From the NCBI GenBank assembly GCA_026936335.1, contig JAPMXV010000059.1, positions 248,001 to 312,000 on the forward strand: a stretch of 64,000 nt of DNA. The letters are read 5' to 3'. This DNA is from Mantamonas sphyraenae STR306 (lineage: Eukaryota > Protista > CRuMs). Position 1 is the first letter of the stretch. Every line of letters starts with the position of its first letter. Position numbers and translations under genes: made by a program. The notes below the pieces were generated by a model. The model ran no database searches. It was not told the DNA's origin and was given only the letters and a program-made list of their open reading frames with translations. Of this stretch, positions 1 through 64,000 are shown in pieces.

Positions 1-68
1 GTGCCCCCGCTGACATGTCCTGGTTGGTGTCTGCCACGTGGACCACGTCGCCCACTTTCATCTCAAAG

Positions 69-3000
69 GACCCCTCGGAGAAGGCCATGGTGGCCACAAA
101 CATGGTTGCCATGGCCGGTCCAAAGGATTTTCTGGTTTCGTTTGGCCCCCCATGAGCGTGGTGCGACCAGATGCCACTGCATCCGACGGCCCTGCATCCT
201 TACTGCACGGATCTCTGCACACCACCTCGCTTCTGGCAGGTGGCAATGGCGCTGACGGCAGCAACCGGGTCCAGGGACGCGTTCCGGCCGCCTCCAGCAG
301 CAGCCACGGCGCGGGTAGCGTAGAAGACGACACCACCGAGAGTGAAAGTCGCTCGGAAGACGAATCACATGAAGAGCACTCTCACGAAGGAGTTTCATCG
401 CAGCAGCAAGGGAGCAGGCAGATGTTTGAAGGCGGCAAGGGACGAGTGGCGGGCGGCAAACCGAACGGCGCTGCAGCAGGGGGACGCATGTTTGCACCGC
501 AGACCTACAGCGGACTAAGGGACATGGGCGATGATGGAAAGCCCGTGGGAGCAACGCGGGCGAACAAGAAGCGGCGATCGAAGCGGAACGGGCGAAACGC
601 GAGGGGCGGGTCAACGGGTGGCGGCGTCGATGCAACCGGCAGCCCGGGACGCGCGGCTGTGCAATTGCCGTCCACGGGAAAACGTGGAATGACGCGTAAA
701 GACATTGGGGTGCGCAATGCCAAGCCAGACTGGCTGCGCAAGCATGAACGCGCCGAAAGCGGGCAGAGCAACACTGGGAAGCGGCGTAGCAAAACGGCCG
801 GCGCCACACGACGGCCACTGACGGGAGAGGCGGAAACAGTGCGGCAACGCAGCAGTGGATCGGCGTCGTCACTGAAAGAAGTGTTTGGTTCCTCGTTGAA
901 CGAGGAGGAGATGGCGACGCTGGCAAAGTCGCTGGAACTGGGTCAGGAAAACAGCGAAGATCTGCAGCAGGATGCCATTGTGCAGGACGACAAACTGTTG
1001 ATGAGAGTCAGCGGACACACTCACAGACGCCTGGACCCAATGCACATGGTGGAGACATCGCCGGGCCATGGAGGCACCACCAGCAACGGTGGTGGCCATG
1101 GAAGCGGCGGCGCAGAAGGCAAGCGAAGACACAGCGACGATGTGCTCGTTGTGGCCATGCTGCCCTCCAGCCACGAACAGGAGCTTAAACGACGCCTCAG
1201 TGTGGGCATTGTGGACAAGCAAAACACAGATGGGGACTCACGCGCACTCGCACAAGGGTCAGGAAGAGCAGCGGCGCATCAACAACAACAGCACACACAG
1301 CACGGGGAGCACAGGCGAGCTCAGACTGCCAGTGGAAGCGTACGAAGGCGTCCAAAGACCAGCAGCCATGGCAACGGCAGCGGCACTGGGGTGTTTCGGT
1401 CGGTGGATGACTACGCATCGGCCGTGCGCACGCGTCCTGGCGACACGGACGGTATCAGCCAGTGGGCGTTGGAAGAGGCCGAGTCCTCCGAAGCGCCGCA
1501 GCGATCTCGCAATGGCAACCACAACGAGGAGGGAGACGGGCAGGTGGACGAAGAGTTGGCACACAGTGTCGAGATGAATCTGCGAGAACTGCGCCGTCTG
1601 CAGGCCCGTTCACGTGCAGAGGGCAACACAGCAAGCCTGGATTGGCGTCCTGACCATTGGTACACCACAAAGGGTGGCGGAGAAAATGGGATGTCTGGGC
1701 GCAAGCTGAATGCCACTGCTCCGCCTCAACGAGCAAAGAGTGCATACGAACGATCGCGCGGGCGCTCGGCAGGATCCAAGTTGGATCGTGAGCAAACGGT
1801 GATGGAGGAAGAGAAACGCACCCAGCGTGCATTGCAACGGCGCGCCAGTCGCCGTGCATCAGCGCACGCCGCAGGCAAGTCGCAGGGTGAAGAGCAGGTG
1901 CGGGCACGTGCGCCTCAAAGTGCACACGCATCGGCAAGGCGGACATCGCTGCACAGTCGCGGCGGATCACGAGGGACGGGTGCCGCACAGTCGTCGCAAG
2001 GCCACGCTCGCTCGGAAACGGTGCTCGGATACAACAGGCGACCCACCACCTCGATGGATGTGTATCGTGATGGCAGCAGCAAGTCGAGGAGCCGCGTACA
2101 AACAGAGGAGGAGGACGAGGAGGAGGCCACAACACGACGCCACACAGCCAGGGCACAGAGCGCCGGCGTCCATTCGAGCAGCAGCGGGAACATGTTCCCC
2201 GGGTTGCAGGGCGACGACAACGACGTGGGGAAACATGAGGAGGAACCGCGTGCACGGACATCGATGTCCCTGTCCTCGTCGGCGGGATCGCGGCCACCAC
2301 GCAGTGGCAGCCAGAGCCAAATGGTGCGTTCGACGAGTGCCAAAGTGGATGTGCGCAAACCAAAGGCCCTGGTGCAGCAGGTGGAGGTGGCACGTCAGCG
2401 AGCAGAGGATGATGTGGAGCAGTTTGTCAAGGTTGCCCTGCCTGACCATCTGAACCCGCTGAAGCTGGTGCGAGACACCACAGACGAGGCCAAGGCGACG
2501 TTTGGAGCTATGGAGAGGACGCTAGTGGATGTGTCGCGCAGCTCGGCCACGCCGGACAGAGTGCGCATGGCCATCATCGAGTTTCAGGAGGGCCTTGTGC
2601 AGTTGCGGCGTCGCATGCAACAGCGCGTGGTCAACACAAACCAGCGCGTTCGCAAGGTGGCCATGCGGCCGGAGGATCTGGCGCAGGAATTGGCGTTGTA
2701 TGACGCCCTACAGCGGGAGGTCCTGGAGGCGATGCGGGAGAGGAGCACGCAGACAAACGTGCAGGAGGTGGGACGCAAGCTGAACGAGGCGATTTGGAGG
2801 CGCAGTATGGAGATTGCCACCGTGATGATGGAGCGATCGCATGAGCTGCGAGTGAACTTGGAGGTGCAGCGGCAGCGTGGGGAGGTAGAGTTGGGCGAGG
2901 CCATGGACAAGATCCAAGAGGTGCGTTCACACTACCAGTATCGTGAGCAGATGCTGGAGATGCACATCAAGCACGTGGAGGGCCTGTTGGAGTCCCACGA

Positions 3001-5323
3001 CCAGGAGTTGCGCTTCTTTACCATGTTCAACGAACAGCAGGAAGTGTCGGGCAGCAGGCTGGTGGAATCGCAACAGAAACGCATCGACCAGTTTGTGACC
3101 CAGTTTGAATTGTACAAAGAACACATCCGGGGCCTGGAGAGCAAGCTGGAGAAGGCCGAGGCGTCGCTGGCCACAGCCAACGATCAGGTGCAGATGCGTG
3201 ACAGCACCATCCAAGTCATGAAGGAAGACATGGCCAAGATGCGGCAGCAGATGGAACGCAGCATCCTTGTTGGCCATGGAGGACACGACGACGACGACGA
3301 CGACGACGATGTGCTCAGCTTCCATCACCACTCGCTCTTCTCCGGCAGCGGCGACGAGCGCTGGGACATGGAGCGTCTGCTGATGCTGGGCGAAATCAAG
3401 GATTTGATGGACGAAACAGAGTTTCTGCGCCGTTCGGTGCAGTTTCGTCGAGACCGCCGTGGCAATCGCAGTGACGACTTGGACGGGCAGCTGGACCACG
3501 GGGAGGTGTCTGACGAGGAGGACGAGGGAACCTCTGGGATCCACGGCGTGGAGGAGGATGAGGAGGAGCAGGAGCGGGGAAGCGTGGGAAAGCCGCTGTT
3601 GCAATCGGAAAGGGAGCGTGCCGTGGCGGCGCGCAAGGGAAGCGTGGCCATGCTGAAGAGCAGGCCAAGGCGGACAAACAGCTTCATGGACGATATGCGA
3701 CGCAGCAGCAAGGTGTCGAACGACGTGGCGACCATCAAGGACGAGTGCGACGCGTTGGAGCGACAGATTCTGGTGTCGCATGTGACGAAACTGCGTGCGG
3801 CCAAGAGTTCGGGACTGATTGGGACAGCACACGACCATCCGCTGATGTGGCGATGTGCAGCACAGGCCAGCGGTGTGGATTGGGACGGGAGTGCACAAGC
3901 AGGTGGTCGCAGCTTCAAGTGGATGTGCACACACATCCGGGGTGTGTACCGCATGCGGTTTCGGCAGGTGCAGGACATCCAAACGCAGGATGTGTCTGTG
4001 CTGACGGGCGACGTGCTGGGTGCTCGATTCCCAGAACTTGTGTACAAGTATTTCCTTGGGCGCACGGGACAGAAGGAGCTTGCAGACAGGCAGTGCATGC
4101 ATCTGTTGCAAGGATGCGACTCTCTGCGTTCCGGACGTGTGTGGATCAACCTTTTTTGCACATTCTTGGACGAGGTGAACCCCGTGGCTGCGTTGGACTT
4201 TCTGTTGCATCTGGAACACTACTTTGCTGAGAACGGCGTGGGCATCACGTACGTACCAGACAGTGCCAGCCAGCATCCGCAATGGGTATCGTTGCAGCGT
4301 GCAGTGGACGCGCTGGACGTGTTCTTCCCGCAGATGCGCAGCAACGAGCGTCATCACATGGAAAAGGTGCTGCGGTCCAAGGCGGAGCAGACACCGAGTC
4401 ACGAGGCGAGTTTGATGACGGGGCTGCCCAACACAGTGGAGTCGCGACTGCCGTACGCCAAGTGCTGTCAACAGATGGTGGTGTGGTTCATCGACAAGTC
4501 GTACGTGCCACAGGTGGCGTCGTTGGAGGCAGCGTTCAAAGAGGCGGGCGGATGGACGGGTGAGGCAGGCGAGTATGCGAGCGTGAGCTTGGACGCATTC
4601 CGGCAGCTGATGAAGCGGGAGTATGCAGAGAGGCCCGACGAGGAGGTGGTTGGCGTGTTTTGGCGTTGTGTGCACGAGCAGGCGAGCACTGTGAGCAGCA
4701 CGTATGAGTCGCATCTGGCGTACAGGTTGAGCTGGGACAACATGCTGACGTACATGGACCTGAACCTGTACTTTGTGAGGCATCTGGGCTCGCTGGTGAG
4801 CGGCTCGCGCTTCCCGCTGACGCGGCGTGAAACAGAAGGCCTGCTGGAGCAGCTGGTGGACGGAGGCACGCTGGGCAGGGTGCAGAAACTGGGTGAGCAG
4901 GCACAGGAGAGGCTTGACAACCTGCCACTGGTGAAGCATCACCGAGCACAACTGTGGCAGCAGCGCACACGGCGACTGTGCCTGGAACTGGAAAAGGAGG
5001 TGGTGCAAGGGAGCAATGGTGACCGCATGCTGTTTCTGATGGGACAAGCGTTGGCCATGGCGGTGCGAGTGCACGTGGAGGAGCACACGGTGCTGGGTGA
5101 GTTTCCAGTGGACTACTTTGGGGACGTGGTGGCACATGTGCAGCGCATGCTGCGCGAGAGCAGCTTCTATGGCAGCAAAAGGCAGGACAGAATGGTCAAA
5201 GCGGAGCTGGATCACCCCAAGGCACGGCAGGAGGAGATTGCTGCAAACACTCTGGTGTTGCAGCGGGCCGTGCGCCGTTTCCTTCTCACGCACCAGACAG
5301 TGCCGTGGATGCTGAGCAACTAA
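69..5323 (+). CDS. Large protein, 5'-partial: low-complexity N-terminus, long coiled coil, helical C-terminal region resembling TSNAXIP1/DUF5550-type flagellate proteins, terminal IQ-like motif
   Basis: ORF 38..5323. Bases 1-68 look like an intron end (CTGAC...CAAAG). Coiled coil at ~aa 780-1075; FPELVYKYFLGRTG...WINLFCTFL segment; C-terminal LQRAVRRFL. Family call is from recalled similarity only. Confidence 0.6.
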
Positions 5324-5431
5324 GCAAGCAAAAAGCAAAGAGTGGTGTGCTGGTGTTTGGTGGTGTGGTGTGCGATGGTTGTACAACAACAAAGCGAGAA
5401 AGTCCGTTTTTGGCCCTTTCCTCCGTGCACC

Positions 5432-8400
5432 ATGGCCAATTCGCAGGAGTATGGATGGCTGGTGGACGACCTAAAGGCCAGCAAGCGGGAGGAGGGAAGA
5501 CGGAAACGGGAGGACGTGGAGGTGGAGGTTGGCGTGGAGCTGTACAGTGAGTCGTATCGGCGGCGAGCGAAATCGCGGCGGGAACGGCGGGAGAGGAAGA
5601 AGGAGGAGGAGGAGGAAGGTGGTACAGGCGAAAGGGAGGGGTACTCGCGTTTCCCGAAACTAGTGGAGGCAAAGGTGGACCACAAGCTGGAGGGTCGGGC
5701 AGGGAGGAAACGCAAGCCCAAACGGTCGTTCAAAGACATTCGCAACGAGCTGAATGCGAGCATGCAGGGCGGAGGAAAGATGACTGTGCGTGAGAGCAAG
5801 GAGGGGAGGGAGCGCAAGGAGAAAATCAAGGCATTGTACACAACAGCGGCGCCAGAACCGCCACGGACGACGAGCGAGACAAACACGGGAGGCGAGGAGC
5901 GTGGTGCGGAGGCAGCACAGACACAGCCTGAAGTCACTGCAAGCACAGGTGAAGCACAGGAAGAGCAGAAAGGATCCAAGAGTGCACGGAGTACACAGAG
6001 TGGAGACGAGACGGGCAGGCGTGGGAAAGAGAAGCAGAGGAGCAACGGTCGACGCGTCGGAGAGGGCTCTGGAGTGGCAAAGGAGGCCAATGAGAGCAAG
6101 CAGATGGTGATGAAGGCCAGCGAGTCACGCGAAGATACCGGAGAGGAGGAATTCATGACACCAATCGAGCGCATGCGTGCGCCTGCGCCACTGGAACCGA
6201 TTGAGTGGCAAACGGAGGTGGACGACGACGAGGTGCTGGAGCGAGAGGAGCGCAACGACGGAGGGAGGGAACACAAAGGAGGAAAGCTGGGCACCTGGAT
6301 GCGGCAGATGGAGCAGAAGGAGGCAGCGAGCAAGGGAGGGGAGACCGAAGACGACGAAATCGATGGACGTGAACGGGAGGACGGCGAGAACGAGGAGGAT
6401 GGGAGGGAGCAAGACGAAGACGAAAGGGGACTCGCAGATGATCGGGAGGATGGTACAGACGAGGAGGCACACGGAGGTGTGTCCGAGGAGGAAGAGAGGG
6501 AGGACGCTGGGGACAACGAAGTCATTCGACGTCGCACGCCGACGCCGTCGCCGTCGCCACCAAGTACGCCTTCACCGGAAGTCAAAACACCCGAGCCAAC
6601 AGAGTTTGAGCTGCCGCGGCCGTACGCGCTGAAAATGGAGGTTGCCGAAACACCTGCGGAGTTGCTGAGTGTGGAGCTGGCCATTGTACAGGAGGTGAAT
6701 CTGGCGCGTACGAACCCGCGTGGGTATGCGAAGATGCTGGAGGCAGAGTTGGAGGCACATGTGGATCATCTGGGAGTGTGGCGACGGCACAAGCACCATC
6801 CAGGAGTGCAGTTGCGGGAAGGCCCCGCCGTGTTTAAAGAGGCAGCCGTATGGCTACGTGAGCAGAAGCCTGTGCGTGCACTGGAATACTCGCGAGGGTT
6901 GTCGCTGGCGGCGAGGGATCACTGTGCGGATTTGGGGTCGACGGGCAGAACGGGACACGGAAGCACCCACGGAGGCGGACCGTCGGAACGGTGCCAGAAG
7001 TACGGGGAGTTTGGAAGTGGGTGGTCCGGGTGCACGGAGAATCTTGCGTACGGACTGTGGCAGCCGCGGGACATTGTGATGTACTTGTTGGTGGACGACG
7101 GGGTGGAAACACGCGGTCACAGGACGAATCTGATGCGGAAGGAGGACACACTGATGGGAGTGGGGCTGGGTCAGCATCAGGCGTACGACTGGGTGTGCAC
7201 AATGGTGACGGCTACACGGTTTCGAGAGATTCCGGTGGTGCGCAACAGCAACGACAACGTAAACGTGCTTGCTGTGGAGCTGGCGGAGATGGGGGAGGCG
7301 TCGCATGCGCTGAACGTGACAGACATCGAACTGGACACGGATCTGGTGTATCCCGTGTCACACGTGTCGCAGCCTGTGATTTGCGAGGAGCCATTGCTGC
7401 GGATGCGGTTCGCCAACCCGCAGGGCAAGTCGTTGAGTGCGCAGCTGTACCACGACGACGACGTGTCGGACCGCAAACGGGTGTTGGTTCACCACGTGCC
7501 TGCGCACATGGACCGCCGGGCGCTGGTGGAACTGGTGTTGTACTTTGATCGGCGCGGGAAGCACACGCTGGTGCTTTTTGCGGACTACGAAAACATTGGG
7601 AGCATCAGCATCGAGGCGCACCGGGTGATTAGTACGGAGGTGCTGTTCCCAAACATGTACTACCACTTTGCGGGCTATGTGTATGCGCCGGTGACGCCGA
7701 ACATCTTGGTGGGCGACGTGGTGGACTTTAAGCTGGAGGTGCCCGGGGCCAAGTGCGTAAAGGTGGGCGGCACGTACATGGATCGAGTGAACAAGGGCAC
7801 AGTACAGGGAGTGGAGACATTCACGTTTGCGGGCAAGGTGCGGATTCGGGCGCAGGAAATCACAGTGTGGAAGTCGGACAAGCTGGAGGCGGAGGAAATG
7901 GAGCGCAACTATGGGAGTGGAATGCTGCAAGGGGTCATGCAATTCTTTGCGCACCATCGAAGTGGACTGGAGTACGAGATTAGCGGGACGATCCGGGGCC
8001 AACAAGGCACTTCAGGGGCAGACGGTGGGCAGGGAGGCAGGAGAGGTCGCAGCAGCAGCAGCAGCGGAGGTGGAAACGTGCGCAATGAGAGCAACAAGGG
8101 CAAGTCGAAAGCGGCGGCAGCAGGGAGTGGAGTGCTGGGCAGCGTGCTGGACGTGCTGCGCTCAAGAGGATGGCAACAAAGAGGAAGAAGAGGAAGACAT
8201 CCTGGCGGGAGTCAAAGCGTTGGAACTGAACGCAGGGAGGCAACGCAAGCTGGCAGCTGTGAAGCGGCGGGAAGAGGCAGAGGCGGAGCGGGAAGCCAAA
8301 GGACGGAGTGGATTTGCAGGCACGCTGGCACACGCACAAGCGTTGCTGGAACGACGGTTTGACGAAAGCCACAGTCCACAAGCGGGAGTGAGTTTCATGC

Positions 8401-9047
8401 ACGTGCCTGGATTTGTGATCCGGTCGCCTCGCAAGGGGGAGGAGGCGGAGCGAGCGCTGCACTCGCCTGAGCTGGAGGAGATGGCGCGAGACTACGAGTT
8501 GAAGAAGCTGCGGCAAGGGTCAAAGAGGAAGAAGGAGAAACAGATGGCAGAGAGGATGCGGTTTATCGGCAATGTGGACTCGTCCAGTCTGAGTGGAACG
8601 GGCGCAGGAGGTGGTGGAGAAAAGGTGAGCGCGGCCGGGCAGATGAGCGAGGAGGAGCTGATGGAAGAGGTGCGGCGAAAAAGCGAAATGATGCAACGGA
8701 AGCGAGCAGAGAAGCGGGAACGACAGCTGGCGGCACGAAAGGCAAAACGAGAGGCAGAGACGAAGGAAAGGCAGCGGGCGATGGAGAGGCACGAATTGAC
8801 GCGGCGTCGATTCCAGCGGGCTCTGGGGGCAGTGACAAGCAAGAACAAAGAGGAGGCACGTGTACGAGGAAACACGCTGGGCCGCACGATGAGCAGTGGT
8901 CTGCGACCAACCGGAGAACTGTCGCCGCGTGCAGTGAATTCGTTTTCACAGGCAGCGCAGCTGCAGCGGGTCAAGATGACGAGCCACCTGCGAACGATGA
9001 GTGGCGGCGTGCGTAGTGCGAGGGGATTGGGGGGAGGGCATGGGTGA
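5432..9047 (+). CDS. CAP/SCP-domain protein with acidic N-terminus, KY/transglutaminase-associated Ig-like domains and charged coiled-coil tail; one frame break near 8160
   Basis: ATG at 5432. CAP motifs EVNLARTNP, LSLAARDHCADLG, ENLAYG, LLVDDG..RGHRTNL, GVG. Protein-like sequence moves from ORF 5342..8362 to ORF 7827..9047 at ...LDVLR/AQEDGNKEE. Confidence 0.7.
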
Positions 9048-9091
9048 ACACAGAGCAACAATGGAAGATTTTGTTTTGTTTGCGCAGGCGG

Positions 9092-10585
9092 TCATCGTGG
9101 ATCGAGAAAGTCTTCGCGGTTGCGTTTCTGCGAGTCGCGGAGGACGTTGCCACGGTTGTCCAGAGATTCGCCTTGTGGGTCGTCCTGGTCGAGGGCGTCG
9201 AAACGAAGGGCGGTGCGGACGGGTGAGGGTTTGCCGCTGTCGTCGTCACTGTCGCCAAAGTCGAGACGGCGGGAGAAGACCTTGCGTTGGGAGGAGGTTG
9301 GCAGACGAGCCACAACGCCCAGAGTGTCCTCGTCCACATTTTCGGTTTCCGTGTCGTCTGCAGTGTTGTTGCTGGGCGAGAAGCCGGGCAGATGGTCGTC
9401 TGCGGGCTCCTCAAAATAGTCGTCGTCGTCATCACCGTAGAAGGAGAGGGTAGCAGAGTTGTGGAATCGTGCCGAAGTGGCGTTTGTGTCAAAGGAGGAA
9501 GCGACATGTTTTTCGGCGGAAGAGCTGTGGGTGGCGGTGGACGACGGGTGGCTGGTCTCCTCGGCACCCAGCTGGCGGTAGTTGTACACAAAGTTGTACT
9601 GCTTGATGGTCTGCAGTGCAGCATGTCCGAGCATGTCACGGATGCAGTCGATGACAGACTGGCCATCGAGGTCGGTGGTGTGGAAAAGGTAGGTGGCGAG
9701 GATGACGCTGGAGCGGCCGAGGATGTTGTAGCATTGGATAGCGATGCGAGCATTCTCATGCAGGCGGTCGCTTAGAAGGGGAATCTGAGGAAACGCGGGG
9801 GTAAAATTGCAGGGAGGAGACACGTGTGAGCGGGGGAAGGGGCGGGCTGAATGAAGAGGAGGGTGATCACAGAGCCCAACGCACAATGTCATCGATCTGA
9901 TCGGATGTGGGCAGCGCATCGTCGGCAATTGGAAAGTGGTGAACCTGGATGCCACGCAAGTCGTACTCGGCAAACAGCCGAGAGGATTTGATCCTGTGGG
10001 GACGGGAGCGAGGACGGGGCAAAGAGGGTGCGGGGTGATCAGCAGGGCGGACTGGAAACAGGCGGCGTTCTCGTAGGCGAGCAAGCATCACGTACCAATT
10101 GAGTTCATGTTCGGGCTGCAGTGAAATGACCTCTGTGATGCCCAGGTCTTGGAGGACATCTGCAAGGGGATGGAGGTGCACCTGGGGTCAGCGGGGTTTG
10201 TTGTGATCAGGATCAGGATCAGGCGCAAGGAAGAAAACAAACGCACCGAGATCAGCCTTCATGTTTCGCTTCTTGCCGTTGACCTTGCACCCTGGACTCT
10301 GAGTGAGCACAAGGAGGGGCTCAGCATCTGTGGGCAGGAACTGGGTGTCGACAGTGGCCATCTGGAAGGCAGGGAGCTGCAGAGAGCGACGGGGTCAGCG
10401 TTGTTGGCAGGCACACGAGGACCGCATGGGCGGTGGCATGCAAGCGGGGCGTAGCGTACATCGTTGTCGTAGGAGTCTTCGTCGGAGGAGTCAAACTCGT
10501 TAACACGCCACTGGCGCTGGCGCTTGACGGATGCAAAGTCGTCGTCATCGTCTGACCAGGCGTCATGTGGAGCGGCGCTGGACAT
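9092..10585 (-). CDS. CDKN3: CDKN3/KAP-like dual-specificity phosphatase with acidic C-terminal extension (5 exons)
   Basis: Spliced product contains EFDSSDE, SPGCKVNGKKRN, HHFPIADDALP, QCYNILGRS (CX5R) and ALQTIKQYNF, paralleling CDKN3 motifs (EFDSSDEE, LPGCKF, HHPIADG, HCYGGLGRS, AIQTIKQYNY). Confidence 0.8.
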
Positions 10586-10635
10586 GGCAAAAGAAAAGTG
10601 CTTTGTTTGGATTGGCAGGCGTCCGCAGAGGAACC

Positions 10636-12240
10636 ATGGAGGAGCAACAAGGGCAGGTCAATACAGGTGTGAACGGGGACGAGGTACGGGAGCTGAAGGG
10701 CAAGGTGTCGCGGCTGCAGAAGGAGCTGAAGACGCTGGCGGCGTGGAAACGGAGTGCGGCCGGGAAGCAGAAGCAGGCCAGCAAAACGGCACAGGCGTTC
10801 AAACGGGCACACGAAGAAACCATGGAAGAGCTGGAGCGTGTACGTGGCCAAGAGAGGACGATACGCGAGGCATGGGAGGGGCGCGAGGCACAAGTGAAAC
10901 ATTTGCAGGAGGCTGTGCGCAGGCAGTCAGAGCGAAACGCAGCCATGACACAGGAGATGCATGGGCTGCAAGAGGCGTTCTCTGGGGCGCAGGCACAGTT
11001 GAGGGCATTGCAAGCGACCAACGGGCAGCTGGAGGAGCTGCTTGCCCAGCGAGCAGCTGGCACAAAGTCTGTGGACAGTGTGGTGGCACAGGAGCGCTCC
11101 AAGGTGCAGGAAGCGATGCGAGAGTTGGAGAAGGCGCGTATGGAAGGGAAGAGATGGCGAGAGCGGGCCGAGGTGGCGGAAGATGAAGTACGGGGAGCGC
11201 GTCAAGCGATGCAGCTGGCGAGCGACATGCACCGAGAGGTAGAGTCGCTGCGGGAAGCAATGGGACAATTGGAGGCGGAGAGAGCGATGGTGGGGATGGA
11301 ATTGGAGCGGTGTTTGGAGGAGAATGCCGTGGTGCGCAGGGAGGCGGAGGCTTTGCAGGGTCGCGTGGAGAGACTGCAGGCGAGCGCGGTGCTACTGAAG
11401 GAGAAGGAGGAAGAGGTGAGGCGGGTGGAAAGAGAGTTGGAGGAGTGGAAGAAGACGGCGGAGGAGATGAAGGAAGGTAGAGCTGGGGCCGAGGCAAGAG
11501 CTGTGGAAGCGGAACGGGCGCTGAGGGAGCAGAGTGTGCAGGAACGGCAGTTGCAGGTGGAACTAAGACGTGTCAAGAAACAGGCAACCGAGATGGAGAA
11601 GCGTGCAGAGGTCGCAGAGGCTGGGAAACGAGACGCTGAAGCAGAAGGGGAATCGATGCGGCAGCGATGGAACAAGGATGTGTCCGAGCTGCAGAGAGTG
11701 GAGAGGGAACGCGGAGAAGCATTGAGGGAAGAGGCAATGCGTGGGCGTGAGCTTCAGGCACGCGTGGACAAGCTGCAAATGGACGTACGTGTGGCACAGA
11801 AAGAGCGAGACGAGGCGGTGGCAGACAAGGCGAGCGGAGGAAAGGAGCTGGAGGAAAAGGTGACACAAGCAGAGAACAGGGCGCGAAGGTGGCGGGAACA
11901 GTTGGAGGCAGCAGAGGCGGAGCGTGATGCAGCAGTGGGGGCGCAGGATGACCTGAACGCGCAGTTGCGCGAGGCCAAGGAGGCGTGTGCTCGGGAAACA
12001 CGACGGAGGGAGGCGAGCGAGGAAGAGGCACGCATGTTTGCGTCCAGCGCATCGAGGTCGAGCAAGGAGGCGTCGTCGGAGAGGCTGCGTGTGGCGGAGC
12101 TTCAGCATGAGCTGCAAGTGTGTCAGGAGGAGCTTGAAGCATGCCAGGGGAGGATAGCACGCATGGAAGTGGACATGCAGCGTCTTGCCAAGCTGGCTGG
12201 GAGTGGAGCAGGGCATGGGGCGCGTGACGGGGCGAGGTAG
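10636..12240 (+). CDS. Long all-coiled-coil protein (E/R/A/Q-rich), function unknown
   Basis: ORF 10531..12240, ATG at 10636 in ACCATGG context. Continuous heptad-like composition; no enzyme motifs. Confidence 0.7.
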   Translation: MEEQQGQVNTGVNGDEVRELKGKVSRLQKELKTLAAWKRSAAGKQKQASKTAQAFKRAHEETMEELERVRGQERTIREAWEGREAQVKHLQEAVRRQSERNAAMTQEMHGLQEAFSGAQAQLRALQATNGQLEELLAQRAAGTKSVDSVVAQERSKVQEAMRELEKARMEGKRWRERAEVAEDEVRGARQAMQLASDMHREVESLREAMGQLEAERAMVGMELERCLEENAVVRREAEALQGRVERLQASAVLLKEKEEEVRRVERELEEWKKTAEEMKEGRAGAEARAVEAERALREQSVQERQLQVELRRVKKQATEMEKRAEVAEAGKRDAEAEGESMRQRWNKDVSELQRVERERGEALREEAMRGRELQARVDKLQMDVRVAQKERDEAVADKASGGKELEEKVTQAENRARRWREQLEAAEAERDAAVGAQDDLNAQLREAKEACARETRRREASEEEARMFASSASRSSKEASSERLRVAELQHELQVCQEELEACQGRIARMEVDMQRLAKLAGSGAGHGARDGAR

Positions 12241-12428
12241 CCCAAAAAAGGCAGGTGTTCCAGAACCAATCTCCACAGGGTGCGTAGTGCAACCAAACTT
12301 TCACAGGCGTATGTACAGGCAGTGTTGAGTCCATCGCAGCACTTGTGTTTGTGTGGGGTTCGAAAGTGGATGCGGGGCGAGTGCGTTTGCCGAACCAGGA
12401 AAATTCACGAGCATCTTTCAAAACAACC

Positions 12429-14117
12429 ATGGGAAAACCTTGGATGCAGCTGTCGTCTTCGGGCGGACTAGCATGGTTGAAGATGCGACCTATCAGCAAG
12501 GTGGAGATGACGTGGGGCGAACTGTTGCTGGCTGTGTTCTGCACAGCGATTTTTGCAGCGGTGGCAGTGGGACGGGCCTCCGGAGACGAAGCCAACGAAG
12601 AGACGGGCGGCCTCATCAGCACACCGATCGTGTTGGCAATGATTCCGGTGTCCCGTAATGGGATCCTGAACATTGTGTTTGGGGTGGCGTTTGAGAGGGC
12701 GTTGTACGTGCACCGGCTTTTTGGGCGCCTGGCTGTGGCTGGGGTTCTCATTCACGGTTCTTTCTTTCTGAACGAGCTGTTTGCAGACTCGGAGCGTATG
12801 TGGGGAACAATCTCGGCCATTGGCGCGGTTGCATTGTTTGTGACCTCTCTCGGTTGGCTGCGCCGACACCTGTTCAACGTTTTCATGTTTTTCCATCTGG
12901 TGGCGACGATTGTGTTTCTGGGTGCAGGCGTGCTGCACGAAGGCGATGTGGCAACGGCACTGGTGTTCACGGTGATCTTCAATGTGGTGGACTGGCTGTT
13001 CCGGGCCAACTCGATGACAAACGCGTGCCGTGTGGACAAGGTGGAGCTGCTGCCTGGCGACGTGGTGCGTCTGTCGATTGGACGTCCAGATGACTTTGAG
13101 TACGAAGCTGGGCAGTACGCGTTCTTGATGATCCCGTCGCTGTCGCCGGTCGAGTGGCATCCGTTTTCATTTGCGTCTCATCCAGAGGACAAGGAGACCA
13201 TTGTCGTGTGCATCCGGCTGCTGGGCAACTGGACACGTGCGTTGATTCGCAAGGTGGAGAAGAATCCGGGCGAGTCGTTCACAATGTACCTGGACGGGCC
13301 GTACGGGCGGCCGTCCTTGGATGTGAGCGAGTACGACAGTGTGCTGCTGATCAGCGGAGGGATCGGCATCACGCCGATGCAGTCGTTGTTCAACAGCATG
13401 GTGTGCCAGTACACGGAAGGGGCGCGTTCATTCCAAAAGGTGATGTTTGTGTGGAGTGTGCGTGACAAAGTGCTTCTGGAGGCGCTGACGGAACAAGTCA
13501 AGTCGCCGTTGTCCTTGCTGTCGGATGGAACTGGCCAGGGAGACGATGTGGTGGAACGACTGCAGGCCAAGACATTGGATCTGGAGCGGCAGCACAAAGA
13601 GCGCACACTGACGGGAGGCGACAACGAGCGCACGCAGGCGTTGCAGGCTGCCACGCAGGAACAGTCGCTGCCTGTGGCCTTTCAACCGTTGAACATGCTG
13701 CATCGAGGCACGTCGTTTGCCGCAAACGAATTGCAGGGAGTGGAGGAGGACGAAGAAGAGGTCACGCCCGGCGTGCAGAGTGTCAAGCCGATGAACAACC
13801 TGGCAGCGGTAGAGGCTGGCAACGTATCATCAGAAGGATCGGCAGCAAAGGTGCCATTTGAGACGCTGTTCTACCTGACGCGGGCCAAGGGAGACTTGGG
13901 CTCGTCGAATCCGTCGCTGCGTTCCGGTCGTCCGCCCATTGCATCGCTGATGGAAACGATTGCACAGCAGAGCAATGGGTTGGAGAAGGTGGCTGTGATG
14001 ACGTGTGGACCCGATCCACTTGTGGCATCTGTGTACAGGGAGGCTGCGGCGTTCAACCGCCGGCGCACGTCCGACCAGCCACGCATGGACGTGCATTCGG
14101 AAAGCTTTGCATTTTGA
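12429..14117 (+). CDS. Ferric reductase / NADPH-oxidase superfamily flavocytochrome
   Basis: TM helices with paired haem His (YVHRLFG...LIHG; FFHLV...VLHE), FAD motif EWHPFS, DGPYG, NADPH motif SGGIGITP, CGP, and terminal HSESFAF. Confidence 0.92.
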   Translation: MGKPWMQLSSSGGLAWLKMRPISKVEMTWGELLLAVFCTAIFAAVAVGRASGDEANEETGGLISTPIVLAMIPVSRNGILNIVFGVAFERALYVHRLFGRLAVAGVLIHGSFFLNELFADSERMWGTISAIGAVALFVTSLGWLRRHLFNVFMFFHLVATIVFLGAGVLHEGDVATALVFTVIFNVVDWLFRANSMTNACRVDKVELLPGDVVRLSIGRPDDFEYEAGQYAFLMIPSLSPVEWHPFSFASHPEDKETIVVCIRLLGNWTRALIRKVEKNPGESFTMYLDGPYGRPSLDVSEYDSVLLISGGIGITPMQSLFNSMVCQYTEGARSFQKVMFVWSVRDKVLLEALTEQVKSPLSLLSDGTGQGDDVVERLQAKTLDLERQHKERTLTGGDNERTQALQAATQEQSLPVAFQPLNMLHRGTSFAANELQGVEEDEEEVTPGVQSVKPMNNLAAVEAGNVSSEGSAAKVPFETLFYLTRAKGDLGSSNPSLRSGRPPIASLMETIAQQSNGLEKVAVMTCGPDPLVASVYREAAAFNRRRTSDQPRMDVHSESFAF

Positions 14118-14228
14118 CGACCCTGCACGGCGAATGGGAGTGGCTTCAGAGGGAGTTGGTGAGTGAGTGAGTGTGTGGATTGGAGGGGGGCGCCGCCGCT
14201 GGCAATCCAAACACCAACAAACGTCACA

Positions 14229-16389
14229 ATGAGCTACAAGTCGGACAAGGGCAAGATGGAGAAGCATCAAAAGATGCTGACGGAGATCCTGAAGCGGGAG
14301 GAGAACCAGTACTGCGTGGAGTGTGGCGCCAAGGGTAGGTAGTGGGGCTGGAATTGGCCGAGAGACGAAACGGCCCGACAAGGCGAAAGAACGCGTTTAG
14401 CTGACGCGTGGGGCATGTGCGGGATGGGACGTGCGGGGAAACAGGCCCTCGTTGGGCGTCGACGAATCTTGGCGTGTTCTTCTGCATCCGATGCAGTGGA
14501 ATCCACCGCAAGCTGGGGGTGCACATCACCAAAGTGAAGTCGACGACGATGGATTTCTGGTCAGCAAAGGAGGTGGCGTTCATCAACAACATGGGAAACG
14601 CGTACGGACGGCTGATTTGGGAGGCCAACGCTCCGTCGAATGTGAAGAAGCCGACGCCGTCGACAGACGACTAGTAGGTTGTGGCGGGGAAGCAAGGAGG
14701 GGAAGGGCAAAAAGGAGGGCGTTTGCGTTCCAGAGGGACTTTTTGCGCGTTGCGGGACGGGTGCCAAGAACAGGGCGGGGGCAAAGGAAACTGACAGGGG
14801 TGACTGGCATGCCACATGCGCGATACAGCACGGTGGAGCAATGGATGCGTGCAAAGTACGAGCATGGTCGCTACAAGGCGAGTGAGGACCAGATCGCGGA
14901 GATTCTGGCCAGCAAGCCGTCGTCGGGCAAGTCTGGAGATGGCAAAAAGGTACGGCGAGGCACAAACGAACCCAAAAGAGGTCGCACGTAAACACCACAG
15001 AACACATTGGGAACTGACACGTGGGGCGCGTTGCATGAATGATGGTACTCGGGGACTGGGGACTGTGCAGAGACGCACTCGCAAGCGTGTAAGTTGCAGC
15101 CGAAGCGCAACAGATTGGGGAGGGTGCACAAGACGGCATGCTGACACACACACACACACGGGGACACCACAACTGCGCAGCAGAACAAGGAAGAGAAAGA
15201 GTCGAAGGATTCGGGCGAGGATGAGGATGAGGAAGTGGTGGAGAAGACGAGCAAGCAGACGAGCACGTCGACGACACGCACGCCACGCCGACGCACACAG
15301 CAGCGCGCAGAGAAAGAGTCGTCACGCAGTGGAGTCAAGGCGGAGCGCTCTGGCAAGGTGAGCAGGGCGGAGAAGAAGCAGGAGGAAAGCTCGTCGGACT
15401 CGCAGCAGGACATGCTGGTCATGTTTGGCGGCGATGATTCGTCGGACATGACCAGCGGAGGCAACACAGGCAACAGCGGCGGTGGTCTGAGTGGAAGCGG
15501 AAACAGCCTCGTGGACGACTTTGACCTGCTGAACCTGGCCGGGGAGACGTCGACAAAGAAGACGGGCCGTGGAAGCCAGCTGGAAGACGGCCTGCGCAAT
15601 GTACATAGCACGGGCGACCTGCAGTCCATGGAAAAGGGTGCCGGGGCACTGCTCGGCGCATTCGGCATGGGCGGCGGGGGCATCGAGGAGGCCAAGTCCA
15701 CAGGCGACATGGGCAGCACAGGCAACTCCAAGCTGGACATTCTTTCGCTGTACAACACGTCCAACTCAGGCAACGACAACAGTGGCAACCAGGACGGCTT
15801 TGGCAACCAAGGAGGTTTCGGCAACCAGGGCGGTTTTGGCAACCAGGGAGGCTATGGGAACCAAGGCGGCTATGGGAACCAGGGAGGATATGGGAACCAA
15901 GGCGGCTATGGGAACCAGGGAGGATATGGGAACCAAGGAGGGTATGGCAACCAGGGCGGGTACGGCAACCAAGGCGGATACGGAAGCCAAGGCGGCTACG
16001 GCAACCAAGGCGGCTATGGAAGCCAAGGAGGGTACGGCAACCAGGGTGGATATGGAAGCCAGGGCGGCTATGGAAGCCAAGGCGGATACGGCAACCAAGG
16101 CGGATACGGCAACCAAGGAGGCTATGGCAACCAGGGAGGGTATGGAAGCCAAGATGGATATGGCAACCAAGGCGGATATCAGCAGCAGAACAACGGATAC
16201 GGCGGATACGGCTCGCAGGGTGTCTACCAACAGCAGAGCAACACGGGTGGCTTTGGTGGAGGCAGTCAGTCGAACAACAGCTTCAACAACTCGGGCGGCA
16301 ACTACTCGTCGCTGTCGGGCTCGTTCTCGCAGGGATCGACGGGTTCGGGCAACAACAGCAAGAAGGACGACTTTGCCGGCCTGTTTTGA
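14229..16389 (+). CDS. SMAP-type ArfGAP with GYGNQG-repeat C-terminus (4 exons)
   Basis: CVECGAKG|PRWASTNLGVFFCIRCSGIHRKLGVHITKVKS zinc finger and WMRAKYE. Introns at ~14335-14444, ~14674-14828 and ~14950-15180. Confidence 0.92.
15784..16180 (+). repeat. Coding 18-bp tandem repeat, about 21 copies of G[N/S]QGG[Y/F]
   Basis: GGCAACCARGGHGGHTAY-type units, degenerate at third codon positions, in frame within the ArfGAP last exon. Confidence 0.95.
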
Positions 16390-16451
16390 GCATTGATGAG
16401 CATTGAAATGAACGTGGAACCTTGTGTTGATGTCGTTTGTTGCTGTGCAAT

Positions 16452-17831
16452 CTACGTTGTCAGCTTGATGGCGTTGAGCTCGTCTTGCAACTCCTGCAGC
16501 TCGGCATCGGTGATCTCTTCGCCGACCGAGTTGCTCTGACCCTTTTCAAGGCGCTCAAAGCGGTCTGCAGTGACGCCGAGCCAGGTAAGTGCGTTCTGAC
16601 CGAGCAGTTTGGCCTGGACCTCCTCGGCCAGGTCGGTGCTCTTGATCAGCGAGCCCGGGTGGTGTTCGCCCAGAGGAAACGGGTAATCAGAGCCCAGCAC
16701 GACGTGGTCTTCGCCCATGAGGTCCACCAGGTACTTGAGCATGGTTTCGTCGTGCACGAGGCTGTCGACGTAGAACTTGCCGAGATACTCGCGCGGGTTC
16801 TTGTCGTTCTCCACCTGGCACAGGTCCGGTCGCACGTTGAATCCATGCTCAATGCGGCCAATGGTGGCAGGGAACGAGCCACCGCCATGGGCAAACATCA
16901 CGCGCAGGTTGGGGAAGCGCTCAAACACACCGCCAAAGATCATGGAGCAGATAGCCAGCGATGTCTCTGCAGGCATGCCAACCAGCCACGGCAGCCAGTA
17001 CTTCTCCATCTTCTGCTTGCCCATCATGTCTGTGAGGCGCAGGGGTCAGCCGGAGCGGTCGTTTTGCCGTTTAGCGCAAAGCGGCCACAAGAGAAAAAGG
17101 GGCATTTTCCGCGTGTTCGCGTAGCAGTGTTCACGCGCTCCCAATACTTACCCCACGGGTGTACAAAGATGCAGGCACCCAGGCGCTCGGCCTCCTCATA
17201 CACAGGGAACAGCTCGGGGTTGTCCAGGTTCCAGTCGTTGATGTGCGAGCCGATTTGGATGCCGGCGAGTCCCAAATCTTCCACGCAACGGCGCAGCTCC
17301 TGCACAGCCAGCTCGGGCGCCTGCATAGGCAGCGTGCCCAGTCCAATGTACCGTGACGGGTTCTCTGCCACCGCTTGCGAGATGTTGTTGTTCAGGTACA
17401 TGGCCAGGTCGAGCGTGTCCTCCGGCTTTGCCCAGTAGCCGAACATCACCGGCACCGTCGACAGCACTTGCACGTCCACCTCGTCAGAGTCGCACTCCTC
17501 AATGCGTGTCTGTGCGTCCCAGCAGTTGCACTCAATCGTGCCTGTGTGGTGGCGGGCAGCCCTCGCCAGTGTCAGTTTCGTTCCGGTCCGCGATTTGCGC
17601 CCCTGGGTCCATGGTGCCATTGTTTGTGAATGTACAACGCGGTTCTTGTTTCCACTTACGGAAATTCTTGCCAGCCAGGATCATGTCAGCTGTCTTTTTC
17701 TCTTCGTTGTGCTCCAGCGTGATGAAGCCTTCGTACCCAAACTTTTCGTCCAGGCCCTGCAGGTCCTTGGGCAGGATGTGCGTGTGGCAGTCGATCACCA
17801 GCGGTCGTTCCGATGTGCTCTTCGTGTCCAT
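16452..17831 (-). CDS. ACMSD: 2-amino-3-carboxymuconate-6-semialdehyde decarboxylase (3 exons)
   Basis: IDCHTHILP, VQVLSTVPVMFGYWAK, GLGTLPMQAP, IFVHPW|DMMG, YWLPWLVGMPAET, FAHGGGSFP, VVLGSDYPFPLGE. Introns 17659-17542 and 17151-17030. Confidence 0.96.
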
Positions 17832-17912
17832 GTTGTCGTTTTTGGCTGTGCGGTTGTTGTGGTGGCACGGGAGGCACCACCACCGGCCGCACCAACCTTT
17901 CGCTCCACGCTC

Positions 17913-18294
17913 ATGTCCAGCACATCCGACGCTCAGGGTGCCAAAACCGAGGCGCTGTTGCTCGACGCAGCCCACTCGCACATGTTTGACACCGTGGAGG
18001 ACGTGTTCCTGGCCAAGATTCAGGACAGGATCCTCTACGTGTTTGGTGTCGGGATTTCCGGTACGTTTGCTCGCCTGTCGTCCGTTCCGTGTGCATGTGC
18101 ACGTGCGCTCAACCAGGTTTGCGGGTCTTACATGGACACAGGCGCATGTGACGATGTGTTGCGTGCCCAACCAAGGCCGAGGCCGCGTAGAGAGCGCGCG
18201 CACTGACACACATGCCTTCCGCATCCCTCTTTGCACAGCCTACGCTGGGGTCAAGGGAGGCAGCACGTTCCGCAAGATGGCCAATGCAAACTAA
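17913..18294 (+). CDS. ~67-aa single-TM micro-protein, COX7A / cytochrome c oxidase subunit VII-like (2 exons)
   Basis: ATG 17913, intron 18061-18238 (GTACGT...CTGAC...CACAG), TAA 18294. Product ends ...VFLAKIQDRILYVFGVGISAYAGVKGGSTFRKMANAN. Family call is inference. Confidence 0.6.
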
Positions 18295-18341
18295 GTATGA
18301 CACGCACACTCTTCGTTGAATTCGTTGATCATGTCCATTTG

Positions 18342-21300
18342 CTATGCGAGCGCAAGCAGCCCTCGCAGCATGCGCGCGAGGTCCCGGGTGGGCTGCAGGC
18401 CCAGGACGAGGTGCTGCAGTCCCAGCCGCTTCAACGGGTGGCTAAGCAATGCCATGAGCACCTGGCTCTGGTCTGCAGGCACCCCGGCACGACACAGCAG
18501 CGTAAGCACGACCGCAGGAAAGGTGACGTGTGCAGGGAAGCGGTGCAGCAGCTCCACCTCCTCGTCAGCCTCGTCCGTGTCGCTGTCCACACTCTCCTCT
18601 TGCATGCTGTCCACAAGGAAGCTGATGGAAATCTCACGTTCTCTGCGCTCGCGCTCCTTTGCCTCGCGTTCCTCGGCGCTTTCTTGTTCCTCCCTCTCGT
18701 TGACGACCATGACTGGGCCACAGCCGTCCAGCACATCGGCACTCAGTTGGACCACGTCCTGCAACCACCGACCTTCGCCCAGCGTGCCTGTGTTCACCAT
18801 GCACAGCACCAGCATGTGTGCAAGCCGCATACACTGCCACGAGGTCAGGTCATCTCGCACCAGGATCCCAGGCAAGCTCTGCCCAATCAGAGTTTCCATC
18901 ATCTGAGCCTGTGTGCACCCTCCGTTCCAGCTCAGAAGGGCAGCCACGACACAGGCCATCTCCACGCTGTCAAACGGGTCGCTCGACGTGTACTCGCAAA
19001 GCTGCGAGGCAAACAGGTCGCACACGCGTTGGATGCCCAAACGCTGCACGCTGCTACGCACAGCGCCCATCTTCCTGTCCAGTTGCAGCAGGAACCGCGT
19101 GCGATCCGTGTGGATCTCGCTGATGCATCCGCGCACAAGCTTGGCTGCTGCTGCCGCCTGTGCTTGCTGGCTCTGTTCAGTGCTGCGGCTGTGTTCAATC
19201 CACTGCACCACTGCATTCTGCTCTGCCGACACCTGCTGTCGCAGCAGTTCCAGCAGCCGCGTCAACTCGCGCCGAGCAATGTCGTTGTCCACGCCCAGTG
19301 CACTCAGCAGATGCTTCACCTGAGTGGCGTTTAGCAGTCCATGCAGCCACACGGCTGTGTGTGGCACAGCACGTACCATAGCCATCAGACGGACCACCAG
19401 TGCCTCTGCGCTCCGTCGTGCGCTCGCCTCTGCAGACCGTCGAGTCAGCAGTAGATCCACCTCCTTCACGACTTTGTTCAGTACCACATGCATGCTGTTT
19501 GCCAGCTGCCACACGCTCTTGTCCTTGGAGAAAGAGCGCATCCATCGCACCAACTCTTCGCTGTCTGCCGGTGGTGTGTCCAGCGCTGCCACGTTGACGT
19601 CAAACAAAGCCTCCAACACACTCTCTGCCGTGTTTTCGTGCACAGAAAGCCCTCCATCCAACACAACTTTCTTCGATGCGCGCGTGTCGCTGTTCCCTTC
19701 GTTGCCATTGCCATTGCCATTGCTGTTGCTGCTGCTGCTGCTGCTCCCGTTTGCGTCTTCACCCAGATCCGCGGCCAGGAACCCCATGCCTGCGTCCGAG
19801 TCCTCTTGCAGCATGTCCAGGTTCAGGAACGAAGACAACATGTCCTCCTCGTTCGACGGCTCTTCGGTGACCATCTCTGTGGCAGACACATCCGCCCCCG
19901 CTCCGGATACCGGCGTTCTGCCTTCTCCTCGTGGAGTGCCACCCGTTCCGTCCTGCACATCGCTTCCATCCTTGGCTTCTTTCTTCAACTTCTCGATCGA
20001 GTGTTCTCCTGGCATGCACAGAGTGTTGCGCCCATGCACCAGTTGCCCAACAACCTGCGCCATCCAGTCACACATCTGCTTTGCCCGCTGAGCCCACTCC
20101 CGTTCCTCGCCAGCGTCGCTTTCTCCCCTTCGTCCTGTCCGTGTACATCCTCGTTGCCAAACACTTCTTCGCGGTCGCGCTTGCGGCCAGTCGGCAGCCC
20201 ACTCGACCCGCCCCCGACGTCGTTCATCAGCGAATCAAAGCCATTCTGGCCAAACGCATCCGTGGCAAACGAGTCCACAACCTCTGCAGCTACGGTGGCA
20301 GGCGACATGCGCGGCTGTGCCCTGCGTGCCGCTCGCTCAAGCTTGTTGTTGAACAGTCGCAGCAACATCGTCCTGTTCTTGAGCACCTCCTGCGTGCGTA
20401 GGTATTTACATACACGCACAAAAGTCACCAAAAGCGAGTGCATAGCAAGATGCACGTTGTCAATGCCCGTTTGCTGGGCCTGCTCGTGGCCCGGCAGTCT
20501 GCGTCGCTTGCTGCCCTGTCGCAGCATGCTCGCGCCGTTTGTCGACGTGAGTGCTAAATGTCGCTCGTGGCCCACTTGAGGGCATGCAAGGTACACAATG
20601 TCTTCTACCAGCAGCGTCACAACCTCCAGAAGCCGCCCGTGCGCATTCAGTGCCTCCAAGCACCCCTCCGCCTGCCTTTCCGTCACCTTGACTCCCAATA
20701 GTGTGCTCATGGCTCCGTCAGCATCGGAGGTGTCTCTGCGTATCAGTTCTATCGCACGATCACACAGCTGCGGCGTCCACATGGCTCCGTCGCTTGCAGC
20801 GGCAAACACTTCGCCTGCGTCCATCCCCTGCAGGGCCTCGTCACTGAGTTGCTCCGATTGTATCTGTGCACGCATCTCTTCCAACACTGTGTGCAGCGCC
20901 GTGTGGTGTGCAAACGCATCCTGTGGCAGCAGGCCGGCTTGCAAACATCCGCGAACCACAATCGGCATGCACGTCTGTTCACTTGACCCTATCCTTGCGA
21001 CGGCCAGCGTGTCGTCACGTATGACCTCCAAAAGGGCGTCGACGTGTGCGTTTGTCTCCGTGTCGACAAGCGTGTGCATGGCCACGACGATGCGTGGCAA
21101 CATGGTGCCCAGCACACACCTGTACCTTGCCATGCGGCTGCTTCCTGCCTCGGCCTCGTGTGCCTCTGCATCTCTGTGTATCACCAATGCCGTGGTCTTC
21201 CACACCGTCTCGTACGTTTCCTGCAACGGCCGGTTGCCCAGCCGGTGCAGGTTGAACAACTTTTGTGCGTGCTCGAGCGCGTCAAACACCTCATGTGCTC

Positions 21301-22204
21301 CCAGCACCAGGTGGCTCAAGTACGCTTTGAGTGGGTAGCCCCTGTCCAACGGCTGTGTGATGCTGATGTTGTTTGTGAGCAACAGGCAGCCCGTGTTGAA
21401 CTGGGCCGCGTGGGTAGAGGTTGACGACTCGCTCTCACTCTTCACATAGAACCCCTTGGGTGAACTGGCCACCAGAAACGCTTGCCAGTTGGGCGTGGAA
21501 CACTGCCGCTCAAACACAGCGAGCGCAGGGACGTGGCTGCCCCGTGCCAGCGTCGCTTGCCACTGTTCGGGTTGCTTCCGTCGAGCGACGTACAACAGAG
21601 TGCGCTCCCACGACGAACGCAGCCATCGTTCCACGCACGCGGTCGCCCGCTGTTGCACAGCGTCGATGAGATGAGCACCCTTGGTGTCGCCTTGGGTCTC
21701 TTTGTGTTCACTGTCCAGCTGCGTCGTGGCCAGGAAGAGCTGGAAGGCTTGCAGACATGCGCTGCACGCCAGCCCTGCCCGGTCCTGGTTGCCGCTGCTG
21801 CCGGCGTAGGGCAGAGAAGACTGCCGAAGGGTGTTTTGTAGGGCACAGTGCAGGTCGGTGCTGTTCATGAACGCATACACCAGGTCGAAAACTGCCAGAA
21901 AGTGCAGGGGCTTGTTTGTCACCTCCATGGCCCGGTCACACAGGGTGCACACAAGCAACAGCGGGTCCAGCACTTGTGTGTTCAGTGCATACGCCACGTA
22001 CTCCTTGACGCGAGCACTGGGCACGCGCGGAGTGAGCATCACATCCAACAGTTCGCGTACCACAGCCTGCTGCACTTGCACCTCGTCCTCTGCCAGTCGC
22101 TTGCTGTCCAGATACGCCTGCAGCTGCACACCCCACTCCAACTCGTTGAATCTGCGCTCCACAGCCAACGCAATCGAGGATCGCTGCGCCGTGCCAAACT
22201 CCAT
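18342..22204 (-). CDS. MED24: Mediator tail subunit MED24/Med5-like; one frame break near 20125
   Basis: N-terminus MEFGTAQRSSIALAVERRFNELEWGVQL...LLDVMLTPRVPSARVKEYVAYALNTQVL parallels the MED24 N-terminus (AWKERWSDYQWAINM...PNPLILSYLKYAISSQMV). ORFs 19985..22801 and 18342..20075 join at a G run. Confidence 0.7.
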
Positions 22205-24117
22205 GAGCCAGAGCGAGGTGGGTGTTGGCGAAATACGCGCACTCTGGATACTCGATGGCCAGGCGAATGTCCTCTGGCACAGACGCTTTGGCACAGTCGA
22301 CACCCGTTGTCTACGTGCACGCCTCAACCTCGCCCTCGCCCAACAGGCTCGCGAGAAACAGCTCGCTGCCGAAGCCGAAGCCGCCGCCAATGACGACGAA
22401 TACGACGAACGCGTCGACACGGACGATGTCGCCGACCGTGCCTCTTCCACACACGAGAGCGTGGGCGGAGCGAGCAGCAGCAGCAGTGGTCGAGCCAGTG
22501 GCAGTGTCGGACCCAAGGCTGACGACGACACGTCCTCCAAACAGGCTGACCAGGACCCGCAGCTCGATCTGCAAGCCGTACGCAGCCTGTTCGGCATCCC
22601 TTCCAACGGCGAGCTGTCCTTTGCAGTGGCAAACGACTTTCTCGAGCAGGTGGACGATCCGCACACGGTGGGCGCCTCGTCCCCTGTCCTGCGGCTGCCC
22701 ACCTTGCCCGCGCTGTTCCCGCTCGCCTTGGTCGTCCACGCCGACCTGTTCTTCCTCGCTCTCCCGGCCACAGAGCCCACCGTGGACCTCGACACACCCA
22801 TGCTTGACTTGTAAGTGACCCATTACAACGCAGAGCATGTTCATTGTCGTGTCATCACATGCCTTTGGCCCGTTCGAGGTGATTCGCGACCGGGCAACTC
22901 ACACACACACTCCTCACACTCTCCACAGACCCTGTGTCACCATGGCACTGCAAGTATTGCAGGACATGGCCCAATTACACAGCTCACTTCTGGGAGGAAA
23001 CCTGGATGAGCTCACACGGAGCGCCATGCTTCACTCGTTCGTGTCGCTCATGATGCCCTTTGGCAAGCCGCTGGACACCGATGTGAACAACGTGCGCAAA
23101 ATCATTTCCACTGAATTCCCTCGTCCCGAGACACTGCATGAAGCTAGACCGGCCTGGAAGCCCTATGTGCACCGTGGCAAGCAGCGCTTGGACTTTGCCG
23201 TGCGTGAGAAGCTCAACGTTGTTCTGTACGACCAGGAGGAGCTCACGGACGTGTGTCAGGTCCACGGACGCATCCGGTGTCGTGCAGAGATCGAAGGCGT
23301 GCCCAGCGTCACGCTGGCACTGGCCAACCACACCAACATTGCTCACATGAGCAGCCACCACTGTGTACAGACTCCCGACTCCTTCACAGCCCACCAGATC
23401 TGCTTCACGCCGCCTCTCGACGTGTTCGACCTCATCCAGTACCAGGCTGTCGACGCATACACCTCCCCAATCCTCGGCTTCTACCAGATGATGGAGAACG
23501 AACAGCAGCCACACCAGGTCGACGTCCTCGTCCAGCTCAAGCTCGCCATGCCCGACGTCAACAACTTTGAATACTGCGAGGTCCGCATCCCGTTTGCCAA
23601 TCGCGGTCCCATCAAGTCTCATCAGCTCCAGCCTACAAACGGCTCTGTCTCTCTCAGTGACGACCGCAAGGCCATCCTCTGGTCCATTGGCAACCGCTTT
23701 GCCTCGCGCAACCTCGAAGTTGCCCTGCCGGGCAGCGTGTTTTTCGCATCCGACCAAGATGGCCAGCAAGCAGCCTCAACGTCTTCCTCTTCGTCGTCGT
23801 CGTCGTCGCCCTCCTCCTCCGCGGCAAACAAGGGCTCCAGCTCCGACGACCCGTTTCTCTGCGGGCCCAACAGTTTCATCGAGCTGCGTTTCCGCATGCC
23901 CTTCTCCCTCAGCGAGGTGTCCATTGATCAAAAGTCTGTGTCTGTGTTTGGCAAGAACACGCGTGTGGCCGTCAATGTGGAACACACCCTCGAGTCGGAT
24001 TCGTTTATCATCTGGAATTCGCTCGGGAAGGCAGCTAGCGTGGCCACACCCCCACACCCCAACCAGTGGGTTTCGCTTGACGAATCCATTGTTGACAACG
24101 AGCCCATAGCTCAATGA
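22203..24117 (+). CDS. AP5M1: AP-5 complex mu subunit (2 exons)
   Basis: IRALWILD...WHRRFGTVD N-terminus, MPFGKPLDT, RPAWKP, and mu-homology domain (IRCRAEIEGVP, HHCVQ, FTPPLD, PILGFYQM). Intron 22811-22928. Confidence 0.9.
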
Positions 24118-24143
24118 AAACGAATGATGTGCATTGGCATCCA

Positions 24144-26191
24144 TCAAAAACGCACTGCAGACACTCCTGGGCGCGTTGTGGACGCGTTGCCCACACGCTG
24201 TTTCCTCTGTTTCATCTCTTCCTTCTTGAATGCCTGCTTCAGCGTCTTCTTCTCCTTGCGGCGAGCCTTGCGTGCAGCCTTGACTGCCTTTTTGCGCATG
24301 CGCTTCTCCTCTGCCGATTCGTGCTTGTCTCGCTTCTCTCCCATGTTGACCGACGCCACCGAATAGTCGTCGTCGTCGTCGTCATACTCGTCTTCCTCCT
24401 CTTCCTCTTCCTCCTCTGCCTCCTCGTCGTTGTTTGCCACGTCGCTCTTTGCTGCGCGCCTCGCCTCGAGCACTCCCATGGGCAGGCCGTGCTTGTTCAG
24501 CTTGATCTGCTTCTTGGCCGGCCGCACGTCCTTGATGAGACCCGGGTGGTTCTCTGTGTTTGTCAACTGGCTTGCGTACGACACCACGTCCCACTGCGCA
24601 TCCCTGTCCTTGACACGAATCCACTCATACTCGTCCTCGTCCTCGTCCTCGCCCTCTTCCTCCCTCCCGTCCCCGTCCTCTTTGCCGTTGTCCTTCTTTG
24701 CCTCCTCCTGTGCTTTGGCCATTGCTACTTCCTTGGCCTTTTCGCTTCCTGGTACAGGCACAAGCATGGGCGGTTCGTCTTCGCTGTCGCTGTCGCTGTC
24801 GCTTTCATCCGCGTCTCCGGCCGCTGCCTTTGCTGCCGCCTCTTCCGCTGCATCCTCCTCCTCCAACTTCTTGTACACAGCCTGCACCCCCTGGCGCTTT
24901 TTGGCTTCCTCCTCGTCAAACTCGTCGAAAAGATGCTCCACGGCCTCCAGGCTCAGGCCACCCTTGTTTTCCAGTCGCGGGTCTGTGTCCTCGAATCCGC
25001 CAATGTCTTCCTCGCCGTACGCCTTGTTCATCACCTGTTCAAAGTGCTCCTCAGCAAAACCTCCGTCGTGTTTGTGCGTGCGCGTCGACGCGTACGAGCG
25101 CTCCTCCATGGCAAACTGCCGTCCGCCACCCATTCCAGCCTCAAACTCGTCGCCGCTGCTGAATTCTTCGAACCCGTCGCTGTCGTAGTAATCCAGGTTT
25201 TCGTAGCCAACCATCTTTTCGTATTCGTCCAGCGACATGCCCTTCTTCTCGGGCTTGCCTTCACCGCCGGCCAACGCTACAAAGTCGTCCTCCAGTTCGT
25301 CCACTTCCTCATCATCCACCAGTCCGTCCAACACACCCATCACGTCTGTATCCAGCGTCGGGTCGAATCCCGTCGGTGCTGCCAGATTCAGCATGCCTAC
25401 ATCGGCCTCCTGGGCCAGCGACGAGCCGAACAGGGAGCCCTCGTTTGCCGAGCTGCCCAAGGCCTCCTGAGCCTCGGCAGACACAAACTCGGCGCCGGCC
25501 ATGGGCAGCAAATGCTGCGAGTAATCATATCCGTCGTCAGGAAAGGCATAGTTGTCGTACTCGGCCTTGGAGAGCATTTTGGGCTGCAGGTCGGCGTACA
25601 GCTCGCCGTCGTTGCCCACGTGCTGCATACTACCACGACCCTGCGCTCGTTCATACTCTTCATACACTTCGTCGTCGTGGTAAAAGTACTCTGCGTCAAA
25701 GCCGTCTGCAATCAGGTCCTCCTTCGTCGTCCCGCCCTGTGTTTGCGTTGCAAAATGCACACCGAAAATCCGCGAGTCAGGTTCCGTCCTGCCCCACGGC
25801 CCACGCTGTCTCTCTGACACACGTCTTTACGCCACATGGCTGTACGCCACACACATGGGCCCTTCTGGCGTGCATGGGCTCCACATCACAGATGCGTTGG
25901 CTGGAGAACGGCCGGCTGTGCATGGGCTTCTTGGAAAGCCAGCTCCAAACCCAGCCGTCGCCGATACAACACGCGTGGAGCAGCTGCTTGCACAGGCAAA
26001 CCACAGCCAAAGTGGGAAACAAAGGGCATGCGAACACTCACCTGGCGCTTGTGCGGATTTTCCATCTCAATGAGGACCCGCTGCGAAGCATTCTCGTCGG
26101 CGATGAGCGGGTCGCGTTGCGAACGGTGTCCCACCACAAAGTGAACAGCCTTCTTCTTGTCAATGAACTGCTTTTTACTGTGTTTGCCCAT
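24144..26191 (-). CDS. LTV1: 40S biogenesis factor LTV1 (intron ~26041-25737)
   Basis: KKQFIDKKKAVHFVVGHRSQRDPL, FPDDGYDYSQHL, WDVVSYASQLTNTENHPGLI, ESAEEKRMRKKAVK...KKTLKQAFKKE. Confidence 0.93.
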
Positions 26192-26252
26192 GGTGAGATA
26201 GAACAACGCGGCTGTTTTCGTTTGGTGCAGCAAGCGGGTTGCGGTCTGCAGC

Positions 26253-29148
26253 TCATCGTCGGCTTGTGGCGTCTGCGATCATGCGCTGGCGCTCGGCAAA
26301 GGACATCTTTCCGCCTGTGCTGGACCGGCCTCCCTGGCTGCGACGTGGGCTCGAGCTGCCCCGGCTGCTTCCCCGCGGGCTGGAGCGCGAGTTGCCACGC
26401 GGAGAGAGGCCACGCGATTCGTTGTAGCTACCGCGGCTTCCACGCGGGCTGTTGCGTCCAGCATACTCGGTCCTACTGCCACCCATACCGGTTGCACTGC
26501 CTGAACGTCGATCGGGGTAGCCCGACGGGTGAGAATCTGTCCCTCGCTGGCGCTGTGCCAATCGACTGCGGTATCGGCGTTGGATCTTGGCAGCGGCCTC
26601 GTCTTCCTCGCTTTGCTGTGTTTGCAGGCTGCTGCCGCTGTTTTGCTGACGGTAGCGTGACCCGTATCGGCTCGATGGACGTGTTTCAGGCTGCTTTCGC
26701 TGCGCCAATCGACTGCGGTAGCGCCGTTGGATTTTGGCTGCTGCCATGTCCTCTTCCGAGGGTGCACCGCGCAAGGATGTGCGAGATCCAGAGCGACTGT
26801 ACGACGAGCGGCCATAGCGATCGTCGGAAGCGCCATACGAGCGGTCTCTGGATGCTGCTGAGCCTCGTGCATCCCTCGGGCCTCTGGATCCAACGCCTGC
26901 ACGGCCCTTTCGCCTGCGGAACTGCTGCTGAATCTTCGAGGCGGCGTCGTGGTGCTCTTTGTCCCACTTTTGCTGCTGGTACTCACGCAGCTCACGCTCA
27001 CGTTGACTCACGGGGTCCTCGTACGCGTTGCCTCGACTGGATCGTGAGCCACTGCTGCGTTGGTGTTTGCTCACTGTGCCCGTACTTGGAGTTGCGCTGC
27101 GCCAAACGACTGCGGTACCGGCGTTGGATTTTGGCTGCTGCCATGTCCTCCTCCGAGGGTGCACCGCGCAAGGATGTGCGAGATCCAGAGCGACTGTACG
27201 ACGAGCGGCCATAGCGATCGTCGGTAGTGCCGTACTTGTTCGGGCGCCCGCTGGATGCTGTGGAGCCACGGCCACTGTTGCGGCCTCCTGATCCAACACC
27301 TCCACGGCCCTTTCGCCTGCGGAACTGCTGCTGAATCTTCGAGGCGGCGTCATGGTGCTCTTTGTCCCACTTTTGCTGCTGGTATTCGCGCAGTTCCCGC
27401 TCACGCTTGCTGCGTGCATCTTCGTCGCGGCCTGTGCGTCCGTACGGGGAGGCAGAGGAGGAATTGCGGCCGGTGGAGGTGGAGTTCCGTCCGTACGGAG
27501 AGGATGTGCGTGGTGCCGGGCGACCGCCCTGCTTGCGTGCGCGGTGTTTGCGGTACGCTTTCTGCACTGTGATGGACGCTTGTGCCAGCTCGTCCTGGTC
27601 CATGTCCATCAGATGTTGATGCCTGCGTTCGGCACGCTCAAAGTCCAGATCCTCCTTCTCCTGCTCTGTCATGTACTTCTTGCGCTCGTCCAGCTGTTGC
27701 TTGCGTCCAAGGAAGGGCAGCGAGGCAGTGGACGACTGCCGCATCAGCTCACGTTCGCGAGCCTCCTCGCGTTTGCGTTCCATTTCGTCGGGCTTGCGAC
27801 GACCAAACTGGTCCAAGCCAGGCGTGGAGCGTTGGTATCCGTCGCTCTTGAGATGCTTGAGGCGCGAAGAAATTTCCGAGTCTTCGATCTTGCGTGTCAT
27901 CACCACCTGCAGAGGGGTGTCACGTTCAGGTGATTCAGATGCCTTTCCACGTGCACTGAGGCGTTCGGCTGTGCTCATGGTGCGTCCGCGCCTGGGCGAA
28001 ACCAGGTCCTTCATGCCCTTCAGGTCCAGCTTGCCCAGGTTGCTGCCATAACGGCGTGTCGATGCACTGCCCTCCTCTGCATTGACCTTGTTGGGGCGGG
28101 ACAGCGAGTAGCGCGCAAACGGGTCTGGGTTGTCCTTGCGTGCGCCGTACTCTGAGGCGTAGAACTCGTCAGTGGGCACCTCAAACTCGTACTCGGGATA
28201 ACCCTTGAGCTCACGCTCGAGATCGCCCATCTGATGGTGCATGCGTGCGAGCAATGTGCGTCAATATGCCACGAGCGTGTGTGCGTGTCATGTCGGTGAG
28301 TGTCAGCCTTCTGGAAAGGCCCTGCGGGGCAGAGGGCGCGCGGTGGGGCAAAAATCGAGAAAATCCGTCAACGGTCGTCGGCGAAAACAACTCACGAGTT
28401 TGCGGGGCGTGCGCTTGAGCGTGCGCAAGCCAACAATGCGAGTGTGGTCGTAAGGGTCGAATTCGAGCACATCAATGCCTTCCAGCTTGATGAGAGAGCC
28501 GTCGAGAGCCTCCATGACGCCGCGGAACTTGTAGGCGCAGCTGTGACCCAGGGCATAGACACGGAAGTAGGCAAGGTTGACACTCTTGAAGCTGTTGCTG
28601 TACGTGTTGGCAAACCATTGGGCGAGGGCAGCTGCGCCCGTGTACTGGGCCTCGCTGTAGTGGTAGTATTTGACTGCGTTTTCGTCGAAGCAGCTCATGA
28701 AGCGCCGCTCGTCAAACGTGAGGCGGGCGTGGCGCAGGTTGTACACGGTGTCGAGCATGGCACGATCGGGTACGCCGGTGAAGAAGTTTGCCTTTTTGAT
28801 TTTCAGAGTGCCAATGTGGCTGAGACCCAGGACGACAATGCCGCCGACTGCGGTGGATTCGCGCCCGTACGGCTGGTGGAAATAGCCGTCAAAGGTGGCG
28901 GCGCAGTGGTAGCCGGCGTAGACGACTCGACCCACGTCCAACTTGCCGTATGTGTACACGTTGCAGAAGTTTTGCTCCATGTACTGCTTCAGGGCCTTGC
29001 GGCCGCTGACTTTGCCTTGGTCGAGGTCGTCGCAGACTTCACCCACGCTGAGGAAGGCCACACTGAAGCCGTTGGCATCCAGAGTGGACAGCGAATCAAA
29101 CAAGTCGTGGATGATTCCCTCGTAGAGCTCGTCCTGCGGGATGGACAT
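26253..29148 (-). CDS. Tandem SnoaL/NTF2-like domains fused to a tail with about 6 IQ calmodulin-binding motifs; intron 28395-28231, frame break near 27065
   Basis: Exon 1 has two NTF2-like units (GRKALKQYM; F..CFDENA...GAAALAQWF...EGIDVLEFD..RI). A phase-0 intron joins it to MGDLERE. IQ motifs: VQKAYRKHRAR, IQQQFRRRKGR x2, IQRRYRSRLAQR x3. Confidence 0.72.
26697..27405 (-). repeat. Two near-identical ~310-bp coding repeat units (double-IQ module), offset 397 bp, plus a partial third unit near 26550-26600
   Basis: ATTTTGGCTGCTGCCATGTCCTC...CATAGCGATCGTCGG starts at both 26731 and 27128. Confidence 0.9.
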
Positions 29149-29208
29149 TCGCTGTCGGATGAATGGTTGAGTTTGACGCGCGAGCGCCGCGCAAGGGCAA
29201 ACGCCACG

Positions 29209-32200
29209 ATGGAGATTGTGGAGAGGGCGGTGCAGGTTCATCAGCGTGTGCGTGAAGCATACGGTGTGCCAGAGACGCGTGTATGGAGTGACATGCGCAG
29301 TGTGATTGGCGAGTGCGTGCGGTGGCTGGTGGAAGCTGGCGTCGACGATCTGGTGATCCCCACTGGACAGAGAGCGACACGGGGAGCGGGGTGGTGGCCA
29401 TGCACTCGTACACGCGTGCACATCAGCGTGGAAATGACGACGATGTGAACGAAGTTCTGTGCGTGTACAGCGCATACGTGCAGTTGTGCGCAGCCGAAGC
29501 ACAAGCAGACTCACCGGGGGCTGCTACGGTGGTGCGTGATGTGTGGAAGGAATACCATGACAGGGATGGGGACGCAGGAAAGGGAGGGGATCCGTGTGTA
29601 TGGCTTGTGCTGTGGAACCGGGCTCTGCTGCGTGGTTTGAACGAGTCGCAGCATTTGTCCGTCATAGGATGGCTGCAGAAAGTGTTGGTCGATCTGGACG
29701 AGTGGTGCATGGTTCGTTTGTGGCACATGTGGCACTGCGTTTGTCAAGAGTACCGCACGCAGGTGTCGCGGCTCGCAGATTGGCTGGACTTGCTTCGTGC
29801 ACAAGGACCGCCAAACGTGGACCAGCTACAGAAGCACACGGCGCACAAGAGTGTGCTTTCACACAGCTATCGCAGCGGCACTTGTGTAGCTCAATCTGGC
29901 ACGCAAGATTGTGACCTTGTGATTCTCCTTTGCCTGGCAATGGCGAGCGAGGAGGAAGCGGCGCAGCGCATTGACGGCAGCTGGGTGTTGAACTTTGGCA
30001 GCCTGAAGCGAGGGTGCGACTCTGTGGGGGCTTGGTGTCAACAGCAACAAGACGACGGGTTGACGACGCAGAGATTGGTCAACGTGCTGCTCGACTCGCT
30101 GACAGGGTGGTCGGATTCGCTGCGGCACGCCTGGACACAGCACATGGATGTTCCATGGACACATTTGGTAGCCGAGGCCGCCGCACAAAGATTGAGCGAC
30201 GCTTCGTCGACGCTCAAGGCTGGGGATAGCGACATTCAGTCGCTGGTGAAGTGCTGATCGACAGCCTTCCGTTCTTGGACATGCAATCGGACGCAGGGGC
30301 AGCACTGGTAGACTGTGTGCTGGACCATGGTGGCTGGCACCAGAATCAAGTGGTCAAGGGTGCGTTTGACCACCTGCTGACACAAGACGACTTTGTACAG
30401 GCCTTGATCTCGCGCACGGTTCAGTCGCCGCTGTCCGTGGCCGAGTTGGGCTCGCCCGAGCCACTGATGGCGTGGTTGGGCAGCAACGATGCGCTGGACG
30501 CTCATTTGGTTCACCGCTTGCATCACTGTGTGCTGCTGCGCATTCACATGTACGAAGCCATCCAACAGAATGCCAGCTCGCTCTCACCCAAAGTGTGCTG
30601 TCGGCTGTGGGAGCCAATGCTGGAGCGACTGGTCACGTGCTGCTGCTTGATTGTTCCGTACGACACGTCTGTGGTGCTGGGTGGGGCGCATGCGCATGGG
30701 TTGCCGATGGCTTCCTTGCTTGCGATTCGTGACGCCCGGCCTCAGTCAGGCATCGGGAGCAGCAGCGCAGGAGAGCGGCTCGCGGACAGTGGAACGCAGG
30801 AGGAAGAACAAGACAGCGAGGATCCGGAAATGCTTGCGCTGGATGTCACACGATGTGTGGCCAGCAGGGACAACACGGAGCCTGTTCATCTGCTCCTGGC
30901 AGCTTTGATGGCGCTGTACAATCAGGGAAATCGCGATCAGCTGGCGCACGTGCTTGTGTTTGAGTCTTTGATGGAAACAGTGGACAGCTGGTCAAGTGTG
31001 TGTGGCTGGTTGCACGACGGCGACGGGTTGGCACGTGTCAACTCGAGCTTCAGGCTCAGTCCCTCCGAGCTGTTTTTGAGCAACGAGGCCTATCGCAACG
31101 TGGTGTATGGATGGAAGCAAGTGAGGGACGAGGTAGAATGGGTGGAGTATTGCCAACAGCAGCGGCTGCCCTTGGAGGAAGAACAGGTGAAGCGGACGCA
31201 CAGGCTGAGGATGCTGTTTGACATCCACTTGTACAAGTTGCAGTGGCAATGGACGTCCAACGAGACTAGCTGGCCTCAAGAGGATAGTGTGTATGCTGTG
31301 CTACGCTTGATGGAGTTTTTGGGTGCCGCATCTGCAGAGCTGCACTCTCAGTGGAGCGCAGATTGCGATCGGTTGGTGGCCCTGATCCCCAGCCGAGTGT
31401 CTGGCTTTGTGTTGGATCTGTGCAAGGACAACGTCCGTTTGGCGTCAGCGGACAATGTGGAGCTGACGGGTGCTCAGGAGATGCAAGGTGCGTTGGAAGC
31501 GCGCATGGACGCATATGCCTTTGCTCGGCGAGGCAACGGCCACCCATGGATTCCCCAAACGTCGCTCCACCCATCGGTTCACAGTATGGCCCTTTGCATG
31601 GCGGCACACACACAACACATCGGCAGCATGTACACAGAACCTGGCGAGCTGGAAAACGAGGTGGAAGCCACCCTGGAGCTTATGCATTTGTTCACACGCA
31701 ACTACAGCAACCGGGAATCCATCTTTGAGACTCTGTTGTCGTCCGCCTTGGCGTACCTCGCTCGGTGTCTGCAACTCCTTGTGCGTTTCAAGGACCAAGG
31801 AACTGCCATGGGGCTGCTGCCACGTGTGCTGGACGAGGCTGTCGATGGTACTGTGTTTATGATGGAAAGCGAGATGGACGTGCGCATGCAAGGAGCACTG
31901 GTCGACATGATCTGTACCGCGTGGACGCTGGGCAAGTCTGAGTATGTGGTCGTGGCCGCCATCAAAGCATCTGTGCGTGCTCTCCTTGCGCCTGAAGTGT
32001 TGTCCTTGAACGATCCTTCCCGTGCGCGTGTGCTTGTGGATGTGTACGTGGACTCTGCTACGGAGCCACTGTCTCAGATGGACACCGAGGGCAGCGGCGA
32101 CCAAGGTGCAAACGCATGGCTTGCGGTGCAGGATATTCTCCTTGCGTGCATGTTGGAGAGGACACGCTGTCGCGACACTCCAGTGTGGGTCAACAAGCAG

Positions 32201-32775
32201 CATATCAGCTGGCTGCACGCCGTACGAGGAGCTGCGCTCCAACGTGTGCCCAATCTGGCCACTGCACCTCGCCTCCTGTGGCTTTTGGATACCAAGTTGG
32301 CATGGAGCTACACATGGCGTTCCGCAGACTACTACACGGTGCTGGATGCCTCCTTGGCCTGGCTGGATGCCGTCGAAACCACTGTGAGCAGCGACATGGA
32401 GTCCGGCGCCGCTGTGCACGCTGCTCTGAGCACATGGATTGCACACAATAGCAAGAATTTGTCGGTGTACGCCGCAAAGCCGCCTCCAGGAAACTGTCGC
32501 TGTTTCGCAAGCAATTGGCTGCACAGGGCTTCGCCTCATCAGTGGGAGACGGTATGGATACAGAAGCAGCAACCTCGAACGGCAGCAGCAGCAGCAGCGG
32601 TGGTAGCACCATTGCTGGTGGTGGTGGCGGCGGGAATGGACGGCGCGGGAGGACAGGAGGGAAAAGACGCATCAATCCGACGCGCAACACATTTATCCAA
32701 CGCGAGGCAGAGTCGTACGGCAACGCAGAAGGGGGTGACACGTTTGTGGACCTCGAGGATTTTATCGCAGAGTGA
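29209..32775 (+). CDS. Large helical hypothetical protein with three frame breaks (~29358, ~30250, ~32472)
   Basis: Protein-like frame runs from ATG 29209 through ORFs 29313.., 30251.. and 32515..32775, each step a 1-base shift. Ends KRRINPTRNTFIQRE...DTFVDLEDFIAE. Confidence 0.6.
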
Positions 32776-32779
32776 TGCG

Positions 32780-35737
32780 TCACACGCCAAAGCGCTTGCG
32801 GTACACGGGACTGGGCAGCGAGGCAAGCACACGCAGCCAAGGACGCTCGACCACCACCATTTCCTCGGCGTCCATGAAGGACAAGAACAGGATGGGTTTG
32901 TACATGTCGAACAATTTGAAGTTGTCCTCATCCTGCTGCTGTCCCTGTTGCGTGTCGACGTCCATGGAGTCGTCATCGTTGTCGTCCTCGGCGTCATTGT
33001 CGACGTCGTCGTCGTCGTCTCCCTTCTTGTTGCCTTGGCGTCCGCCGCGTCGACTGCGTCGGCTGTTGGACTTTTTGTTGGGCGAGCGGTATGCCGCAGA
33101 CTCGTCTTTGGCGAGCCTGTCGCTGGCCTCGCCCAGGGTTTCCGAGTCGTCGTTCTTTGCCGAGGTTTTGGCTGCGGCCGTGCTGGATTTCTGTTCCTGC
33201 AAAAAGCGGTAGCGCAGGAAGGAGGAGGCGCCCGTGGACTTGCGGTACTTGAAGGACGAGCGCGAGATGGGCTTGTCTGTGTCGATGACAAAAAAGTACG
33301 CGTGGGAGTACAGAATCATGGTGGTGGGGTGTGCGGTGTCAAAAGCAATGCCGTACAACACCTCACGGCTGTTGACAAAGTGTTCGGGCAGTGTCTGCAG
33401 GCTCCAGTCGCTCAGTGTCTTGTCCTCGGCGTCAAAGAGGTAGAACTGGTTGCTTGCAGTGACAGTGACGAGCGAGCTGCTGTGTGGGTGGAAGCGCATG
33501 GCTGTGACGGCAGACTCTGTGCGAGCCAGCGTGGTGTGAAACTTCAGCGCGTCCAAATTGAACACATGCACCACATTGTGCGAGTCTGCAGACGCCAGCC
33601 ACTGTCCGTCGTCACTGATGCACATGCGCAGCAGCGCAGGCGAACTATCCTTCAGCTGGGGTTGCCATTTGCTGCTGCCGCGTGTGAGGTCGTCTTCTTC
33701 CCGTTCTGTGTCTTCCCCGTTGTCCTGTGCGGTCGTGTCATCGTCGGCGTCGCTTCCACTGTCGTCTTCCTCATCACTGTCACTGTTGTCTTCCACCTGA
33801 CGGCTGCTAATACGCTGCGTGCCTGTGTTTGTTGCGTGCTGAGTAAACTTGCGCACAAGCTTCACCGACACGGTCCAGTTGTCCTCCAGGGCGAGCTGTT
33901 CGTCCTCGTCCATGGCTTCGATGTCCTCCAGGTTGATTTCGGTGGCTTTGATACGATAGACGTTGACAGAGGCATCGGGCATGCCTGCAATGAGGCGCAT
34001 GTTGTCCGAAGCAAAAAGCAGCGTGTGTGCGCCGTGCTGGGCCAGGCTGCGAGGAAGGGTCACCTTGATGAACCGAAACTCGGATTGTACAAAAAAGAAG
34101 AGTTTGGTGGTGAGGAGGTTGGAGACGGCAAGCCAGCGGCCGTCGTTGCTGATTGCGGCGCAGCGTGTGTTGAGATCACCCTTGAGCTTGATCTCGGCAA
34201 GGATGTTTGGCGAGGAAGCGCTCAGGTCCCACAGCTGCAGCATGTTGTCGAATGTGGCCATCAGCCAGCGTTTGGAGGGGCACAGAGCCATGGGCGAGAC
34301 GAGAGGGAACGGGCTGAATCGCAGCGGGGCTCGGTTCTTGGAGAAGGTCGAGAGGTCGAGAGCACACAGCTGACAGTCCATGCCTGCGCTGAGCACATAC
34401 TCGTGCTTTCCTTCGCCGCGTGAGACAACCACCATGGCGTTGACGTCGTGCGAGTGCGGGCGGCGCGCGCTGTTGTACACCCAGCGACTGGGGCCTTCCG
34501 AGTCCGTGTCTGTGGTGGTGACCGCGGTGGAAGCGGAGGAAGAAGCAGACGAAGAGGATGAGGCAATGGTCGTGGCACGGCGGAAGAGGGCGACGTTGTT
34601 GTCTGCGCCAGACGAGAGGAGGATGTCACCGCGTGCGTTTGTGGCGAGCGTTGTGACGTCGTAGTTGTGCTCCTTGAACGAGTCGACGAGGGAGCCGTGT
34701 TTGGCGTCCCAGAACTGGGTGTTGCCGTTGCTGTCGCCGCTGGCAATGGTGTGTGCGTCGAGAAAGCGGACGGACCACACGACGGGCTTCTGGCGCGAGT
34801 GTTTGTCGACCTTAATGGTGAGCTTGCAGCGACCCGAGTTTGCATTCCACTTGCGCACAGTGCCATCTGCAGCGCCCGAGGCAATGAGGTGGCCCGTGTG
34901 GTCGAAGCAGACGCTGAGGATGCGCGAGCGAATGGGAGCACAACTGCGCTCGTACTCAAAGGCATCATCGGCGAGATTAAAGAGACGGATGGAGCCGTCT
35001 TCGCATCCTGCAGCCAGTACGCCGTGTTTGGAGATGCTGAGGGACCAGACACCACCGCCGTAGGAGTCGCGTGTGGTCTGCAGTGGAAGGGAGGGAACAG
35101 GGACACACAGGCGAATGGATAAGGGCATGGCCATGTGCAAAGGTGCAAAGGGGACGTGTGAGTGCACGTGGACAGCGGGTGGATGGGCCAGGAGATGGGG
35201 GCGTGGATGTGTGGGAGGCGCCCGAGCGCATGCATGGGCGAAAGACAAAAACTCACGCGTGCTCTTAGGCTTCCCAGGTCCCACTCGACAATTTTTGCGT
35301 TGAGACCACCGGAGAACAGGCGTTGGGTGCCCTCTTCTTTGTCGTGGTACCATGCAAGACTCTGCACAGAGATTTGCTTGCCGCCCGGAATGCGCTGTGC
35401 AAAGCGGATTTGGGTGTCAGCGGACTTTTCGCAAGGCGGCGAGGACAGACACAGAGGCACGGCTAGGCAGAGAGTGATTGCCATGTACGCGTGTGACGTG
35501 GGGACGGCGGCGCAACAGGGGATTCGCATGCACTGGTGTGCCTGCATGGGTAGGGTGGGGTGGGGTGGCAAAACGTACGAGCATTGGGAACCAGTCGCGC
35601 TCCCAGCGCCAGACTTCGAGGTCGCCGTTTTCGCGAGCAAGAGCCAGCCAGCTGCTATCGTGGCTGGCGGCCATGCAAACGACCGAAGACGGGCTGTATT
35701 CCACAAAGCGGCATCGGTGTACCTGTGTGGAGGACAT
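32780..35737 (-). CDS. UTP4: U3 snoRNP / SSU processome WD40 protein UTP4 (3 exons)
   Basis: VHRCRFVEYSPS, LALARENGDLEVW, RLFSGGLNAKIVEWDL, DSYGGGVWS, LAAGCEDG, HSHDVNAM, MVVVERPW...LPSPVYRKRFG. Confidence 0.95.
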
Positions 35738-35796
35738 GGTGGAAGGATTGCGTGGTCGGGCCGACGCACACGCGCCGGGGACCCCAACACGACGGC

Positions 35797-38023
35797 ATGA
35801 GTGCATCGCAAGACAACCACACATTGGATACGGAAGACTCGACGGTGGGCTTGGAAAGTGAGAGCACAGTGGAGCTGGTGGACACGCTGGGAGGTCTGCA
35901 GGCGTCGGCTGGCCGGTCGAGCGTCGCGAACAAAGAGGTGACGGATGCGTTTGGGCAGCAGGCATTGTTGTCGGATATCATTCTGGACTTTCATTGTTCG
36001 GTGTTTCTGCAGATTCACAGACCCGGACGGCTGCTGGTGAACCGGTCCCACGCGTTCTTCATCCCCACCATGGGCACGGCTGGGGTGAGTTTGTGCGGGT
36101 GGGCGAGTGGGTGCATATGGGCTGGTTGTGGCGTAGTGTGGTTGGTGGGGACACGCAGACGGAGTGGGGAGAAAGAGGGGCCAAGGGTGAAGACGATGAA
36201 GGGCTGACGCGAATTGACGGAAACAAACTCGGCGGCAATGCAGCGTGCTGTGGTGTCTGTGCGACGCATTACAAGCATTGACGTGACAGAAACGCCCGTG
36301 GGATCATTGTTGGGCATCACTACAGACCGTGAAGAAGTCTACTTGTCGCATTTGTCGCACCCGCACATTGTGCGCAAGCTTTTGCTTCGCCTTTGCGCAA
36401 ACGCAAACGCGCTGGAGCACGCGCCTACGATCAGCACGGAGGAGGAACGGGAGGAGGCGGGAGGCAAGGAGGAGTCCCAGGCGCAGAGTGCGGTTGGAAC
36501 GGCCAAGCACACAAGCAACGTGGTCCTTGTGGATTTTAACGAAGAGGAGCAGAGGGCGCTGGACCGCAAACTTGGCGGAACGGATTGGGAGCTGGTGGAC
36601 GGGGGGGACAGTCATGGGAAGCAGAGCAAGGACGAATCGCCTGCACATGTGGGAGGGACGTCGTTTGGGTTGCACATGAACATGCTGGACCCAAAGGGCA
36701 AGTTCGGGCAGTTTGTGAGGTCGCTGACAGCTCGCACAGCAGTGGAGGACAAGGGTCGAGTGAAGGGGACGGCGAATCGATGGAGGAGAAACTGGAAAGC
36801 ATGAACTCGGAGGCAGATCGCAAGCTGGCTCGGCAACTGCAGGAGGAGATGGACAGGGAGTTTGCGGAGCGGCTGAACGACAACCGACCGGTGGAACGAG
36901 AGCGCAAGCACGGCTTTGGCTGGTTCGGCCACCACAGCAGTGAACATGGCCATGGCAGTAAGAAAGGCCACGGCAGTGGGTTTGTGGACTCGTACATGGT
37001 GGAAGGGGGTGGGTACCGGTTGGGCGGGTACGGAGCGCACGAACCGAGCGAAAGGGAGCGAGAGATGGCACGGCGTATCTACAACGATCGCAACGACCAG
37101 TACGCAGTGGATTTGTTTGCATACTCGTCGGCTGTGAATGGACGCTCCAACCTGGAGCTGAGCGGGCGGATCGAGCTGCCGAGCAGCTGCTTGCAAGCGA
37201 TTGCCAACAAGGAGTTGACCTACCCGCTTTGCTTTCGCATCAGCTCAGACAAGGTGGAAGATCTGAGCGTGCATGCGGCAGTGCTGGACTTTACGGGTGA
37301 GGATGCTTCCTCGCTGTCGATGCCCATGTGGATGATGGACAAGCTGGGCATCGGCGAGGGAGACTCGGTGACTCTGGTGGCCACAACTCTGCCCAAGGGT
37401 GAGTTTGTGCAGCTGCAACCGATCCAAGCGGCATGGGTGGACATCCCCTTTGACCAGCGCGGGTACCTGCTGGAGTACCAGCTGGTCAACTACCAGTACC
37501 TGACGGAAGGGGACGAGATCCAGGTGAAACACGAAGGCAGGGTGTACGACCTGGCAGTGGTGATGACGCGTCCGGGGCCGGCCATCGACATCATCGACGC
37601 CAACCTCACCACAGATGTGATTGAGCCACGGGAGGAAATCAAGTATGACCCGCAGGTGGAGAAGGACACGCCGACGCAGGGCTCTGTGGCGGCCGGGGAG
37701 TATGCATGGTACGTGTACCATGCCAAGACACCCAACTTTACGATTTCAGTGAGCGCAAGCAAGGGAGACCCCGACGTGTACGTTTCCGATTCGATCAAAC
37801 ACCCGACGCGCAGCCACTACACCGCGTACGACGCCACGTCGGGAGACACGAGCGTGACTGTGCGCGAGAGCTCCGAGGCATTCTGTGCGTCGGTAGGCCT
37901 GTTTCACATCGGTGTGACCAGTTTGAAGGAAGATTGTGAGTTTACGCTTGTGGTCGAGGACGCGCCGTCGTTGGAAACTCTGGACGGTGACAATGGCAAC
38001 ATGATGAACAACAGTGGTGGAGG

Positions 38024-38058
<35 letters not shown>

Positions 38059-38762
38059 GTATGGGCGGTCTGAATGCAGATGGAGAGGAGTGCGAGTTTT
38101 GTGGGCGAGTGATTCCGTCGCGTGTGATGATGCAGCATCAGATCCACTGCCAGCAGAGGTCGTGGCGCTGTCCAGACTGTGGAGAGGTGATGCTGAAGAC
38201 GGAGATGGAGAAGCATGTGGAGATTCAGCACCAGGACGTGACGTGCGATTGCGGCGAGAGCATGCCGCAGGAAGCACTTCACGAGCATCGCGAAAAGGAT
38301 TGTGTGTTGCGCACGGTGCCGTGCACGTACTGTCCTCTGAAGATGGCCAAACTGCACCTGAATGCTCACGAGGAAGAGTGCGGAAACCGCAGTGTGCGCT
38401 GCAACCGATGTTTCCAGAATGTGACACGCAACATGTTTGCAAACCATCTGGCTGGCGTGCACGAGATCAATCCGTGCTACATCGACGTGAGCGCAGAGAT
38501 CAAAGACTCACTGGCAGACAAGGAGCCGTCAGATCTTGGCGGGATTCGCAACACCGGCGGAAACCGCGGGGGCGGCAGCAGCCATGCGTCTGTGGATGCA
38601 TGGGGCGGTGGTTTGGATGAGGGATTCGGTGGTGGTGGGCTGGGGCACGCATCGACGGAGCAATTTCCCTGTCCCAAGTGCGGGTCAAAGTGGAATACGT
38701 TTGAGGACCTGCAATTCCACCTGCTGACGACATGCTACACGGAAGGCGACGACTATGTGTGA
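35797..38762 (+). CDS. GRAM/PH-like + UIM-like + UFD1-like + beta-sandwich (PPC-like) + TRAF-type zinc fingers; intron 36085-36243, frame break near 36728
   Basis: FHCSVFLQIHRPGRLLV (GRAM-like), ADRKLARQLQEE, and UFD1 motifs GRIELPSS..HAAVLDFT..LPKGEFVQLQP..LTEGDEI. Also KGDPDVYVS and repeated CxxC..HxxxC fingers. Joining the GRAM part is inferred. Confidence 0.75.
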
Positions 38763-38819
38763 AGTGAGTGCAGGAAAGATGAGAGTGAACACCACATGAT
38801 CTGTCTGTCTATTGTTGAT

Positions 38820-39685
38820 TTACGCGGCTTGCTGCTGGGCGGCCTGGAACTCGGCAATGCGGGCCTCAATCTCCGGGCGGAAGTGGCGGATGAGGCCTTG
38901 GACGGGCCAAGCGGCAGCGTCGCCAAGAGCGCAGATTGTGTGGCCCTCAATCTGCTTGGTGAGCTCGTAGATCATGTCGATCTCCTCTGGGTCTGCGTCT
39001 CCCTTGACGAAGCGGTCCATGACGGCCGAGAGCCAGGGACTACCCTCGCGGCAGGGTGTGCACTGACCACACGACTCGTGCTTGTAGAACTTGGAAAGGC
39101 GGGCAATGGCGGCAATCATGTCGACGGACTTGTCCATGACAATGACGGCAGCCGTGCCGAGACCACTCTTGACGCGCACGAGATCGTCAAAATCCATGAG
39201 GACGTCGTCGCAAATGTCCTTGGGAATGACGGGCACGGAAGAGCCGCCAGGAATGATGCCCTGGAGGTTGTCCCAGCCACCTCGGACGCCTCCGCAGTGC
39301 TTCTCGATGAGCTCGCGCAGAGGGATGCTCATCTCTTCCTCGACGGTGGTCGGGGTATTCACATGTCCGGAGATGCAGAACAGCTTGGTGCCGCTGTTGT
39401 TGTCGCGACCCAGGCTATTGAACCAGTCGCCGCCGCGTCGGCAGATGGTAGGCGCCACAGCCACAGTCTCCACGTTGGTGACCGTGGTCGGGCAGCCCCA
39501 CAGACCGATGTTGGCCGGGAAGGGCGGCTTGGAGCGCGGCTTGCCAGGCTTGCCTTCCAGGCTCTCGATGAGCGACGTCTCTTCGCCGCAGATGTACGCG
39601 CCAGCGCCCTTGTGCACATAGACATCCATAGCCCAGCCAGAGCCACAGGCATCAGGGCCCAGGAGGCCGGCTGTATGTGTGTGTT

Positions 39686-39719
<34 letters not shown>

Positions 39720-40816
39720 GGTGTGAGCAACGCGCACAAAGCAAAGGGAGCGAGGGCGTTGGGCCCAGAGGGGAAATGCGAACGGCGCCATGTCGGGAGC
39801 GGTTTGCAGGGCGCAGGGAGGCCAAGGACAGAGGCATGGGAGTGTGCAGACACGTGTGCGGGGAAGTAACATACCCTCGTAGGCCTCATCGATGGCCTTT
39901 TGCAGATTGGAGGCCTCGTTGTAGAACTCGCCGCGGATGTAAATGTAGGCTGGTGGAGGCGAGTGGCCGAGTGAGTGTTTTGGCACACGCGAGGGCCGAA
40001 AGCGCGGGGCGGGCAAGGGGCAAGGTGGATGAGGAGAGGATGGGAAGCACGAGTGGCTTACCTGCATGTGCACCCATGGCACGGGCTGTGATGAGGCATC
40101 CTTCAACGAGCTTGTGCGGGTCGTTGCGCATGATTTCGCGGTCTTTGCAGGTTCCCGGTTCGCCCTCGTCGGCGTTGACCACGAGGTAGTGCGGGCTGTG
40201 CAGAGCAAGAGGGAGGGAGAGTGAATTGGTAAAGGGGGTGTGTGTGAGTGGCTGGTGAATTGGGGGAGCACGCAGCTGCACAAGGTTGACTTACCGGCCG
40301 TCGTTGACCTTGGGCATGAACGACCACTTGAGGCCCGACGGAAAGCCGGCGCCGCCGCGTCCGCGCAGGCCGCTCTTCTTGACCTCGTCAATGATCCAGT
40401 CACGTCCATTCCAAAGGATTTCCTTGGTTTTGTACCAGTCGCCCTGAGGGTGTGTGGGGGGGTGCGTGTGTGCAGCGTGTGCGTGGCAAAACGCAGCGCG
40501 AAAGCGGAGGTCAGTGGAAAACGTCCAATCGGCGTCGGCGCTTTCCGCAGCAGATGCGGACCGCCGCAGGGCATGGCAGCTTGCATGGACAATCCACACG
40601 TCTCGCTGGCCAATGTACACGCTTGCGCTTGCAACCTACTCGCTTCAGGGCACCCTTGAGGCCAAAGTCGTCCTGGCCGTACAGGTTGGTGAAGATGCGA
40701 TCCTCGTCCGACAGGTTGCCATAGGCTCGCGTCGACATGCTCGCGCTTCCTGCCTCCACCGTGTTGATCAGCTGTGCGCCCACAGCTCGGCTCTTGCGGA
40801 TACTACGAGAGAACAT
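38820..40816 (-). CDS. NDUFV1: Complex I 51-kDa flavoprotein subunit (multi-exon)
   Basis: [91 protein letters not shown]. Confidence 0.98.
39676..39719. repeat. Intronic (GT)n(GA)n microsatellite in NDUFV1
   Basis: TGTGTGTGTTTGTGTGTGTGTGTGTGTGTGAGAGAGAGAGAGAG. Confidence 0.9.
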
Positions 40817-40857
40817 GGGAAAATTGGGTTGTGTGGAGTTGCGAGCAACTCTTCTGT

Positions 40858-41573
40858 TCATTCCGTGTGTGTCACCACCTTGTGTGCCTCCCCACCGCCG
40901 CCATCGCCGTCCACGGCCTCCTTCTTCTTGCTTTCCTCCTCCTCTTGCTCCTCCTCCTCCTCCTCCTCCTCGCCATCTGCCTCCAGCCACTTGCCAAACT
41001 CCTCGATGCGCTTCTGCTCCTCGGCCTCACGCACGCTGTCGTCGACTGCCACCTTGAAGGTGGTGTACCCGTCCCACAGATCGGCTGCGAGGCGACGTCC
41101 GTCAAAGAAGCGTCCATCCATGACCTTCATGCACGCTTCGGCTGCCGATTCCTCTTCAAACAACACGTTGACCACTCCTTCGGGGTTGTTTTCATACACC
41201 CACATCTGCTCCACGCGTCCAAACTTGCTGCACTCGCTCACCACCTCTGCTTCCAGTTGCTGCTTGAACCCCAGCTGGCGCATCTCCTCCACCTTGAAAA
41301 TGTACTTGATCACAAGAGTGCGCCTCCTCCTGTGCGACTTGTCCTCGCGTTCGTCGCTCCCTGTCCAATCCAAGGCTCTGTGTAGATGGAAGTCGTATGT
41401 GCATGCAGGTGTCAACAGGCCGTAGTCCGCTGTAAGCATCGGTACAACCCAAAACTGCCACCAGACCCAAACTTACTTCTTTTCCTCTTTGCTCGGCTTG
41501 GCACCGATGCGCTTTCGCTTGGGTTTTGCTTTGTTTGCGGATGCAGTGTGCGTCTGTGCTTGACTGCCATCCC

Positions 41574-41604
<31 letters not shown>

Positions 41605-42096
41605 AGTGTTGTTGGCGTCGTTGTCGGCTTCGACATCCGCATCAAACGTTGCCTGCTGGACGCGCACGACGTGCCCAGGACGGATTTCACTTTCATCGAG
41701 CAAGGTGAGAGCCAATTCCACAGAGGCCGGGTTGAGATAGTGGACCAGCGCATCTCCTTTGGGCAGCCCTGTGCTCTTGTCCAGGTACAGCTTGATCTTC
41801 GGCTTGCCTTCGTTGCTCAACTTGAGCTTGCCCATCTTTTCAAAAAAGTACACCAGCTCTGTTTGACGCACATCTTGGGGCAGGCCTGTGACGTACACGT
41901 GCGACTCCAAGACCACACGCTGCTTCTTGGTCGCCGTCGCAGTTTCCGTTTCGTCCTGCGCCTCCGTGTCCGTACCCAGAGCTTCCTCTCGCTCGCGCTT
42001 CCGTGTGCCGCCGCTACTACTGTCGTCACTACTGCTGCTCATCACTGTCTCGCCTTCAGTGCTGGCTATGGGGTGGCTGAGTTTGCGCAGGCTCAT
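40858..42096 (-). CDS. HTATSF1: Splicing factor Tat-SF1/Cus2 (RRM + UHM; 2 exons)
   Basis: VYVTGLPQD, PKIKLY...KGDALVHYL..SVELALTLLDE, K|ALDW, ECSKFG...NPEGVV...MDGRFFDGR..A.LWDG. Intron ~41476-41378. Confidence 0.93.
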
Positions 42097-42153
42097 TGTC
42101 TATTCCATGTTTTCTGCATCCATCCATCCGCAACTGTCCACACATTGCTCCCG

Positions 42154-43345
42154 TCAGGCCACGATCTCCTGGCCAGACTCGGCAAACTCGGCAGTCTCCT
42201 CCTCCTGCGCATCGTCGGTGGCAAAGAGGATGTTTTCAATCTCGGCGACAACGGCGTTGTTGGAGCCGCTGACAGACTCGCAGAGGATCTCCACCTCGCG
42301 AAGCTTGTTGTAGTAAAAGTCGCGCTCACGCTCGAGCATATCGACAGTGAGCTTGAGCTCGGTGATCTCCTTGGTCATCTCCTGCAACTTGGCACTTGCT
42401 TCCTGCTTCTGGTTCTCCTTCTGCAGTTGCTGGCGCTGACGGGTGGACAGAGCCTTGCTGCCCTTGGCCGAGCGTGTGCTCGTGTTGGTGGTGCTGCTGG
42501 TGCTGCTGGTGTCCACCGTGCCGCTGCTCACGTTGCTCGTCTTGACGCTGCGCGTGCTCGTGTTGCTGTTGGCCGTGCGTGTGCTGTTGCTGCTGTTGCC
42601 ACTCTTCTTGCTGGTGGTACCGCTGCTCTTGGCCCCAGCGCCCTTCCTGCGTCCCACTGCGTCGTACTCGCCGCCCGGGTACGTGCGATCAAAGTAGGCC
42701 TTCATCCACTGCAGAAACTCAAGGTTGTCCTGGTACTTGCCCTTGATAAGCTTGTCCACCTCGATGTGCTTGTCGATGTGCAGCTTGTTGAAGGCCGTCT
42801 GTGGGTGGAGTGAGTCGAGCGTCGTGTCAGGAAACCGTCGTTTTGAGTGTGCGCGCCTTTTCCTTCGCGGTTCAGTAACGGACCTGCAAAACCTTGTAGT
42901 TCTTGACGTATTCGTAGTCAAACTTGGCATCAAAGTTCACCTTGCGCAGGGGAACCTTGCCCGGGTAGATGGCATCGATGATCTGGCAGAATGCCGCTCC
43001 TGTGTACACGTGTCAGCCAAGGCCGCCTGACACAAGCGTTTTTGCGCGCCCAAAAAATCCACTCGCCGCTGCTCACGTCGAGCCGGTGGCACAGAACACG
43101 ATGCACACACACACATACGCACACACGCACACACAGTGACAAGACCCCAACGTACCAGAGCACACTTGCTCCACCTTTGTGTAGTTGATCTTGAGCAGAT
43201 CGTTGAGCCATTCGAGAAGCTCGCCGCGCGACACGAAGAACGCGCCCTCCATCATGCCAATGTTCGACTGTGCGCATCAGACCACGCAGCGTGTGTTAGC
43301 AACGTTGGAACAAGACAGGCTGGCGGAAAACGGGATGCACACCAT
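42154..43345 (-). CDS. EB1: EB1/MAPRE plus-end tracking protein; first coding exon is only the ATG
   Basis: ATG 43345, intron 43342-43268, then [22 protein letters not shown]. Also [10 protein letters not shown] and [19 protein letters not shown]. Confidence 0.95.
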
Positions 43346-43422
43346 TGTGAATCTATGTTGTTTTTGGGTTTGCTTGTCACGCGCGCGTCACTCCCATCTT
43401 AATACAGTATTACTGTAATACA

Positions 43423-46340
43423 CTAGTCCTCCAAGTCCTCCTCGACTTGCCTGGGCCCTTCGCCAAGGCTGGCAAGGCTAGCTTCAAACTCGTCATCATC
43501 CAGGTCGAGGTCCAGGCGCGCCTTGCGCTCGGATGCAGCGGCGTTGCTTGTGCTTGGGCTTGTCGCGTCTCGCGCAGTCTCGCGGGGGCCGTCGATGGCA
43601 GGTACCTTGACAGAGGCACGTGCGTTGGAGCTGCCTCGTGTGCTGGGCTTTCGGATACTGGACGCATTCTCCACGCGTCGCAGCGTCCGTCGGCCGCTCT
43701 CCTCGTCTTCCTCGTTCTCCACGTCGTCGAAGCCCAGATCCATAAAGGCGTCGTCGGTGCCCAGGCGCAGGCTCTCCACCGTAGTGCTGTTGATTGTGCC
43801 GTATCTGTGCGGATCCTCAAAGCAGGGCATGCCCGTGTCTGCCAGACACTGGCGAAAGTCGTCGTTGTTCTTGTACAGCGCGGCACAGCACAGGCCCACG
43901 GCCGCTGAAATGAGGATGGCAATGACCAAACCAGCGCCTCCACTGCCGCCAGGACCCAGAGTGATTCCCTTGCACACGTACTGCTCAGGCATGTGATCCA
44001 CGCCACCCTTGACCTCGCACGTGTCTCCGGGGACGAGTCGATACCCACGCGTGACTGGGATGACCTTGCCTGGGAAACAGCCAGCGGGGGGGTACGCGGG
44101 TTTCTTGCTCTCGTCCTCCAGCGTGCAGGGGCCCAAACCTCCCGAGTTGCCGTCCAGCGTCGTTCGTTTGTAGCCCACATCACACTCGTAGTCGAAATCG
44201 GTGCATGGGCAGTTGTCCAGACGCCGCGAGTGCTCGTAACGCAGGCCGTTGAAGCACGCTGCCAACTGCTTGCGGCGCGTGTAGCTGATCTTGTGGCCCA
44301 GGAGGCAGGGCTGGCCGACTCGCTGGTCGCTTGGCGTCCAGAACTCGTAGTCGGAGCCAGGTGCACCAGGTGTCTCCGGCAGGCTGCACTGTTTGCTCAG
44401 CACAGGTGCAAAATCCACATGCACCACCTGGCCTTTTTGTCCCAGTGAGCCGTACAGCACAAATGCACGCGTGGTCGACTCGGGTTCGGCTACAATGTTC
44501 TCCACCGCAAAGGCTTGATCGGCAAACTGGAACGGTGTGCCATGTTTCGCCCTCGTCCACACTGTAAGACAGTGTGTTGGTCTGCTTTGTCATGTCCACG
44601 GCCACAACGATGCCTCCATGGTCGCCAATCTCATAGATGAAGGCGCCGGAGTGAGCCTTGGTCCAGGTGAGGCCTGCATCGCGAGACAGGAACGTGTTGG
44701 ACTGATCCAGCTGATCTCTGAGGAAAGGCCCATGGTTTCCCGATGCCAACACGATGCCCACGGCATTGGGCGTGGAGTATAAAGGCGGGAAGCGGTTCGT
44801 GGCGCCGGGAGCGTTGCGCCAGCCATGCAGGTGTAGGTAGCAGTCTTCGTCGCTGACGTCGCATTCAAGGTTAGCGGGAACCTTGAGAGGCGACCACACG
44901 CCACCCTTGTCGAAGGAGATGCGTGTTTGCATCTTGCTGTTTTCACCCACAATGTTGGCAATGTAAACACCCTCGACGCCATGCACGCGCGACACATGAT
45001 TCTCGGCGACGCGCTCCAGAGACACAGAGAACTTGCTGCCACGACTGCCAGACACATAGAGGTTGCCCATTGGCGGTGCACCCGGTGGAGCGGTGGCGTC
45101 GTTGTGTTTAACCCACAGCATGGCCGACGACTCGGACGCGTCGACAAACTGAACCCCCTGAATCTCCAGCTCGGTGGGGAGTTCCACGGGTGTGGCTTTG
45201 ACAGTACGCATCGAATCTTTGTGCTCGGACGGCACAAACACCTCCATGGTGAGCTCGTCCTTTGGCGGCTTGGCGTACGGGTTGGGGAAGTATCGAATGA
45301 CATACACGTACTTGTCGGTTTTGACAAACTCGTTGCCATTGATCACCAGCACCACAGGGTTGGTGAAGAAGTTTGCACCGTACATAAAGTGGAACTGGCG
45401 GTTGAATTCTGTAGCTGCAGGTTGTGGCGGTTTGCTGTTGACAGGCAAAGGGTGAAACACGGTGGCAAACACACCGTCTTCGTCATCATCTGCCCAGTCA
45501 AATGAGCGCACATAGGTGGCTACCATGTTGAAGGTTTGGCAAAAGTCCTGGGTGACGTAGAGCTGGAGTGGGGGTTTGAGTCAGCAAAGGCAAGGTGGAG
45601 GCAAGGCAGGGTCAGAGATGAGTGTGCAGGGAGGGCAAACCAAAGAGGCGACAAAGACATACCTCGCAGGCTGGGTGATCCGGGTCGACGTTGCCGTTCT
45701 TGTAGTAGCAGGCTTGGGCGAGCAAAAGGCGAGGATTGCGGGGGTGGAACTTGTAGGCAGTGAATGGAATAGTGTTCTTGACGAGGGTGTAGTTGCCTGC
45801 GTGTCCTCGAGAGTGGGTGGTCCAGATGTTGTTGCTGCCCTGCTCAAGAAAGACCATTTTGCGCGGATCGCGCGGATGAGCGAGGAGCTGACGAATCTTC
45901 ACGGGGTCCCCACCACTCAACGCGGCCATCTGCTTGGTCTGATCATCCCAGGTTGCGCCTCCGTCCTCGGAGCGCATCACCTTGTAGTCGAGGGTGAGCA
46001 CAAAGACAATCTGCAGTCGCAAACGGAGTGTCAGTTGTTTGCGAAGAGGGAATGGACGCGTCGGCAGACAGGGTCAGACGGGCTGTCGAAACGAAGAAGG
46101 AAGGGAAGTACGAGGGGCAACGGCGTACTCTTTTGTCGTTGCCAATCCAATGGATGTCATTGACGCCACCGGTCCAGTCTTGCACAGGCGAGGCAATGGG
46201 AGTTGGGAGAGGAGCAGGAGAGGAGGTGGGATAGGGGTCGGTGCTGCATCGTCGGCCCATGCCTGGTGCACACACGCACATGCGAGCAGGAGAAGCAACG
46301 CAGTACACACGCGTGCTCTTGGAAACGTGAGCTGCAGCAT
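43423..46340 (-). CDS. VPS10/sortilin-family receptor (3 exons; frame breaks ~46230 and ~44535)
   Basis: Signal peptide; Asp-boxes SEDGGATW, SFDKGGVW, SRDAGLTW, SVDEGETW; LHLHG; 10CC module (CLLGHKISYTRRK..C..CPCTDFDYECDVGY..GYRLVPGDTC); TM helix; YGTI in the tail. Confidence 0.93.
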
Positions 46341-46493
46341 GCGGGAGGGGATTGCGTGGGCGAGCAAGGGCGGATCGCCACGGCAGGCGTTTGGTGGGGC
46401 CAAGAGGTCATGTTCGGGAGAAATGGATGTTCAAAAGGACCATGAGGGTGTTGGGTGGAGCATACGCGCGACCAGAGGCACAAGAAGCAGACA

Positions 46494-49400
46494 ATGGTGC
46501 GGAAGAAGCTAGACTCACGCATCCGCACTCTGATTCGGAATGGAGTGGCACAGAACCATCGATCGTTCTTTGTGATTGTGGGCGACCGAGGCAAGGACGT
46601 GGTGATGCAATTGCACTACATGCTGACGAAGGAGCTGGCCAAGACGCGGCCGTCGGTGGTGTGGTGCTACAAGAAGGAACTGGGCTTCAGCAGGTATGGT
46701 GACAGGGAACGAGACGAGGGCAAGGGGGGCAAGGATGTGGCGTGGGGATGTGTGTGGGCCAGTTTCGGGGAGTACACACTGACGCAATGAGGACAGCCAC
46801 CGGAAGAAGCGCATGCGGCAGATGCAGAAGCAGCTGCAGCGAGGCCTGGTGGACGCTGACCAGAACGACGCCTTTGACCTGTTTCTGTCGTCTACGAACA
46901 TCCGATACACATACTACAAGGACACACACAAAATCTTGGGCAACACATACGGCATGTGCGTGCTGCAGGATTTTGAGGCGTTGACACCGAATCTGCTTGC
47001 GCGGACGGTGGAGACGGTGGAAGGAGGCGGCCTGGTGGTGCTTCTCCTGCGCACCATGGGTTCGCTCAAGCAGCTCTATGACTTTTCCATGGATGTGCAC
47101 GCACGCTTCCGCACAGAGTCACACAAGGTAGGCAGCGTGGTTGGGCGTGGGAAGGGCCCGGGTGACGGGAAATGCGGCGTGGGCGGATTTTCCAGTGAGG
47201 GCATACCTGTGGGCTGACACATGGGACGGTACACACACAGCACATTGTGCCTCGATTCAACGAGCGCTTCCTGCTGTCGCTGGCGGACTGTGCGAGCTGT
47301 ATGGTGGTGGACGACGAGTTGAACCTACTGCCGATCTCGTCGCACATGCGCAGTCTGGAGGCGCGTGCGCGGTTGGACGAGGAGGGTCAGGTGGTGTTGT
47401 CAGCCAGCAATGCAGAACTGGAGGAGGTGAAAGAGTCGCTGAGGGACACGCAGCCTGTGGGATCGCTGGTGTCGTGCGCAAAGACGTTGGACCAGGCCAA
47501 AGCGATCATGACGTTTGTTGAGGCCATCTCTGAAGAGACGCTGCGTTCGACGGTTGCGCTGACGGCAGGACGTGGACGTGGCAAGAGTGCAGCGCTGGGC
47601 ATTGCCATGGCGGCAGCGGTGGCGCACGGGTACGCAAACATCTTTGTGACGTCGCCGACACCGGAGAACCTGAAGACGCTGTTCCAGTTTGTGTTTCGTG
47701 GCTTTGATGCGCTCGGGTATGAGGAACACGTGGACTACGAACTAGTGCAGTCGACAAACCCGGAATTCAACGGGGCCATTGTGAGGGTGAACATCTTCCG
47801 CGAGCACCGGCAGACGATCCAGTACATTGCGCCGACGGACGGAGACAAGCTGGGCCAGGCGGAGCTGCTGGTAATCGACGAGGCGGCAGCGATTCCGTTG
47901 CCGTACGTGAAGAAGCTGCTGGGCCCCTACCTGGTGTTTATCTCGTCGACGGTGAACGGGTACGAGGGCACGGGCAGGTCGCTGTCGCTGAAACTGTTCA
48001 AACAGCTGCGCGGCAAAGCAAGCGCAGGAGACACAAGCAGCAGTAGCAGCAGTAGCAGCAGTTCCGAAGCGAGTGGGATCACAGCACGGCAACTGCGGGA
48101 GATCAAGCTGCAGGAACCGATTCGGTATTCGGAGGGCGACGACGTAGAGTCGTGGCTGCACAAGCTGCTGTGCCTGGATGCGACAAGCGTGCCGCGACTG
48201 ATGAGCGGGGTGCCTTCTGTGAACGAGTGCCAGCTGTACTATGTGAACAGGGACGTGTTGTTTTCGTACCACCGCGTGGCGGAGGCGTTCCTGCAGCGCA
48301 TGATGGCGTTGTACGTGAGTTCTCATTATCGCAACACGCCGAACGATCTGCAAATGCTTGCAGATGCGCCTGCGCACCACCTGTTTGTGCTTCTGGGCCC
48401 CGTGACGACCAGCATTCCTGAGGTGCTGTGTGTGATCCAGGTTGCGCTGGAGGGGGAGATCTCGCGAGAGACGGTGGTGAGGAACTTTGCAGAGGGCAAC
48501 CGTGCGTCGGGTGACATGATTCCATGGACCATTGCACAGCAGTATCAGGACTCGGAGTTTGCACGTCTGAGTGGAGCGCGCGTGGTGCGCATTGCGACGC
48601 ATCCGGACCACCAGCGCATGCGGTACGGCTCACGTGCTATGGAACTGCTGAGTGAGTACTATGCCGGTGCCATGGTGAGCCTGGACGAGGAGGGAGGTGA
48701 GGAGGATGACGAGGAGGATGACGAGGACGACGACGACGAGGTGGACGTGGGCAAAGGCAAGTCAAAGGAGAAATCGACGCTGCTGGTGGAGCAACTGGCA
48801 CCGAAGAAATTGACAAAGCCTCTGCTGATTGGATTGGAGGAGCGCAAGGCGGAGCGACTTCACTATCTGGGAGTGGCGTACGGGCTGACGCAAAGTCTGT
48901 TCAACTTTTGGACAAAGAACGGGTTTGTGCCGCTGTACATCCGATCGACAGCCAACGAGCTGACGGGAGAGCACTCGTGCATGATGGTGAAGAAGCTGGA
49001 GAACGAGGGGAGCGGAGGAGTGGTTGCAGAAGGAGACTGGTTGGGCCCGTTCAGCGAAGACTACCGTCGGCGCTTCCTGTCGCTGATGTCGTTTGAGTTT
49101 CAGAAGCTGCACCCAACGCTGGCGATGAGCGTGCTGCGCAGTGTGCAGCGTGCTGCGCGAGAAGAGGGCGGGAGCAAGACGCAGGGCAAGGCGCTGAGCA
49201 GGGGCGAACTGGACATGTTTCTGAGCGGACACGACATCAGGCGACTGGACACGTACAGACGCAGTCTGATCGATTATCACGTGATCATGGACCTTGTGCC
49301 AGTGCTCGCGCGGTTGTGGTTTGAGGAGCGGCTGCAGGTGGAGGGCAAGGTGACGATGACGAGCCAGACGATCCTGATGGCAATTGGTCTGCAGCACAAG

Positions 49401-49892
49401 AGCGTAGAGCAGGTTGCGCAGGAGCTGGGGATCCAGGTGAAGCAGACGCTGGCGCTTTTCAACAAGATCATTGGCACGACGGTGAAGCACCTGAACGAGC
49501 TGGAAGAGGAGGAGATTGCTCGTGAGCTGCCGTCCAAGTATGAGTACCAGGACGTGGGTGGCGAGATGATGCCAGTGGAGGAGTCGCTGCACGGTGAGCT
49601 GGGCGAAGCCGGACAAAGGGAGGTTGAGCGAGTGCGCGAAAAGATGGTGGGCAAGCGACGAAGAGACGAGGAGGAGGTGTGGGAAGATGGAAATGAGGAT
49701 GAATTGGAGATGGACAGGGGCGGAGAGGATGACGAGGAGGTGCTGGCCACACCGGAAGCGAGCAGCAGCAGCCGGTCGAAGAAGAGTGAGAAGAAGAGCG
49801 GCAAGAAGAGTGGCAAGAAGAGTGGCAAGAAGGAGAAGAAGAGCGAGAAGAAGAGTGGCAAGAAGAAGAAGAAGCAGAAGCGTGATGAATGA
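46494..49892 (+). CDS. NAT10: RNA cytidine acetyltransferase NAT10/Kre33 (introns 46694-46796, 47128-47240)
   Basis: MVRKKLDSRIRTLI, LQDFEALTPNLLARTVETVEGGG, TAGRGRGKSAALG, IDEAAAIP, GYEGTGR, RVVRIATHP. Confidence 0.98.
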
Positions 49893-49911
49893 AGAGTTGC
49901 ATTTTAGGCGT

Positions 49912-50832
49912 TCAGTCGTCCTGCAGCATCAGGGCAGCCACGAGGTTGGCAGCCTCTTCGGCCTCGCGTCCAGCACGCTCAGCCTCAGCCTTGAGTGCGT
50001 CGGCCTTGGCCTTGGCACGTGCGGCCTCCTCCTGAGCCTTGGCGGCCGTGTCGGTCAGCACAGCCGACTCGGTCTCTGCGGCGTCGGCCTGGGCCTCGGC
50101 ATCAGCGACCTCCTGGGCACGCTCGACAGCCTCCAGAGACGCCTGCTCGGCGTGGGCCTTGGCCTCCTCCAGAGCCTCCTGGCGAAGGCGGGCCTCTTCC
50201 TCCATGGCCTTCTGGAACTCGATCTCCTCCTCGCGCGAGCGATCCACGCTGTTGCTGGAGCTGGAGTTGTTGATACCGCTTGAGTTGTTGCCACCAAGGA
50301 GCACGGTGACGCGCAGGGTGCCGTCGAGCTCGTTGGCGTAGCGGATGGCCTCGTTCAGCTCGTCGGTGTTGGTCAGCGTGCACAGATCGCCATCCTCATC
50401 CTGGTACTTGACGGTGAAGTCAATGTTGCGCAGCTGGAACACCACAGCGACCTGAGGTGTGCACACAAGCAAGCGTCAGTGGTGGTGATCTTCAAAGGCG
50501 GGCGAAAAAGGAGAGGGTTTTCCGTTTGTCTTTTGGGAGACATCGGGCGACGGCGTGGACATGTGGCAAGAGGAAGCGAGGACGACGCATGCACAGTGTT
50601 GGGTGATGGACGGGGGATATGAGGTGCGATGATGCACGGTGAAGTAGGCCAGTGCGGCCGGATTGGTGACGTGTGGCCGGAAGAAAAGAAGGGTTGGAAT
50701 TCCACGCGTTTGCGGGATTTTCTGTGCAGAGCAGAGACAACGAACCTGGTTCAGGAGGCCCGTGAAGGTCACGTCGTCGGCGGCGGTGAGACGGCGCTTG
50801 TCGTTGTTGTAAGTGAGCTTAAGCTTGACCAT
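49912..50832 (-). CDS. PB1 (type I/II) + Ala/Glu coiled-coil protein, copy 1 (intron 50745-50452)
   Basis: MVKLKLTYNNDKRRL (basic site) and VKYQDEDGDLCTL...ELNEA (OPCA motif), followed by an A/E helical tail. Confidence 0.9.
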
Positions 50833-50930
50833 GTTGTGGTGAGATGTGGGTGCGTGTGGTGTTGTGCGACGGAGCGCAAACCCCGGCCCAGCTTTTCAAC
50901 GGCAACAGGAGCGCAAACCCACACGGTGTG

Positions 50931-53900
50931 ATGAAGAGAGAGGGCGAGGCTCACAGAAATGGTTCCGGAATGGACATCGAGGGCGATGGGGACCGGCGCA
51001 CGGGGAGATCTGGCCAGGACCGGGTGGATGCAAGTGCATTGTGCGGGAAGCGGGCAGGGGAGGATGTGTGGGCGGATGCAGTGAGCACACACGGCGAAAC
51101 CGCGGTGTTGGAGGCTCTGCTGGACATGGAGATCAGCACGCGGTGGCTGGAGTGTGTGCTGTGGCTGCATAAAGAGGCGGAAGAGGTGACAACGTCGTCT
51201 GTGGAGCAGAGGGAAGCAGTGTGGGCTCGAATGGTGAATTGGATGCAGAATGAGTCGGCACAGCAAGCATTGCGGGACGTGACGCTGTGTGCACACGGAG
51301 TGGTGGCGGTGAGCGTGAGCTTGGGACGGAGCGGCAACTCGGTGACGAGTGCAGTGGACGGGCTGGCAGACGATCGATGGCTGCTTGTGTGCAGTGCGTG
51401 CATGAAACGGTTGAGCGGGGAAGCGGAGACAGAGGTGGTGTGGGCGTGGCTGGAGCGTGTGGAGAGGTGCTTGCACTCGGCGGCGGAGCGCACACGTTTC
51501 CTGGCGCTGAATACGTTGCAATTGGCCATGGAAGAGCAATTGCATGTAAGCTTGGCACATATGGACACCATATGTGCGTGGGTGCTTCAGCTATGCCGGG
51601 ACACGATGCACTCGACACCAAAGCAGCTGAAACCGGTGGTGCTGGCGCTTGTACGCCACAGGGAGGCAGAAGCGGTGAAAGAACAGTTTGTAGAGGGAGT
51701 GTTGCGTCTGAGCTGGAGGGCCAAGGGCAAGTTTGTGGCGATGTCCGCGTTGGCGAGGGTGGATGCAAGTGGGTTGCTGGAACGCGTGCCGGAGCTGTTT
51801 GAGCATGTGGTGGACGCTGTGCTCGAGCATCGTACTATGCGCACACACGTCACTGACCTGTTTCGTCAGCTGGTGGAGTCATTGTGTGAACAGCGCACGG
51901 CGAGGGAGTGCGCGGAGATGGCTGGGCCTGCAGTGGCGGGCGCGTTGGATGCAGACGAGGAGAATGTGGTGATGGGCCGCATCGTGCCTTTGTTGATGAA
52001 ACACTGCGGCAGCGAGGCGTGCAATGCGCTTCTACCGCGGGTGAGATCGCTGCGGGCCAAGATGGAGGCGATGAGCGTGGCGAGGAAGCGCAAACTGCTG
52101 TCGGATGAGGCACTTCAGGATGAGAGCGACGCTTTGCGAGAAGCGTTGTGCGGGGATGGTCCAGAGGTTTTGGCTGCTCTGGCGCTGCTTTGTGACGCGT
52201 CGAGCAAACATGTGGCGCCGAGCGAGACGGAGAAGGAGCTGCTGCTGCTGTTTCTTCAGCGACACGTGAACCAAGAGACGGCCAAGGCAAGGTTGGTTGT
52301 GCTGCGGCATGTGTCTCGGTTTATGGATCGATCGAGGAGCGACGAGAGCTTCGGCAGGGCGGTGGTAAGGGAGATGGTAAAGGCGATGGTGGAGGCGGAT
52401 TGTCATGGGGTGTACGAGACTGGGGCTGGGGTGCTGACGATGGTGAAGGAGCACTTGAGAGCGGACAAAGAGGAGGTTGGGCAACTGTTGGCAATGATGT
52501 TGGAGGCGAATGATGAGGTGCTGGACGACACGCGAACGATGCTGTTTGAGGTTGTGTCACAAGGACATTTGGACAGGGCATACGACAGCGAGTGGGTGCA
52601 CACACAGAGCATGGATATGATGAACGAACTGAATGCGAACGACGTGCATGCTGGGATGTTGGGTATGCGTCTGCTGTTGGACCACGGGCACGCCAGCGAA
52701 GAGGACTTGCATGCATGGGCAGCCGAGGAGGCAGAGAGTGTGAAGCTGCACATGGAGTGGGCTACCTTGCTGAGCAGGGATGGCAAGGCGAGGTTGGGCG
52801 AGCAAGAGTCGCTGGAAGCGACGGTGAACTATCTGGCCGAGCAGACAGACGGGCTGCTGCAGGAGCTGGAAAGCAGGCAAGAGGGCGAGGATCGAGGGCG
52901 ACAGAATGCGTGGCTCGCGTTTCGTGCGGCTTTGGAGATTGTCAACTTGCACATTGCGGAGATGGAAGTGGATGGAGAGACGGGAGAACGGGTGGGCAGG
53001 CTGCTGATGCGGATCATGAAAGAGGCACGGCATCAGGGAACGGTTGTCGCCGGTCAGAGTGTGCTTCGCAGTTTGTGCACACGTATGGATGACACACGGA
53101 AGTGTGCGCTGGGTGGGCGATGGAGGTGGTGGACGAGCTGGCAGACGATCAGCTGTTTGTGCTTCGGCGATCGGTAAGCCAGTGTGCGATTCTGACGGCC
53201 GTGGTGACGGCGGGAGATGCTGGAGGAAGCGAGGGGGCACTGTTGGGTCGTGTGATGGACAAGCTGATGGGCGTGCTGCGCAAAGGGGGAGAACGTGCGC
53301 AGGTGCACTCTCTGCACGCTGTACGCACGCTGTTGTCGTGCACGGAGCTCAAGCGAGCGAGCGAACAGTATTGGGGAGACTTTCTGGCGCTGAGTGTGCC
53401 TCTGACGCGGAGCGAGCACTTTGGGGTGCGCAACGCGAGTGTGCTGGGGAGCTGCACGGTGATGCAGCGGTGCACGGCGGGCAAAACGGCATACTTGTTC
53501 TTCAAACGGTATCCAGAGCTGCTTGGGAGTTTGGTGGAGCAGGTACGTGAGGAGAACGTGATCGGAGTGGCGATGGTGGGAGCGCTGGAACGGGCGTCGA
53601 GCACGCAAGGGTCTGTGGAGGAGCTGGGAGAGGTTGTGGAACATGTGGCATGCAATGCGAGGAGCCACTATGTGCGGCATGTGGCTGCAGATGCAATTGG
53701 AGTGTTTGTGCCAGTGCAGGAGGCTGTGGCAGACGCTTCTCGTCGTGTGGATTGGATCGAGGCCATGGAGAGAGGTGCGAGTGGATGGTCATCGAATTGG
53801 CTGCAAGGGCAGCTGTGGATGATTGAGGCCGAGCTAGAGGGCGTGCAGGACGGCGTGGTGGAAGGCGCAGAGGAAGTGTTGCTGAGATTGCTGTGCGATC

Positions 53901-54089
53901 GGCGTGTGCCGCCCCTCGTACGCTTGCAGGTGTTGACGCTGTGCAGGCATCAGCGCGTGGTAGGAAAAGAAGGGGGCCAAGGGCTGGCAAGAGTGATGGA
54001 GCAAGACGGGGTGTTGGAGGGAGTGCGGGAGGAGCACCCTGGAGGACGGGCGTGGGTGGAACGTGAGGGAATGGCGGAATGGACAATGA
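50931..54089 (+). CDS. THADA: THADA/Trm732 (DUF2428) tRNA-methylation adaptor; frame break ~53111, start and stop uncertain
   Basis: LSWRAKGKF, ARHQG, LRRS, QVHSLHAVR, FGVRNAS, FFKRYPEL parallel THADA motifs (RHRGAF, TRRSAG, QVHALNILR, WAVRNS, FFSRFPEL). Confidence 0.75.
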
Positions 54090-54100
54090 GAAGTGGGAGT

Positions 54101-55031
54101 TTAATCCTCAGCGTACTGGTAGGCAGCGACGAGGTTGTTGGCTTCCTCAGCCTCCTTGCCGGCAACCTCTGCCTGGGAACGCAGGGCGTTGGCCTTGCCC
54201 TGAGCGCGCTCAGCCTCCTCACGGGCCTTGGCGGCGGTGTCCGCAAGGACAGCAGCCTCGGTCTCCTTGCCCTCGGCCTGGGCGATGGCATCCTCAGCCT
54301 CCTGGGCACGCTCGGCGGCCTCGATGGCCAGCTGCTCGGCGCGTGCGCGGGCCTCTTCCAAAGCCTCCATGCGCAGGGCGTGCTCCTCAGCCATCAGCTG
54401 GTTGGCAGCATGCTCCTCCTGAGCCTGGATCTTGATGGCGGCGGCGACGTCCTCGGCGCTCACGGTGGACTCGACGTTGGCCTCGGCCAGCACGGTGAGG
54501 CGCAGGGTGCCGTTGGACTCGCCCGCCCACTTCAGCGCCTCGGACAGCTCGTTGTCGCTCTTGATGGTGCACAGGTCGTTGTCCTCATCGAGGTACTTGA
54601 TGGTCACGGCATGGGGGTCCTCCAGCTTGTACACAGACGCAACCTGAAGCCATGTGTTGGGCGCCCACGTGTCAGCCGGCCAAACGAAGAAAAGTGTGGT
54701 GCCCTCCCACTGAATTCTGCGAGGGCCTTTTTTGGGCGGAAGGCCGCTCACACGTGCGGCGCAGAGTGCAAACACGCCGTGCACATGCTCTCGTGTGCGC
54801 ACATGCATGCATGACAGATGTCACACAAACGTGTGCGTGCATGTGCACGGTGGTGTGTGACGGAGAGTGGCCGGGGAAGGGAAAATCGAGCGAGAGCCGC
54901 GTTTGCGGAAAAAAAACATGCTGGCAAAGAGAGCCACGTACCTGCACCTGCAGAGCCAGGAAGGAGGTGTCGTTGGACACGGCCAGGCGGCGGATGTCGT
55001 CGTTGAAGTTGAGCTTAAGCTTGGTGGACAT
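54101..55031 (-). CDS. PB1 + Ala/Glu coiled-coil protein, copy 2, more diverged (intron 54941-54644)
   Basis: MSTKLKLNFNDDIRRL...IKYLDEDNDLCTI...ELSEA. Same intron position and phase as copies 1 and 3. Confidence 0.9.
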
Positions 55032-55134
55032 GTTGTGTGAAGAAAGAGTTTTTTGATGGATGCGTCGGCGGCAATGGAACGCTCGCCTTTTCAATCGACC
55101 GACCGCAAACACGCCACCACAAACACACCCGGAA

Positions 55135-56616
55135 TCACTCGTCACGAGCCACCACGAGAGCATCGGCAAGGATTTGCACAAACTGGTGCACTTCGGAAAA
55201 GGAGTTGTACAGGGGCACCGGTGCAATGCGCATGGCGCTGGGGCGGCGCAGGTCGCAAACGACACCGGCGCGGGTAAGGGCATCGTGGACGTCCTTCATG
55301 TCGACACTGAACTGCAGACTAAGCTGGCAGCCGCGGCGCTCGGGGTCGCGCGGCGTCAGGATGGTGACGACGCCGTCGTCGAGCATGGTGTCGAGGAGGA
55401 GCTCCAGGTAGGCGGTGAGGAGGAGGCTCTTTGCACGCAGAGCATCCATGCCAGCCTCTGCAAAAATCTCCAGGCTGGCCAACAGAGCAGCATAGGGGAG
55501 CACTGGCGGGTTGGACAGCATCCAGCCAAAGGCACCATCGGCAAAGTCGATCTGCGGATCCATGTTGAAGCGTGTGCTTTCCTTGTTGCTCCACCAGCCG
55601 GCAAAGCGAGGAAGGTCGTAGCCAGCCTTGCTGTGCTTGCTGTGGACAAAGGCGCCACCGATGGTGCCTGGACTGCCATTGAGGTACTTGTAGTGACACC
55701 AACAGGCAAAGTCGACGTCCCAGTCGTGGAGGCGCAGGGGTACGTTGCCAACGGCATGGGCCAGGTCAAAGCCAGCCACGGCGCCGTGGGCATGGGCCGC
55801 CTGTGTGATGGCCTCCAAGTCAAAGAACTGGCCGGTGTAGTATTGGATGCCGGCAAAGAGGACGAGAGCAATCTCGTCGCCGTGCTTTTCGATGGCATCC
55901 AACAGCAGTTGGGAGCTGACTTGGCCCTCTCCGTCCTCGGGAGCCACTGTGATGATGCTGTCTGCTGGATCAAAGCCGTGGAAGCGGACCTGGGACTCGA
56001 CGGCGTACTGGTCGCTGGGGAAGGCGTGGTGGTCCAGCAGGATCTTGTAGCGGGTTTGTGTGGGCCTGTAGAAAGAAACCATGAGAAGGTGGAGATTGAC
56101 AGAGAGCGAGTTCATGATGCAGACCTCTGTGTCGTCCGCAGCGCCGACAATGGCGCCGATTTCGGACCGGCCAAAGTGGTCGATCCAGAGCCAGGGACGT
56201 TCCTCGCGGCCGTCGTGGTGACCGAGGACACCGTTGAGCTCCCAGTTGCGCAGTTCTTGCTCCACGTATGCACGAGTGCTTTTGGGCTGCAGACCGAGCG
56301 AGTTGCCGCAGAGGTAGATGCAGTCGTCGCCGGTCCGGCCTTCTTCCTCGCTGCGCTCCTGCACCTTGAGGCTGAGGTCGCTGGGCTTGCTTGCGTCCAC
56401 AAAGGCGCCTGTGCGTTGCTTTTTGGGCACGAGGAAGCGATCGCGGAAGCCCGCCAGCTCGTCTGCCTTGTCCAGCGCTTCGGCAAGAGCGACGTCGTCC
56501 AGGCCGCACTCGAGCGAGGCTGCCAGAGTCTCGATCTCGGTGCGCGCCGGGTTGTCCTGCACCTGTGCGTCTTTGGAGGTGTTGATACTGCTGGTTCCAG
56601 AGTGGGTGGTGCTCAT
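55135..56616 (-). CDS. KYNU: Kynureninase (intronless)
   Basis: IYLCGNSLGLQPK, MNSLSVNLHLLMVSFY, FPSDQYA, GFDLAHAVGN, DFACWCHYKYLNGSPG (PLP lysine), RGCQLS, RIAPVPLYNSF. Confidence 0.98.
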   Translation of the reverse strand: MSTTHSGTSSINTSKDAQVQDNPARTEIETLAASLECGLDDVALAEALDKADELAGFRDRFLVPKKQRTGAFVDASKPSDLSLKVQERSEEEGRTGDDCIYLCGNSLGLQPKSTRAYVEQELRNWELNGVLGHHDGREERPWLWIDHFGRSEIGAIVGAADDTEVCIMNSLSVNLHLLMVSFYRPTQTRYKILLDHHAFPSDQYAVESQVRFHGFDPADSIITVAPEDGEGQVSSQLLLDAIEKHGDEIALVLFAGIQYYTGQFFDLEAITQAAHAHGAVAGFDLAHAVGNVPLRLHDWDVDFACWCHYKYLNGSPGTIGGAFVHSKHSKAGYDLPRFAGWWSNKESTRFNMDPQIDFADGAFGWMLSNPPVLPYAALLASLEIFAEAGMDALRAKSLLLTAYLELLLDTMLDDGVVTILTPRDPERRGCQLSLQFSVDMKDVHDALTRAGVVCDLRRPSAMRIAPVPLYNSFSEVHQFVQILADALVVARDE

Positions 56617-56851
56617 CTCAGGGGTTGGCAAAGGGGTGTGCGGAAAAGGTGGGTGACGGTGGGCAGAGGGAGATTGTGAGTGGGGCGAGAGAGGGAGGGA
56701 GATTGTGCAATGGTGTACGGCACAAACGGATGGTTGGTTGAAGTTGGCGGATGTGTGGGGTGGTGTTTGTGGAAGTTGGCCGTCAAAGGCGAGGGTGTTT
56801 GCTGCGCCGACGTGGGCATCCAAAACCAACTTCGGTCAAAACATCAAAAAC

Positions 56852-57205
56852 ATGGTCAAGCTTAAGCTCACATACAACGACGACAAGCGCCGCCTGACGG
56901 TGCACGACGACGTGTCGTTCAACTCTCTGGTGAACCAGGTGCGTTGTTGTTTTCCCGAACCATTTTTTCCGCAAACGCCGCAGCCAAGGTGGAATTCCCC
57001 TCTGCCCGGGCCCCTGCGTGGGGCACGGAAGTGTGGATGACGTATGCATGTGCAGCATGGGGTGTGTGGTGTGCGTGTGGTGTGTGTTCATGTTTGCGTG
57101 TGCAGTGCAAGGTTCTTTGATCTGCAGGGTGTGCGTACACGACAAAGAAGGGCCACAACGGCCCCTTTTCTTTGATGAAAACGACGTCAACACAAACGCC
57201 GCCAA

Positions 57206-57238
<33 letters not shown>

Positions 57239-57901
57239 CACGTACATACGTACGCAGACACGTGTGCACTTGCTCGCGCGTGTCTGCATGTGCATGGTTG
57301 CTGCGGAGGATGTGGAGAGGTGGGTGCAAGGGCACTGACACAGAAAATCGTGCGCTCAACTCAACAGGTGTCGGTGGTGTTCCAGCTGGGCAACACTGGC
57401 TTCACCGTCAAGTACCAGGATGAGGATGGCGATCTGTGCACGCTGACCAACACCGATGAGCTGAACGAGGCCATCCGCTATGCCAACGAGCTCGACGGCA
57501 CCCTGCGCGTGACTGTGATCGCAGGTGGGGAGAGCTCCAGCAACAACTCCAGCTCCAGCAACAGCGTGGATCGCTCGCGCGAGGAGGAGATCGAGTTCCA
57601 GAAGGCCATGGAGGAAGAGTCCCGCCTTCGCCAGGAGGCTCTGGAGGAGGCCAAGGCCTACGCCGAGCAGATGTCTCTGGAGGCTGTCGAGCGTGCCCAG
57701 GAGGTCGCTGATGCCGAGGCCCAGGCCGACGCCGCAGAGACCGAGTCGGCTGTGCTGACCGACACGGCCGCCAAGGCTCAGGAGGAGGCCGCACGTGCCA
57801 AGGCCAAGGCCGACGCACTCAAGGCTGAGGCTGAGCGTGCTGGACGCGAGGCCGAGGAGGCTGCCAACCTCGTGGCTGCCCTGATGCTGCAGGAGGACTA
57901 A
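56852..57901 (+). CDS. PB1 + Ala/Glu coiled-coil protein, copy 3, inverted near-duplicate of copy 1 (intron 56939-57367)
   Basis: MVKLKLTYNDDKRRL|...VKYQDEDGDLCTL. Exon 2 is almost identical to the reverse complement of 49912-50451. Confidence 0.9.
57215..57241. repeat. Intronic (CA)n microsatellite in PB1 copy 3
   Basis: About 13 CA units. Confidence 0.9.
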
Positions 57902-57980
57902 GTGGAATGAATGGAGGACTTTGATGATTGCATTACAACCAACAACACGTTTGTTCAGTTGGTCAGTTCGCAGTCGCAGT

Positions 57981-58997
57981 TCATGTGCAAAAATTAGGGC
58001 CATCCCATCCTGGCTGGAGATGCAGACTGCAAGCACAGGTAAACGCACGCATGTCGTAGTGATTGGCCATAAAGGTAAACACTGCGGCGCCGAGCGAAAA
58101 GATGTGCCAGAGGTTGTGTGAGTTGAGCGCGAGATCCCACTTGCCCGGTGCTGTGACCTCGGGCCAGCGCTTGGAATTGACGAGACCACCGCAGAAGAAG
58201 CACATGAAGCCTGCAAGGTGGTAGGAGAGAGCCACGGAACGGTAGTCTTCCCAGCGATGGAGGACGGCGTAGCAGAGGATCCAAAACAAGTTGCGGGCGA
58301 CAACATGTGGGCCCAGGGCCACAAAGCGACCTTTGACGTCGGTGGCGGTGATGGACTTGTACAGAGCCACCACGGATTCGATGCCAAAGGCAACCAGGAA
58401 GAGTTTGTAAAAGGTGTCGTCGGCGGAGGAGCACTGGTAGCCGTACTTGAGCATGGGCAGGGCGCTGCCTGTGATGCCAATCCAAACGCCCAGCACGTCC
58501 GAGTTGAGCAGAAACAGGTACTCGCTTGGCGTGCGTGTGGCCGGCATGTACAGGTGGTAGACGACGGAGCCGCAGAGGTTGAGAGCCATGCAGCTGGTGC
58601 CAATGGACAAGAGGGTGCAGTGGTGCATGAGAGTGGCCCACAGGGATCCCTTCCACGTAAAGGCACACTCCAGAGACTGCCAATCCCACACGACGAGGCC
58701 CATGAGGATCAAGGAGCCAATCAGGTGGCTCCAAACGTTGAACGTCTCGTTGTGCAAGCGAGCAATGGATCGTGAGCACTCGTGGATGCCGCCAATGCAA
58801 GGGCGATATCCGTGCAGAATGTACTTGTTGAACTGCAACCACGGCGGCATCTGCTTCCAGCTCTGGTTGACGCGGGAGTCGACAAACGCTTCTGGGTGGT
58901 TCAGCTCTTGCTTCCTGACGGCGCGCTGTGCGCTGGCGCGCCGTGCGGCCTCAGGCACGTGCAAATCGCTGTTGGCGTGGAATTGGAAGCCCCCCAT
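57981..58997 (-). CDS. PAQR / haemolysin-III family 7-TM protein
   Basis: PPWLQFNKYILHGYR, HNETFNVWSHL, SVVYHLY, PEVTAPGKWDLALNSHNLWHIF. The true start may lie upstream. Confidence 0.92.
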   Translation of the reverse strand: MGGFQFHANSDLHVPEAARRASAQRAVRKQELNHPEAFVDSRVNQSWKQMPPWLQFNKYILHGYRPCIGGIHECSRSIARLHNETFNVWSHLIGSLILMGLVVWDWQSLECAFTWKGSLWATLMHHCTLLSIGTSCMALNLCGSVVYHLYMPATRTPSEYLFLLNSDVLGVWIGITGSALPMLKYGYQCSSADDTFYKLFLVAFGIESVVALYKSITATDVKGRFVALGPHVVARNLFWILCYAVLHRWEDYRSVALSYHLAGFMCFFCGGLVNSKRWPEVTAPGKWDLALNSHNLWHIFSLGAAVFTFMANHYDMRAFTCACSLHLQPGWDGPNFCT

Positions 58998-59181
58998 GAC
59001 TGTGGCAGCGTGGAGGCAGTCCAGAGATTGGTTGGGGGGCTGCGAGGGAAGCCGTCAAGGCGCCCTCTTTTCCTTTCGCGACACTGCAAGACGAGGAAGC
59101 GCCTGACGGCATACTTGCGCCTGTGGGTGCATATAGAGTGGCGAAAAACATGGCCGGCAAACGATTTTGTTTGCAGTCCCA

Positions 59182-59391
59182 TCACCACCAATCGCGGGAG
59201 CCGAGGCCCGCATCAGACATGTCGCCGACAACAACCATGGGCGGCATGGTGAGTTCCTTTTGAAAGTGAAACACCAACTGGCGGAGAAAGTCTGCCTCCT
59301 CCTCAGCAGTAGGCATCAGGCCACCTCGTGGGCGACCAGGGATCAGCTGCGTCCCAGTGCTGCTTCCCTTTCCGCTCCTTGACGAACCCGA

Positions 59392-59430
<39 letters not shown>

Positions 59431-60196
59431 ACTACTGCTACTTGTGCTTGCGCTCAGGTCTGCGCTTTCGTCGTTGCTCTTGTCGTAAAAATACTGCACG
59501 GACTGAATGCGCACAGTGTACGAGGTGTCCACGTCGTAGAACAGCTCTACCCCAGTGCTCACGGGCCATTTCCACACCTTGCCTTCGCCTTCACTGTCTT
59601 CCACACTTTGGCGGGCGCATGGACACAAAGCACGTGGCGGTCGGGGTGCGTGTGTCAGTGCTCTGTTCCTAAACGCGGCGGCGGCGCGGTTTCGCGGGAT
59701 CAGCGCCACGCTCACGCGCATACGCATGCGCACACCTGGCACGTACTACTCCGTCGTATCTGGAAGGTTGTAAAAGGGCACGTAGATGTTGTTGAACATA
59801 TTGCAGGAGACTGTGTGCGGTGTCGCCGGGAGGCGGGAAACGCCCGACGTGTCAGAGCAAACGGCGGCGGCACAACGGGGAACAGCAGATAAGGAACGCA
59901 CACTTCATGCCCAGCTCGCAGACTTCCAGCAGTTCGAATGTACACAGTTCGCGAGGGAAGGGCATGAAGGAAAGGAGGGTGAAGGTGGCCTCTATGAAGC
60001 CGCCGCCCGTGTTGGGGTGGAAGAAGCACTCGCCGACGTGGTCCAAGGACCACAGTTCGATACACAGGCCCTTGTCGGGCACCACCCGGTTGCCATAGTC
60101 GTAGTTGACCTGCTCCTCCACCGCCTGGAGCAGTGGACGGCCCAGGTACTTGGCCTTGATGCGCAACGTCTGCTTGAGCTGGACGAGCACAAACAT
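59182..60196 (-). CDS. POLR3H: RNA polymerase III subunit RPC8/C25, Rpb7 family (3 exons), with poly-Ser insert
   Basis: MFVLVQLKQTLRI, NRVVPDKGLCI, VWKW, terminal GDMSDAGLGSRDWW. Introns 59901-59811 and ~59745-59607. Confidence 0.85.
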
Positions 60197-60260
60197 TTGG
60201 CTTGGTTGCAGTGAGGGTTGACGTGTGCTGGCTGGGTAGCTGTGCAAGTTTTCATTCGGC

Positions 60261-61809
60261 TCACTTGAGCGGCTCTGCGCTCTCTTCCACAAACAGCAAC
60301 GTCTGCTTGGTGTTGTCGGCCCACTTTGCGATGCGCTCGGTCATGACGGTGATCTGACTCTTGTTGAGCACGCGTGGCTGAATCCAGGTGATGTGCACGG
60401 TCTGGTCAACCTCGTCGATGACACCCTTGATGAGCTTGAGGGACAAGGCGCGCATGAGCAGCCACTCGACGTCGCTGACGCCCTGCTGGGTGGTGTCTGC
60501 AATCTCGGCAAAGCTGAGCAGCCACTGGGAACGGTCGCGCTGGAAGACGAGCTCCAGCAAGGCCAGCAGGAGAATCTTTTCGCGCAGTGCGTCCAATGAG
60601 CCTCCTGCCGCCAGTCCCTGTGCGTGATCGTCCAGCATCCCCTTGAGCGAGTCGGTGAGCGAGTCAAACTGTTCGATGTTGCCCGCGTTGAATGCCTTGA
60701 GGGCGTCGACCAGCCAGCTGTTTTCTGTGTCTGCAAGGGTGTCCAGCACGGGGTGCAGCAGCAGCTCACCAAAGTTGTAGATGGAATCCGAGACGAGGGC
60801 GGCCACGGCCAGGTCGCGTGCGATCTCCTGGTGGCGGTGCAGCGGCATTCCCTCCAGATCGACAAACGCAAGGTACAGGAGCGAGTCACGGTAAAACTGC
60901 GACGGCTTGCCCACATGCCGGTAGTACTTGGAGCTTGTGAGGTAAAAGTTGGCCGAGATGGCGTTGTCCACTCCGCTCGACGACTGCACAAACTTGCGGC
61001 AGTCATCCAAAGCGTTGCGGCATCCAGCTGCGTCGTCCAGCTCGAGCTGCGGGGAGGCGTGTGACGCGTGATAGCCAGATGTGGCGGTGCGGGGTGGCGG
61101 GTAAGCGGCCGGGCAGGAGCGGTGGAGCGGTGAGAGTGGGGGGATGGCGTGCGGGAGGGCAAGAGCTCACCTTGAGCTGAGCCAGCTGCATGTCCAGGAA
61201 CAGGAACGGCTGCCTTTTGTCTGCCACCTTGTCCTGTACGTTGGTCAGGAAGGCAATGGCCTCGTTGGTGTCCTCTGGTGGTGTGGCGGCGTGCCGTAAG
61301 AGCGCGTGTGCGGAAGGAGTGTCAGCGTCGACGGAACCCGCCAATTCCGGCGGCTCTCCTGCTCTGCCGTGCCGCACGTCCCGTGTTTGCTACACTCACC
61401 ATACTGCTTGGACACGGGCACTGTGATCTGTGCCAGGCTGAGCTTGTTGATGTTCTTCTCAAAGTTGGACACAAAGCCATTGTACAGGTCGATGAGATCG
61501 GTGCCGCTCTCAAACTGCTCGCGCTGCACGTACTCTAGCAGCTGCACCGTCAGCTGGTGGTACTGCCTGTTGCCATCCGTGTGCCACAAGGCAAGTTGGC
61601 GCACGTGCGTTGCGTGGCCCACGCATGCCATGGTGCGTGTGTAGCGTGCGTGTGGGAGGAGTGTTGCTGTGTGAGCCAAAAATGCCGCCTTCCATTCACT
61701 TTCCAACTCGCTCGCGTTTCACGCACTTGTTCTGGAACAGCTCGCCCATCTCGCGGAGCAACTCTTCATCCTCGGGAAACTTTGTGGCGAGTTCATTCAG
61801 GACGTCCAT
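60261..61809 (-). CDS. PSMD13: 26S proteasome lid subunit RPN9 (multi-exon)
   Basis: YHQLT, LYNGFVSNFEKNINKLSL, FYRDSLLYL, IYNFGELLLHPVL, LLMRALSLKLIKGVIDEV...WIQPRVL (PCI domain). Confidence 0.96.
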
Positions 61810-61884
61810 GGCGGTTCGGGTTGCTGCAGGATGTGCTGTGTGCAATCGGGCAGGGCGAACGTCCGCTCACTCACGCACACAGGC

Positions 61885-63528
61885 CTACTCTGCCATGCAG
61901 ACCGTCTTCATCTCGGTGTAAAAGTCGATGGAGTAGTCTCCACCTTCGCGGCCGACGCCGCTAGCCTTGACGCCGCCAAAGGGCACTCGCAGATCGCGCA
62001 TCATCCACGTGTTGATCCAAACCGTGCCCGTGTGCAGCGAAGCCGCGACACGGTTGGCACGACGGATGTTTTCTGTCCACACAGTGGCACTCAGGCCGTA
62101 CTTGACGTCGTTGGCCATCTCGAGCGCCTCCTCTTCGGTGTCAAACGGCACTACGGTCACGACGGGCCCAAAGATCTCGTTCTGACACACAGGATCGCTG
62201 TTGGACAGACCAGTGATAATGGTAGGCGCCACAAAGTAGCCCTCTGCAAGCTCGCCGTCCAGGAGGACGCGTTCGCCGCCGCACTCCACGGTGCCCCCGT
62301 TCTCCTTGGCCATTTCGATGAACGAAAGCACCTTTTCCATGTGCGGTTTGCTGTTGAGCGCACCCACCTTGGTCTCTGGGTCCTTGGGATCGCCCACCGT
62401 CCACGACTGGGCACCCTTGACAAACGCAGCCAGAAAGTCGTCGTAGATGTCGCGTTGCACAAAGATGCGCGAGCCACACAGGCAAATCTCACCCTGGTTG
62501 GTGAATGAGGAGCGCAGCGTGGTGGCCACGGCCTTGTCAAAGTCGCAGTCGGCAAAGATGAGGTTGGGATTCTTGCCGCCCAGCTCCAGGCTCAATTTCT
62601 TGAAGTTCTTGGCCGAGTCGCGGATGATATGTTCCGCCGTGGCCGTGCCTCCCGTAAAGGAGATGAGCGGCACGTCCGGGTGCTGGACCATGGCAGCACC
62701 GGCCTTTGCGCCGAGACCCATGACGATGTTGCACGCGCCGGGCGGCAGCTCGCTTTCCTGAAGCACCTCGGCCAACAGGTGGGCAGTCAGCGACGTGAGT
62801 TCAGAAGGCTTCCACACCACCGTGTTCCCGGCTGCAATAGTGGAGTGGTTCGTGTGAGCAAGGCGTTGCGGTTTTTCGGGAGGGGTGTGTGGGTTTCCGC
62901 CGACGTACTGGCCAGTGCAGGAGCAATCTTCCATGTGCCCAGATACAAAGGGAGGCTGGGAAGGTATGTGGGGGGCACGGTGGCGTGCACAAAGGGTGGG
63001 GGAGTGGTGGGGTGGTGGGGTGTCAGCACGGGGCCGCTTGACGTGCAACGCACGCAGCGCTTACTTCCACGGAGAGATGAGGCCAGCCACACCGACAGGA
63101 TGGCGCGTGACGTAGTTGATGGCCTTGCCCTCAAGGACGGTGCACGGGGTTTCTGTGTGCAGGATGGCAGTGGCAAAGAAGCGAAAGTTGTACACGGCTC
63201 GAGGGATGTCCACCTGCTTGGCCAGCCACACGGGCTTGCCCTGGTCCTTGCTTTCGGCCTCGGCAAACTCGTCGAGGCGCTCCTCGATGCGACTGGCAAT
63301 GTCAAGCAGGATGCGCGAACGCTCCTCCTTGTTGACGGCCGACCACTCCTTGAACGCAGCCTTGGCCGCTTCCACGGCCTTGTCCACGTCCTCCTCACCC
63401 GAGTCGGGCACCAGGCAGAACACTTTGCCTGTGGAAGGGTTGTATCCGTCCAAGTAGTCGCCTCCTAGGGGCGCCACTTGCTCGTTGTTGATGTAGTTCG
63501 CCAGCACTTGCGGTTCCGAACTCGACAT
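61885..63528 (-). CDS. ALDH8A1: 2-aminomuconic semialdehyde dehydrogenase, ALDH8 family (3 exons)
   Basis: ESKDQGKP, DIPRAVYNFRFFA, SPWN|LPLYLGTWKIAPALA, ISFTGGT, LSLELGGKNP, NQGEICLCGSRIFVQ, PFGGVKASGVGREG. Introns 63064-62956 and 62908-62832. Confidence 0.93.
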
Positions 63529-63538
63529 GGTGGGGATA

Positions 63539-63556
63539 GATTGGCGCGATTGGCGC
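63539..63556 (-). promoter_or_regulatory. Tandem CCAAT boxes (GCGCCAATCGCGCCAATC) just upstream of the ALDH8A1 ATG
   Basis: Direct repeat containing CCAATC twice. CCAATC/GATTGG also occurs in other short promoter gaps (~10610, ~12266, ~14177). Function is inferred. Confidence 0.4.
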
Positions 63557-64000
63557 TGGGCACGTTTCACAGTCATTGCCATGTGGTGCATGATGTGGAG
63601 AGATGGAGAGAGAGAGAGAGAGCTGGGCACAGGGCCATACCTTGCGCTGGGGCAGGCATTGTTTTCGGTTCACAAAAACGCACGTGAAGGTTGGTTTGCC
63701 TTTTTGCCGTTGTTCCCACACCCTCGACGTTGTGGATGTCCCTCCCTTGTGTGTGATCTTTCTCCGTGTGCATGTAGGCATTGGCATGCTGTTTGGTACG
63801 GTGGGTACTGCTCTCCGTGGGCAACGCGTGCCGCCGTGTAGCCAGAGGGTTCAAAATGGAAAGACATTCCCAGGAACCGGAGCGCGGGCCATCGCCGGCA
63901 ACGAAGGCATGCTGGATCAACAGTGTCTGCGTGCATGGTATTATATACATGAAACACAGCGTTCCGGTGGTCGCCGTCGCCCTTGGCCATCCTTGTAGCC

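Follow-up and report, generated by a model that had tools for sequence, protein, structure and literature searches.

Divergent AP5M1 and helical-repeat protein genes of Mantamonas sphyraenae that probably share one CATG as overlapping start codons

Genes and features at the locus

The window analyzed here is the whole stretch of 64,000 nucleotides from the compact genome of the marine flagellate Mantamonas sphyraenae STR306 (contig JAPMXV010000059.1, positions 248,001 to 312,000 of the forward strand), and positions are those of the window unless they carry the prefix C59. The FALCON assembly of this species has 25.06 Mb in 78 contigs (25,061,354 bases by our count) with 59% GC, its genes are mostly mono-exonic, and the AP-5 complex is reported as present (PMC10492846). 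Two genes diverge from a palindromic CATG (C22202, A22203, T22204, G22205), in which the minus-strand ATG occupies 22204-22202 and the plus-strand ATG 22203-22205, with two bases common to both. The sequence thus confirms the statement of the first-pass annotation that two opposed start codons within one CATG open the two peptides. The genes and the site are as follows.

18342..22204, minus strand: single-exon gene of a 1287-aa helical-repeat protein, identity as MED24 unconfirmed; open for 1287 codons once an indel at 20124 is counted
22202..22205, no strand assigned: shared CATG with a 2-nt overlap in phase 123:213; two contigs from DNA and one from RNA run across it
22203..22810, plus strand: exon 1 of AP5M1 (AP-5 mu subunit), with an N-terminal extension, a conserved block from codon 11-12 and an acidic low-complexity insert
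22811..22928, plus strand: 118-nt intron of AP5M1, GT..AG, joint 22810>22929 seen in run X3 only
22929..24117, plus strand: exon 2 of AP5M1, with the mu-homology domain

Runs X1, X2 and X3 come from one study, probably that which produced the assembly, so that they test the assembly and are not independent samples. Runs X1 and X2 each gave one genomic short-read contig over 18300-24250, which crosses the CATG gap-free with no indel nearby, and a collapse or deletion of the assembly at this point is therefore ruled out. At 20123/20124 the assembly is one base short of all three short-read runs, and the missing base falsely cuts the minus gene into frames of 739 aa and about 590 aa. An allele with an in-frame insertion of 3 bases at 22406, which lies in the acidic AP5M1 insert, is present in the RNA run and in one of the DNA runs. 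From the contigs, the coding score and the N-terminal profile, the two frames are real and adjacent with no DNA missing between them, and the pair is probably a true head-to-head overlap of coding sequences.

Identity of the two proteins

The searches took the spliced AP5M1, 598 aa long by arithmetic, and the minus gene with its indel in separate pieces. AP5M1 exon 2 matches PF00928, the C-terminal mu-homology domain (E 7.5e-31), and 14 homologues at 31-39% identity, two of which are named AP-5 mu; judged by names only, those of the 14 matches assigned to a complex are AP-5 mu and none is AP-1 to AP-4 mu. In the alignment of exon 1 with 11 homologue N-termini, R12, W15, R28, T31, V32 and R35 are conserved, and a profile of the homologues' first 45 residues found the AP5M1 frame as its sole match among 1042 six-frame segments (E 2.8e-5), which confirms the earlier assignment of the plus peptide to the N-terminus of the AP5M1 family. 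AP5M1 is like AP-5 mu in its N-terminal R-x-x-W-I-L and R-F-x-T-V block, in PF00928 and in its identity to the amoebozoan AP-5 mu proteins, while it differs by about 6-10 additional N-terminal residues and the long acidic insert. The initiator Met stands 11 residues before the conserved Arg in AP5M1 vs 1-5 in the homologues. After 22203, exon 1 has no in-frame ATG until codon 200; the first-pass remark that no other Met precedes the conserved block therefore holds, and any ATG start of AP5M1 must lie at 22203 or upstream of it.

The same annotation had read the minus peptide as the N-terminus of MED24, which no sequence, profile or structure search confirmed. A Pfam scan of the minus protein, whole and in pieces, gave no Med24_N or other Mediator profile, and a genome search with PF11277 was blank, as was its control. 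Word searches and full HMMER searches of both halves, together with PDB sequences, found no homologue, and four structure searches on two single-sequence folds of the protein gave no support for MED24. Residues 1-132, modelled from the single sequence (pLDDT 62), resemble a generic HEAT/MA3-like helical repeat (Z about 10), with MED24 not among the matches listed, and the Atlas features scored 0.86 for MED23 and 0.84/0.81 for MED24, below the lead level of 0.9. We take the first and last residues of the protein to resemble MED24/MED33, as a lead. The search for metagenome relatives of AP5M1 or of the minus protein found none, and an exact look-up of annotated products gave no match. The N-terminus of the minus gene, being without a detectable homologue, is not fixable by conservation.

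RNA across the CATG

Run X3 skips 22811-22928 and therefore behaves as RNA. It gave one 4421-nt contig that begins at 19759, passes the CATG and reaches 24236 with the intron as its sole joint, and the run leaves the intron and 18300-18355 uncovered, which indicates low genomic carry-over. The X3 contigs are unstranded and without ends, and they lose rare forms, tips and bubbles; the unbroken path of 31-letter words across the CATG suggests a transcript overlap of about 30 nt or read-through by one gene. The possibility raised earlier that both mRNAs are leaderless is disfavored, because such mRNAs would be expected to break a 31-mer contig that in X3 runs unbroken. At its other end, AP5M1 faces a convergent LTV1-like gene with the stops 26 nt apart (24117-24236), and the RNA contig enters the LTV1-like coding sequence by about 90 nt, so that the 3' ends overlap too.

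Promoters and leaders

We annotated 264 kb of the contig with a self-trained gene model, which called 81 starts, and trained an upstream model on 75 noisy, self-called starts. The base at -1 was C in 44 of the 81 starts (54%). The upstream regions have an A/C-rich leader and the pattern RCGCRC, which was counted on either strand and clusters between -40 and -21. It was present at -45..-15 in 16 of the 81 starts, as compared with 7.9% of the windows within CDS (p 5e-4, for a pattern picked after inspection), and an EM motif search settled on the leader and its A/C-rich composition rather than on the GCGC element. The following features were placed on this basis around the CATG.

22205..22233, minus strand: putative 5' leader for the minus gene, A/C-rich, from the upstream-model score; its antisense is the AP5M1 N-terminal extension
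22233..22235, plus strand: ATA codon, Ile11, a candidate decayed former start or near-cognate start
22235..22242, no strand assigned: candidate core-promoter element of two overlapping RCGCRC, 31-38 nt upstream of the minus ATG, in AP5M1 codons 11-14
22023..22070 (element 22023..22030) and about 22125-22184, no strand assigned: weak candidate AP5M1 promoter elements in the minus CDS, not above null

The 60 nt upstream of the minus gene, which lie within AP5M1 codons 1-20, resemble the usual promoter and leader of this genome: they stand at the 63rd percentile of real starts, a score reached by 2.2% of 696 antisense controls. Under synonymous shuffling, the two overlapping matches of the element at 22235-22242 have P 0.002, and one match has P 0.24. 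The first 40 codons of AP5M1 have a codon adaptation of 0.44, the lowest of 63 genes (P 5e-5 under synonymous shuffling), and such rare codons are as expected of doubly used DNA. Two plus-strand ATGs (22255 and 22267), out of frame and 13-25 nt past the GCGC element, open a +1 frame of 188 codons through exon 1, and the element, if it fired in the plus direction, would give this frame instead of AP5M1.

The 60 nt upstream of AP5M1 stand at the 7th percentile and are not upstream-like. Upstream-model and motif scoring of the minus CDS gave no site for an AP5M1 promoter that beat the null, the element at 22023..22030 scoring 3.6 against a 75th percentile of 3.8 for the null maximum. If the start at 22203 is used, the AP5M1 promoter must sit inside the minus CDS. 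Hence the first-pass proposal that each promoter lies inside the partner's CDS is supported for the minus gene, by its promoter- and leader-like sequence in AP5M1 codons 1-20 together with the unbroken RNA contig, whereas for AP5M1 the promoter was not located. Two further candidate signals were rejected: the shortage of upstream ATGs, which might have pointed to long leaders that overlap, reflects mostly amino-acid content (P 0.07-0.2), and the long open antisense frames, which might have pointed to dual coding, are common in this phase.

Which start codons are used

We consider it probable that the CATG is a real 2-nt head-to-head start overlap in which both ATGs are used. For this we rely on the sequence, the integrity of the assembly, the AP5M1 homology, the absence of another suitable ATG for AP5M1, the continuous RNA and the coding signal, and four other readings of the same data were weighed.

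It is unlikely that AP5M1 instead uses a near-cognate start, either the ATA at 22233 or the GTG at 22218, on a transcript begun downstream of 22203, which would leave a spacer of 13-28 nt and the CATG unused. The ATA stands in a Leu/Met column of the homologues (the initiator Met in one and a Met in another) and ATA makes up 1.4% of the Ile codons here; moreover, the AP5M1 extension looks like the antisense of its neighbor's leader, and low-level read-through could still bridge the RNA contig. However, codon 16 is a second ATA, so that rare codons are general in the AP5M1 start region, and the ATG at 22203 has a typical context. The unbroken 31-mer contig also implies the overlap of about 30 nt, and a minus start below the element (about 22233) forces the plus transcript to contain the 22203 ATG.

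A long CDS overlap, in which AP5M1 starts at 21927 or 21867 with an extension of 92-112 aa or the minus gene starts at 22597 or 22801, is distinctly improbable. Both frames are open upstream with in-frame ATGs at these four positions, which would only lengthen the overlap as the first-pass annotation had foreseen, and the AP5M1 promoter is unplaced. Such openness is nevertheless not unusual for the phase (16% and 6% of positions), and ATGs are expected as well, since the phase yields an antisense ATG wherever C precedes a Met or Ile codon (ATG 2.9% vs stop 1.6% per codon). The extensions are not coding-like (-23.6 nats for minus 22205-22801 and -16.7 nats for plus 21867-22202), no homologue is extended likewise, and none of the four ATGs is preceded by upstream-like sequence.

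Trans-splicing, which had been offered earlier as a way to supply one or both mRNA 5' ends, or an intron in the 5' UTR, with promoters elsewhere, is very unlikely. An acceptor-like site lies at 22157-22164, and assembled contigs drop tips and bubbles, so that they could miss a leader. Yet the site scores 7.4 when the median of the null best in antisense windows is 6.8, and it was rejected as evidence for trans-splicing because it is at chance level. In the spliced-leader check, neither a joint nor any of the listed loose ends lay near the CATG (28 further loose ends stand outside the list), and we found no paper on spliced leaders in Mantamonas.

Least probable of all is a minus start at Met56 (22039), the next Met after Met1, which no homologue of the N-terminus contradicts and which would give an ordinary spacer of about 160 nt, but codons 1-55 reach a coding score of +18.7 nats in the minus frame vs -9.2 in the plus frame (both genes out of training), have ordinary codon use (CAI 0.71) and form three helices of the modelled 1-132 domain, and upstream-like sequence precedes Met1 and not Met56, so that, with the negative score of the extension upstream, the coding signal starts at Met1.

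Frequency of shared CATGs in this genome

With C at -1 in more than half of the starts, most starts read CATG, and the palindrome needs no special mechanism; the unusual initiation that had been suggested for this pair is thus not called for. For pairs with spacers of 50-100 nt, an in-frame, stop-free CATG at the neighbor's start is expected in 8-15%, and one was seen in 2 of 13 curated divergent pairs. Chance thus suffices for the palindrome by itself, and the oddity is that AP5M1 is without an alternative ATG. In the 264 kb, the gene model called five shared CATGs, and the four besides the focal pair were false: three, next to MetK, ALG9-like and ZNF593-like genes, needed invented introns, and for the plus gene of the REV3-like/TauE-like pair another ATG lies 100 nt downstream, preceded by a proper upstream region. 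This last pair (C59:87644/87745) holds an unused in-frame, stop-free CATG and so represents a precursor state. As four of five calls in this sample show, a C-rich start context breeds false shared-CATG calls, which is a warning for annotation.

The well-supported divergent spacers measure 50-200 nt, several of them 50-59, and the focal pair falls outside this main distribution. Spacers of 50-59 nt lie at 10586-10635, 35738-35796 and 46444-46493 (UTP4-like and NAT10-like genes adjoin), two of them with a central ACGCGC-type motif, and we read them as minimal bidirectional promoters. Two inverted duplications were also observed: a multi-exon gene of roughly 4.7 kb is present twice with the same N-terminus (C59:116623-121292, plus strand, and C59:125449-130181, minus strand), and two MetK copies are inverted at about C59:76037-77200 and 91744-92865. 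Three similar small genes, one of them inverted, are clustered at 49912-50832 (minus), 54101-55031 (minus) and 56852-57901 (plus), and we presume them to be PB1-like.

Origin and meaning of the overlap

We infer the two transcription starts, the initiation codons in actual use and the order of events from these data. Both ATGs probably function as start codons, reached by scanning on Pol II transcripts from inside the partner CDS, and the arrangement probably arose by capture of a start. Each gene would be transcribed by ordinary Pol II initiation within the CDS of its partner. The capped mRNAs would overlap in antisense at their 5' ends, and normal scanning would lead to the first ATG of each. 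The minus gene would keep the usual layout, a GCGC-type element about 30-40 nt upstream and a short A/C-rich leader, within AP5M1 codons 1-20. AP5M1, once it had come within about 30 nt of its neighbor, probably lost its former start at codon 11, which now reads ATA. The next in-frame ATG upstream, the antisense of the neighbor's C(-1)-ATG, would then have taken over as its start. The overlap would then be a by-product of compaction and of a start context rich in C, and it would be stable as an end point, because neither of the two ATGs could now be lost. The start-loss step is weakened by codon 16, which is also ATA. Compaction and start context, not a new initiation mechanism, probably explain the pair.

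If this is true, two Pol II genes have no intergenic DNA between them and promoters inside each other's CDS, and the locus is a natural case for studying a minimal eukaryotic promoter, codon choice that holds a promoter and interference by convergent initiation, in a lineage placed close to the base of Amorphea. Further, it is conceivable, though we doubt it, that the pair belongs to a recurring class in Mantamonas, with dozens of divergent pairs on shared CATGs, reciprocal intragenic promoters and transcription that is mutually exclusive or coupled; such promoters would then be regular architecture in a free-living eukaryote.

Comparison with known systems

In our partial literature search, no report was found of shared CATG starts in any eukaryote or of gene overlap in Mantamonas. 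For Encephalitozoon cuniculi, the portions of PMC2803860 used here state that 120 of 129 CDS overlaps, among them most head-to-head ones, vanished after start correction, while 9 were kept, with signals in the adjacent CDS; they also cite Williams 2005 and Corradi 2008 for overlapping transcription in E. cuniculi and Antonospora locustae. As far as these portions go, the microsporidia are alike in having a compact eukaryote genome with control elements displaced into neighboring genes, whereas theirs are parasite genomes of 2.9-5.4 Mb and Mantamonas is free-living, a flagellate with introns in a 25 Mb genome; those portions of the paper describe no shared CATG.

Human 5'-overlapping head-to-head pairs, in which, according to the part of PMC8076222 used here, overlap did not lower expression, likewise have antisense-overlapping 5' ends with possible interference (also INO80E/HIRIP3, in the part used of PMC11890862). 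As described there, their overlap depends on the TSS used; in Mantamonas it is obligatory since the start codons themselves overlap. In prokaryotes, divergent overlaps are rare and favor phase 123:213 (PMC2174442), the phase of the focal pair, and by subtraction between Tables 2 and 3 about 58 of 331 prokaryote divergent overlaps are under 5 nt in 123:213 and would be of the 2-nt type. Many prokaryote divergent overlaps are mispredicted starts, and the long ones are mispredictions (PMC2478687). Prokaryotes differ in their initiation and promoters, the Mantamonas pair being Pol II genes (AP5M1 is spliced) with scanning initiation. Shared starts of this kind appear unusual for a free-living eukaryote, and they would be an extreme case of the gene crowding already seen in microsporidia and bacteria.
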